A stretch of DNA of 64,000 nucleotides from positions 334,986,001 to 335,050,000 of the forward strand of contig OZ024741.1 of assembly GCA_964016885.1 (NCBI GenBank). Direction: 5' to 3'. Every line of letters starts with the position of its first letter. Position 1 is the first letter of the stretch. Under the pieces are notes generated by a model. It searched no databases and was not told the origin of the DNA. It saw only the letters and a program-made list of their open reading frames with translations. A program made the position numbers and the translations under genes. This stretch comes from Eledone cirrhosa (lineage: Eukaryota). Below are positions 1-64,000 of this stretch, one piece after another.

Positions 1-120
1 ATTAGTTCATCTAATCTATAGCATTATATTGGCAGTTAATTCCCACTACTGTGCATGCCTCTTTTCTCTGTCCCATATCACTACGTCTGGTCTGTTATGT
101 TTGCATTTTATTAAGGTTTT

Positions 121-198
<78 letters not shown>

Positions 199-1512
199 CT
201 ATGTGTCTGTATGTATGTATGTACGTTTGTATCTATATATATATGTGTATGTATGTTTGAATGATTGTGTGTGTATGTATGTTTGTTTGTTTGTATGTAT
301 ACTTGTATGTATGAATGTGTGTGTGTGCATGTATGTATGTTTGTATAAAATTTAGATATATTTTAGCCAATATTGGTCCTGCCATCATCATCATCCTAGC
401 AGCAGCATGATGATGATCATCATCATTTGATGCCTATTTTTTTCATATGTAAATATACATACATAGATATATTCTTGTATAAATTTGATTATTTATTCAG
501 AAATATCTCATTAACAAGCAGAAGAGTTAAACGTAATTTGCAATACAAATCTAGCTTTCATAACTAATGCAAGATAAAAATGAAGAGGATAAGTCCTAAA
601 TGTGAGATATTCAAAGCCATGCAAATAATAATTAGATTTGATTTACCAAAATTAAGAATTAATAAAAGCATTTGATAAGAAAGACATGACAAAATGACAA
701 AAAAATAAGAGAATATCATTTTGTCTGGTGTCTTTGTAAGAAAAATATAAACTACATATTAAATGAGTAAAGAATCATTAACCCTGCATTTCTATTGGTA
801 TATACTTTTAAAAAGTAATATAGTTAATATGAAGCATACATACAGCTTAATATATGTTTCTTAAATAGAATGTTGTTAGAAGATTTTTTTAAATTTAAAT
901 AGGAAACCATTAAAATGGATGGTTTTGTATTTTACACCCTAATTCAATTAATTAGTAAAGAATTTTGTTGGATTTATTAAAATTATCATTTCATTCTTAG
1001 ACAGTAACTTAATGTATGGTTCTAATATAAAATCCTGTTGGATGATATTAATTTACATAAGAACCCTTTAAAATTAGTGGTTTTCTTTTACACTCTAATT
1101 TAATTAATTAATGAAGAATATTCAGAGCTTTACTAAAATTATGAATCATTTAATTTTTAGACAGTAACTTAATGTATATTTCTCATATAAAATTATGTTG
1201 GAAGATTTTAATATAAATAGAAATCTTTTAGAATTGTTGGTTTTATCTGTTTGGTATCAAAAGGGTTTAAAATATAAAGTTAAAATTGCTAAATGTGATT
1301 GTGAAATATATATAAAACCTATTTACACTTTATATATCTTGGGCTTGTAGCTCATAAATTCCTCCACAGCAAAACCAAACTTCCTGAAATTTTTGAACAC
1401 TGTGAAATTCAAACAAGTCTACACCCATAAATTTACTGAAGAAATAACATGGATTCAGTTTTCTGTGGTAAGTATTGTTGTTTTATTTCTAGAAAAGTTT
1501 TTAAAAAAATGA

Positions 1513-1547
<35 letters not shown>

Positions 1548-1552
1548 TGATT

Positions 1553-1915
1553 TCATTTATTGGCCACAAGGGCCGACATATAGGGGACAATACAAAAGAC
1601 TGGGACAGTGGGAGTTTACATAATAAAACATGTAAACAATATAAATAACAATAACAAAATAACAAGAAAAATACAACAAGAAAAATTCCCCAATAGGGGG
1701 GATGACCACCCAGAGTTCACTCATGTACTCCACCAATCCTGAACGACCTGACACTTTGAGAGCACCCAGGAAGAGCACCCCTCTCCTCCTCAAATTCACC
1801 CACCTACAGGCGCATGATCAGAGTAGGCCCACTCACGCGAGCCATTCTTGCCACATTCACTCACCTTTCAGCAAATGTACTAGGAGGCAGCACTTCTCTC
1901 TCCACCCTCACCTTG
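1553..1915 (-). mobile_element. Tx1-like 3' end, paralog of 61900-62270
   Basis: The reverse complement shares the ORF end and the CCCTTGTGGCCAATAAA 3' end, and lies next to (AAT)n at 1511-1545. Confidence 0.65.
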
Positions 1916-3256
1916 TGATTTAGGCACAAGGGTAGCAATTTTGTGGGGAGAGGAATATGGATTAAATCAACCTCAGTGTATTACTGGTACTATATTTTAT
2001 TGATCCTATAAGGATGAAAGGGAACGCTAACCTTGGCAGAATTTAAAGTCAGAATGTAAAGAGCCATAGCTATATACAGCAAAGCATTTTGCCTGGTGCT
2101 CTACCGATTACAGCTAATAATAATTCTTTGTTTCTAACATTGGCACAGTAACTAAAATGATTTTTAAGAAATTGTTGTTTCGTATGCCAGTTCTGATTGT
2201 TTTAGTTTTTATTTTACCAAAATTATTCCTTCTACATTGAAATATTCTATAAGTAATTTCCATGATATATTTTTAGCATTAGTTTATTTTATTAATTATA
2301 AATGGATATCGTAATGGGAATTATTTTTGAATTAAAGATATAAATTACATTTTTATCCAAATTACCTACCTAGAGTTCAACTTTCTATGTGTCTTATGTT
2401 AAAGAACAATCTCTACTTATAGAATACAGAGAGAGACTTTTACTCTATCTAGCTTTGTTGTTACTTAGGAGATAAATGATAGATAACTAAACTAGGAAGT
2501 CAGAAGATCTAAAACTGGATAACATGCAGTGATTAAAGATTATGACAAAGCCTTTTACAGGGCTAATGTAATACACTATGGTTATTAGAATAATCCGATA
2601 AAACGAAAATTTTTGTTTCTTCTTATAGATAGATTAAAATAGAAATAAAAGGGTAGGTTGGGGGTGGGTGGGTAAAGAGGAGGAAGAGAAGAGAAGAAGA
2701 GAAAATAACAGACAGAAGAAACTATATCCCTAATGACTTATTTACTGAAGGAGAAAGAAAGAATGGATAAAGCTTAGAAATTACTCACTGAGCTTTTCAC
2801 TAGAGCTAAATGTTACATTGAAATATATATATAAGTGATTTGCAAACAGAGAAAAGTATTTGCAGAAGATAATTACTTAGAATATATTCATTATTCAAGC
2901 CAGAATGTTTGATATGGAAGATCATACTTTATTCTATGCAGTTCAGCTACATTTATCAAATTTCCCATTGATATCAGCAGACAGAAACCACATTATCTAT
3001 ATTTACTTATTGTATTGCATTTTCATATTTTCCTGTGTTTAGCTTCGTTTTTTTTGTTTTTGTTTTTTTGCTGTTTTGGATGAATGAAAAAATACAAAAA
3101 CAAACAAATAGAAAAAAAGGAGTTTTCTTTGCAACTATGTGGTTCTGGGTTCAATCTCGTTGCATTCCATCTTGGGCAAGTGTCTCCTGCCATAGTCTCA
3201 GCTTGACGAATAATGTCTTGTAACCAAAGGGGGATGGGGGCTTTACCCTTTACCCT

Positions 3257-3298
<42 letters not shown>

Positions 3299-3326
3299 TA
3301 TATATATGTGTGTGTGTGTGTATATA

Positions 3327-3358
<32 letters not shown>

Positions 3359-6300
3359 CCATCATCATCAGTTTTGAAGGGTTTTTTTCCAGCACACCAT
3401 CTTTACACTTATTGCAGACCTTTGTTATCTCCTCTCTAAAAAGAAGTAGAAGTCATGCCATATGTCAGGATAATGCCCCTATGACTAACCTTTTTACAGA
3501 GTGTACTGGCTGCATTTTATCTGGGGTTGTTAACCCTTTTGACATCCTGAAAACCCGAAGCTGTGTTCCATCCTCTCAAAATGTTTGAGGATTTGGGTAT
3601 TTGTTTACATTTTTATTTGTTATTGTAAACAATTAATTAGTTCAGTATTTCACTCCAATTTGTGCAAACAGGGTAGATAAAGTTTAATATCCCACCTAGA
3701 ACATAGATGTTGTTTTAGTTTTATTTGTTTTTAATTTGATTGCTTAGTCAAAGGAGACTGGTTGGGAAAAGGACAGAAATTATACTCAGAAACCTAGCCA
3801 AAGTGGTTTCAATGTGGTAAAGTTTTCTAAAGACACCAGAGGCTCAAGGTGATGGGTTAAATCACAGAAATGCTCCATTTGATCGCCTTTTACATTGTCA
3901 CTGTCTACCAAATTTCACTCACAATCCTATCCTATCCTTGGTTGTCTAGAGAGCCACGTCAAGGCTTCACTCACAAGGCTTCAGTTTGATTGAAGACTTT
4001 TGCAGAAGATACATTATCACAATGTTGTGTAGTGACATTCATCAAGTGTAGAACTTTGTAGTGACAAAGTTAAGTTCTAAAATACACTTTAGTCATGCAG
4101 CTATACCCATAACGTGTTATCAATGATATTTGACAAGCTTACAACAAAACATATGAGTTTTACAAATTATATGTTCTTGGAGAAAAAATAGATTCTTTGA
4201 AGGAATTCGAACAACAAATCCTTATATTTAACTAAAAACCTTCCATCGTAATTTTATATTTTCAAAATTATTTAAAAATCATAGGCAGTGTTTTTCATTA
4301 GGAAGAATGTTAATGAAAGGGTTGAAGTGAAATACTGCACTTGGGAATTGAAAGAGAATAACCTAATCCTCATGAGTAAGTAAAGGGCCCTTAACTCGTG
4401 ATGGAATCCTAAGGGTTTGTCCTAACACAGAGCATGTATCAAGCTATTTGAGGCTATTGCAGAAGATACATTCTCATGATGTTGTGTAGTGACACTCATC
4501 AAGTGCAGAACTTTGTAGTGTCAAAGCTAAGTTCTTAAGCACACTGTAGCCATGCCTCTATACCCAAAACATACTACCAGTGGTATTTGACAAGCTTACA
4601 ATAGACGACAGAAGATATGAGTTTTACAAATTATATGTTCTTTGAGAAAAATAAATTCTTTGAAGAAATTTGAACAACAAATCTATTAAACATTTTATAG
4701 CATTTTGAAAATTATATTTATTCGCTAAAAGGATTATGCCTTCATAAAAAACAAACAACTGTAGCAATATCCAAGATAATTTTTATTTCTGAATGTAAGT
4801 TTGATTTACAACAAGGATAGAATTTCACTCCCAGCTGATGAAGCACTAACTGTTTCATAAGAAATATTTTCTTTTAACTTGTGTTTATTGGCTGTTTTCA
4901 TTATGAGAACTTAGGGAATTGTAACATCATAAAATAAAATCTATAAAAATGGCAATTATATTTTATCCGATGTTACTATTCCATTTTCATTATTTAAAGT
5001 TTGAAAACTCGCTCTACAAATTCTCCCATTGCTAATGACTCAGAAAAGCATGAACATTACAAAGTCACAATTATTTACATGTTTCATGTTTATATAATAA
5101 GTCATTGTGGAATTTTAATGTCTTATCAACAAAGTTTATGTAGTTTTGGAGGATTTGAAAAAAAAATTTTAATTGGACAAAATTTACATAATGTGACAAG
5201 CCATTTCCATTTCTTCAAGAAATCAGATATTCATCAAGGAATCATATTTATTCTTCCCTCACACTACTTCAATTGCTTTGTCTTTCTGGATCTGAGTAAC
5301 TCTCCCATTTTCAGAGATCCAATAGTAGGTCTTACTTTGTTATGGCCATTTTAAGATTTTTAACGCTGTACTTTTACCCATTTTATACCAAATCTTCTGA
5401 AACTGCCCCTGCTTTTATAATACAACTTTTTTTTATTTTAAAGTGTTTGTATTTATCTAAAGAAATTCCCATCCTAATTTACTGTGAGAACCTTTATTAA
5501 GTTATATTCCAAACACAAGCTTAATAATGGCAAAGTTAATTATATTAATAAATGCCTCTAAATTTTTGATTATTTTCAAATGATTTACAGTATCTATCAT
5601 TAGAAATATGGTAATGAAAGTGTTAATTGTTTATATTTAACTAAACATCTTCCAGCATAATATTATGTAAGAGCCTTTGTTAAGTTATGTTTCAAACACC
5701 AATTTAATAACAAGGAAGTAAATTGTATTACTAAATCCCTCCAAATTCTTGATTATTTTCAAAATCATTTGAAAATCATAGGCAGTGTTTTTCATTAGGA
5801 GTATGCTAATAAAAGGGTTCAAGTGAAATATTGCACTTTGTAATTGAAAATGAATTGCAAACTATGTTCATTGAAAGAGAATAACCTAATCTAATGAGTA
5901 AGTAAAGGACCCTTAACTCCTGATGGAATCATAAGGGTGCTGTTCTACTATTTAGCAGGTATTGGGTATTATAAACCTGGTGAAGCCCATCCCTCTCCAG
6001 GATGGAACACAGCTGATTTCTTCTAGAGAGAGGAAGTATTGACCCCAATACTTGATTGATACTTTATTTATTGACCTTGGAAGGATGAGAGACAAAGTTG
6101 TGCTTCGCAGGAGTTGAGCTCAGAATGCAGTAAGCTGGGAGAAATACCAAGGCATTTACAATTTATTGCCTTAATCAATCCCAGGCATTGTCATAAAAAT
6201 TACAAACATTACATGTTGAAAAAGGCAGTGAAATGACAGAGTCATAAAGTTGGATAGATTGATTTGCAGTATTTGTTTTGGCTTTCTGTTCTCTGAGACC

Positions 6301-6620
6301 AAATCCTGCTGAGGTCAACTTTGCCTTTCATTCATTCAAGGTCGATAACGATGTACCAGTCAAATACTAGGGTCGATTCTTCTTCTATATCTCTTTTTCA
6401 CTTCCATTCTCTCACTCTCTCTATTCTTCTCTAGAATAAATCTGTTGTATTCAGACCTGGAGAGGACTGGGTTTTGCGAGGTTTAAAAATTCCTTAGAAA
6501 CGCTGTATGCCAATACGGTGCCCTTACAACTCCTTCAAGAGTTGCAGGACCATGCATGCCATGCTTTATTTTGAAATGAAGAATGCAAAAGCCACTGCTA
6601 TCAAAGTTTAGACTAAAGCA

Positions 6621-6800
6621 ATAATTGTTTCTACTTTTGGCACAAGGCCAGCCATTACCCAGTGCATTACTGGTACTTTATTTTATCGACCCCGTAAGGA
6701 TGAAAGGCAAAGTCAACCTCGGCGGGATTTGAACTTGGATCGTAAAGGGACGTAACTATGCTGGAAAGCATGGCGTCCGACCCTCTACCGATACTGCCAA
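6621..6800 (-). mobile_element. SINE family A
   Basis: Reverse complement of the 39088 consensus. Confidence 0.87.
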
Positions 6801-7560
6801 ACCAAGAAATACAAATATCTTTGCTAATATTTTATTTTATTTTCTGTGGGTTGTTGAAGTTTGCAAATATATTATGGTACCAAATTTCTAGGAGAGCAAG
6901 ATTTAATCTATATCATTATATTCATATCCAGACATATATATGTGTGTGTATATATATGTATATATATATATGTCCCACCCTTGCAAGCAGGGAAAATCAG
7001 ACGTAAAAATGATGATATATATATATATATACACACACACACATAAATTTGTTGTCAAAACCACAAGAGCTCAGTCTTCAGGCATTGATCCTGAACAATA
7101 CCTATACTCTACCTTCCCAAGTATTGAGTACTTAGCTAAACTACAGTCTAAACTGGTAACTCCTAATATATATTTATGTGTGTGTGTGTACATATGACTG
7201 AATTGCAGCTTTATCTTTAGTGAATAATATATGTGTATATATATATATATATGACTAGCTTGATTCCATGTTTGACATCAAGCAAATAACAATTCTATCA
7301 AGGATTGTTGTTGTTGTTATTGATGCTGTGTTGTTTTTTCTTCTTCAAGACCATATACAATAAAACTGCAAAACCAATTCCAATGGTTACCTGTACAAAT
7401 ATGGCTGCCATATAAGGTTATACCCCATTAACAATTCTAGATTGTTCATAGAAATATTGCCAATTCTAAAATCATAACTAAATAGTTTTCTACATTCCGG
7501 CTTTTCTAATGGAACAGAATAATAGAAAATGTATAAATCTCTGTAAACTGTAGGTCACTC

Positions 7561-7666
7561 TGCTGCTGCTGCTGATGGTGGTGGTAGTGGTGGTGGTGGT
7601 GATGGCGGTGATGGTGCTTCTTCTTCTTCTTCTTCTTCTTCTTCTTCTTCTTCTTCTTCTCACCAT

Positions 7667-7723
<57 letters not shown>

Positions 7724-7775
7724 CATCATCACCTTACTACTACTATTACTACTACTACTACCACCACCATCACCT

Positions 7776-7817
<42 letters not shown>

Positions 7818-7890
7818 CACCTCTACTACCACTACTTCTTGCACCACCACCATCACCACTTTACCAGCACCACCACCACCAACACCACTT
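7561..7890. repeat. Compound trinucleotide tract (CTG/GGT/CTT/CTA/CCA)
   Basis: Directly visible in the sequence. Confidence 0.95.
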
Positions 7891-9922
7891 TATATATAGT
7901 GAAATCTGGTTTCGTTTTTGCCATTTACAATTGGAGATAGCAAATAATATACTTAGTGGTGGAGTTAGTTGTCTGCGGAGAAATAAACATCATTATTCCG
8001 ACCATACACATTGAATTCATTTTCCAAAGATTTCTACCAGGAATCAAATTATCATTTCCAACACCACACAATCAGCATAAAAAACATCAATTATTCTTCT
8101 TTATACAGTATTTATTATATTATATTATATTATATCGTATTGTGTTGTGTTGTAGAACTTAAAGAAAGAAAAAAAAAACATTTTTCAGGGAATAGAAAAT
8201 AATTAGAAAAATAAACAGTAGCAATAAAAATAAATAAAACAAGTAGGAACCGAATTTGGTAGAAAAATAAAGCCAAAGAACAAAAACAAAAAGAACATTG
8301 GTATAATGTTATATGTATTAAAAAAATAAAAAATACCCCCCCCCCAAAAAAAAAAAAACCATTCATAATGTTATATACGAAAAAAATAATAAAATAAAGA
8401 ATGAAAAAATTAACATTTCATTATTGTTCGATAAAATTTGCAAAGATGTCTGCTTTCAATGTTCATTGAAAGTCAATTAAAGGAATATATAAGAAGATTA
8501 TGGATGGGAATGTTTGAAGGAAAATACAATAGAGATAGATATTTAGCTTTGAATAGTTTTCCTCTTCTCTCATTGAAATTTTTGTTACATAGAAATAATT
8601 TCAGCTGCATTCATTCATTCGCTGCTTAATTACATTAATGTATACTCTCATATATTTTCTAATTAGTTGATATTATTTATAAAAGTGGAAATTCTCCGTC
8701 AGCCCTCCCACCCACTCCTACACAACTCATCTCCTCTTCCCGATAAAAAAAAATTCAATAAAATGTAACAAAAAAAATATTGAAAAAATAAATAAATATA
8801 TAAATATGTCAGCCCTCCAACCCCACCCATCACCACCTCCTTCATTCCCCGATAAAAAATAAATAAAATGTAACAAAAAAAAAGTAGTGAAAATAAATAT
8901 GTAAATATATAAATATATATGAAGAAGAATCTTCATTTTTAATTTATGAAAAATATAATATAATAAGATAATAATAACAAACATTAAAATTCCAAAATAA
9001 ATGTGACAGAACATATGAATAATTTTGCAAATTAACGAAGTGAGATTAATAAATATGATTAAAAAAAATAAATATAATCAATATATATATGTGTGAATAG
9101 ATGTGTATGTATATATGTAAATATGCACATATATATATAAAGATACATATATGTATATAAAAACAAATATGCGTATGCGTTGTTGATGTATATCATGCGT
9201 ATATATACATATATATGTATGTATGTATGTATGTAAGTACACACATACATATATATAAAAATACATATATAATTTTATATATATATAAATATATGTATAT
9301 ATATATATAGAGAGAGAGAGAGACAGATAGATAGATAGATATACATATACAAATATATACATACACACATATATATATACATACAGACACACATACATGC
9401 AAATATATAAATATATATAAATATATGGTGTTATTTTTTTAATATTTATTATTGATTATCGATTTTAGTGTATGAATCTTTATTTCATAAGACATTACTT
9501 ATAGAAATAAAACCGTTTATTCTGTGTTGATAATATTCTAGTATATTCAATGAAATATTTTCTCCCATTTTGCTGCTGCTGGACTTATTCCACAGACCCT
9601 CCCACATTCTGTATATCTTTTTAAAAGCTTGCATATCATTTTTATTTTGTCACACACACAAAAACTTCTATTTAAAAAACACCACACACACATATTATAT
9701 ATATATATATATCAGATAGGGTGTGGTAAAAACCAGGTAGACCACCTGTCAAAACAGCCAGAGCTCAGCCTTCGGGGTCCTGAATCTTTTCATATATATA
9801 TATATGCATATATTTACATATGTATCTATGTATATATAAATCTATATGTAAATCTACCTATATATATATATATGTATGTATACATATAACATTTCTCTCT
9901 CTCTCTATATATATATATATAC

Positions 9923-10008
<86 letters not shown>

Positions 10009-10340
10009 CATTTATATTTATGTATATACATATATCTGTGTGTGTATACATACAGGCACACACCAACTCAAACACATGCTAACAAAAAGTAGAATTAGAA
10101 TTTATTTCATTTCCATAATTTTCCAGTTTTTTGTTTTATGTTTATCTCTTTATTTTTTGTTAAAATATAAATTCCCTTAATTTATTCTAATTGTTTTATA
10201 TTTTTTTAAATTCGTTTACAATTTAAAGGGAAAAACATTATTGTGATTATGTTGTAAGAGAGAGCTACTTCTATATTTGTATCTGTGTGTCTGTATATGT
10301 TCATATATGTGTATGTCAGTGTGCTTTTTGTGTGTGTTGA

Positions 10341-10407
<67 letters not shown>

Positions 10408-13400
10408 TGGTACATGTATGTGTGAAGTAATAAACAGGTCGTGGGATCTAATTGCAAGTGAAATAAACTAATTTGAGGAAAAAATAAACTGGTAAATCAA
10501 TAAAGCATGTTCTATATATGTATATATATGTTTACATATCTACTATGTGTATATATAGGTGTCTGTGTTATATATATATATATATAAAACAGACACCCAC
10601 ATATACACACTGTAGATATATAAACATATATACACACACACATATATATATATATTGTGTTTTTATGTGAATGTATATGTGTGTGTATGTAGGCATATGT
10701 CTACATGTATCCCTATCAGTGGATATACCTGTGTATGTTTGTATGTATATATGTGTCCATGTGTATATAATAGTATGTGAATGTGTGTGAAAGCTTGTGT
10801 GAAAGCTTGTGACTGTTGGAGTGCTTAGATGATGGTCATAAAGTCAAGAGTTAAATTTCTAGCAGTGTGTTGTGTCCTTAAGCAAGACACTTTATTTTGT
10901 GTTGCCTCAGTCAACTAATCTGAAAAACAAGAGTTGTACCTGTAATTCTATAGACCAGACTTGTCACACACTAGATCATGCTTCCTTTTCCTGAAAACTA
11001 CCTTAAGGGTATATTTCTGTGGAATACTCAGCCATTTGCACATTAATTTCATGTGCAAGCTGTTCTATCATTCAAACGACTGTAACACTGATCATTGGAG
11101 CCAATGCAGGTCCAATACATGTGTGTTTGTGTGTATGTGTGTGTATTGTCCAACATGTGTTTATATGTGTGTGAGTGTGGTTCAACAATTGTGAATATAT
11201 ATATATGTGTGCATGCGTGTATGGATTGGTAGAATTGTTAAAGTGTAGGATTGGATGCATTGCAGTATTTGTTCCAGCTCTGATTATTCTGTGCATGCTG
11301 AGTTCAAATCCCACCTCCTATCTCTGGAAAAACGGCAACTGTTCTTGTAGGAGTTGTGACTGAGAGATATTTTCAGCAGTCAAAAGACCAATGGAAAAAT
11401 TATTTCCTTGAAAATATATATTATTTAATGGTAATTTAAACAGCATATATAATTTATCATGTTCATTGATTTAATGGATAATGTGTCAGATTAGTAAAGA
11501 AATATTCATGAGATCAAGTCTTGCCTCAGCCTTTGTGTATTGTGTGTTTTGGAGCAACCTATAATTTTGCTTACTCCAGTTTACAAAGCTAATGCATGCA
11601 TGGTCCCATTATTCCTAGGGGAGTCGTAGGGGTGTTGTATTGACATTCAGTCTTTCTTGAGCACTTTTAAACCTGGCAGATCTCTATACAGCAGATTTCT
11701 TCCAGAGAAGGATAGAGAGTGAGAGAATTAATGGAAGAAAGAGGTATAGAGGAAGAATCAACCCCAGTACTAGATAGGTACTTTTTTTATTGATCTGAAA
11801 TGGATGAAAGGCAAAGCTGATCTCAGCGGGATTTGAATTCAAAGAGTAGAGAGCTGAAATGAATACTACAAAGCATTCTATCTGACATTCTAATGGTGGT
11901 TTTGCCATTTCGCTGCCTAGCTAATGAAAATCTACTAAACCAATGAAGAAGCTACAAAAAATAGCAGCTAGATCTCCCTCATATTGCACCTTGCTATCTT
12001 TACAGTGTTAGTGTATCAAGGAATACATTTTATGATACCCTATGTAATATAGAATAGATGAATATAGCTAAACTATCAAATTACATCTGGTATCTGAAAG
12101 AACATGCTACTGCATTTGATATCAAGTGGAAAATGCTCAATTGATACAGATTATGCAAAAATATTCCAAAATGTTGTAGATTATACATCGCTGCAAAAAT
12201 GCTTGCATTCAACAAATTTAATAAATCCACACACATTTTAAGAATTAGAGCAGATATATCTTTAACAAATGCCACCTTCAAGATAAATATCTATAAACAC
12301 TTTTGAAACCAATCCACTCAAAACTGCCTTTGCTTCTATGAAACAAACCTATCCATTTTAAAGGGTTCCTGCTTAAATTAAAACTTTCCAACATAATTTT
12401 ATATAACTACATTTTGTTATGTTACAAATATCATCTTAATGAAATTATAATTTTCATAAATCTTTCTGAAATTCTTTATTAATTAAAGAAAGCATATATG
12501 TTTAGTAAACAGCAAGCGGAATTTGAAAATTGAATTAGATCTCTCCTTAACTTTGACTAAATGAAATAGTCTAAAAATAACAGGGTTTATAAGCCCACTG
12601 AATGAAAAAAAAAAGGTGCCAACGTTTTACAAGAACCATGTGTTAAGTTACTATCTTAGTAAGGAAAAAATTAATAATTTTAGTAAATCTCACCAAATTT
12701 TTCATTAACTTTTGATACCAACATAGCTAAAACTGGCCTTGTTTCTAAGAAACAAAACAACCAATTTTAAAAGGTTGTTCTTTAAATACAACTCTTCCAA
12801 CATAATTCTTTATAAGAACAATGTGTTAAGTTACTGTCTTGGTAATAAAATAATTTGTAATTTCAATAAATCATTAATTAATTGAAATAGATTATTTCAT
12901 TATAAATATGATAATGAAAGGATTAATGCAATATCATATATATTCACAAAAAATACTAATTCATATGTGTTGCTGAAGGTGCATGGCTTAGTGGTTACAT
13001 AATTGGATTCCCAATCATGAGGTTGCAAGTTCAATTCCCGGACCTGGCGATGTATTATGTCATTGAGCAAGACACATTATTTCACATTGTTCTTTCTGCC
13101 AGGGGTTGCAACCCTTAGATAGTATCAGCAATGGGAAAAACCAATGAAAACATTGTTTCTTTGGTGCAATTTGACAAGTTCCACTCTACTCCGTAAACAA
13201 ATGAAGTCTTGGATCTTGTCGATTGATTCCTAAATATGTTGTTGATATTTGAGTAAGAGATTAAGATTTTATTTATCTGATGCTTGTTCAGCATCTCCTG
13301 CTATGAAATCCTGTATCATGAGGCATTATCATTAATGCACTATATCGTTCAATATATTTAACACTACCACATGTGCTGCACACTATAATTATGTTTGTGT

Positions 13401-13424
13401 AAGCATCTACTATCTATTATGTAT

Positions 13425-13606
13425 TTGGCAGTATTGGTAGAGGATCGGACGCCATGCTTTGACACATAGAGTTATGGCCCTTACCATTCTGAGTTCAAAT
13501 CCCGCCGAGGTTAACTTTGCCTTTCATCCTTACAGGGTCGATAAAATAAAGTACCAGTAATGTACTGGGTAATTGCTGACCTTGTGCCAAACGTAGAAAC
13601 AATTAT
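13425..13606 (+). mobile_element. SINE family A
   Basis: Matches the 39088 consensus. Confidence 0.87.
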
Positions 13607-13789
13607 GTATTATATATATGGTTTTCAGAAGAGGAACTGAAAAGAATGATTAAATAAGGCACCTAATTAACCAATAAATAAGTTGAGAAGGTAAAAATTT
13701 ATTTCAGGTACAAAAACTTCTGCAGGAATTGAATCGTTTCATTTATTTGAAATCATATATTAGTTCTGTAGAAATTGCTTTTAATAATT

Positions 13790-15490
13790 AATCGACCAGG
13801 TCATGAAGGTCACGGAAAAAGTAATAGCGCAACTAATCAGAGAGAGAATTGACCTAGATGAAATGCAGTTCGGGTTTGTGTCAGGCAAAAGTACCACAGA
13901 CGCTCTTTTCATAGTACGACAACTACAGGAGAAGTACCTAAGTAAAGGTAAACCCCTCTACTTAGCTTTTGTCGACTTGGAGAAAGCCTTCGACAGAGTC
14001 CCCCGCTCCATTATCTGGTGGGTTCTTAGAAAACTAGGCGTTGACGAATGGCTTGTGAGGGCTATACAAGCCATGTATAAAGAAACAGTCAGCAAGGTTA
14101 GAATTAACAACGAATATAGTGAAGAGTTTAGCGTAAAAGTTGGCGTCCATCAGGGCTCTGTTCTCAGCCCCCTACTATTTATTATTGCTCTTCAGGCTAT
14201 AACAGAGGAGTTCAAGACAGGCTGCCCATGGGAACTCCTATACGCAGACGACCTGACACTCATAGCGGAATCAATGGCCGAGCTAGAGAAGAAATTCCAA
14301 ACATGGAAGCACGGCTTAGAGTCAAAAGGACTTAAAATTAACCTGGCTAAGACCAAAGTTCTAGTTTGTAGGAAAGAAAACAAGGCGGCGGTCCCTTCTG
14401 GGAAATTGTCGTGCTCGGTGTGTAGGAAAGGCGTAGGTAGAAACTCCATTTTATGTCCTAAATGCAAAGTATGGGTGCATAAAAGATGTAGTGGGATCAC
14501 AGGTAAGCTAACTAAGAACATAGATTTTACATGTGGCCGGTGTTCTGGTGCAATAAGTAGCAGCAAGTGCCCACAAAATACTAGCTCTTTCAATTGCGCA
14601 GAGGGTTCTATAGAAATAGTGGACAGCTTCCGTTACCTGGGCGATAAAATCAGCAGTGGGGGAGGGTGCTCTGAAAGTACTGTAGCTAGAGTCAGAACTG
14701 GTTGGAAAAAGTTCAGAGAGCTTATACCACTATTAGCTGCTAAAGGGTTCTCCCTAAAAATGAAAGGCAGGTTGTACGATGCCTGCATACGAACCGGCAA
14801 AGCATAAACGAACTAAGGAAAAAATTAGAGATAAGAGGGATCAGATGTTGTTTACTCGAGAGAAGGCTACGTTGGTATGGACACATGATGCGCATGAAAG
14901 TCGATAGCTGTATAACAAAGTGCAGGGCAATAAAGATAGACGGTAGCCACGGAATAGGCAGACCTAGAAAAACCTGGGATGAGCTGATAAACTCCGACCT
15001 CACACACTTACACCTCTCCAAGACAATGTCACTGGACCGAGACCTTTGGCGGTACTCAGTAACAGAGAAGACCCGCCTTACCTAAATATATAGTAAAACC
15101 TACTCCAGCCAGTAGGCATCTCTAACAAAATACACCCCGTCCCACCACCACCACCCCCACCCCATCCACACCACCCCGTTCTATGTAAAGTTATGTTGGT
15201 GCCGCGCCATCCAGGCCGAAACAAATGAGATCGTGTAGGTGTCACGACAAAAAAACACACAGTCCACGCTGTAATGTGGCCGCATAGGCAACACGGTAAA
15301 AACCTCCCAGACCCACACTGTAAATGCGGTTGGTGTTAGGAAGGGCATCCAACTGTAGAAAACCTGCCAGACAGTCCTATGCGAGCAAGACAATCATTCT
15401 TGCCTCAAGTGGGACTACCCCTGTCCAAACCCATGCAAGCGTGGAACACGGACGTTAAACGTTGATGATGATGATGATGATGATGATGTA
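13790..15490 (+). mobile_element. RTE-clade LINE, 5'-truncated
   Basis: ORF 13803-14807 has QFGF, FVDLEKAFDRV, GVHQGSVLSPLLF and LYADDL plus a Cys/His finger. The C-terminus follows after an internal deletion near 14795, and the 3' UTR ends in (GAT)n. Confidence 0.93.
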
Positions 15491-15770
15491 CTAGGACCCA
15501 TCGTTGCTGGTCACAACTTTTGCCACTGTAAATAAAGACCCAACGCCCTCTCTCATAAACAGGGCCGTCTTTGCCCCAGAACTCTGCTATTTTAGAGGAG
15601 AGAAAGCCCCATAACTCTGCTATTTTAGAGGAGAGAAAAATTTAAACTATATATTCACATGTTCCAGGAGCTAAATAACCTATGTATCAAATTTGAACAA
15701 AATCAGATGGAAACTATGGAAATGCATTGCCTGCATACAGATAGCCAGACATTTTCATTTATATATATAG
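15491..15770 (-). mobile_element. Helitron-like non-autonomous element
   Basis: Same architecture on the + strand: A|CTAG...ACAGAYA...TTTATATATATAG. It carries an internal 26-nt direct duplication (AACTCTGCTATTTTAGAGGAGAGAAA). Confidence 0.45.
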
Positions 15771-15987
15771 GCGTGTGGCTGAGTGGTTAGGGAAATGGAT
15801 TCGCAATCGTAAGGTTGGACCAGGTGATGCGTTATGTCCTTGAGCAAGACACTTTATTTCACGTTGCTCCTTCTACCTGGAGTTGCGATCGATAGATAGT
15901 ATTAGCAATTGGAAAGACCAACGGAAACATTGTTCCCTCGGTCCGATTTGACGAAAGTCGATCGTTCCTAAAAAAATATATATATAT

Positions 15988-16715
15988 CATCATCATCATC
16001 ATCATCACCGTTTTACGTCCGTTCTTCCACGCTAGCATGGGTTAGACGGGTTGTCCTGTTGTGGGCAGTGTCAGGTCGGCTGACCATGCCTTGCTCATAC
16101 AGGAACTGATTTGGCTTGATTTCTACAGCTGGATGCCCTTCCTAACACCAACCTCATTTACAGTGAGTGCTGGGTGCTTTTTCGTGGCACCTACACGTCC
16201 ACTTTACAGTGTGGGCTGGGTGCTTTTTTGCTGTGGCACCTCCACGACCACCTTGCGCTGGGGGTGTGGGGGCATATTGTCTATATGCTTCAGCTTGTAC
16301 CCATGGGAGGTCGGGTACTCTGTATTACTGCGTGACGCCAGAAGTCACGGTCGTGTGTCATTGTCTTTGAGAGGTGTAATTGGGTAAGGTCGGCTTTTAT
16401 CACCTCATCCCAGGTCATCTTGGGTCTCCCCACTCCGCGGTTTCCATCAACTTCTAGTGCTTTGCACCTTTTTATGCAGCTGTCATCCTTCATACGCATC
16501 ACATGTCCATACCAGCACAACCGCCTCTCCTGCACACAGCATTTGATTCCTCTTATGCTCAGTCTCTCTCTCAATTCATTTATGCTTTGTCGTTCACGTA
16601 TATTACTGTTACACATCCATCGGATCACGTAAGTCTTCCACCTTCACCGCCCAGGTCTCACTACCATGCAACATCGCTGTTCGGATACACGCATCATACA
16701 TCATACATCATATAT
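15988..16715 (-). mobile_element. RTE LINE 3' fragment with 3' UTR and (GAT)n tail
   Basis: ORF 16290-16628 (RRLCWYGHVMRM...GRPKMTWDEV) is homologous to the C-termini at 14885-15085 and 33900-34267. Confidence 0.88.
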
Positions 16716-16738
16716 ATATATATATGTATATATACATT

Positions 16739-16772
<34 letters not shown>

Positions 16773-16809
16773 AATGTATATATATATTTTATATATATAT
16801 ATAAAATAT

Positions 16810-16904
16810 AGAAATGGCTTCTTCAGGACTAGAACTGTTTCATTTGGGAAAAATCATCAGGGCTTCCTGAATGAAACAGCTCTAGTCCTGTAGAAGCCAT
16901 TTCT
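16810..16904. repeat. Short palindromic element with hammerhead core boxes
   Basis: GAAATGGCTTCTTCAGGACTAGAACTGTTTCAT / ATGAAACAGCTCTAGTCCTGTAGAAGCCATTTC. Same family as 50321-50478. Confidence 0.8.
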
Positions 16905-18204
16905 TTATTATATATTTATACTCTTGAGTACTTTACTTTCTGTGGTTACCCCCGATTGAACCTGGGATAAACTTATATATATATATATATATGTTTCCTT
17001 CCAAGGAAGATGGTGAGATGGATCTAGGATAATGAAACTAGAAATAGGTGTTGACATAACCAGTACCTGTTAGTCAATATATCGATTTACCATGATCAAT
17101 CAACTTTCTGAAACGATCGTAAAACAATGAATTAATTAAGAACTTATCTTTGACTTTTATTTTCATCGTTCTCTGTTCAAGACACACATACACACACACA
17201 TATATGTATGTGTGTATACATATTTCAATTGATAAACAAATATATATATATATGTACACACATATGTGTGTATGTGTATACATATAGTGTCTGTATACAT
17301 AGATAAACTTCTTTTTATGGGCATATTCTAGATTCTTCTTTCTTTCTTTTTTTATTATGATATACACTTTTTATAATAACACTAATTAATTCTTAATTAA
17401 TTATAGAGCACTTTCTGTGAAAACTACTTCAGTTAGAGAAATTAAGAATTGCCCTGTGAAATACATGTACACATAATTTTCTTTCTCTCTCACAAAAACA
17501 CACACACACACACACATATATCAACACATACTTACAGGGAAGGAGAGTGTGTATGTGTGTGGAGAGGTTGTACCTATATAATTTTGTATATATATATATA
17601 TATTTGTAGGCTTACAAGAATTTGTTATTATTTATGTTTGTGTATGTATATATATATATATATACATACATGCATACTTCCCCCCCCCCACCATATATAT
17701 ATATATGTGTGGAATATGGACGTTAAATGATGATGATGATGATGATGATAAGGTGCGTGGTGAAATGGCAGAGTCATTAACATGTTGAATCAACTGCTTT
17801 GAAGTATTTGTTTCGACTCTCAACTCTCTGAGTTCAACTCCTGCCAAGATCAACCATTAGAGATTGATAAAAATACATACCAGTTAAGTACTGGGGTCAA
17901 TTCTTCCTCTATATCTCTTTCTCACTTACTCTCTCTTACTCTGTATGCTCCTCTGGAAGAAATATGCTGCACTCAGGCCTTAAGAGAAGATGGGCTCTAC
18001 CAGACTTAAAATACAAGGACCCAAATTCTGTGTATATAGGTAGGGGCACACTGTATTTACTGTGTGCCCCTACCAGTGCATCAGAAGTTACAGGACCATA
18101 CATGCCATCAGCCCCAATCCCAGTAACTATTTTTGCTCTGGTCTACCAAGCCCATTCATATGTAATTGGTCAACCTGAAATTATTAGAAGATATTTGCAT
18201 ATAG

Positions 18205-18420
18205 AAGGCATAAACTCTATAAGGATAGTATGGAAGAACTTTAGGGAGCTACTCCCACTTTTGACAACAAAAGGTTTCTCACTACATACACAAGGACAGT
18301 ATAAGGTGTCAGTGCAAAGTGCAAAGCTGGATGTTAGTGAAATATGGGCAGAGGATATGCATAGGCTAGAGAGATGCTGTGCTGAGAAGGACCTGTCCAA
18401 CCCATTCACATCGTTGAGGC
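18205..18420 (+). mobile_element. Old RTE fragment
   Basis: Translates to RIVWKNFRELLPLLTTKGFSL...SEIWAEDMHRLER, matching the RTE C-terminal region. Confidence 0.7.
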
Positions 18421-18484
18421 CATCATTACCATTGTCATCATCAGCATGATGATCATCATCATTCTGATCGTCTTTGTTATCCGT

Positions 18485-18905
18485 TACCTCCTCCTCATCA
18501 TCATCATCATAATCGTCATCATCATCTTATTCTCTTGAATATTGTCATCATCATCATCATCATCATCATCAACAGTCATCATCATAATAATCACCATCAC
18601 CTTCATCATCATCATCACTGTCATAATCATCATCATCATAATCATCATAATCACCATCACTGTCATCATCATCATCATAATCATCATCATCACCATCATA
18701 ATCATCATCATCATCACCATCACTGTCAGCATCACCATCATAATCATCATCACCATCATAATCATCATCATCACCATCACTGTCAGCATCACCATCATAA
18801 TCATCATCACCATCATAATCATCATCATCACCATCATAATCATCATCATCACCATCACCATCACTGTCATCATCATAATCATCATCATCACCATCACCAT
18901 TACAT
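18485..18905. repeat. (CAT)n-derived compound microsatellite with higher-order units
   Basis: Recurring CATCACTGTCAGCATCACCATCATAAT units. Confidence 0.9.
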
Positions 18906-19633
18906 TAATCACATTCTTATCAATGACATTGTTGTCACTTTATTTATTTATTTATTTATTCAATCATTTTTACAATTTCCTTTTTCCATGTGACTCCTGA
19001 CCTACCTGTTATTGGTTGAAGAAGTGTACATACATGTGTATATATAGAGAGATATATATATAGAGAGATATATACAAGCACATATACACATTGCTATGAC
19101 TGACAAGAAAGAAAAGACACATTTGAAAGAGAGAGAGACACACACAGAGGTATATATATATATAGAGAGAGAGAGAGATACATATATTTATATGCAATAG
19201 CCTTTATATCAATCTCTCTCTCTCTATATATTTATATATATTTATACTGAGTATATATATATATATTTATACTGAGTATATATTTATATATATTTATACT
19301 GAGTATATATATATATATTTATACTGAGTATATATATATATATATTTATACTGAGTATATATATATATATTTATACTGAGGATATATATTTATATATATA
19401 TATACTCAGTTTACTCAGCTGTAGAAATGCGATGATAGGGACTGGGGTTCCTATCATTCCACTGTAAAGTGGTCGTGGAGGTGCCACGGCAAAAAAGCAC
19501 CCAGCACTCACTGTAAATGAGGTTGGTGTTAGGAAGGGCATCCAGCTGTAGAAATCAAGCCAGAATCAGTTCCCGTCCCACCCTTGCAAGCAGGGAAAAG
19601 TGGACGTAAAATGAAATGAAAATGAAAATATAT

Positions 19634-19754
19634 ATAGGAAAAAGTATGACCCCGACGGCAGAGCTCAAGCCGTCTCGACGGCTATTTCTGGACGAGTCCA
19701 GAAATACCCATCGAAACGACTTGAGCTCTGCCGTCGGGGTCATACTTTTCCTAT
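19634..19754. repeat. Short palindromic element
   Basis: GGAAAAAGTATGACCCCGACGGCAGAGCTCAAG...CTTGAGCTCTGCCGTCGGGGTCATACTTTTCC. Related sequences occur at 7050-7170, 9750-9795 and 51812-51950. Confidence 0.85.
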
Positions 19755-19896
19755 TTCCCACTCTACTACCCTAAGTATTGAGTACTCTGGTGCGTTATGG
19801 TCCATCTGGTTCCACAATTCCTTTGTTATATGTATATATATATATTTAGCGACAGAGAGAGATACATATATTCATATGTAATATCTTTTATATCAA

Positions 19897-19956
<60 letters not shown>

Positions 19957-20257
19957 AAGTGTGTTTATGTCATTGTTTCTCTGTCAATATTTCTCTCTCT
20001 CTCTTTCCATTTTTTCATTACCATACTCTCTCACTCTGTCTCTTCATCTAGTCTATCTCTTGGCTCCTATTCCCCACCACCACATTCACCACAATCACTA
20101 CCAACACAAGCATTACCTCCACCACCTTCAGCAGCACCACCACAACCCCCATCACCAACACCACCATTACCACCAAAACCACCACAACCATCACCACCAA
20201 ACCCACAGCCACCACCATCACCACCACATCCATTGAACCAAACCATCAGACCAAGCT

Positions 20258-20333
<76 letters not shown>

Positions 20334-20336
20334 GTA

Positions 20337-20499
20337 CAACAACAACATGACCAGCACCAGCAGCACATAACAGCAGCAGCAGTAACAACAGCAGCAGCAG
20401 CAGCAGCAGCTGCAGTTACAATACAACTCTACAGCAGTATGCATATCTTTCTCTCTAAAAACACATTGGAAAGGGAATTATAGCAAGATTTCGGTGAGT
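20337..20499 (+). other. Candidate non-coding 5' exon with splice donor
   Basis: A (CAG)n-rich, non-TE segment ending in TCG|GTGAGT (GT at 20494-20495). Confidence 0.35.
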
Positions 20500-20811
20500 A
20501 AAACTGGTTTAACATTACTTTTCTTGTGAAGACTTTCTTATAGAATTTTGAAAGGTTTTTCTTCTAAATTATATGTAATAAACAAAACAACATGTAAACA
20601 ATTAAACGAATATACTTTAGTTCCTGGATGTTTTTGTTCAAACTGCAGTTTGTTGATATATTTGATAGGTTGGGAGGAGAGTTTGTTTGCAAAGATTTTC
20701 TTCTAAACTTCTAACTCTGTATATATGTGTGCGTATGCAGACACATATATGTGTGTGTGTGTATATATGTATACATAGTCATAACTTTATAATTATATAC
20801 ATATGTATGTA

Positions 20812-20842
<31 letters not shown>

Positions 20843-20962
20843 GCAGGGTGTTTCAAAAAATGTATACACACTTTGATTACCTGTACAGGCAATATCTATT
20901 ACAATGCTGTTGAAGTGTGTATACATTTTTGGGAGACACCCTGTATATATATACCTACGTAT

Positions 20963-21010
<48 letters not shown>

Positions 21011-21641
21011 GTATATATATATGTGTGTGTTAGATATGTGTGTGTGTGTGTGAGTCCCAACTAAATGACTATAATAAAAGTCAATTACTATGAATAATAA
21101 AGAAAATTATACAAAACACCTCAGGGGACTGCAAAAAGTTGACAGACTCGTCAGATGTAGGTGTCTTGCAAGGGACTCTGGGCACCTGTTTTTCTATTTC
21201 TAGGTGTACGTTACTAAATTTTCTCAACTTCTATCTATAGTGATCAACTATTATTATAGTCATTTGAGTTTGGATGCACATATTTATAATTTTCACAGTG
21301 CATCTAGTGCTTCTTAATTAGCTGATTTCTTTATATGTATGTATATACACATATAAATTTATGTGTATGTGTGTATATATACACACACAAATGCAGATAG
21401 AGGGGGTTAAGATATTACCAGTTTAAGCTAAGACCATGTTCAGCTAAGGACTCAATGCTTGGGAAAGTAGAGTGTATATATTGAAATAGTTATCAAGTTA
21501 TCATCATCATCGTTTTTACATCTGCTTTTCCATGTGTGCATGGTTGGACAGATAGTTATATATATATATATCATAAATTTAAATCAGAATGAAATTATTT
21601 CAATCATATTACACAATGTATACATATATATATATATATAT

Positions 21642-22017
21642 CATCATCATTTTACGTCCGCTTTTCCCTGCTTGCAAGGGTGGGATGGGAACTGATTCTG
21701 GCTTGATTTCTACAGCTGGATGTCTTTCCTAACACCAACCTCATTTAAAATGAGTGCTGGGTACTTTTTTTCCGTGGCGCCTACATGACCACTTTACAAT
21801 ATAGGCTGGGTGTTTTTTTTCCGTGGCGCCTACATGACCACTTTGCAGTGGAATGATAGGGACCCCAGTCCCTATCATCTCATTTCTACAGCTGAGTAAA
21901 CTGGAGCTATGTGAAATAAAGTGTCTTGCTCAAGGAAACAACACATCACCCGGTCTGAGAATTGAACTCACAACCTTTCGATTGCAAGGCCAATGCTCTA
22001 ACCACTAAGCCATATGC
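21642..22017 (-). mobile_element. SINE family B (tRNA head, CCTTGAGCAAGACACTT central domain, RTE-derived tail), full copy
   Basis: Minus strand: GGCTTAGTGGTTAGAGCA (box A), GAGTTCAATTC (box B), and a tail shared with RTE 3' UTRs ending in (GAT)n. Confidence 0.87.
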
Positions 22018-22744
22018 ATTTCCGTAGAAGAGGTAAAGGAAAGAAGAGTGTTCTATGTATAGTACAGAGCTAATTAATTAGTATATATATATATATATAT
22101 ATGCAGGGTCCCCCCAAATTGTATACACACGTCAACAACATTCTAATAAATATTGCCTGCAAAGTGTGTATAAATGTTTGGGGACACCCTATATATAGAG
22201 AGAGATTAAACGAGTGTATTAAGTTTAAGAATCAAACTAACTACTTCATGTTATATGTATTACTAATAAATTTTAATTTGTGTGTTTAGTCTTCTAAAGT
22301 TTTAACCTTTTGCCGAATATATGTGAAGTTGTTTACAGTTTCGAATTTTTTTGTGTTTGGAGAAATTCTGACATGTAGTTGATAATAAACTATCTTTTTT
22401 GTATTATTACGCTGCTTTATGGTCTGAGTTCAAATCCCGCCGAGGTTAACTTTGCCTTTCATCCTTACGGGGTCGAAAAATAAAGTACCAGTAATGTACT
22501 GGGATATTTGCTGGCCTTGTACCAAAAGTAGAAACAATTATTTAATGATTCTGAAGAATTCAATACAGAGGAATAGAATGCTACTTCTATCTGCATTGGA
22601 AAGAAACGTGTGTAAATGATTTAAATAATGTATTGAACCTTGGTTATTTATTTATTTATTTTATATATATATATATGTGTGTATATATATATGTGTATAT
22701 ATATGTGTGTATATATATATGTGTGTCTGTGTATATATGTGTGT

Positions 22745-22778
<34 letters not shown>

Positions 22779-22895
22779 ATATGTATATGTATATGTATAT
22801 GTATATATATATGTATATGTGTATATATATATGTATATGTGTATATATATATATGTATATGTGTATATATGTATATATGTATGTGTGTGTATATG

Positions 22896-22930
<35 letters not shown>

Positions 22931-22941
22931 TTATGTATATG

Positions 22942-22982
<41 letters not shown>

Positions 22983-22983
22983 G

Positions 22984-23015
<32 letters not shown>

Positions 23016-23087
23016 TATACATATACATAAATATATATACATACATATATATATATACAGTCACATACATATATGTATATACATATA

Positions 23088-23165
<78 letters not shown>

Positions 23166-23449
23166 TACATATATGTGTATGTGTGTACAGCTATATTTTC
23201 TGAAGATGGCACATAATGAATGCATCATTTCTTTCTTTTCCTTAACCATTTTTACTTTCTCAAAAATGTTGTTAACTCTCTAACTGTTGAGATAATCACA
23301 ACCACCTGAACAGTCTCTTTCTTGTGACCAGATAACAAAGGAACAGCCTTGTCTTCCTCAATATCGATATCTCTACTTAGTAGTTTATTTATACATCTAT
23401 TTATTTAATCTATAGTGAAAAATCTATCTAGTACTCCTTATATTTGTTA

Positions 23450-23670
23450 TATGGCCAAAAGCCAACAGAGAGGAAACCCAGGTAGATTCTGAGCAAGGTG
23501 TTTAGATAGCATCCATAAGCATGGCTGGTCTCACTTGCGGTTATAGCCAGATCAAATGGAGATAGTCGCATCTGACAGGACCCACTGGAAAGTGTGCTTG
23601 GGGACTCTGCCTCCCTCAGCCATGGCCCTCACAGGAATAAGTGGCCGAAGAAGAAGGGGAAGGGGAAGAA
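23450..23670 (+). mobile_element. Decayed LINE 3' end (paralog at 54370-54580)
   Basis: Similar to 54370-54580. Remnant translation resembles GRP..RWLD.I...VASDR..W of RTE-type C-termini. Confidence 0.5.
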
Positions 23671-23978
23671 GTCCACAACCACCATGTCTACTAAATTTTA
23701 ATTAAGAAACAAAAAATATGAAAGCAACAGAGAGAGAATAAAAGTTGGGTCAAAATAAGGAAAATTAGCAAAACAAGAACAGATGTAGAGCAGTTAAATG
23801 TTTCTGTTGTTGAATTTGTTCAAAGTGTTTCATTAACTTTCATCAATGTTGAAAAACTAGATGAAATAGAAGGAAAAGATGTAAAGACTAACTCGGAGGG
23901 CAATAATCTGAAAACAAACTCTACATCTGTATGTGTGTATGGTAAGAGGTGTATTGTGATAGGTAAATTATTGAGAGC

Positions 23979-24056
<78 letters not shown>

Positions 24057-24122
24057 ATATGTGTGTGTGTGTGTGTATGTATGTATATATATATATATGT
24101 TTGTATGTATATGTATGTATGT

Positions 24123-24163
<41 letters not shown>

Positions 24164-24541
24164 TGTATGCATATATATATGCATATATATATGTATGTAT
24201 GTATATATATGCATATATATATGTATGCACATATATATGCATATATATGCATATATATATGTATGTATATATATATATATGTATATATATATGTGTGTGT
24301 ATATATATATATATATAAATATAAGTATGTATTCGTACATACATATATGTATACAGACGTACAGTAGTATGTATATATATATATATATATACATACATGC
24401 ACACACATATATATATGTACGTATGGGTTTACCGAACATTTATAATAATGTTCGGTTTGTTTGTAAACAAACAGCCTGAATTAAGCCGTACAGTGTTTGG
24501 CAACCATCGTTGTCATTTTGTTCAACACTGACAAAGGAACG

Positions 24542-24578
24542 ATGAACTAGTTTCTAGCTTATTAGCTGTCATCAGCAC
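24542..24578 (-). ncRNA. Minimal type I hammerhead ribozyme
   Basis: Minus strand: GTG-CTGATGA-cAGCT(aata)AGCTa-GAA-ACTAGT-T-CAT, with a GUU triplet, a 3-bp stem I and a mismatched base of stem II. Confidence 0.7.
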
Positions 24579-24712
24579 CGTACAGCACTGTACGGAACAC
24601 TGTACTGGTTGCATCTCAGCGTACTCAATAGGTAATGTTATGTAAACTCCCCAAGTAGACACATATTTATTCACTTCAATACAACACACATACATGGGTA
24701 CGTTCAATGCTT

Positions 24713-24803
24713 ACCCGTCCTCGAGTTTCAGCCACACAGCATTTACTGCCTGCATTTATTATGCAACAATGCACAATCAGCACATGTGGCTTCATCAGCG
24801 AGT
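24713..24803 (-). ncRNA. Hammerhead ribozyme, probably inactivated (U16.1 to G)
   Basis: Minus strand: ACTCG-CTGATGA-AGCCACA...TGTGGCT-GAA-ACTCGAG-GA-CGGGT. It is homologous to the 38716 motif, but the triplet is GGA. Confidence 0.68.
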
Positions 24804-25186
24804 TTCGCCTAATAAATGACCAATCGATCAACAGAATTCGAATCTAGTCTGTGTCAGCTATGACTGTATGTGACGGCCAACACAGTAAAACATTAGCAAC
24901 TGAAATCCCTACATGTCATCACAATGCTGTCCACCGATAGGCTACCAATTCAGAAATGTACATGATGAAAGGAGACAAAATTCAAATAGTTCCGCTCCCG
25001 CCATAAGCACTCAGCCAATGTATCTCAAACACAAATTAACAAGCAAGTTAAAAATGGGTTATTAGAAAAAAATCAGTCTCCAATGGCTGTACAATAGAAT
25101 GTTAGTATTCGGCTTCAGTCTCCAAGTCCCAATGTGAGAAATAGTGTGACATTAACAATGGTAGTGCTTAAAACCTTTCCGGACAT

Positions 25187-25247
<61 letters not shown>

Positions 25248-26176
25248 TTATAAGGAAAAGAATTTGAAATTGCAACTGGAATCTTATAAGAATATTTATC
25301 TATTTACTTTACCGGTTTCACAGCTCTTTTGATTTTCAAAAGTAAAATTGAGATGGAGGGTTTGTGTTTCTGTTGTGGTTTGTCTCGCTATATATAGCTA
25401 ACCCATGCAAGTGTGGAAAAATGGACATAAAAACGATGATGATGATGATGATGATGATATGTATGTATATATACATATATATATATATATACACATATAT
25501 ATTTGTTTGTCTAGGTGTGTCTATGTATGTGCACTCATATGCATATTCATATGTAAGCAATATATATATATATTTATGCAGCCCATGCAAGCGTGGAAAA
25601 GCGGACATGAAAAACAATGATGATGTTATATATATACGTACACATATATATGTGCATTATAGAAGTGCACTTGTATATTCAAATCTATATGTACATAAGC
25701 ACACACACACATGCATACACCTACATATATGCATATGCACAAACATAAACACACAACACCTACACATACATATATACACATACATTTACACAGACATACT
25801 TATAGATAACAGAGATGTGTAAAGAGGAGGTGAAAGTAATCACTAAGAGTAAAAGTTTTTTGCATTGATGGAAAATTTTTTCACTTCAAATTTGATTTCA
25901 AAGGAGAGAGATTGCAAACTTTACATGTTTTGATGAAGTGGTTTCCATCATGGTTTTTTAATATATATATATATTTTAAGGGGTCTGATAAAACTAGCAC
26001 ATAAACACACAGACACAGACACAGACGCACACACACACACACACACACGCACACACAAACACACATATATATATATGTGTGTGAATGCATATATATATAT
26101 ATACATACAAACATATATACAGATACACTCCCACATACATACATACACACACACGCATACATACATATATATATAT

Positions 26177-26212
<36 letters not shown>

Positions 26213-27145
26213 CTATGCACACATAATTTTTACCTCTATATGCATATTATAATTCTTATCACTATATCCATACTTATATACTTATGTACATATGTATATA
26301 AAGTCGTATCTATACACACATAGATACATACCTACATACATACACACACACACACATACATACACACACACATAGATACACACACATACATACATACACA
26401 CACACACATATGCATACCTACCTACCTACCTACATATATATACACGCATACACACACACACATACATACACACACATAGATACACACACATACATACACA
26501 CACACATATGCATACATACCTACCTACCTACCTACATACATACATGCATACACAGATACACACACATACACACACACATATACATACATACCTACCTACA
26601 TACATACATGCATACACAGATACACACACATACATACACACATATATGCATACATACCTACCTACCTATATACATATATACATGCATACAAGCATACACA
26701 CACATACATACACACATATATGCATACCTACTTACCTACATACATATATACATGCATACACAGATACACACACATACATACACACATATATGCATACCTA
26801 CCTACCTACCCACATACATATATACATGCATACAAGCATACACATACATACATGACATTAACTTAGATAAGAGCCTCAATTATATGGAAGTTTTATGATT
26901 TCTCTTGCTATTAGAAATATTAAAATTGTTGTTGTTATTGTTGCTATTGATGTTGTTGTTGTTGTTGTCCAAATACTATTGATGTTATATATGTTGTTGT
27001 TGTCCACACACTATTGATATCATCATCATCATCATCATCATTGTTTAACATCTATCTTCCACGCTAGCATAGGTTTAGACGGGAATTGTCCCACTTGAGG
27101 CAAGAATGGTTGGGAGACCATGTCTCGCTCGTATAGGACTGATAT

Positions 27146-27327
27146 TTGGCAGTATCGGTAGAGGGTCGGACGCCATGCTTTGACGCATAGAGTTACGGCC
27201 CTTGCCATTCTCAGTTCAAATCCCGCCGAGGTTAACTTTGCCTTTCATCTTTACGGGGTCGATAAAATAAAGTACCAGTAATGCACTGGGTAATTGCTGG
27301 CCTTGTGCCAAAAGTAGAAACAATTAT
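27146..27327 (+). mobile_element. SINE family A
   Basis: Matches the 39088 consensus. Confidence 0.87.
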
Positions 27328-27732
27328 ATATATATATATATATCATCATCATTATCATCATCATTTTACTATGTGTGTCGTTGTTGTCATTGTCCACATG
27401 CTGTTGATAGTCAGCTTCAATATAAAGTCCAGATGATAAAGAACAAGAACTACCTGATTATTTTGGGGTTTGCTTCAACAGATTTCTTGTGTTCAAATAC
27501 CACGTCCACCAGCAAGATGTAGTTTTTATTTTCATTTTCTTCATAATTTACTTCTTTTATATCTATAGAGTAGTATATCTATGGGGGTAGTAATAATATA
27601 CTAGCTGAGCTTATTGGTATCAGTGTGTGTGTTTATACCTATCTATCTATCTATTTAACACACTCTCCCCATATATATATATATACATATATATAAAAGA
27701 AGAAATTAAAAGATGGTTAAAGAAGTTCCATA

Positions 27733-27802
27733 TATTTTATTATGCACATTTCGAAAACAACATCATCCTGGGACAAAAATTGTGTTCTCATCAGATAAAA
27801 TA
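27733..27802 (-). ncRNA. Type I hammerhead ribozyme, intact core
   Basis: Minus strand: TATTTTAT-CTGATGA-GAACACAA...TTGTTTTC-GAA-ATGTGCAT-A-ATAAAATA. It has an 8-bp stem I, a G-C closed stem II, a near-palindromic stem III and an AUA triplet. Confidence 0.82.
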
Positions 27803-28039
27803 AGGTAACATGATATGAGGCCTAAAAACACATGTCAACAAGAAAGTGTCCAGTCTACATATATACTCCAGTTCTACCAATTTTTGAGTGCTACTTATCT
27901 GATATATGCATAGTTTTATTGTTCTACATTATTACTCACCTTCTACATATACATATATATACTTAGGGTAAACATTGATGCAATTCAATTCAAGCACTCA
28001 ACGTACTTATTCCACAGAGGAGTGATGAAGTAATTATCG

Positions 28040-28656
28040 AATTAGGAAAAGCAAAGTAGTTTCAGATGTTCAAGTCTTTTAATAATAATGCTGTGATATA
28101 TATTTCAATGGTGAAAGTGGCCACACTGTCCTGTGCGCCAGTTTCGAGACATCGTCAGACAGCTTGTTACATAATAAGGTTATGTTTCCGAGGCAATCCT
28201 ATTTGAATCGACATGGGAACGGACGAAGTATGTGCTTTTGGGTTCTCACAGGGGAACGGACGAAGAACCCAAAAGCACATACTTCGTCCGTTCCCATGTC
28301 GATTCAATTTGGATTGCTTCGGAAACATAACCTTATTATGTAACAAGTTGTCTGACGATGTCGCGAAACTGGCGCACAGAACAGTGTGGCCACTGTTGCC
28401 ATTGAAATATATATCACAGCATTCGGTGGGTTGGCAGTATCGGTAGAGGGTCGGACACCATGCTTTCCAGCATAGTTACGTCCCTTTATGATCTGAGTTC
28501 AAATCCCGCCAAGGTTCACTTTGCCTTTCATCCTTATGGGGTCGATAAAATAAAGTACCAGTAATGCACTGGGTAATTGCTGGCCTTGTGCCTAAAGTAG
28601 AAACAATTATTATTAAAAGACTTGAACATCTGAAACTACTTCGCTTTTCCTTATTC
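28040..28656. repeat. Long fold-back (about 200-bp arms, short loop)
   Basis: 28040-28246 pairs with 28264-28423 plus 28609-28656, with a SINE between the two right-hand pieces. Confidence 0.9.
28424..28610 (+). mobile_element. SINE family A inserted in a fold-back arm
   Basis: Matches the consensus and splits the right arm of the 28040-28656 inverted repeat. Confidence 0.87.
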
Positions 28657-28658
28657 TA

Positions 28659-29096
28659 TCATCATCATCATCATCATCATCAACGTTTAACGTCCGTGTT
28701 CCACGCTTGCATGGGTTTGGACGGGGGTAGTCCCACTTGAGGCAAGAGTGATTGTCTTGCTCGCATAGGACTGTCTGGTAGGTTTTCTACAGTTGGATGC
28801 CCTTCCTAACACCAACCACATTTACAGTGTGGGTCTGGGAGGTTTTTACCGTGTTGCCTACACGGCCACATTACAGCGTGGACTGTGTGTTTTTTTGTCG
28901 TGACACCTACACGATCTCATTTGTTTCGGCCTGGATGGCGCGGCACCAACATAACTTTACATAGAATGGGGTGGTGTGGATGGGGTGGGGGTGGTGGGAC
29001 GGGGTGTATTTTGTTAGAGATGCCTACTGGCTATATATTTAGGTAAGGCGGGTCTTCTCTGTTACTGAGTACCGCCAAAGGTCTCGGTCCAGTGAC

Positions 29097-29098
<2 letters not shown>
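28659..29098 (-). mobile_element. RTE LINE 3' end, near-identical to 15025-15490
   Basis: The reverse complement matches the 3' UTR of the 13.8 kb element almost base for base, including the (GAT)n tail. Confidence 0.9.
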
Positions 29099-29159
<61 letters not shown>

Positions 29160-29167
29160 ATGTATAT

Positions 29168-29400
29168 ATGTGCAAACATGGGAGGTCTTAAAAGACATAT
29201 GAGAACACACAGTCAGAAGCAAGCACTGTAAAGTCCCAGAGGAGCCTACAGTTGCCATGTGTGTGCCAGAGTGCCAGAGGGTGCAAGTCTTTAGCTGGTC
29301 TAAAGAGCCACATTCGTGCCGAGCATTTCCGAGCATTTTATCAGGCGATGGCAATGCTCGAACACGAGTTTGCAGCAATCATGTATGTATGTTATGTATT
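29168..29400 (+). mobile_element. LINE 3' end with C2H2 zinc-finger remnants
   Basis: Encodes CANMGGLKRHMRTH and CKSLAGLKSHIRAEH, followed by an (ATGT)n-like tail, as in RTE/BovB-type C-termini. Confidence 0.6.
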
Positions 29401-29430
29401 TGTGTGTGTATGTGTATATATGTTTGTGTG

Positions 29431-29462
<32 letters not shown>

Positions 29463-29648
29463 AACACACAAGCACACACTCACAAAGCATTGGTCAACCT
29501 GAGTCTATAGTAGAAGATGCAGACCAAGGTGCAGTGTAGTGTAGTGAGAGTGAACCCTGAACCATATGGTTGCATAGCAGACACTTTAGCTACATCACCA
29601 TATCTACACAAATATAAATAAATGTATGCACACACACACATATATATT

Positions 29649-29962
29649 TATTGGCCTTGCAATCGAAAGGTTGTGAGTTCAATTCTCAGACCGGGTGATG
29701 TGTTGTTTCCTTGAGCAAGAGACTTTATTCCACATTGCTCCAGTTTACTCAGCTGTAGAAATGAGATGATAGGGACTGGGGTCTCTATCATTCCACTGCA
29801 AAGTGGTCGTGGAGGTGCCACGGCAAAAAAGCACCCAGCACTCACTGTAAATGAGGTTGGTGTTAGGAAGGGCATCCAGCTGTAGAAATCATGCCAGAAT
29901 CAGTTCCCGTCCCACCCTTGCAAGCAGGGAAAAGCGGATGTAAAATGAAATGATGATGATGA

Positions 29963-29966
<4 letters not shown>
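29649..29966 (+). mobile_element. SINE family B
   Basis: Matches 21642-22017. Confidence 0.87.
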
Positions 29967-30018
<52 letters not shown>

Positions 30019-30369
30019 ATATACCTGCATAAACATAAAACTATAGATCTTTATAAAAATAAAAATATTTACAATTTATTAATGTTTTAAATTATATATT
30101 GAAATTGTTACTGAAAGAAGTTTGAATATTTCAAAACCTTTCATGTATTTCCTTGAAGCTATTGTTCTCTCTCTTCCCTAGCTTAGGAGTGACTTGAAAC
30201 ATTTAATACTTTCATTCATAAATATCTCCTCTGTGCCCACCTCCAGTAGGTGAAACTAAAGTGATAACCTAAATACTTTTATGTTTGGCTGTGACATCCT
30301 TAGGAATGGACAGGTACAATAATAGTTCTTTAGTTCTCACTTTTGGCTCCAAGACATTGGAGTCAAATG

Positions 30370-31935
30370 CTCACTGGTCTAGACCAAATGTGAAATGTAG
30401 GATCCCAAAGATAGTAATAGCTCCAGGTCAGATATGAAATATAGGTCTTCAAAGCTGGTAACAAGGTGTGGCCAAATGTGAAAAGTAGGTATCACACCCT
30501 GTTACCAGCTTTGAGAACCTACATTTCATATCTGATCTGGAGTTATTATCATCTAAGGCGGTAGATTGGCAGTATCGGTAGAGGGTCGGATGCCATGCTT
30601 TGATGCATGGAGTTACGGCCATTGCCATTCTGAGTTCAAATACCGCTGAGGTTAACTTTGTCTTTCATCCTTACGGGGTCGATAAAATAAAGTACCAGTA
30701 ATGCACTGGGTAATTGCTGGCTTTGTGCCAATAGTAGAAACAATTATCCTCTTTGGAGTCCTATATTTTACATCTGGTCCAGACCTGTGACCATTTTCAG
30801 GGGTCCTACATTTTATATATGGTCTAAGCCTGTTACTATCTTTGCAGTCCTACATTTCACATCTGATCTAAGCATGTTCTATCTGTGGAATCCAACATTC
30901 CACAGCTGGCCTAGACCCATTAACAACTTTGGGGTCCTACTATTCACATCTGTTCAAGGCCTGTTACCAGCTATGAAGAGCTAACTTTCACATCTGGCCA
31001 TGCCCTGTTACCAGCTATGCATAAGCCTCCATGTATGTAATTCTACTTGAATCAAGTTCACAATGTATATTTATTATCTTCCTAAGTCAACAGTTTTCTT
31101 GCTTTATTAACCTTCCTGTCTTGGTGTGACTGTTTTACTATTTCCATACAACTTTCTATGAGAACGTTACCATAACCCTTTAAATGTTTGCAAAGAATTT
31201 ATCTCCATAAAATTCTGTAACTATTACCAGACATCTCCAAATCTGGTTAAATTTAAAATGTAAGCAAGCCCCTACAAAGTTGCTAATAGACCCAAATCAA
31301 ATGTAACATATCCCCTTGACCCCACGAACTCATAATAGGTCCAGATTGAATGTAATATACCTGTCAACCCCACAAACTCGTAATAGGCCCAGGATAGATG
31401 TAAAATCTATCCCACTCTCATAAAGTTGATAAGCCCTGTCTAAATATAGGATGTAAGCCACTACAAATCTGGTAAAAGACCCAGGCTAAATGTTAAAATC
31501 CAAGCTCGTTCAAAGCTGATAATAGGCCCAGGCCAAATGTAAAATGTAGCTCCCCAACTCCCAAAGCTTATAATAGCCCCTGGTTAAATGTAAAATGTAA
31601 ATCCCTGCTAAGCTAGTAGTAGAACCCCTTCCTCCCAATCGTATAATAGCCCCTGGTTAAGTATACAATGTAACCGCCTTTCTAAGCTAGTAATAGCAAA
31701 CCTCTCCTCAACTACTAAAGTTGGTAATAACCCTAGTTAAATGTAAAATGTAAACCCCTACGCTGGTGATAGGTCCAGGTCAAATCTAACATATCCCTAC
31801 AATCCTACAAACTTATAATAGACACAGGCCAAATGTAAAATGTAGCCCCACCACCACCACCACAAAGCTGATAATAGCCCCTGCTTAAATGTAAAATGTA
31901 AACCTCTACAAAGCTGGTAAAAAGCCCAGGCTCAA
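30370..31935. repeat. Diverged ~40-45-bp tandem repeat with orientation switches
   Basis: Unit resembles CAAAGCTGGTAATAGGCCCAGGCCAAATGTAAAATGTAG. It is forward at 30370-30490, inverted at 30497-31020 and forward at 31230-31935. Confidence 0.8.
30557..30747 (+). mobile_element. SINE family A inside a minisatellite
   Basis: Matches the consensus. Confidence 0.85.
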
Positions 31936-32436
31936 ACAGAAACATCTAAAATATAGACTCTGATTCAAAACTATTCTTTAAATATTTTAACAATCAATAC
32001 TAAATACAAACGATTTCTATAAAGGATATAAATCAATATGGCAGTGTTGTTATCCTAACCTAGGTTGCCCAGTGGGACACCCCTAGTACTGTTAAAGTAT
32101 TAGGTATTTGTTCTGGGTCTCTGTGTTCTGAGTTCAAATCCTACTGAATTCCACTTTGTCTTTCATCCTTTTGGAGGTCTATAAAGAAAGTACCTAACAA
32201 ATGTTGGTGCAGCCCCCCCCCCCCCCTGCCCCTCTTTCTCTCCTTTCTGCTGTCACATCCTGCATGTTCTACCTGATCAAAGGAGGTGGGGAGGGGTTTG
32301 ACAGGATGCCTGTGTCTGCTTGTGATTGCAGGGGCACCTAAAACCTTTGGCAAAAACATGGTATGCACTACCAAGTCATACTCGATTGCGAGTTATCACT
32401 GTAGTAGTAGTAGTAGTAGTAAAAGTGGTGGTAGTG

Positions 32437-32474
<38 letters not shown>

Positions 32475-33162
32475 TGTAGTAAAAGTGGTAGTAGTAGATG
32501 TAGTGTACATGATGTACTAACAAATGAAAACAATAACAACAAATTGAAGTGAGTGTGGTCTGTCTCAAAATCAAAGGTTAGGCCCATACTAACTATCCTA
32601 TCTCCCCACCACTACCACCACCCATCCACCCCTACCTGCTCTGGCCTAGTTTGACTATCATAACACTATTAACTATACTTTGCCTGAGTTATATACATAT
32701 ACATCAGTACATTGTGTTCTTTCTATTTAGATTATTATATCTATTTAACATCATATTTTTTATTTGCCATTACTGAGGAGTTTAAATATTGAATCTTCAT
32801 ATATTTTTTGTGTTTATTTCTGTATATTCAGTATCTATACACAAGCATGGTTGTGTGGTAAAGAAGTTTCTTTTGCAACCACATGGTTTTAGGTTCAATT
32901 AAACGGTGGGGTAACTTAAGAAAATGTCTTCTACTATATGTGGAGGCATGTGACCTAGTGGTAAGGGTGTTGGACTTACGATCATAATGGTGTGGGCTCG
33001 ATTCCTGGGTTGCGTGTAGTGTTCTTGAGCAAAAAACTCATATATATGTATATATACAAATTTAAGGTATCAAAACATCAACTATGTCTGATATTTGTGC
33101 TTCTCAATTGAATCTACATATATCTGTTTATATACATACATATATGTATATATAATTTGAAT

Positions 33163-33223
<61 letters not shown>

Positions 33224-33224
<1 letters not shown>

Positions 33225-34320
33225 AGGGCTCTGTCCTTAGCCCCCTCCTATTTATTATTGCCCTTCTGGCTATAACAGAGGAGTTCAAGACCGCCTGCCC
33301 ATGGGAACTTCTATACACAGATGATCTAACGCTCATAGCTGAATCAATGGCTGAACTAGAGAAGAAATTCCAAACTTGGAAGCATGGCCTAGAATCAAAA
33401 GGCCTTAAAATTAACTTGTCTAAGACTAAAGTTCTAGTATGTAGGAAGGAAAATAGGGCACTGGTCCCATCTGGGAAATGGCCATGCTCAGTGTGTAGGA
33501 AAGGAGTAGGCAGAAACTCCATTTTATGTCCCAAATGCAGAGTATGGGTGCATAAAAGATGTAGTGGGATCACAGGTAAACTAACTAAGAACATAGATTT
33601 TATATCTGGCTGGTGCTCAGTTGCAATGAGTAGTAGCAAGTGCCCACAGGATACTAGCTCCTTCCATTGCCCAGATGGTTCTATAGAAATAGTGGACACC
33701 TTCTGTTACCTGGGTGACAAAATCAGCAGTGGTGGAGGGTGCTCTGAAAGTACAGTAGCTAGAGTCAGAACGGATGGAAAAAGTTCAGAGCTTATACCAC
33801 TATTGGCCACTAAAGGTTTCACCCTAAAAATGAAAGGCAGACTGTACAATGTCTGCATGCGAACAGCAATGTTACATGGCAGTGAGACATGGGCATTGTG
33901 TGCAGAGAATCTGCGCAGACTGGAGAGGAACGAAGCTTGCATGCTCCGTTGGATGCGTAATAGTAATATACGTGAACGGCAAAGCATAAATGAACTAAGT
34001 GAGAAATTAGGAATAAGAGGGATCAGATGCTGTTTACTCGAGAGAAGACTACATTCGTATGGTCACGTGATGCACATGAAAGACGACAGCTGTATAAAAA
34101 AGTGCAGGGCGATCAAAATAGATGGAAGCTACGGAGTAGGCAGACTCAGAAAAACCTGGGACGATTTGATAAATTCCGACCTTACACACTTACACCTCTC
34201 CAAGAGAATGTCACTGGACCGAGATCTTTGGCGCTACACAGTAATACAGAAGACCCGCCTTGCCTAACTACAAAGCAAAACCTACTGTCAGTAGGCACCT
34301 CCTGACCAAAAATACAGTGG
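33224..34320 (+). mobile_element. RTE-clade LINE fragment (RT C-half)
   Basis: ORF 33347-34267 is highly similar to 14250-15085. The catalytic motif reads YTDD here. Confidence 0.92.
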
Positions 34321-36199
34321 AGTCCTCCCAGAGCAGTTAATCAATATAGATAATAACTGAGAAAGTTAAGTAAAATAATCCTAGAGAAGGAAAAAACAGT
34401 ATTCAATTTTTTCCATCCCCAGGATATATATAATATATAGCGGTAAAAAAACGGAAATTATATCCATAGTAAGTAGAGCACTCAGTCCAGAAGCCGATTT
34501 TGGTATAGATTTAGTTCCACAACAAATCACTCGGGTTGAAAACGTACGCCCTCAAGTATGGTTTGCTAATTTCTTTCTCTGTATATATATATAAAACATA
34601 TATATATATAACATATATATCGCTGTGTGTGTGTTTATTTTCACAAATGCCTTTGCATTGACACTGTATAAGCAGCCAGTAAGATTTGTTTATGACCTGC
34701 AGCTCAGTAGTTCAGCGGGTGGAGATCAGTTGAACAGGTTCCCTGCGTGATCTGCCTTAGAAATACTGCCTAATAAAATAATGTTTCATCTAAATCCAAA
34801 GCAGACAAATGATGATGATGATGATGATGTTTTATATCTTTAATATTTTGTTTTCGTTCTTAATTATATCTATTATCATTCAAACATTTCACGTTTTTTT
34901 ATTGTTTATCTATTTTATTTTTCTGTGTTTTATATTTTATTGTTTATCTATTTTATTTTTCTGTGTTTTATATATTATTTTTATTTTTGTCATTCTGTAA
35001 ATATTGTATAAATTCTGTTTGTTATTATTTTTATATGAAAAATATTTAAAAATAATATTTTGGTAAATGTAAACACTCCAAATTAAATAAAGACATTAGA
35101 GCAATTATATTAAAATTTCATTCAAAACAAATTTATAAACAAATCTATAGGGTAAAAGAACAAACTATTACAAAATTAATATTTCAAGAAGAAAATATTA
35201 CAGTATTTATTTGATAATAAATATTACTTATCATTTAATTAAAATTATCAGCAAATATCTTTTAAAAAGTATTTTAAGAAAAATAATTGATTAGAAAATT
35301 GCATTTTGCTGATTTCATAGGTTAAATAGATATTATGGAAAGAAATCTGAAAAACAGATAGGAAATGGGAGATTTCCCCAAGAAAAACTTTAGCTTTCAA
35401 CTCTCCATTATAAAGTATTTTGAAACTTAAATTATGCTATCATTGAAATTCTTTTCCCCTGAAAACAAAGAATTTTCAGATACCAGATATTCCTGCCCTA
35501 ACATAAACACATGATCTCTTCCAGATAGAATTATCAAAATACCCTCCTTCTTCATTCTATTTATCCAAATTTGTTTCCGTTTTATTTTCTGAAATAAATC
35601 CATGTTACTCGGCTTGTAAGTAGAGCCAGATAGGAACTCCTAATACTTTCAGCTTTTTCAAAAGCTAAGACTTTTATTATGTCTCAGACAGATTTGCTTT
35701 CCTCTCCGTTTTCCAGCTCATTTCAATTCCACATTGAATTTCCGCATGAGTTATGTTACCGAGGATTATTTGTTCAGTGGAGTTGAAGATTAATACATAC
35801 ATACATAGATACATATGTGTGTGTGTATGACTGTGTACATGTGTGTGTGTGTACATATATGTATCAGTGTGAACGTATGTGCACATGTATGTGTGTGTGT
35901 GTGTACATATGTATATGTTTATATAGCCACTTGGATGTAATTTTGTGTATTAAATATATATGCTTGTGTGTATGTAAGCATAAATATATGTATGTATGTT
36001 CATATATATGTATGTATGTACATATGTATGTATGTATTTATGTATATATTTATGTTTATATATATATCATCACCATCACCGTTTAACATCTGTTTAAATG
36101 GTGATGATGATGATATATATATATGTGTGTGTGTGTGTGTATATGTATATATGTATATATATATGCATAGATATATGAGTATATTTATATACATGCATA

Positions 36200-36263
<64 letters not shown>

Positions 36264-36368
36264 TATATTTATATATATATATGCATATATATGTGTATAC
36301 ATTATATATATATGATGTATGTATATGTATGTATGTATATATAATTATGTATATATATATATATATTC

Positions 36369-36429
<61 letters not shown>

Positions 36430-37108
36430 CATATATACATATATATATATACATACATATATATATATATTCATATATATATATTCTATATACACAATAA
36501 GTATTGACTTTATTTCAATGTTATTGATCTCTTCTTATCCATGGTTTGTGGTCTCTTAGATAAGCTTTAATTTCTCTCTAGTCAATATCTAGCTCGATAT
36601 CTCGCCTGCTAGCTCATCTATCTCCCTTTTAAGATGATTTAAGACAAACTCACTGATAGATATATATTGTCCTGATATATTTGATAATGAAAATATTTCC
36701 AATTTATTATTATCATTCCTTGATAGTTGTTGATTAGTTTTCTGCAAAGATATTTCTACACCTGCTTAGAATATTTATTGCCAATCATCATGTGCTTCAG
36801 AGAATGCCGTCCAATATTAATTTTTTTATTGATTTCTTATATGTTGGTTTTAGCCCCCCAATATCTGAGAGATTACTCTTGGCTGTTTCATGTTCCTTGC
36901 ATCAAAGGTTTTTCCCCGTCTATGACAGTTAGATAAATAGCATTTGTTATTCATTAGATTTCCCAATATTAAGGTTCACAGGAAGAGAAGATTATATATC
37001 TATATATAAATATCTGAATGTGTCTGTATGTGTGTTTGTGTGTGTTTCTGTGTGTCTGTGTGTGTATCTTTGTGTGCGTGTCGGGGTGGCTGGGTTTGTG
37101 TGTATATG

Positions 37109-37165
<57 letters not shown>

Positions 37166-37539
37166 ATGTGTGTGTGTGTGTATGTGTATATGTATATATT
37201 TGTATAAATAATAGGTCTCAGAATGTATGTATGTATTTGTATTAATAAATGTTTATGTTTGTGTGTATATAAACACGCACACGTGTATGTGTATGTATAT
37301 ATATATGTGTACATACACGCACAGGCTGTTATATATATTATGTATGTTCACACACACAAACACATGTAGTGAGAATAAGAGAGAGAGAGAGAGAGAGCAT
37401 GAGAGTGAGAAAGGGGGAGGAAGTAATAACATTACACCGGGTATAAGATTTGTGTGTTTGATAACACTTCATAACGGATATTTAACAATCATAAAAGATA
37501 GTTGAATATTACATACTATAGTATATACTTGTTTATGAG

Positions 37540-38135
37540 GTGTGTTGATGGTGGTGATGGTGGGGTTTGTGGTCATGGTGGTGGTGGCGGTGGGGAACTG
37601 GTGATGATGGTGGTGGGGTTTGTGGTAATGGTGGTGGGGGTACTGGTGATGGTGGTGGTGGGGTTTGTGGTCATGGTGGTGGGGGTACTGGTGATGGTGG
37701 TGGTGGGGTTTGTGGTCATGGTGGCAGTGGGGTACTGGTGATGGTGGTGGTGGTGGTGGTTGCAGTGGGGTATTGGTGATGGTGGTGGTGGGGTTTGTGT
37801 TCATAGTGGTGGTGGTGGTGGTGGCAGTGGGGTACTGGTGATGGTGGTGGTGGGGTTTGTGGTCATGGTGGCACTGGGATACTGGTGATGGTGGTGGTGG
37901 TGTTAACGGTGGGTGGGTACTGGTGGTGGTGTTGTGGTTGTGATTGTGGGGGTTGTAGTGCTGGATAGGAGTGAGGTTGGTGGCGGGGGTGGTGACAGTG
38001 CAGTGGTGGTGGTGGTGGTATTGGCAGAGATAGTGATGGTTGTAGTTATGGTGGTAGTAGTGTTGGATAGTAAAAAAGGTGATGATGGTGGTGATGTTGG
38101 TGGTGGTAATTGTCGTTGTGATGGTGGTTATAGTG
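37540..38135. repeat. (GGT)n-derived minisatellite
   Basis: Recurring GGTACTGGTGATGGTGGTGGTGGGGTTTGTGGTCATGGT. Confidence 0.9.
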
Positions 38136-38357
38136 TCACTTGGGTAACAAACTAGAAATAAGCTATTGTAATAGAAACAAAGATAACACATTTCATGTTT
38201 CTTGCATATAAAGATTAGTACATATATAGATTACTGCATATATATAGATAAGTGTGTATATATAGATTAGTGTGTATATAGATTAGTGTGTATATATGTT
38301 TATATATATATTACATATATATTATGTGTACGTTTGTATATATATATATATAGATTA

Positions 38358-38387
<30 letters not shown>

Positions 38388-38388
<1 letters not shown>

Positions 38389-38571
38389 ATAATTGTTTCT
38401 ACTTTAGGCACAAGGCCAGCAATTACCCAGTGCATTACTGGTACTTTATTTTATCGACCCCGTAAGGATGAAAGGCAAAGTCAACCTCGGCGGGATTTGA
38501 ACTCAGATCGTAAAGGGACGTAACTATGCTGGAAAGCATGGCGTCCGACCCTCTACCGATACTGCCAATCC
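38388..38571 (-). mobile_element. SINE family A
   Basis: Reverse complement of the consensus. Confidence 0.87.
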
Positions 38572-38715
38572 ACATTGACGGACCCAGCATATTTATCAAT
38601 GCCAGTACCGGTTGTATCTCAGCGCACTCAATGGGCAATGTAAGATACATTACAAGAGTATACTCATAGTTACTTGCCTCAACACAACACACGTAAATCG
38701 GGTGCCTATAAGGTT

Positions 38716-38825
38716 CCCGGACTCGAGTTTCTGCAGCACTAATGCAGCAGTAAGGTGCACTGCACTATCTGTCTGCATATATTATGCAACAATGCACAAT
38801 CAGCTTATGCTGCTTCATCAGCGGG
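38716..38825 (-). ncRNA. Type I hammerhead ribozyme with long stem II
   Basis: Minus strand: CCCG-CTGATGA-aGCAGCA...TGCTGCa-GAA-ACTCGAGT-C-CGGG. GUC triplet and palindromic stem III, with an A.A mismatch at the base of stem II. Confidence 0.78.
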
Positions 38826-39087
38826 TATCGCCTAATCAATAACCAATCGATCGACATAATCCAAACACCGGCCTGCACCGGTCATGACTGCTTGTGACAA
38901 CCGACACGGTAAAGCGATTAACTGGCAACCGATAGGACTCTATCTCTCAACTAGCCACTGATTTATAAATTTTACCTGGGACAGGAAGCTAAAAAGAATC
39001 AATCTATTAGTTCCTGTCATATATATATATATACACTGTTGTGTTAATCATATATATATATATTTATCAATATTATATATTCAACAA

Positions 39088-39279
39088 AGGCGGTGAATTG
39101 GCAGTATCGGTAGAGGGTCGGACGCCATGCTTTCACGCATAGAGTTATGGCCCTTGCCATTCTGAGTTCAAATCCCGCCGAGGTTAACTTTGCCTTTCAT
39201 CCTTACGGAGTCGATAAAATAAAGTACCAGTAATGTACTGGGTAATTGCTGGCCTTGTGCCAATACTAGAAACAATTAT
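39088..39279 (+). mobile_element. SINE family A (tRNA-derived), representative full copy
   Basis: Box A-like TGGCAGTATCGG, box B-like GAGTTCAAATCC, central GCCTTTCATCCTTACGGRGTCGATAAAATAAAGTACCAG and an (ATT)n tail. Confidence 0.88.
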
Positions 39280-39824
39280 ATATTCAACAATATTACATAT
39301 TAAACTTAAGCCAAAAAAACTCGTTATAGGGGAGTATAAGCCAGACAGACTAAAATAAGTTAGTCTCCCTCATATACATCTCCTGACCATGGTTTTGAAC
39401 ACAGTCAAAACAATAGGAGTCATTGCCAATTATTGGAATAACCAATATTGGAAGAATCTGTGATTCTCTTCAGGGGAATATTCTTTGGTATAAAAGGATA
39501 TATATTCATCATAAAATATACAGAACGTTTCATTGTTGAAACCACATGCTGTCCAAACATGTTGCATTGTTGAACTACTAAATGAACAAATCTCTCTTAA
39601 TATATTAGGACTATGAAACATGCTTATAATGACTCTAGAAACACTTTAGAAGATCAAGTGCAAAATATCAAACTTAACAATTCTCAATGCTCCCTTCGTT
39701 TATTCTGACCCCTCCCCCATTATTTGGGACCTGAGAGTACATTGAAATATATGTATGTATATATAGTGGTGTGTATGTGTCTCTCTGACAGAATGTGTGG
39801 GAGTGTGTGCATATATATATACTG

Positions 39825-39862
<38 letters not shown>

Positions 39863-40049
39863 CACACACATTCAAACTTACATTCACTTACACGTAAAAA
39901 TCCACAACCACACACCACACGGATATATGTATGCACACACAAACATTGATACTTTACGTAATAAACCTAGCACATACACGCACACATAATATTGACACTA
40001 ATACAAACACATTTTACTTTGCATTCTAAAATCATTACTGAATACCTAA

Positions 40050-42915
40050 CGGTTTGTCTTGTTTACTCTGAGATTTCTTGGCACTTATTTACCCAGCGGT
40101 CAACTTCCATGTGCATCACATGGCCATACCAATGCAGTCTTCTCTCCCACACACTACAGTTTATCCCTCTCATGCACAGTTTCACTCTCAACTTGTCCAT
40201 GCTTGGTTGGTCATGCACATTGACATTGCACATCCATCGGAGCATGTTTGCTTCATTTCTCTCCACCTTTGCATATCCTCCGCAGTTGCTGCCCATGTCT
40301 CACTACCAGGCAGTATCAGACACCTCACACAGGCATCATACAACCTACCTTTCGTTCATAGGGAGAAACCCTTCATTGTTAACAGAGGAAGCAGCTCCCT
40401 AAATGTCTTCCATCCTGTCCTTATTCTAGATACTATGGCCTTGGAGCATCCCGCTCCCTTGTTAATCTGGTCACCTAGATATCGGAAGCTATCAACCACC
40501 TCTATAGATCCTACCTGCATTTGAAAAATGTGCCTCTCACTGACATTTCTACTATCAATTTTTCCTGAACATCTACTACATATGAAGTTTTCCCTTCCTG
40601 TTAGTTTGCTTGCTATCCCACTACACTTCTTGTGTACCCAAGATCTGCATTGTGTACATTCAATAGAGTTTATGCCAGCTTCTTTTCTACATATCGAGGA
40701 TGGCCATTTCCCTGATGGAATCAGAGTCATGTCCTCTTTCCCACTTATCAACACTTTAGTCTTAGCTAGGTTCACTCTCAGTCCTCTTGATTCCAACTAC
40801 TGTTTCCATGAATTTATTCTCTAGCTCCTCTACTGATTCTGCTATAAGAACCAGAGCGGCAGCATAGACAAGTTCCCATGGGCAGCCAGTCTTAAACTTT
40901 TCTGTTATGGCTTCGAGAACTATAGTGAATAAGAGTGAACCCTGATGAACTCCTACTTGTATCTGGAATTCCTCACTAAACTCCATTCCTACTCTCACTT
41001 TACTGACAGCTCCTCAGTACATAGCTTGCACTGTCCTCACAAGCCATTCCTGTACACATAGTTTCCTTAGGGACCACCAGATGACAGATTGGGGTACTCT
41101 ATCAAAGGCCTTCTCTAGATCAACAAAAGCTAAATATAGTGGCTTATTCTTCTCTAAGAAGCTTTCTTGTAGTTGTCTCACTAAGAAGTGGGCATCTATT
41201 GTACTTTTCCCAGGCACAAAACCAAACTGCATCTCATCTAATTTGACTCTTTCTCTAATTAGTTGTGCTAGTATTCTCTCTGTCACTAACCCGATCCATC
41301 AGTTTTATGCCCCTATAATTGCTTCTCTCCAGAGCATCCCCTTTATCTTTGTAGCAATTTACAAGAATACTGATACACCAGTCTTTGGGTATGACTCCGC
41401 CATATATAACTTGATTGACTATGTGTGCAACTAGTTTACTTCTCCTGATGCCTTCAGCATCTCAGCAACTATCTCTGATGGTTCAGTGGCCTTACCATTT
41501 TCCTTTTCCTTAATTGCTTCTTTGACCTTATAGTCGTCAACCTCAATAGCTGGTCCCTCTCTTGGGTCTGTTGGGGGTATTTCTGTCTCTCCCATTCATT
41601 CACAACATTCATCAGTCTCTCATAATGACATTTCCAGGCCTCCTTATCTGAGTATCAGTGACACTAAGTGCACCAGCATCATTTCAGACACACTTATCTC
41701 CAACAACATCCTGATTTACACTCACACACTGCCTTGCAATGCAGAATACCTCACATCTCTGATCCTCTCATCGCAGAACATTGGCAAACCTCCTACTCTC
41801 AGCTTTCCTGCATGTATACTCAGCTTTCCTGCAAGTATACCAGATGTCTAGCCTCTCTTTTAGTGGCTGAGTATTGGTCTCTACCCTGCTCCCCATTTTT
41901 ACAATCCTTCCATGCTAGTATTTTGTCTTTAATAGCTTTATTTACCGTGCTGTTCCACCATCAAGTCACCCTCTGTCTGGTTGGAGTTTTGCTCCTGCCA
42001 CAAGTCTCTTCAGTTGCATGTGGTAGGTTGTTGCATGAGAACTTCCAGTTTTCGTCTATATGATACAATTCTAATTCGTCTTCTTTCTTATTATACACAT
42101 CTTGAAGAGCTTTCCTAAATTTATATTTAAGTAAAAGGTATTTTATCTTCCAGACATTCCTTTTCCATACCTTCCTCTGTGTCTCATTCTGTCTCTTGCT
42201 TATTGAGATGTCACTAATGACTAACCTATGTTGGGGGTACATTCTTCCCCAGGGTATGCCTTAGTATTTGAAACCATTTCTCTGTCTCATTGCCTAACTA
42301 GCAAGAAGTCAATTTGTCTTATGTGCTCACCTGATTGGTAGGTTATTAGGTGATTGGCAGGTTTCATGAAGTTAGTGTTGCAAATGGTTAGTTCACTTGA
42401 ATCACAACATTCAAGAAGCCTCACACCTTCTTTGTTTCTTGAGCCATAACCATAACCACTATGTACCCCAGTGCATCCTGGAGCTGTCAATATGACCATT
42501 GAAGTCTCTTGCTAGTATGACTAAGTCTCTATCCTCTGTCACTATGGTTGTCTCTAGAAGTTGTTTGTAAAAGCAGTCCTTCTATTCTTTACCTAGGCCC
42601 ACTTGGGGAGCATAGGTAGAGATAATTGTCAGCAGTCTAGTGCCTACAACTAATCTAACTATCTCTATTGTCTTGCTAATCCACTTCTCAGCGAGTAAAA
42701 TGCCCACCTCACCTAACCCATCATCTTTTCCTATCCAGAAAAGCTTATAGCTAAGCTGTTTGCCTGCGATTAGTCTTGCTGAGGCACCTCTCCATCTCAC
42801 CTCTTGCATGCAGCACACATCCACATGTCTTCTCTCTGGCATATCCACTATCTCACCAGATCTACCGCTCAGGGTACCAACATTAAGTGTGGCAACCCTG
42901 AGATGTGTCATCTTT
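40050..42915 (-). mobile_element. Near full-length, decayed RTE LINE (AP endonuclease and RT)
   Basis: Broken ORFs: LRVATLNVGTL...CCMQEVRWRG (APE), QIDFLL, QFGFVPGKST...DLEKAFDRV, GVHQGS, finger, RRLHWYGHV. There are many frameshifts and stops. Confidence 0.92.
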
Positions 42916-42977
42916 TGTTGATTTTTTTTCTTTTTCTCTGCAATGAAAAATATTTAAAATCATTATCATCATTATTG

Positions 42978-43415
42978 ATCCAGCCGAGGTTAAATTTGCC
43001 ATTCATCCTTATGGGGTGGATATAATAATGTACCAGTAATGTACTGGGATAATTGCTGGCCTTGTGCCAAAAGTTGAAACAATCATTATTATAATTGTTG
43101 TTTGGATTGGCAGTATTGGTAGAGGGTCGGACGCCATGCTTTGACGCATAGAGTTACGGCCCTTGCCATTCTGAGTTCAAATCCTGCCAAGGTTAACTTT
43201 GCCTTTCATCCTTACGGGGTCGATAAAATAAAGTACCAGTAATGCACTGAGTAATTGCTGGCCTTGTGCCTAACGTAGAAACAATTATTATTGTTGTTGT
43301 TCAAGTCCCGCCGAAATTAACTTTGTCTTTCATCATTAAGGGGTTGATAAAATAAAGTACCAGTAATACACTGGGATAATTGCTGGCCTTGTGCCAAAAG
43401 TAGAAACAATCAGTA
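42978..43415 (+). mobile_element. Three tandem SINE-A copies (one full, two 5'-truncated)
   Basis: Three successive GTACCAGTAAT...GCTGGCCTTGTGCC...GAAACAAT tails. Confidence 0.85.
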
Positions 43416-43925
43416 TTGTTGTTGTTGTGCAATTGCTTTTTGACGGTCATGGGGTTCTCACACATGGCCGCACTAGCCACCTCACTACCATTCGCAGCCC
43501 TAACAAGGTTAGTGTTATTACTGTTTATACAGTTATTGCTATATTTGAATATTTAATATAACACATTAAACTGAAGCCCCATAAACTCTATTTAGGGGAA
43601 TATAAGCCAGAGAGACAGACACACTAGTATACATACACAGATTTCAATATATGTTGTGTTTAACTGAAATTACAGAATTGTTAAGTTTGATATTTTGCAC
43701 TTGATCTTCTCAAGTGTTTCTTTCTTTTTCATCATCATTATCTTCATCATCACATTCGTCACTATCGCCACCATCATTATCATCATCACTACCACCACCA
43801 TCATCATCACTATCACCATCATCATTGCCACTACCAACATCATCACCTCCACCACCACAAACACCAACATCATCGGCATAGTTATCATCATGATGATCCC
43901 TGCTGCCACCATCACCACCACCTCC

Positions 43926-43958
<33 letters not shown>

Positions 43959-44178
43959 CCTACCATCCATCATCATCATCATCATCCCTACCTTTATGAT
44001 AACCACCACCACCACCAACAACAAGATCATCATCACCACCACCACCACAACCGTCACCATATATATATATAAAACATTTTGTTTTAATCATTTTCTAACC
44101 CAGAAAAAAGAGAGAGAAACAAAAATGGAAAAAAAAATATTTTTCTTCCTAATAATCTTCTCTTTTTCCCTGTTTTCA

Positions 44179-44285
<107 letters not shown>

Positions 44286-44308
44286 ATATAGGTATATATA
44301 CATATATA

Positions 44309-44342
<34 letters not shown>

Positions 44343-44458
44343 ACATATATATATATACAATTAAGTTAAAAATGTACATCCACATATGTATACTGAAATA
44401 CTAGTATGCATATGAATACACACACGTATACATATGTAGATGTACCGAGTTTTTCACT

Positions 44459-44898
44459 GGTCACTTTACTGTGAGTGTCCAGCTATTCTGTATGTAAACA
44501 CACAGACAAACCGGTTTTTAGAGTCATACTGGTTTTTGAGTGAGTTACAAACGAAGTGAGTTACAAACGAAACGAAATTTAATTTCGTTTCGTTATTTGT
44601 TTTTATCGTCTCCGTTGAGCCGGTACGTACTCACACTCTATGCAAATTAGTCTGCCCACTACTAATTTTCATAGAAAAAGCATATAACGATATGTGCTTT
44701 TACGATTCTCTAGAAAGGCCGGAAGATAGGTAAATATTGCTGATGAGATGTAACAACATCGAAACTAGTTCAATATTCCTTGTCTGGCTTTCTGTAGAAT
44801 AGAGGAAAGGTGTTTCCTCAAAAACCAGTATGACTCTAAAAACCGGTTTGTCTGTGTGTTTACATACAGAATAGCTGGACACTCACAGTAAAGTGACC
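44459..44898. repeat. Fold-back element with perfect 82-bp inverted arms enclosing a hammerhead
   Basis: 44459-44540 is the exact reverse complement of 44817-44898. Confidence 0.92.
44733..44777 (+). ncRNA. Minimal type I hammerhead ribozyme, intact
   Basis: AATATTG-CTGATGA-GATGT(aaca)ACATC-GAA-ACTAGT-T-CAATATT. It has a perfect 7-bp stem I, the full CUGAUGA/GAAA core, a 5-bp stem II with G10.1-C11.1, palindromic stem III ACUAGU and a GUU triplet. Confidence 0.9.
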
Positions 44899-44973
44899 AT
44901 ATATATATGAAAACAGGGAGAAAGAGACGATTATTAGGAAGAAAAATATATTTTTTCCTTTTTTGTTTCTCTC

Positions 44974-45004
<31 letters not shown>

Positions 45005-45041
45005 GTATGTATATATATATATGTATATATATATATATGTA

Positions 45042-45104
<63 letters not shown>

Positions 45105-45106
45105 AC

Positions 45107-45140
<34 letters not shown>

Positions 45141-45200
45141 GTGTGTGTGTATGTGTAATATGTATATATGTAATATGTATATATGTAATATGTATATATG

Positions 45201-45291
<91 letters not shown>

Positions 45292-45293
45292 AC

Positions 45294-45345
<52 letters not shown>

Positions 45346-45512
45346 AAATGATCCGTCAGAAAGGTCCAGGAAAAAAGAGTGCTCTATATAGGTTACATAA
45401 ATATATATATATATATATATATGCAAAAGTTTTATTTAAAATTGTTGGGTTACAACAAGTAAATATTTTATAACTGATATAAAGCACTCAACAAGTTTTG
45501 GAGTAGATATAC

Positions 45513-46086
<574 letters not shown>

Positions 46087-46089
46087 TTA

Positions 46090-46415
46090 TAGTGGTTAGA
46101 GCATTGGCCTTGCAATCGAAAGGTTGTGAGTTCAATTCTCAGACTGGGTGATGTGTTGTTTCCTTGAGCAAGACACTTTATTTCACATTGCTCCAGTTTA
46201 CTCAGCTGTAGAAATGAGATGATAGGGACTGGGGTCCATATCATTCCACTGCAAACTGGTCGTGCAGGTGCCATGTCAAAAAAGCACCCACCACTCACTG
46301 TAAATGAGGTTGGTGTTAGGAAGGGCATCCAGCTGTAGAAATCAAGCCAGAATCAGTTCCCGTCCACCCTTGCAAGCAGGGAAAAGCGGACATAAAATGA
46401 AATGATGATGAATGA

Positions 46416-46418
<3 letters not shown>
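46090..46418 (+). mobile_element. SINE family B
   Basis: Matches 21642-22017. Confidence 0.87.
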
Positions 46419-46507
<89 letters not shown>

Positions 46508-46659
46508 CACACACATTGTACTGAGGTCGATTTAATCAACTTTCCCCTCTCTGAAAATCAGAAAATATTATTATTATTATTTGAGACTTCTATTGAATTC
46601 TGCTTCTTTCCCAATCTATACTGAATGTCAACCTGACACCAGAGTATTATTATTATTAT

Positions 46660-48205
46660 TAGTTGATAAAATAAAGTACCAGTAATTCACTGGATTAATT
46701 GCTGGCCTTGTGCCAAAAGTAGAAACAATTATTATTATAAATTGACTTGGCAGGGCGGTAGATTGGCAGTATCGGTAGAAGGCTGGACGCCATGCTTTGC
46801 AGCATAGAGTTACGGCCCTTTATGATCTAAGTTCAAATCCCGCCGAGGTTAACTTTGCCTTTCATCCTTACGGGGTCGATAAAATAAAGTACCAGTCATG
46901 CAGTGGGGTCGATTTCATCGACTTTCCCCTCCTCCAAATTGCTGGCCTTGTGCCTACATAAGAAACCATTATTAATTGACTTGGCAGAATCGGTGGAGCC
47001 GATGGCCCTTTACGTTCTGAGTTCAAATCCAGCTGAGGTTAACTTTGCCTTTCATCCTTATGGGGTCGATAAAATAAAGCACCAGTAATGTACTGGGGTC
47101 GATTTAATCGACTTCCCCTCTCCCCAAAAATTGTTGGCCATGTACCTAAATCAGAAACGATTGTTAATAACAATAATAATTGTTTCTACTTTAGGCACAA
47201 GTCCAGCAATTACCAGTGCATTACTGGTACTTTATTTTATCCACCCCGTAAGGATGAAAGGCAAAGTCAACCTCGGCGGGATTTGAACTCAGATCATAAA
47301 GGGACGTAACTATGCTGGAAAGCATGGCGTCCGACCCTCTACCGATACTGCCAATCCACCACCCTTTAATAATAATTGTTTCTACTTTTGGCACAAGGCC
47401 AGCAATTAACCAGTACATTACTGGTACTTTATTTTATTGACCTCGTAAGGATGAAAGGCAAAGTTAACCGCCCTTTAATAATAATAATAATGATTTCTGG
47501 TATAGGCACAAGGCCAGTAATTTGGCGGGCGGGCAAAGTCGATTAAATCCACTCCAGTACGTTACTGGTGCTTTATTTTACCAACCCCGTAAGGATGAAA
47601 GGCAAAGTTGAACTCAAAACGCAAAGGGCCATAACTCTATGCCGCAAAGCATGGTGTCTGACTTTCTACCGATACTGCCGATTCACTGCCCTTAAATATT
47701 ATTAATAATAAAAATAATTGTTTCTACTTTAGGCACAAGGCCAGCAACCACCCAGTGCATTACTGGTACTTTATTAATAATAATAATAATATCAAAATGC
47801 TTTTCCATATTTAATTTAACTTTCTATGTTCTGAGTTCAAATCCCACTGAGGTCAGTTTTGTCTTTCACCCTTACATGGTTGATAAAATGACATACCAAT
47901 AATTCACTGGGGTCAATAGTATTAAATCCATCCCCCATCCTTCAAAATTGCTGGCCTTGTGCCTAAACTAGAAACTATTATTATTATTATTATATTTAAT
48001 AATAATAATATTATTGGTGGATTGGCAGTATTGGTAGAGAGTCGGACGCCATGCTTTGCAGCATAAAGTTACGGCCCTTTATGGTCTGAGTTCAAATCCC
48101 GCCAAGATTAACTTTGCTTTTCATCCTTACGGGGTCGATAAAATAAAGTACCAGTAATACACTGGATAATTGCTGGCCTTGTGCCAAAAGTAGAAATAAT
48201 TATTG
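46660..48205. mobile_element. Dense cluster of SINE-A copies in both orientations
   Basis: + copies at about 46660-47165, - copies at about 47175-47775, and + copies at about 47820-48205, separated by (TAA)n. Confidence 0.87.
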
Positions 48206-48635
48206 TTATATTTTCTCGTTTCTCTTTCACCTTCTCTTTCTCTCCCTCTGTTTCTCTCTCTCTTTCTCCCCCTTTCTTTCTCCCTCTTTTTTTATCTCCC
48301 TCTCTCTCAATCACTCTGCTTATCTCCCTTTCTCTCTGTGCTTCTCTTTCATTCTCTGTCAATTTCACTACCACCGTCTCTCTGACTCTATGTATACCTC
48401 CAATATCAGAGTCAGTATCTCTCGTTTAGGTTCTCAGTCCATCTGTTAATGACTTGGCAAAAATTGCTTTCTTTCGTTGTAGAACACTTCTCAACTCTCA
48501 TTTTGATAAGCCAAGAAATGTAATGAGATGTAATTGATTTCCAGTTTCTTTTGACATACGCCATATGCAAAGTAGCTGACTGTTTCTACTGCTGCCCCCA
48601 ATATCTCTCTCTCTCTCTCAAAACGTTGATGATGA

Positions 48636-49122
<487 letters not shown>

Positions 49123-49199
49123 TTGTTTGTAACTGCAAGTGAAGTCATTCTTTTCCTTTTTTCAAATATACCTAACTGTACCAAGGATTTCACACATTT

Positions 49200-49262
<63 letters not shown>

Positions 49263-49542
49263 GACAAGCACTGAGATAGAAGAACAATTAGTTTTATAAG
49301 GTTCATGCTTTGGATGAAAGAGAGAAAAGAAGTTCAACATTTTGGACTTTAGTCCTTTGTCAGGAGAATACAAGTAGATAGATTAGAAAATTAAAAATAG
49401 AAAAAGAGGGACATGTGAGTGAGTGTGTGTTGGTTTTAATTTGTTTTGTGTGTCTCATGTATATTGGTGGAATGGTCTATACATATACATGTATATATAT
49501 TATACACACATACACACTCACACACATATATATAAAGATATA

Positions 49543-49578
<36 letters not shown>

Positions 49579-49756
49579 GCCCCACACTGTAAATGTGGTT
49601 GGTGTTAGGAAGGGCATCCAGCTGTAGAAAACCCGCCAGACAGTCCTATGTGAGCAAGACAACCACTCTTGCCTCAAGTGGGAAAACCCCCGTCCAAACC
49701 CATGCAAGCGTGGAACACGGACGTTAAACGTTGATGATGATGATGATGATGATGAT
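49579..49756 (+). mobile_element. RTE 3' UTR/tail fragment
   Basis: Matches 15313-15490 and ends in (GAT)n. Confidence 0.85.
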
Positions 49757-49764
49757 ATATATAT

Positions 49765-50470
49765 AAACGGAAAAAATGAATCGAAATTTCATTTCTCACT
49801 CCCAGTACGGCTGTTACCTAAATATAAGTATGTACACGTACATACATATATGTATACAGACGTACAGTAGTATGTATATATATACATACATGCACCCATA
49901 TATATATATATATATGTATGGATTTACCGAGCATTTATTATAATGCTCGGTTTGTTTGTAAACAAACATCCCGAATTAGGCATACAGTGTTTAGCAACCA
50001 TCGTTGCCCTTTTGTTCAACACTGACAAAGGAACGATGTACTAGTTTCAAGCTTATTAGCTATCGTCAGCACTGTATACCTTCCTGCCAGATGATTGAAC
50101 GTCTGAAAGTATATACTTTCCTTATGCATATTAACGGCTGAGCAGCCTAATTTTCATATTTGCGTACTGGGAGTGAGAAATGAAATTTCGTTTCATTTTT
50201 TCCGTTTTTCGTTTTTGATGCACCCGGCCAATTAACTCACTCGATATGCAAATTAGGCTGCTCAGCTGTTAATATGCATAAGGAAAGTATATATTTTCAG
50301 ATGTTCAATCATCTGGCAGGTATATTCATTTTATTATAGAAATGACTTTTACAAGACTAGAACTGTTTCATTGTGAGAAATCCTCATTCTTACAAACTGT
50401 TTCATTTGTAAGAATGATGTAAGAATGATGAAATAGTTCTAGTCTTATAGAAGTCATTTCTATAATAAAA

Positions 50471-50478
<8 letters not shown>
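49765..50478. repeat. Interleaved inverted repeats with a hammerhead, next to the Penelope fragment
   Basis: IR1 49765-49809/50163-50207, IR2 50083-50158/50245-50320, IR3 50321-50371/50428-50478. Confidence 0.85.
50036..50072 (-). ncRNA. Minimal type I hammerhead ribozyme (paralog of 24542)
   Basis: Minus strand: GTG-CTGACGA-tAGCT(aata)AGCTt-GAA-ACTAGT-A-CAT, with a GUA triplet. Confidence 0.7.
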
Positions 50479-50507
<29 letters not shown>

Positions 50508-50599
50508 GTTTGAATTTGTAAAGCCAAACAATGCAGGTATGGACATAGAATAAAAATGCAAATGCAAAAGATATTGTTGACAATTAGTCTTTTACTTTA

Positions 50600-51800
50600 G
50601 ATTTATTTAAATGTCCTTAATTTTCGAGATAATATCTCTTCTTCGGAGGGTAGTAAAGCGGTTAAACCAGTGTTCTAAATAGCTTGCCAAGTCATGCTGA
50701 CAGGAAACGGTACAGAGTATCTGTTCTATCTCTAATGTCAAAGAGTTAAGGTTAGGTGGATAAAGAGTAGTCTCCCTTTAAAAGGGTTTTTTTTGTACAT
50801 GTCTGTTTAAGTGTGTGGGAGAATGCGTGAATGTGTAAGTATGTGTGTGTGTGTGTGTGTGAGTGTGAGAAGATATGTCTATACGTAAATGTGGGGGATA
50901 GATGTTCTCTCGTGTTAGAACTGGTTTTTGTATGTGTATGTGTGTGTGTGAGAGAGAATAAGTGGAGGTGTAAGCGTGTGTGTGTGTGTGTGTGTGTGCA
51001 TGCGTATGTGTGTGTGTGTGCATGTGTGTGGGAGGGTGTAAGTATGAGGCTAGATGCTCTATCAAGTTATAAATTGGGTGGTGAGTTCTAGTCTATTATT
51101 GATTGGTGGTTGTGTTTTGTCTATAATTAGAGCTTCCTTAAGATTACCGAGGTTTCTTTCCTTAGTTTCTATCCTAACTGTTATGGTTTTGTCGGTGTTT
51201 TTGCATTTCACTAGGTGTTTCTTAAATGAGGAAGCGTTAGTATTGAGGTGTTCTTTTATTCTAATGTGAAGTGGTCTGGTGGTGCTACCTATGTAGAAGT
51301 TGCTGCATTTGTCGCACTCTAGTCTGTATACGACGTAAGCCTGGTTGCATAGGTCTGTGTCGTTGATGGGGTAGTTGGCTAGCCTGCAGCAGTTGTCATG
51401 TCTGGTGGAGTGTCTTTTGGTTAGCTGTCCGCGTAGAGAAGGTCTTGAGTGGGCCAGTTGGATATCTACTCCCTCTCGTCTGATAACTCTGCGGATGGCC
51501 GTTGTTGTTTCGTCACTGAAGTGTGGGAGCTTCAGGAAGCAAGTGTTAGTGCCTCGGGTGTGGTGTCCTCTGTTCTTTCTGGCATGGTTTGTGGTGGATG
51601 TCGTGTATCCGTTCAGTTTGAGTACTTCCAGGAAATGTGTGGTGTGTGTGTCTCGGTCTCTAGCGTCGGTGCATTTGTTCCGGATACGTGTTAGTTTGTT
51701 CCTTATGTATTCGAACATAGCGCCGGCTGGGAGGGCCGATCTGAAATGTCGAACAAGTCCCTGCTGGCGGCTTTTTTATAGAACCAGGTGTGGATGTTGC
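50600..51800 (-). mobile_element. Penelope-like element, 5'-truncated (RT C-terminus, GIY-YIG endonuclease and 3' region)
   Basis: ORF 51062-51718 contains VVYRLECDKCSNFYIGSTTRPLHIRIKEH (GIY-YIG) and LKLNGY/LPHF motifs. A degenerate hammerhead-like motif lies downstream at 50615-50649 on the same strand. Confidence 0.88.
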
Positions 51801-51984
51801 CTATATATATATATGAAGGATTCGGGACCCCAACGACTGAGCTCCTGCTGTTTCAACGGCTGGATGCGAATCCTTCATATTATCCACTCTACTACCCCAA
51901 GTATCGAGTACTCTGGTGTGTAATGGTCTAACTGGTTTTTACAGCAACTATTCTGATTTATATATATATACATATATATATATA

Positions 51985-52230
51985 CTAGCAGATGTACCCG
52001 GCGTTGCTCGGGAAATGAATGACAGCCTGAATTGTTCAAGGTCGTTTATGGCTTAGCTAGCAATTTCTGAGTGCATGTCAGCTTATGTCAGCTAATTGGC
52101 TAGCCAATGAGAGGTCACCTCAATAGCACATGCCAAATCGGCCTAGTACTTCAAAAGTTAAAAGAAGCCTAGTATTTGTACACCGACAGACACACACACA
52201 CACAGACCGACTTGCTTTTATATATATAGA
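51985..52230 (-). mobile_element. Non-autonomous Helitron-like element
   Basis: The minus strand starts TCTATATATATAAAA, has an internal (TG)n/TCTG tract, and ends with hairpin CCCGAGC-AAC-GCCGGG followed 8 nt later by CTAG|T. Confidence 0.75.
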
Positions 52231-52767
52231 CTAGCAGAAAACCACCCGGTGGGTGGTTTTCTGCTAGCAAATCTAGTGTATATACTGATATTGTTGAGAT
52301 TTGGATGAGAAATGTTTTCGGCACCACATGTTCACTGCGCAATCTGATTAATAAATTACTTCATCAGCAGCAACCTTCTTTAAATGGTCCTTATTATCAG
52401 CAGCAACCTTCTTCAAATGGTCCTTATTATCAGCAGCAACAACCACAAATTTAATGGCAACCTTTTTTGCATGGTGTCAAGTCAGAACCGCCTCAAACTG
52501 GTTACTTCTGGCTTGTGCAAGGTGTCTCTATAGCAACCAGCGATTCCCTTGGCCTCAGTGACCAAAGTCAGTGGAGAGGGGAAGGTAATGTTTCTATAGC
52601 ACGTGTTTTAGCGTCTATTCACTCTCTCTCTCTCTCTCCCTCTCTCCCTCCCGCTATCCCCCTCTCGTAGTCTGTCTCTTTCTTTCACTCTCACTCTCTC
52701 TCTACGCACGTGTTTCCACTGTCGGACAGACAGACAGAGAAATTGCTGGTTATATATATTAAGTAGA
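52231..52767 (-). mobile_element. Second Helitron-like unit in tandem
   Basis: 5' A|TCTACTTAATATATATAA at 52767, an (TCTG)n tract, and 3' CTAG at 52231-52234 joined directly to the 5' TC of the neighbouring unit. Confidence 0.6.
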
Positions 52768-52832
52768 TATATATATACATATATATTACATATATATATC
52801 ATCATCATCATCATCATTTTACGCCCACTTTT

Positions 52833-53155
52833 GATGTGTTGTGTCCTTGAGCAAGACACTTTATTTCACATTGCTCCAGTTTACTCAGCTGTAGAAATGA
52901 GATGATAGGACTGAGGTCCATATCATTCCACTGCAAAGTAGTCATGGAGGTGCCACGGCAAAAAAGCACCCAGCCCACACTGTAAAGTGGACGTGTAGGT
53001 GCCACAAAAGAAAAAAAGCACCCAGCACTCACTGTAAATGAGGTTGGTGTTAGGAAGGGCATCCAGCTGTAGAAATCAAGCCAGAATCAGTTCCCATCCC
53101 ACCCTTGCAAGCAGGGAAAAAGCGGACGTAAAATGATGATGATGATGATGATGAT
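52833..53155 (+). mobile_element. SINE family B, 5'-truncated
   Basis: Matches family B. Other partial copies lie at 19408-19626 (+), 55342-55572 (-) and 56363-56608 (-). Related heads occur at 12979-13180 and 15769-15970. Confidence 0.85.
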
Positions 53156-53697
53156 ATATATATATATACAAATGGAAGTACAGCATAGTCGAAGCTCGAG
53201 CTGCAGGTAAGCCAAATATATATATGTGTGTGTGTGTATATATACATATACACACACACTCCCACACACACACATATATATATAAATATGAGACATTACT
53301 ATGGTGAAATACAAGTCTCTTATAATCTTTCTTAAGATAATATGTCAGCAATATTAATATATACTTCATTAGTAACTATGGTTAATTGAAGGTACAAATA
53401 TCAACATTTATAATTGTTATCTTGGTTTCCTTTGGTTTCACTTTGGTTTTGGTTTTTTATTAATTTAAAAAATTATTCATTATTTATTTTGTCTGTCTGT
53501 TTAGAACAATCTGTGCAAGGAAATATCACTTCTTATCAGATCATTGATTTATGTATGTATGGCTGGCTGTGATGTATGTATGTATGTGTATGTGTGGCTG
53601 TGATGTATGTATGTGTTTATGAATGTTGTATGCATGCATATATGTGTGATGTATATTTGTATGTATGTGTGTATGTATATATGTGTGTATGTATGTG

Positions 53698-53728
<31 letters not shown>

Positions 53729-53755
53729 TTATAGATGTGTGTGTGTGTTCATCAT

Positions 53756-53794
<39 letters not shown>

Positions 53795-53933
53795 GTTGCA
53801 GAGGAGTGTTGTTTATCTTAGTTGTTACGTTGTAACTTCCTGAGGATAAAGAGGTCTTAGTGATCCAAAGCACTACACGTCAGTAGTTTATCCCAGGTAG
53901 GTGATAAAGAGTGATGGATTATTCATTTATCAA

Positions 53934-54121
53934 GTAATTGTTTCTACTTTTGGCACAAGGCCAGCAATTACCCAGTGCATTACTGGTACTTTATTTTATC
54001 GACTCCGTAAGGATGAAAGGCAAAGTCAACCTCGGCGGGATTTGAACTCAGATCGTAAAGGGACATAACTATGCTGGAAAGCATGGCGTCCGACCCTCTA
54101 CTGATACTGCCAATCCACCGC
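53934..54121 (-). mobile_element. SINE family A
   Basis: Reverse complement of the consensus. Confidence 0.87.
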
Positions 54122-54161
54122 TGGTAGTTAAGACGGGATTAAATCACTATAATTGTTTATT

Positions 54162-54212
54162 GCATGATATATATTTCTGTTACATAGTTATTCATGTGAC
54201 TTCATCAGATGC
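54162..54212 (-). ncRNA. Type I hammerhead ribozyme
   Basis: Minus strand: GCAT-CTGATGA-aGTCACAT(gaataact)ATGTAACa-GAA-ATATATAT-C-ATGC, with an AUC triplet, palindromic stem III and a 4-bp stem I. Confidence 0.7.
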
Positions 54213-56069
54213 TTATGCAATCATAGGTGCAATTATGCAATCATTGTGATATGCTGGTGGCCATGAACATCTATCCAGTAGTGAAGTGGGTCAGCATATG
54301 AATCTTCTGTTAATTTCTGGAGAACTTAACTGCACCTAGAAACAATATTGTAAATAATCGATAGTTTTCCAACTGGACAGATTTTACAGGCCAAACCAAC
54401 CAGGAGGAGACCCACAGGGGTAGACCCTGAGTAAGATCGTTGGATAACATCCATGACCTCAGCTGTTTTTGCTTGGGGGATCCAGTTGGATCAATTGGAG
54501 ACAGTTGCTTCTGACAGGAATCGCTGGAAGGAGTGTTTGAGGTTCATGACCCTCCAAGAAGTAAGTGGATGAAGAAGAAAAAAAAGGAGGATCAATAGTT
54601 GGAAGAATCTTGAATATTTAACCATATTATTAAACCAGCATTGATTACATATCTTAACAAAGATATTCTTCTATAATATTACTTTTTATTTAAATATAAA
54701 TAGTTTAAAATGAGAGGTTTCTCGTGAGAGAGTTGGGGCTAGTTTTTGGTATCAAAAGGGTTAATGGTTTATCCAGCCCTGAGTAGATTGATGTCTCTAC
54801 ATATTCAATTTTTTTTGGACTTTGGCCATTCTGGGGCATTACCTTCCATTGCTTATCCAACCAATACTTTATATCTATCTAGTCCTGATTCTGTTGGTCT
54901 ATATTTATTTAATGGCTAAGTGACTTTGTTGACACAACATTATATTTTATAATTTCAAAAAGTAAACGCAGACACTCAAATGCAATTATGTGTGTGTGTA
55001 TGTGTGAGTATATATATATATATACATATATATACATGTATATGTATATATATAAGAAGAAACAGGGGCTGTATAGTTGCTGGATAAGGTGTACTTATAA
55101 ATAAGAGGAAAGCATGAACGAGAGAAGATTTTCCTTCATCAGTTGTCTCCTGGGGGTCATGGATATATATATAAAAAGTTGACATAAAGGCGATGATGAT
55201 GATGATGATGATATATATATATATATTTATATATATCATGATCATCATCACCTTTATGTCAACTTTTCCATGCTGGCATGGGTTGGATGAGATTTTTTGA
55301 GGCAATGCTCTCCTGCCAGACAGTTGGATTACACATAATGTACATCATCATCATCATCATCATCATCATTTTATGTCTGCTTTTCCCTGCTTGCAAGGGT
55401 GGGACGGGAACTGATTCTGGCTTGATTTCTACAGCTGGATGCCCTTCCTAACACCAACCTCATTTACAGTGAGTGCTGGGTGCTTTTTTTGCCGTGGCAC
55501 CTCCACGACCACTTTGGAGTGGAATGATAGAGACCCCAGTCCCTATCATCTCATTTCTACAGCTGAGTAAACAATTGTTTGGAAAGAGAGATATACTTTA
55601 ACTTTAATTATATCTCATAAAATAATACAACTGGTTTTTCCACATTATACATATTGTTAGCACCCCAAACACTTAAATTGGGTTTATATTTAAATATAAC
55701 CTAATGTTTGTTGAGTGAGATGGTTACCAGTCAGAGTTTAGCTTTAAACTATCTCTGTTATTGTATTAAATATATATATATATATATTAGAAAGTGAGGT
55801 TGTTTTACAAAATGAAAAAAAACGAGGTGTCCTACACGAGTGAAAGTATAAGGAAAAAAGATAAAATCGAAAATGCAACTGGTGTCTTTTTTTAAAAAAT
55901 ATATTTATTTGTTTCCTTTACTGGTTTTGCAGTTCTTGTGCTTTTCAAAAGTAGAATTGAGATGGAGGGTTTGTGGTTTTTCTCACATCTATATATATAT
56001 ATAATGGATTTCAAGAATCTATGGGTGTATCTAAATGAGTGTATGCATATGTGCTAATATATACTTAAA

Positions 56070-56362
56070 TGTTAATAAGAGAAATAAACTGTATTGTGCA
56101 GGAGAGAAAACTGTGTTGGTATGGCCATGTGATGCGCATGGAAGATGACTGCTGGGTGAAGAAGTGTCAAGTAATCCCGGTGGAAGGAAGACGTAGTAGA
56201 GGAAGACCACAAAAAACATGGGTGGAGGTGGTGAGAGATGACCTCAGATCACTGAAGATCACAGAGGAGATGATGAAGGACCATGACAAATGGCGAGATG
56301 CTGTGCTGAAGAGGACATGTCCCACCCTTGCAAGCAAGGAAAAGCAGACGTAAAATGATGAT
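56070..56362 (+). mobile_element. RTE LINE 3' fragment (different subfamily)
   Basis: ORF 56069-56353 reads ERKLCWYGHVMRMEDDCWVKKC...GRPQKTW, followed by tail CCCACCCTTGCAAGC...GACGTAAAATGATG. Confidence 0.85.
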
Positions 56363-57171
56363 GCTTGCAAGGGTGGGACGGGAAATGATTCTGGCTTCAT
56401 TTCTACAGCTGGATGCCCTTCCTAACACCAACCTCATTTACAGTGAGTGCTGGGTGCTTTTTTGTCGTGGCAGCTCCACGACCACTTTACAGTGGAATGA
56501 TAGGGACCCAAGTCCCTATCATCTCATTTCTACAGCTGAGTAAACTGGAGCAATGTGAAATAAAGTGTCTTGCTCAAGGAAACAACACATCACCCTGTCT
56601 GAGAATTGATATGTGTATATATATTATCATCATCATCATTATCATTTCAGATCTGTTTTCTCTCCTAACAATGGCAGACGTCATAGTTTCTATTCACCAA
56701 GTTCTACTCACTTTGTATTTACCAACCTACATGGATTATATAAAGAATTTTTTTTTCAGTTGTGCCTATGCAGGAAAATAGGTTAGAAAATATATTCCAG
56801 GTTTTCATGCTATCAATGGAAAGGTTAGTCAATATAGTATCATTCCATGGTTTTTGATCCAATGACTAAACCACTTACTTTGGAAATCCAAAGGATTATG
56901 GCAAGGAGCTTCTAATGTGGCTGTAAAGCTGCCTTAACAATCGCTCCATCAAAGTCAACATTCCAGATCATTCCTTAGTCTCTTTCAGCCCATCTCTACC
57001 ACATGAATCTTTCAACATTCAATTCACATTACGTTTACTCTATGATCTTTCATTGATTTCCATCACTGTCGAGACCAGAGTAATTCTACTTTTCTACTTG
57101 CAACAATTAATGACTTTCATATTTCTACTACTTTTTAAACACACTTTTACTCAACTCTTTTCTATAGTTAG

Positions 57172-58668
57172 CATTACACATCTAACACATTACACATCTA
57201 ACACATTACACATCTAACACATTACACATCCAACACATTACACATCTAACACATTACACAACCAACACATTACACATCTAACACATTACATATCTAACAC
57301 ACTACACATCTAACACATTACACATCTAACACATTACACAACCAACACATTACACATCTAACACATTATACAACCAACACATTACACATCTAACACATTA
57401 CACATCTAACACATTACACATCTAACACATTATACATCTAACACATTACACATCCAACACATTACACATCTAACACATTACACATCCAACACATTACACA
57501 TCTAACACATTACACATCTAACACATTACACATCCAACACATTACACATCTAACACATTACACATCTAACACATTACACAACCAACACATTCAATATCTA
57601 ACACATTACACATCTAACACATTACACATCCAACACAATACACATCCAACACATTACACATCTAACACATTACACATCCAACACATTACACATCTAACAC
57701 ATTACACAACAAACATATTACACAACCAACACATTACACATCCAATACATTACACATCCAACACATTACACATCTAACACATTACACAACCAATACATTA
57801 CACATCTAACACATTACACATCCAACACATTACACAACCAACACATTACACATCCAACACATTATACATCCAACACATTACACATGCAACACATTACACA
57901 TCCAACACATTACACAACCAACACATTACACATCCAACACATTACATAACCAACACATTACACATCCAACACATTATACATCCAACACATTACACATGCA
58001 ACACATTACACATCCAACACATTACACAACCAACACATTACACATCCAACACATTATACATCCAACACATTACACATGCAACACATTACACATCCAACAC
58101 ATTACACAACCAACACATTACACATCCAACACATTACATAACCAACACATTACACATCCAACACATTACACAACCAACACATTACACAACCAACACATCC
58201 AACACATTACACAACCAACACATTACACAACCAACACATTACACAACCAACACATTACACATCCAACACATTACACAACCAACACATTACACAACCAACA
58301 TATTACACAACTAACACATTTCACATTCAACACATTACACAACCAACACATTACACATCTAACACATTACACATCCAACACATTACACAACCAACACATT
58401 ACACATCTAACACATTACACATCCAACACATTACACATCTAACACATTACACATCCAACATATTACACAACCAACACATTACACATCCAACACATTACAC
58501 AACCAACACATTACACATCCAACACATTACACAACCAACACATTACACAACCAGCACATTACATAACCAACACATTGCACAACCAACACAATACACAACC
58601 AACACATTACACAACCAACACATTACACATCCGACACATTACATTATACATTCAACACATTACACAGA
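57172..58668. repeat. 16-bp minisatellite (ACACATTACACATCYA), about 90 units
   Basis: Direct tandem units with variant ends TCTA, TCCA, ACCA and TGCA. Confidence 0.95.
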
Positions 58669-59140
58669 CAACATTTGGTAATTTTTCTATGACTGGATGC
58701 CCTTCCTATTACTAACCATCAACTACTTTACAAGATGTAGTGGGTTGTATTTTATTGTCACCAATGTCAGAGAGATTGTTGTGTCTTTGATACAACTAAA
58801 GATTCATCTTAGCCAGTTTTTGGCATAATCTTTACAGCTGGATGCCCGTCTTTGTATTATTAAAAGTTAATATATAAATTAGACATAGTAACAGTGAGGT
58901 TAAGTTGCTTGACTTACTAGTTGAATGTGTGGATCCCATGAGCACAACTTTGATAAATAATAATGCTTGCTCCAGTTTGACTGTGTGACATAAAATAGAC
59001 ATAAAACAGATTTTTCTTACCTTGCCTTCTGGTTGATTTAAGAGGAGTAGGAAGAGAGTCCTGTTGTAAAATCAATTGCTTCAACAAAACCCAACAAATC
59101 AATGCAAGAATAAAAGACTCTTTGTAAGGCAACAATATAT

Positions 59141-59330
59141 AATAATTGTTTTTACTCTTGGCACAAGGCCAGCAATTATACCAGTGTATTACTGGTACTT
59201 TATTTCATCGACCCCATAAGGATGACAGGCAAAGTTAACCTTGGTGGGATTTGAACTCAGACCGTAAAGATGTGTAACTCTATGCTGCAAAGCATGGTGT
59301 CCGGCCCTCTACTGATACTGCCAATCCACC
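59141..59330 (-). mobile_element. SINE family A
   Basis: Reverse complement of the consensus. Further diverged or partial copies lie near 1921-2110, 6040-6380, 11740-11920, 17750-17900, 22410-22540, 32100-32210 and 59850-60012. Confidence 0.8.
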
Positions 59331-60029
59331 AATAATGACCATCAGTTGCCTTTATTTGAACCTAACTAACTCTACACCAATTGCATATAATCCACAAAAT
59401 CAAACACAACTCAGCAAACTACAATGAACCTCCACTCATCTGCTCAAAGCATGAAGTAAAATTTTGAAACATCTATCAAAAGTGCACCATAACCCTTTCA
59501 GCAAAACAGCAATGAACCTGCAGTAATTACTGGTATGGATACAATGGATGTCATCAGGCTGCTGCTATATTACATACTTTCTATAGTGGTCCTACATGTA
59601 TACATATCTATGCCACTGTTTGTATGTATTTATCCATAAACATAAGTTGGTCTATGAATGGCCCCTTGCTTTTCAAATTTGTAGCCCATTTTAATTTTTC
59701 TGAGTGTGAGTATTATAGGTATAAGTGCTATAACAAATAGTAATGGTGTGAATGAGTCCCCTTGGAAGATAGTTCATTTTTATTTCTACTTCTTCCAGAA
59801 AGAGGTTGCTTGAGTATATCTTAGTTATTATTAGTATTTGCAACAAAGAGTTTCGGCTCTTTATGTTCTGAGTTCAAATCCCACAAAGATTAGCTTTGCT
59901 TTTCATCCTTAGGGAGTTGATAAAATAAAGTACCAGTAATACACTGGGGGCGATTTAATCAAATTTCCTCTCCCCAAAATTGTTGGTCTTGTGCCTAAAT
60001 CAGAAACCATTATTATTATTATTATTATT

Positions 60030-61130
60030 TGAAACTTCCTTTGAATTCTGCTTCTCACCCAAATCATGCCAAGTGTCAACCTGACACCTGCAGCAAAATT
60101 TGATAATACATGCATTTTACAATTACTTTCATACAAATGTTGCCACACAGGCACAAACTACAGTAGATGTCTTTTCAAGGTTTTTAAATTGAGAATACCC
60201 TTTTCAGGACATGGGCAGTGCAAGTTAACACTAATTTCTGTATCTCTTGCAGAGATGGCTTGCCAAGTATCTGGTCCAAATATTTTTCCATTCCTTTTTT
60301 TATCATTCCAAGTGTGCCAACTATCACTGGTGTATTGTACAGCCCTTAAGATGCCACATTTTCTCAATTTCAATTGATAGACCTTTATACTTACTGAGCT
60401 TTCCGAACTCGTTTAAGGAGATTTTATGATCTGATGGAATGTTCATATTATTATCATATGTTTCTTGGTTCAGCTTGCATAGGGTCTATCTTCTTTATTG
60501 CAAATAAGATTCCTATTGTCCTCCTGTAACCTAACCTTTATTCTGTCGTACATAGCCTTCTGTTCACCTGTCATGTTTACATTAATTTCATTGTCATTCA
60601 TACCATCTATATTTCTCTCACCAGACAGACCATCTCTTTCCTGTTTTTGTGGGTTACCAGAAATCTCTTTACCCTTGTCCTCTGCTTTACCCTTGTCCTC
60701 AGTAAGACCTGCATCTTCACCATTTATTACACTGTTGTTTCCTGATACCTGTCTTTTGATAACTTCCAATTCTATTTCTGTCAACCAGCAATTTTTCTTA
60801 TTGCTCTGACTTGGTCACATAACCTCTGCTCAGTGAGTTGAAACAAGCCTCTTTCTCTTCAATTTGTATGCATTCGTTGTAGGTATCCTTTGATAGGGAC
60901 CCCATTTTCATTTATAGTATTGCTCAAGTGGTAACACACCACGACCACAACATTTACTTGTTTATTCCACCTCTGGCTTGGTTGCTGGTCCATTGTTGAA
61001 TAACAACCTGCTGGAGCCAGACCAGGTACTTCAAGTCTGCCAGGCATGATACCTCCACCATTGATGGTTCCAGTCCCATTAATGTCATTGTTCTCAAAAG
61101 TATTTTGATTTAACATAATCATTCATATAA
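60030..61130 (-). mobile_element. R4/Dong-like non-LTR element, internally deleted
   Basis: The N-terminal block (RWNKQVN..CY...GYLQRM...[25 protein letters not shown]) is joined near 60470 to a restriction-like endonuclease C-terminus (IPSDHKISLNEFGKLSKY..EIEKMW..VIVGTLG). The 3' end abuts (TTA)n. Confidence 0.75.
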
Positions 61131-61380
61131 GGTAGAAAAAAATGTATTTAACATATGATTATTAGGTTGTGCAACTACCAGTGTTGTTTTTGTCACACCA
61201 TTACTATTGTTATTATCATAAGGAGATCCTTATCACCATCATCACCATCAAACTCATTACCACCATCACCATCCCTACCCTTATTATTACCACCATTATT
61301 GTAAACAACTTTTTCTTGGGAGAAAATATATGAAAATATATCTGCTACTTTGAGTGAAGATTTATATTATTATTATTATC

Positions 61381-62270
61381 ACCTTGGCATTCTATAGAGG
61401 ATTAGTGGAGGGGAAGAGCGACAACGTACTTGGGAAAACTCTAGGCAACGACGAAAATAAACTAGCCAATCTCTTCGGAAGAACTTTCGGGCCGGGGCCT
61501 ATGGACAATTTCCAGAAATCCCTGGCCTGGCAGTGTTACCAAGGAGCTTTGCCAGTTCAGGATAAACTCTACAGGCATGGAAGTGCTGTCAGCCGGGCAT
61601 GTCCGAGATGTGCACAGGGTGACAAAATCGTCCTGCATGCACTCATCCAGTGTCTGAGTATTGCTGACTTGTGGGTTTATGTCGAACACCTGCTGTCATG
61701 TGTAGAACGGATCCGGCTATCAGCTGAGTCCATCGTGAGGATTACCCCGCCCTCTTCCTTTAGCCGGGAAGGGCAGGCAGTTATAATCTGTCTGGTGGCC
61801 ATGGCGAAAGAGATAGTATGGTGGACGCATCTGAAAGGGCTGAAGATGAGCACTTACCTCTTCAGTGATGCTCTGATTAACTTTTTCAAATTTCATTTGA
61901 AAAGGAAAATCAGGGTAGAGAGAGAAGTGCTCTCTTCCCAGCATTTGTTGAAAGATGGGTGAGAGAGGCAAGAATGGCCCGAGTGAATGGACCTACTCTG
62001 AGTATGTGCCTGTAAATTGAAGGTGGAGAACTGGGAGAGGACACTTGCCCTGGTGGTCAGGGTCACCGTGGCTCTTTTTTAATGGGCTGTCTCCACGATG
62101 GCCCTCGAAAGTCTCACCCCTATTGGGGAATTTTTCATTGTTTTTTTTTGTTACATCCTCTGTTTTTTGGTTTTTTTACACGCAGAAATGCCCATTTGAA
62201 CCGTCCTGTATTGTCCTGTACTGTCCTTAATGTCTACTTTGTGTAAACCCTTGTGGTTAATAAAGAAAGC
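61381..62270 (+). mobile_element. Tx1/L1-like LINE 3' fragment (zf-RVT domain)
   Basis: ORF 61354-61962 has W...ALPV...CPRC....VLHALIQC...W (C-terminal CCHC region). The 3' UTR ends in CCCTTGTGGTTAATAAA next to (ATT)n. Confidence 0.8.
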
Positions 62271-62292
62271 ATTATTATTATTATTATTATTG

Positions 62293-62618
62293 TTCTTTGA
62301 GTCTCAGTCATTGATGTTATTTAACTGGAAAGTTTGTTGAAATGAATATCAAGCCGCTACCTGCAGCCTCAGATATTCAGGACGTATCGGAGGGTTCTTG
62401 CTGTTCCCAGCAACCATGCCTTTAGAAGTGTTCCAAAAAGCGGGGCGGGACCAATTTTCTTTAACCATCCTTGGAAACTCTCTGAGATAGTACCTAGTGC
62501 GCCTATGACAATCGGGACCACTTTGACTTCATGGCAGTTCCAAATCCTTTTTACCTCCCACTTTAAGTCCTGGTATCGGTTAATTTTCTTCCTCTCCTTC
62601 TCTTGCACTCTTGTGTCG
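62293..62618 (-). mobile_element. R4/Dong-like element 3' fragment
   Basis: ORF 62369-62608 (KERKKINRYQDLKWEVKRIW..VVPIVIGALG...LLGTARTLR) is a REL-endonuclease C-terminus. It is flanked on both sides by (TTA)n. Confidence 0.85.
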
Positions 62619-62669
<51 letters not shown>

Positions 62670-62673
62670 TCAG
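62619..62673 (+). promoter_or_regulatory. Probable 3' splice acceptor of the protocadherin ATG-containing exon
   Basis: (ATT)n tract ending in TTTCAG|ATT (AG at 62672-62673), 78 nt upstream of the ATG. This implies non-coding 5' exon(s) further upstream. Confidence 0.6.
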
Positions 62674-62751
62674 ATTTAGCTGATCTTTCTACAAGAATTC
62701 ACTTCAAAATCAAGACCTTCAGTGACGTTCAAGTTAATATTTGTTGCCAAA

Positions 62752-64000
62752 ATGTTTGTCAAAGTGTTTGAATTGTTACTTCTGCTACACATCTGTTATG
62801 GTGTCGATTTTATCTATTATGTTAAAGAAAATAAAACACCAAATACTTATCTCGGAAATATTGGTGTTGATACTCACATGATAGATTCTGTTCCCTCAAA
62901 TGAACAATACCTTGTCAGGTATAGTCAACTGCAACAGGAGACCAACAATAATTCACAACTATTTAATGTTACAAGTGATGGAAAGCTGTACACAGCAAAG
63001 ACTCTTGATGCAGAGTCGCTATGTAAATATAATACGGAATGTTTTGAAACTGTAGATATTGCTGTACGTAAAGGAAAGTCTTTTGTTAGAATCCTTGAAA
63101 TTAAGGTAGTTATTGAGGACATCAATGACAATCAACCTGAATTTGAAGACAAAGAAATTAGTCTTCAGTTTTATGAAACTGATGGTAAAGGAACCACAAG
63201 ATCAATACCAAATGCTATTGACAGAGATGTTAGTGTGAAAAATTCCCAGATAATCTATGAGTTGATAAAAAACATGGATGATCCATTTAGCTTAGTAGTT
63301 TCCAAAAGAGTTGATGGTTCATCAAATCTTATGATTACTTTAGAAAATAAATTGGATAGGGAAATAAAAGACAAGTATTTACTTCAAGTTATTGCTAAAA
63401 ATGGTGGTTCCAGAGGAAGGAATGGAAATTTGAGTGTTCAGATATTTGTTACCGATGTCAACGATAATAGACCTGTTTTCTCACAGAAAGTCTATAATAT
63501 TACTATAAATAATGGACATCGAAAAAATGTATTAGTTCTTACTTTATCTGCAAAAGATTTCGATTCTGGTAGAAATGGTAAAATATCTTATCATTTTAGC
63601 TCAAAAACGTCCAACATAGCAAAATCTTACTTTCAGTTAAATCAACTAACTGGAGAAATTTTTCTGAACGAGAAGTTTAAACCAGAGGAGAAAAAAACAT
63701 ACAAGTTATTCATTGAAGCTCGAGATGGAGGCAGCCCTCCAATGAGTTCAATCACAACTGTCCTGGTGAATGTTATCAACCAAGAAAATAACCCACCAAA
63801 ATTAGATGTAAAGTTCTCAGAATCTACAGGAAAAACTGCCTCCATTTCTGAAGGAATGGAAGTTGGCAGCTTCATTGCATATGTAAAAGTTGTTGACAAT
63901 GATATTGGTCTGAATGGTCAGGTAACTTGTGATCTGCAACATGATAAACTGCAATTGCAGAGTCTTAGTAAGAAAAAATATAAAGTTATTGTGAAAAATC
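62752..64000 (+). CDS. Pcdh: Protocadherin (cephalopod-type), first coding exon, 3'-partial: signal peptide, EC1-EC3 and start of EC4
   Basis: Manual translation gives 416 stop-free codons: MFVKVFELLLLLHICYG (signal peptide), VDFIYYVKE...LDAESLCKYNTEC (EC1 Cys-X5-Cys typical of protocadherins)...EDINDNQPEF...AIDRD...LDRE...TDVNDNRPVF...AKDFDSGRNG...ARDGGSPP...VVDNDIGLNG. The symbol is family-level only. Confidence 0.96.
   Translation, partial: MFVKVFELLLLLHICYGVDFIYYVKENKTPNTYLGNIGVDTHMIDSVPSNEQYLVRYSQLQQETNNNSQLFNVTSDGKLYTAKTLDAESLCKYNTECFETVDIAVRKGKSFVRILEIKVVIEDINDNQPEFEDKEISLQFYETDGKGTTRSIPNAIDRDVSVKNSQIIYELIKNMDDPFSLVVSKRVDGSSNLMITLENKLDREIKDKYLLQVIAKNGGSRGRNGNLSVQIFVTDVNDNRPVFSQKVYNITINNGHRKNVLVLTLSAKDFDSGRNGKISYHFSSKTSNIAKSYFQLNQLTGEIFLNEKFKPEEKKTYKLFIEARDGGSPPMSSITTVLVNVINQENNPPKLDVKFSESTGKTASISEGMEVGSFIAYVKVVDNDIGLNGQVTCDLQHDKLQLQSLSKKKYKVIVKN

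Follow-up and report, generated by a model that had tools for sequence, protein, structure and literature searches.

The fold-back studied here lies in a 64,000-nucleotide stretch of the Eledone cirrhosa genome (hereafter the window; assembly GCA_964016885.1, contig OZ024741.1, positions 334,986,001–335,050,000) and is a truncated representative of a 466-bp non-coding repeat that carries a hammerhead motif and has at least 2,000 copies. The family to which it belongs is an animal non-LTR retrozyme, and the fold-back is probably a truncated, recent copy of that retrozyme inserted by a Penelope-like reverse transcriptase-endonuclease. Taken on its own, the locus is an ordinary, damaged repeat copy; the interest of the family lies in the question of what mobilises animal retrozymes, on which its insertion ends give direct, testable support for Penelope-driven retrozyme mobilisation.

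The 466-bp Repeat Family

The unit is repeated in tandem with a period of 466 bp and 99% identity, the copies recovered in the genome search being spaced at the same interval, and each tandem unit contains one hammerhead. A 38-base hammerhead sequence has 933 exact copies in the genome, compared with none for the reversed control. The unit has a GC content of 35.8%, and its longest ATG-initiated open reading frame spans 19 amino acids in the sense and 83 in the antisense direction; neither a reverse transcriptase (RT) or GIY-YIG reading frame nor a tRNA was found within it. As a circular monomer, it is predicted to fold at -158.9 kcal/mol, against -95.3 ± 5.8 kcal/mol for 60 shuffled sequences (z -11). 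Several features by which non-LTR retrozymes are recognized are thus present, namely a tandem repeat whose every unit holds a type I hammerhead, a non-coding sequence of less than 50% GC, and a highly self-paired predicted circle.

Three arrays, comprising 8, 30, and 70 complete units, have identical end positions in (TA)n. The 8-unit array is nearly uniform and carries private variants, and the long arrays B and D display higher-order variant periods, which indicates expansion at the DNA level after insertion. In one 34-kb array of 70 units (G000:C1:81.847-81.881 Mb, L131-L134), both arms carry variants private to the array, and a higher-order period spans 3–4 units. In contigs from runs X4, X5, and X6 (three other studies, run type unrecorded), the repeat is represented by 1–2 contigs, each a single unit with some overlap and lacking (TA)n junctions; this form was not used as evidence, since a circle and collapsed tandem DNA both produce it.

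An older related retrozyme family, approximately 70% identical to the unit, occurs in the window at 49760–50500 and 24316–24603, mostly on the minus strand. It has a CUGA(U/C)GA core and shares the ACUAGU helix III, and its copy near position 50,000 is a head-to-head inversion ending TTTAT|(TA)n. In further hammerhead families (L124:5033-5115 and L006:69-151, both on the minus strand), CAUG or CGCG replaces CUAG; these related families were retrieved with a filter requiring a palindrome, so that the palindromic helix III loop in them does not count as evidence.

The Hammerhead Motif

A type I hammerhead motif occupies positions 44733–44777 on the plus strand, with predicted cleavage after 44770. 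The first-pass annotation had called it a textbook-perfect hammerhead, and much of that description holds. The segments CUGAUGA (44740–44746), GAAA (44761–44764), and the GUU triplet (44768–44770) match the type I core CUGANGA/GAAA/NUH at every nucleotide; stem I (AATATTG/CAATATT, 44733–44739/44771–44777) is perfect over 7 bp and extends further, as had been claimed (44713–44732 with 44778–44792); and stem II is a perfect 5-bp helix with an AACA loop (44747–44760). A scan of the window returned a single perfect-core match on the plus strand, in agreement with the proposal that this is its only intact hammerhead in that orientation. On the minus strand, at 27794, the scan returned one more hammerhead-like motif of type I, whose core is perfect and whose stem II is long; similar sequence flanks other loci.

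The epithet itself does not survive inspection of helix III, which consists of a single A-U pair closed by a palindromic CUAG (44765–44768). In the predicted ensemble, this pair has a probability of 0.0 and a misfold pairing GCU with AGU dominates, the active monomer fold lying 7.6 kcal/mol above the misfold by prediction; the stable monomeric helix III of a type I hammerhead is therefore lacking. The match to the Rfam model Hammerhead_HH9 (E 1.5e-7, 36.5 bits) falls under the gathering score of 52 and has a 5-nt alignment gap at helix III, and no Rfam match was obtained over the window at the gathering threshold. By contrast, a double hammerhead, in which two copies pair through the palindrome ACUAGU, has a predicted energy of -16.0 kcal/mol versus +0.4 kcal/mol for the active monomer. 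An axolotl motif of equivalent shape is reported to cleave 6% in 1 h as a monomer, with much higher cleavage for the dimer (Cervera and de la Pena, 2020; PMC7229834). The single-pair helix III with CUAG, a form that in salamanders is efficient only as a dimer, makes the lone copy a poor ribozyme candidate, and the view that it is the best candidate for an active ribozyme is accordingly not supported for a single unit. Judging from folding predictions and the axolotl analogy, the motif is likely a real hammerhead of a dimer-dependent type, and the single hammerhead of the window copy would cut a passing transcript only weakly.

Sequence comparison supports the structure. The hammerhead core is nearly unvarying across 96 loci, and stems I and II covary in a set of 26 sequences, with 93.4% of cells paired and 7 pairs changed on both sides; slid alignments gave 35–52% pairing, and both-side changes amounted to 54 cells against 20.5 in shuffles. 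This set comprises the family and related families, and its members are related to one another and were preselected for stem I pairing, so that it leans towards structure and is read as supportive only.

Architecture of the Window Copy

The whole insertion, delimited by blastn with a natural array unit and by loose contig ends at 44357 and 44554, spans 44357–44898 and consists of two head-to-head arms between (TA)n tracts. With unit positions counted from the cleavage site, the left, inverted arm (44357–44540, minus strand) covers unit 47–230, its outer end being the 228-233 end of the family and leading into (TA)n at 44345–44356. The right arm (44554–44898, plus strand) covers unit 250–466 followed by 1–128, where it ends. 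Between them, the inversion junction (44539–44570, plus strand) contains a 16-bp tandem duplication (44539–44554/44555–44570) and a 13-nt gap. The right-arm end at unit 128 has one match genome-wide, the usual family end being 302; the window copy thus carries just the 228-233 end. Unit 129–302 was either deleted later from the right end or never present, a deletion and a stray start being indistinguishable here. A 13-bp hairpin (unit 262–290; 44566–44594, plus strand) lies just upstream of the 302 position (44606), where loose (TA)n ends fall, and is a candidate landmark for the start of reverse transcription.

The fold-back had been described as a pair of mismatch-free 82-bp arms bounded by 44459 and 44898. 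The arms (44459–44540 and 44817–44898) are indeed complementary at 82 of 82 positions, but the boundaries are incorrect and the arms are not terminal repeats: the left arm runs on past 44459 for another 102 bp, as far as 44357, and the 82 bp are the overlap of two unequal arms, unit 47–128 being contained in both. The fold-back is the usual head-to-head inversion of the family, its 82-bp length set by the unique truncation at the right end. A recent insertion had been proposed from the identity of these arms, and this proposal stands on different grounds. Because a single template gives rise to the two arms of an insertion, arm identity is expected and is no sign of youth, the chance of 82 clean bases between the arms of one insertion being 0.65. 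Recency is instead supported by closeness to other copies: the window copy is 98–99% identical to an unrelated array unit and has 6 differences from the column-commonest letter over 509 scored positions, 4 of which are subfamily variants.

The right arm is followed by (TA)5 and the 5′-truncated 3′ end of a GIY-YIG-encoding Penelope-like family, F (44899–44977, minus strand; family F piece at 44908–44977), and a second family F piece is located at approximately 44073–44177 on the plus strand. The family F 3′ ends face the retrozyme on both sides, which implies that the (TA)n tract was struck three times.

Insertion Ends and Arms Across the Family

Genome-wide, unit 302 is joined to (TA)n at 2,044 identical junctions, and unit 228–233 is joined to (TA)n in 521 forward matches, the reverse matches being multiply counted. 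The pairing of the two ends was surveyed at 90 of 100 listed 302-junctions, all on contig C1 and chosen by that junction, two of the loci being duplicates of each other; 14 ran off the fetched stretch, 1 had no block, and 75 showed both ends. At 53 of these 75, the inverted arm ends at 228–233, and at none does 302 occur at both ends. The other 22 fell outside the script's rule for the second end, and six of them show by eye a 7–14-nt stub of it. The distance between the two ends, or tail, is 69–74 nt.

Arms were compared in 107 loci (88 of the surveyed 302 loci, 17 from the genome search or arrays, and 2 array pieces). Among the 169 arms with both ends seen, 3′ ends are at 302 in 97 cases (an end for which the loci were selected), at 228 or 233 in 56, and elsewhere in 16. 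The cleavage junction is crossed by 128 of the 169, and none stops at position 1; because the arms run through the ribozyme junction, the template would have been a circle or an uncleaved multimer, which the DNA alone fits equally well. Linear cleaved templates would make cDNA 5′ ends accumulate where the ribozyme cuts; no such accumulation was present at position 1, and a weak excess of 5′ ends was seen at 460–15 (13 versus 7.1 expected, p 0.026; two wider windows, p 0.07 and 0.17). Inversion junctions overlap by 1–9 nt in 42 of 76 cases, a count made without a chance control. Arms within a locus differ at 48 of 9,043 positions (0.5%), compared with 5.0% between loci; both arms of an insertion come from one template.

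This geometry reproduces the signature of insertions by endonuclease-encoding (EN+) Penelope-like elements, in that an inverted, 5′-truncated copy lies adjacent and two 3′ ends define a tail, and the (TA)n targets match the AT-rich or microsatellite targets of those elements. The inverted 5′-truncated copy and the tail of Penelope-like elements have been described (Craig et al., 2021; PMC8557442), and the tail has been explained by two internal RT starts combined with cleavage of both strands of the target (Frangieh et al., 2024; PMC11167929).

Penelope-like Elements of the Same Genome

The two-end geometry of the retrozyme recurs among autonomous Penelope-like elements of the GIY-YIG type in this genome. 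Outside the insertion, the window contains the 3′ part of an autonomous-type element with a GIY-YIG domain (50490–51775, minus strand), which served as an in-genome control for end geometry and whose family includes young copies in other parts of the genome that are identical and contain 900-codon frames. A decayed minimal hammerhead lies near 50645 in this element, and fragmentary reverse transcriptases of LINE type, accompanied by a PHD finger, occur in the window at 13788–14807, 33161–34267, and 40330–41286. The young autonomous element (family W) has an intact 900-codon frame encoding RT and GIY-YIG and inserts head-to-head in (TA)n; six insertions were examined, and all five in which both ends were seen pair a proximal end with a distal end at a distance of 41 nt. 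In family G, whose copies are 93–96% identical to an old query, the two-end geometry with a tail of about 66 nt was found at 10 of 30 loci, one locus being an apparent exception; in family F, both ends fall at about one site in the two loci viewed. Comparison of the unit with the terminal repeats (pLTRs) of families W, F, and G, covering 60 GIY-YIG loci and one family-G end out of more than 10,000 GIY-YIG candidates in the genome, revealed no similarity; family G is a candidate partner by tail length only.

Two other routes to such ends deserve consideration. According to a model proposed in a recent preprint (Li, Clavereau and Pollet, 2026; 10.64898/2026.07.22.740005), the unit would be a detached pLTR of an autonomous Penelope-like element, with arrays formed by unequal crossing-over only. 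Its Penelope-type ends and the higher-order periods of the long arrays would be accounted for in this way, but none of the 90 loci with a 302 end leads into an ORF-bearing element (by unit mapping, without an ORF scan), the sampled pLTRs show no similarity to the unit, and the inversion is flanked on each side by multi-unit arms whose ends are exact and whose private variants are shared, which fits the insertion of a ready-made array; we therefore regard a detached pLTR as unlikely.

Mobilisation by a LINE, of which RTE/CR1-type elements occur in the window, would also bring an inversion with it. Twin priming gives inversions with microhomology, and RT-bearing LINE fragments are present within the window. 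In twin priming, however, the inverted arm starts at variable internal sites, whereas here it starts at a fixed site 69–74 nt from the first, as in the Penelope elements of the genome itself, which leaves a LINE origin with rather little credence.

Proposed Mechanism and Possible RNA Editing

Insertion by a Penelope-like enzyme is accordingly the preferred reading, and around the observed insertion geometry we infer the enzyme, the circle, cleavage, and expression of the retrozyme. Arrays would be transcribed, and neighbouring hammerheads, paired via the palindrome ACUAGU, would release monomers that ligation turns into circles. Both strands of a (TA)n tract would then be nicked in trans by a GIY-YIG Penelope protein, and two cDNAs would start inside one RNA, at unit 302 and unit 228–233, each extending in the reverse direction around the circle or, alternatively, through an uncleaved multimer. 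The fold-back would arise when the two cDNAs are joined through their 5′ ends, in many cases at short homologies. Against the Penelope model, the sampled pLTRs show no similarity to the unit, and the 69–74-nt tail exceeds the published 30–40 nt. Also against it, Penelope insertion in vitro is reported to be independent of hammerhead cleavage (PMC11167929), and eight of nine predicted frog retrozyme dimers are reported to be without cleavage (10.64898/2026.07.22.740005).

Variants that are fixed at a locus and rare elsewhere include 16 distinct A>G sites versus 5 T>C sites on the ribozyme strand (p 0.012), and unit-specific variants are symmetric (26 A>G versus 26 T>C). The A>G excess shifts with the rarity cut-off, from 7 versus 3 at the strictest through 16 versus 5 and 25 versus 7 to 28 versus 13. 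This bias fits an RNA stage and possibly reflects A-to-I editing, which in coleoids is described as directed at repeats (PMC9068888); an error bias of reverse transcriptase may also explain it. In one insertion (L087), both arms carry numerous private changes of the A>G and T>C kinds. It is conceivable, if somewhat doubtful, that the family is a currently spreading circular-RNA parasite with its replication recorded in the genomic copies, in which a Penelope protein copies one A-to-I-edited circle from two fixed starts 70 nt apart, rolls through the ribozyme junction, and inserts ready-made concatemers. If true, the genome would directly document which agent mobilises animal retrozymes and by what route, as well as ADAR edits written back into it.

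The Protocadherin Neighbourhood

The start of a protocadherin coding exon (62752–64000, plus strand; 855 codons from the ATG, continuing beyond the window) lies 18 kb downstream of the insertion and is preceded by an acceptor-like TTTCAG ending near 62673. A second protocadherin exon is present on the same strand 86 kb upstream of the window, with a donor-like site at -83,479. The two exons are 60% identical, and each has an acceptor-like site before it and a donor-like site after a similar C-terminal motif. A search for an upstream exon common to both genes returned repeats alone among the last 40 blastn matches listed. Judged by these splice-like signals, the insertion lies between a donor-like and an acceptor-like site and may therefore be intronic.

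This position bears on the suggestion in the first-pass annotation that the hammerhead could cleave the pre-mRNA if the region is a 5′-UTR intron, and on the fuller reading in which a stand-alone, efficient ribozyme cuts the protocadherin transcript and so regulates the gene. The core is intact, its strand is that of both protocadherin exons, and the insertion falls between the donor-like site at -83,479 and the acceptor-like site at ~62,673. Nevertheless, helix III is predicted to be unable to form in the monomer, and the insertion is the sole family copy in 262 kb, leaving it without a partner hammerhead in cis. Moreover, near-identical recent copies number in the thousands, and the (TA)n site occupied by this one also has two other retroelement ends. 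Such a role is thus improbable; regulation of the protocadherin gene by the hammerhead is unsupported, and co-option is not indicated. It is next to inconceivable that the fold-back is a MITE or fold-back DNA transposon that captured a hammerhead between 82-bp terminal inverted repeats, for all the perfection of its inverted arms, as the left arm is 102 bp longer, the right end is unique in the genome, the majority of copies are tandem, and the 76 inversion junctions are spread over the entire unit, which is at odds with fixed, shared terminal inverted repeats.

Comparison with Known Systems

A literature search, mostly of papers outside subscription journals, returned no publication on octopus retrozymes, their insertion-end geometry, or their editing. 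Penelope-like elements have been named strong candidates for mobilising retrozymes (PMC7229834), and the mechanism is still to be worked out according to the 2026 preprint (10.64898/2026.07.22.740005). The fixed starts, single-template arms, and read-through of the cleavage site described here make the question of the mobiliser testable with an existing in vitro assay (PMC11167929).

The family resembles the animal non-LTR retrozymes as set out by Cervera and de la Pena (2020; PMC7229834) in its non-coding tandem unit of low GC content, its single type I hammerhead per repeat, its range from dimers to long multimers, its self-paired predicted circle, and the co-occurrence of Penelope-like elements. 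It differs in unit size (466 nt, compared with 150–450 nt) and in that its insertion ends have been mapped and are Penelope-like, its circles being predicted only; the words "cephalopod" and "inverted" do not occur in the main text of that paper. The one-pair helix III with a palindromic tetraloop as its cap and the extended stem I with a bulge recall salamander satellite-2 and the axolotl HHR_Amex1 (PMC7229834), whereas the invertebrate motifs reported there have a more stable helix III and cleave well alone; the Eledone cirrhosa family thus has the weak helix of the amphibian type.

With the EN+ Penelope-like elements described by Craig et al. (2021; PMC8557442) and Frangieh et al. (2024; PMC11167929), the retrozyme shares partial tandems, the adjacent inverted 5′-truncated copy, the two 3′ ends defining a tail, and AT-rich or (TA)n targets. 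Unlike them, it has no RT/GIY-YIG reading frame, its tail measures 69–74 nt rather than 30–40 nt, its stems I and II are canonical rather than minimal, and it has no homology to the sampled pLTRs. Li, Clavereau and Pollet (2026; 10.64898/2026.07.22.740005) likewise treat retrozymes as non-autonomous dependants of Penelope-like elements. Their proposal is based on co-occurrence and pLTR similarity in vertebrates, with arrays arising by unequal crossing-over, whereas ours is based on insertion-end geometry, and the arrays of this family appear to have been inserted ready-made and sometimes expanded afterwards.
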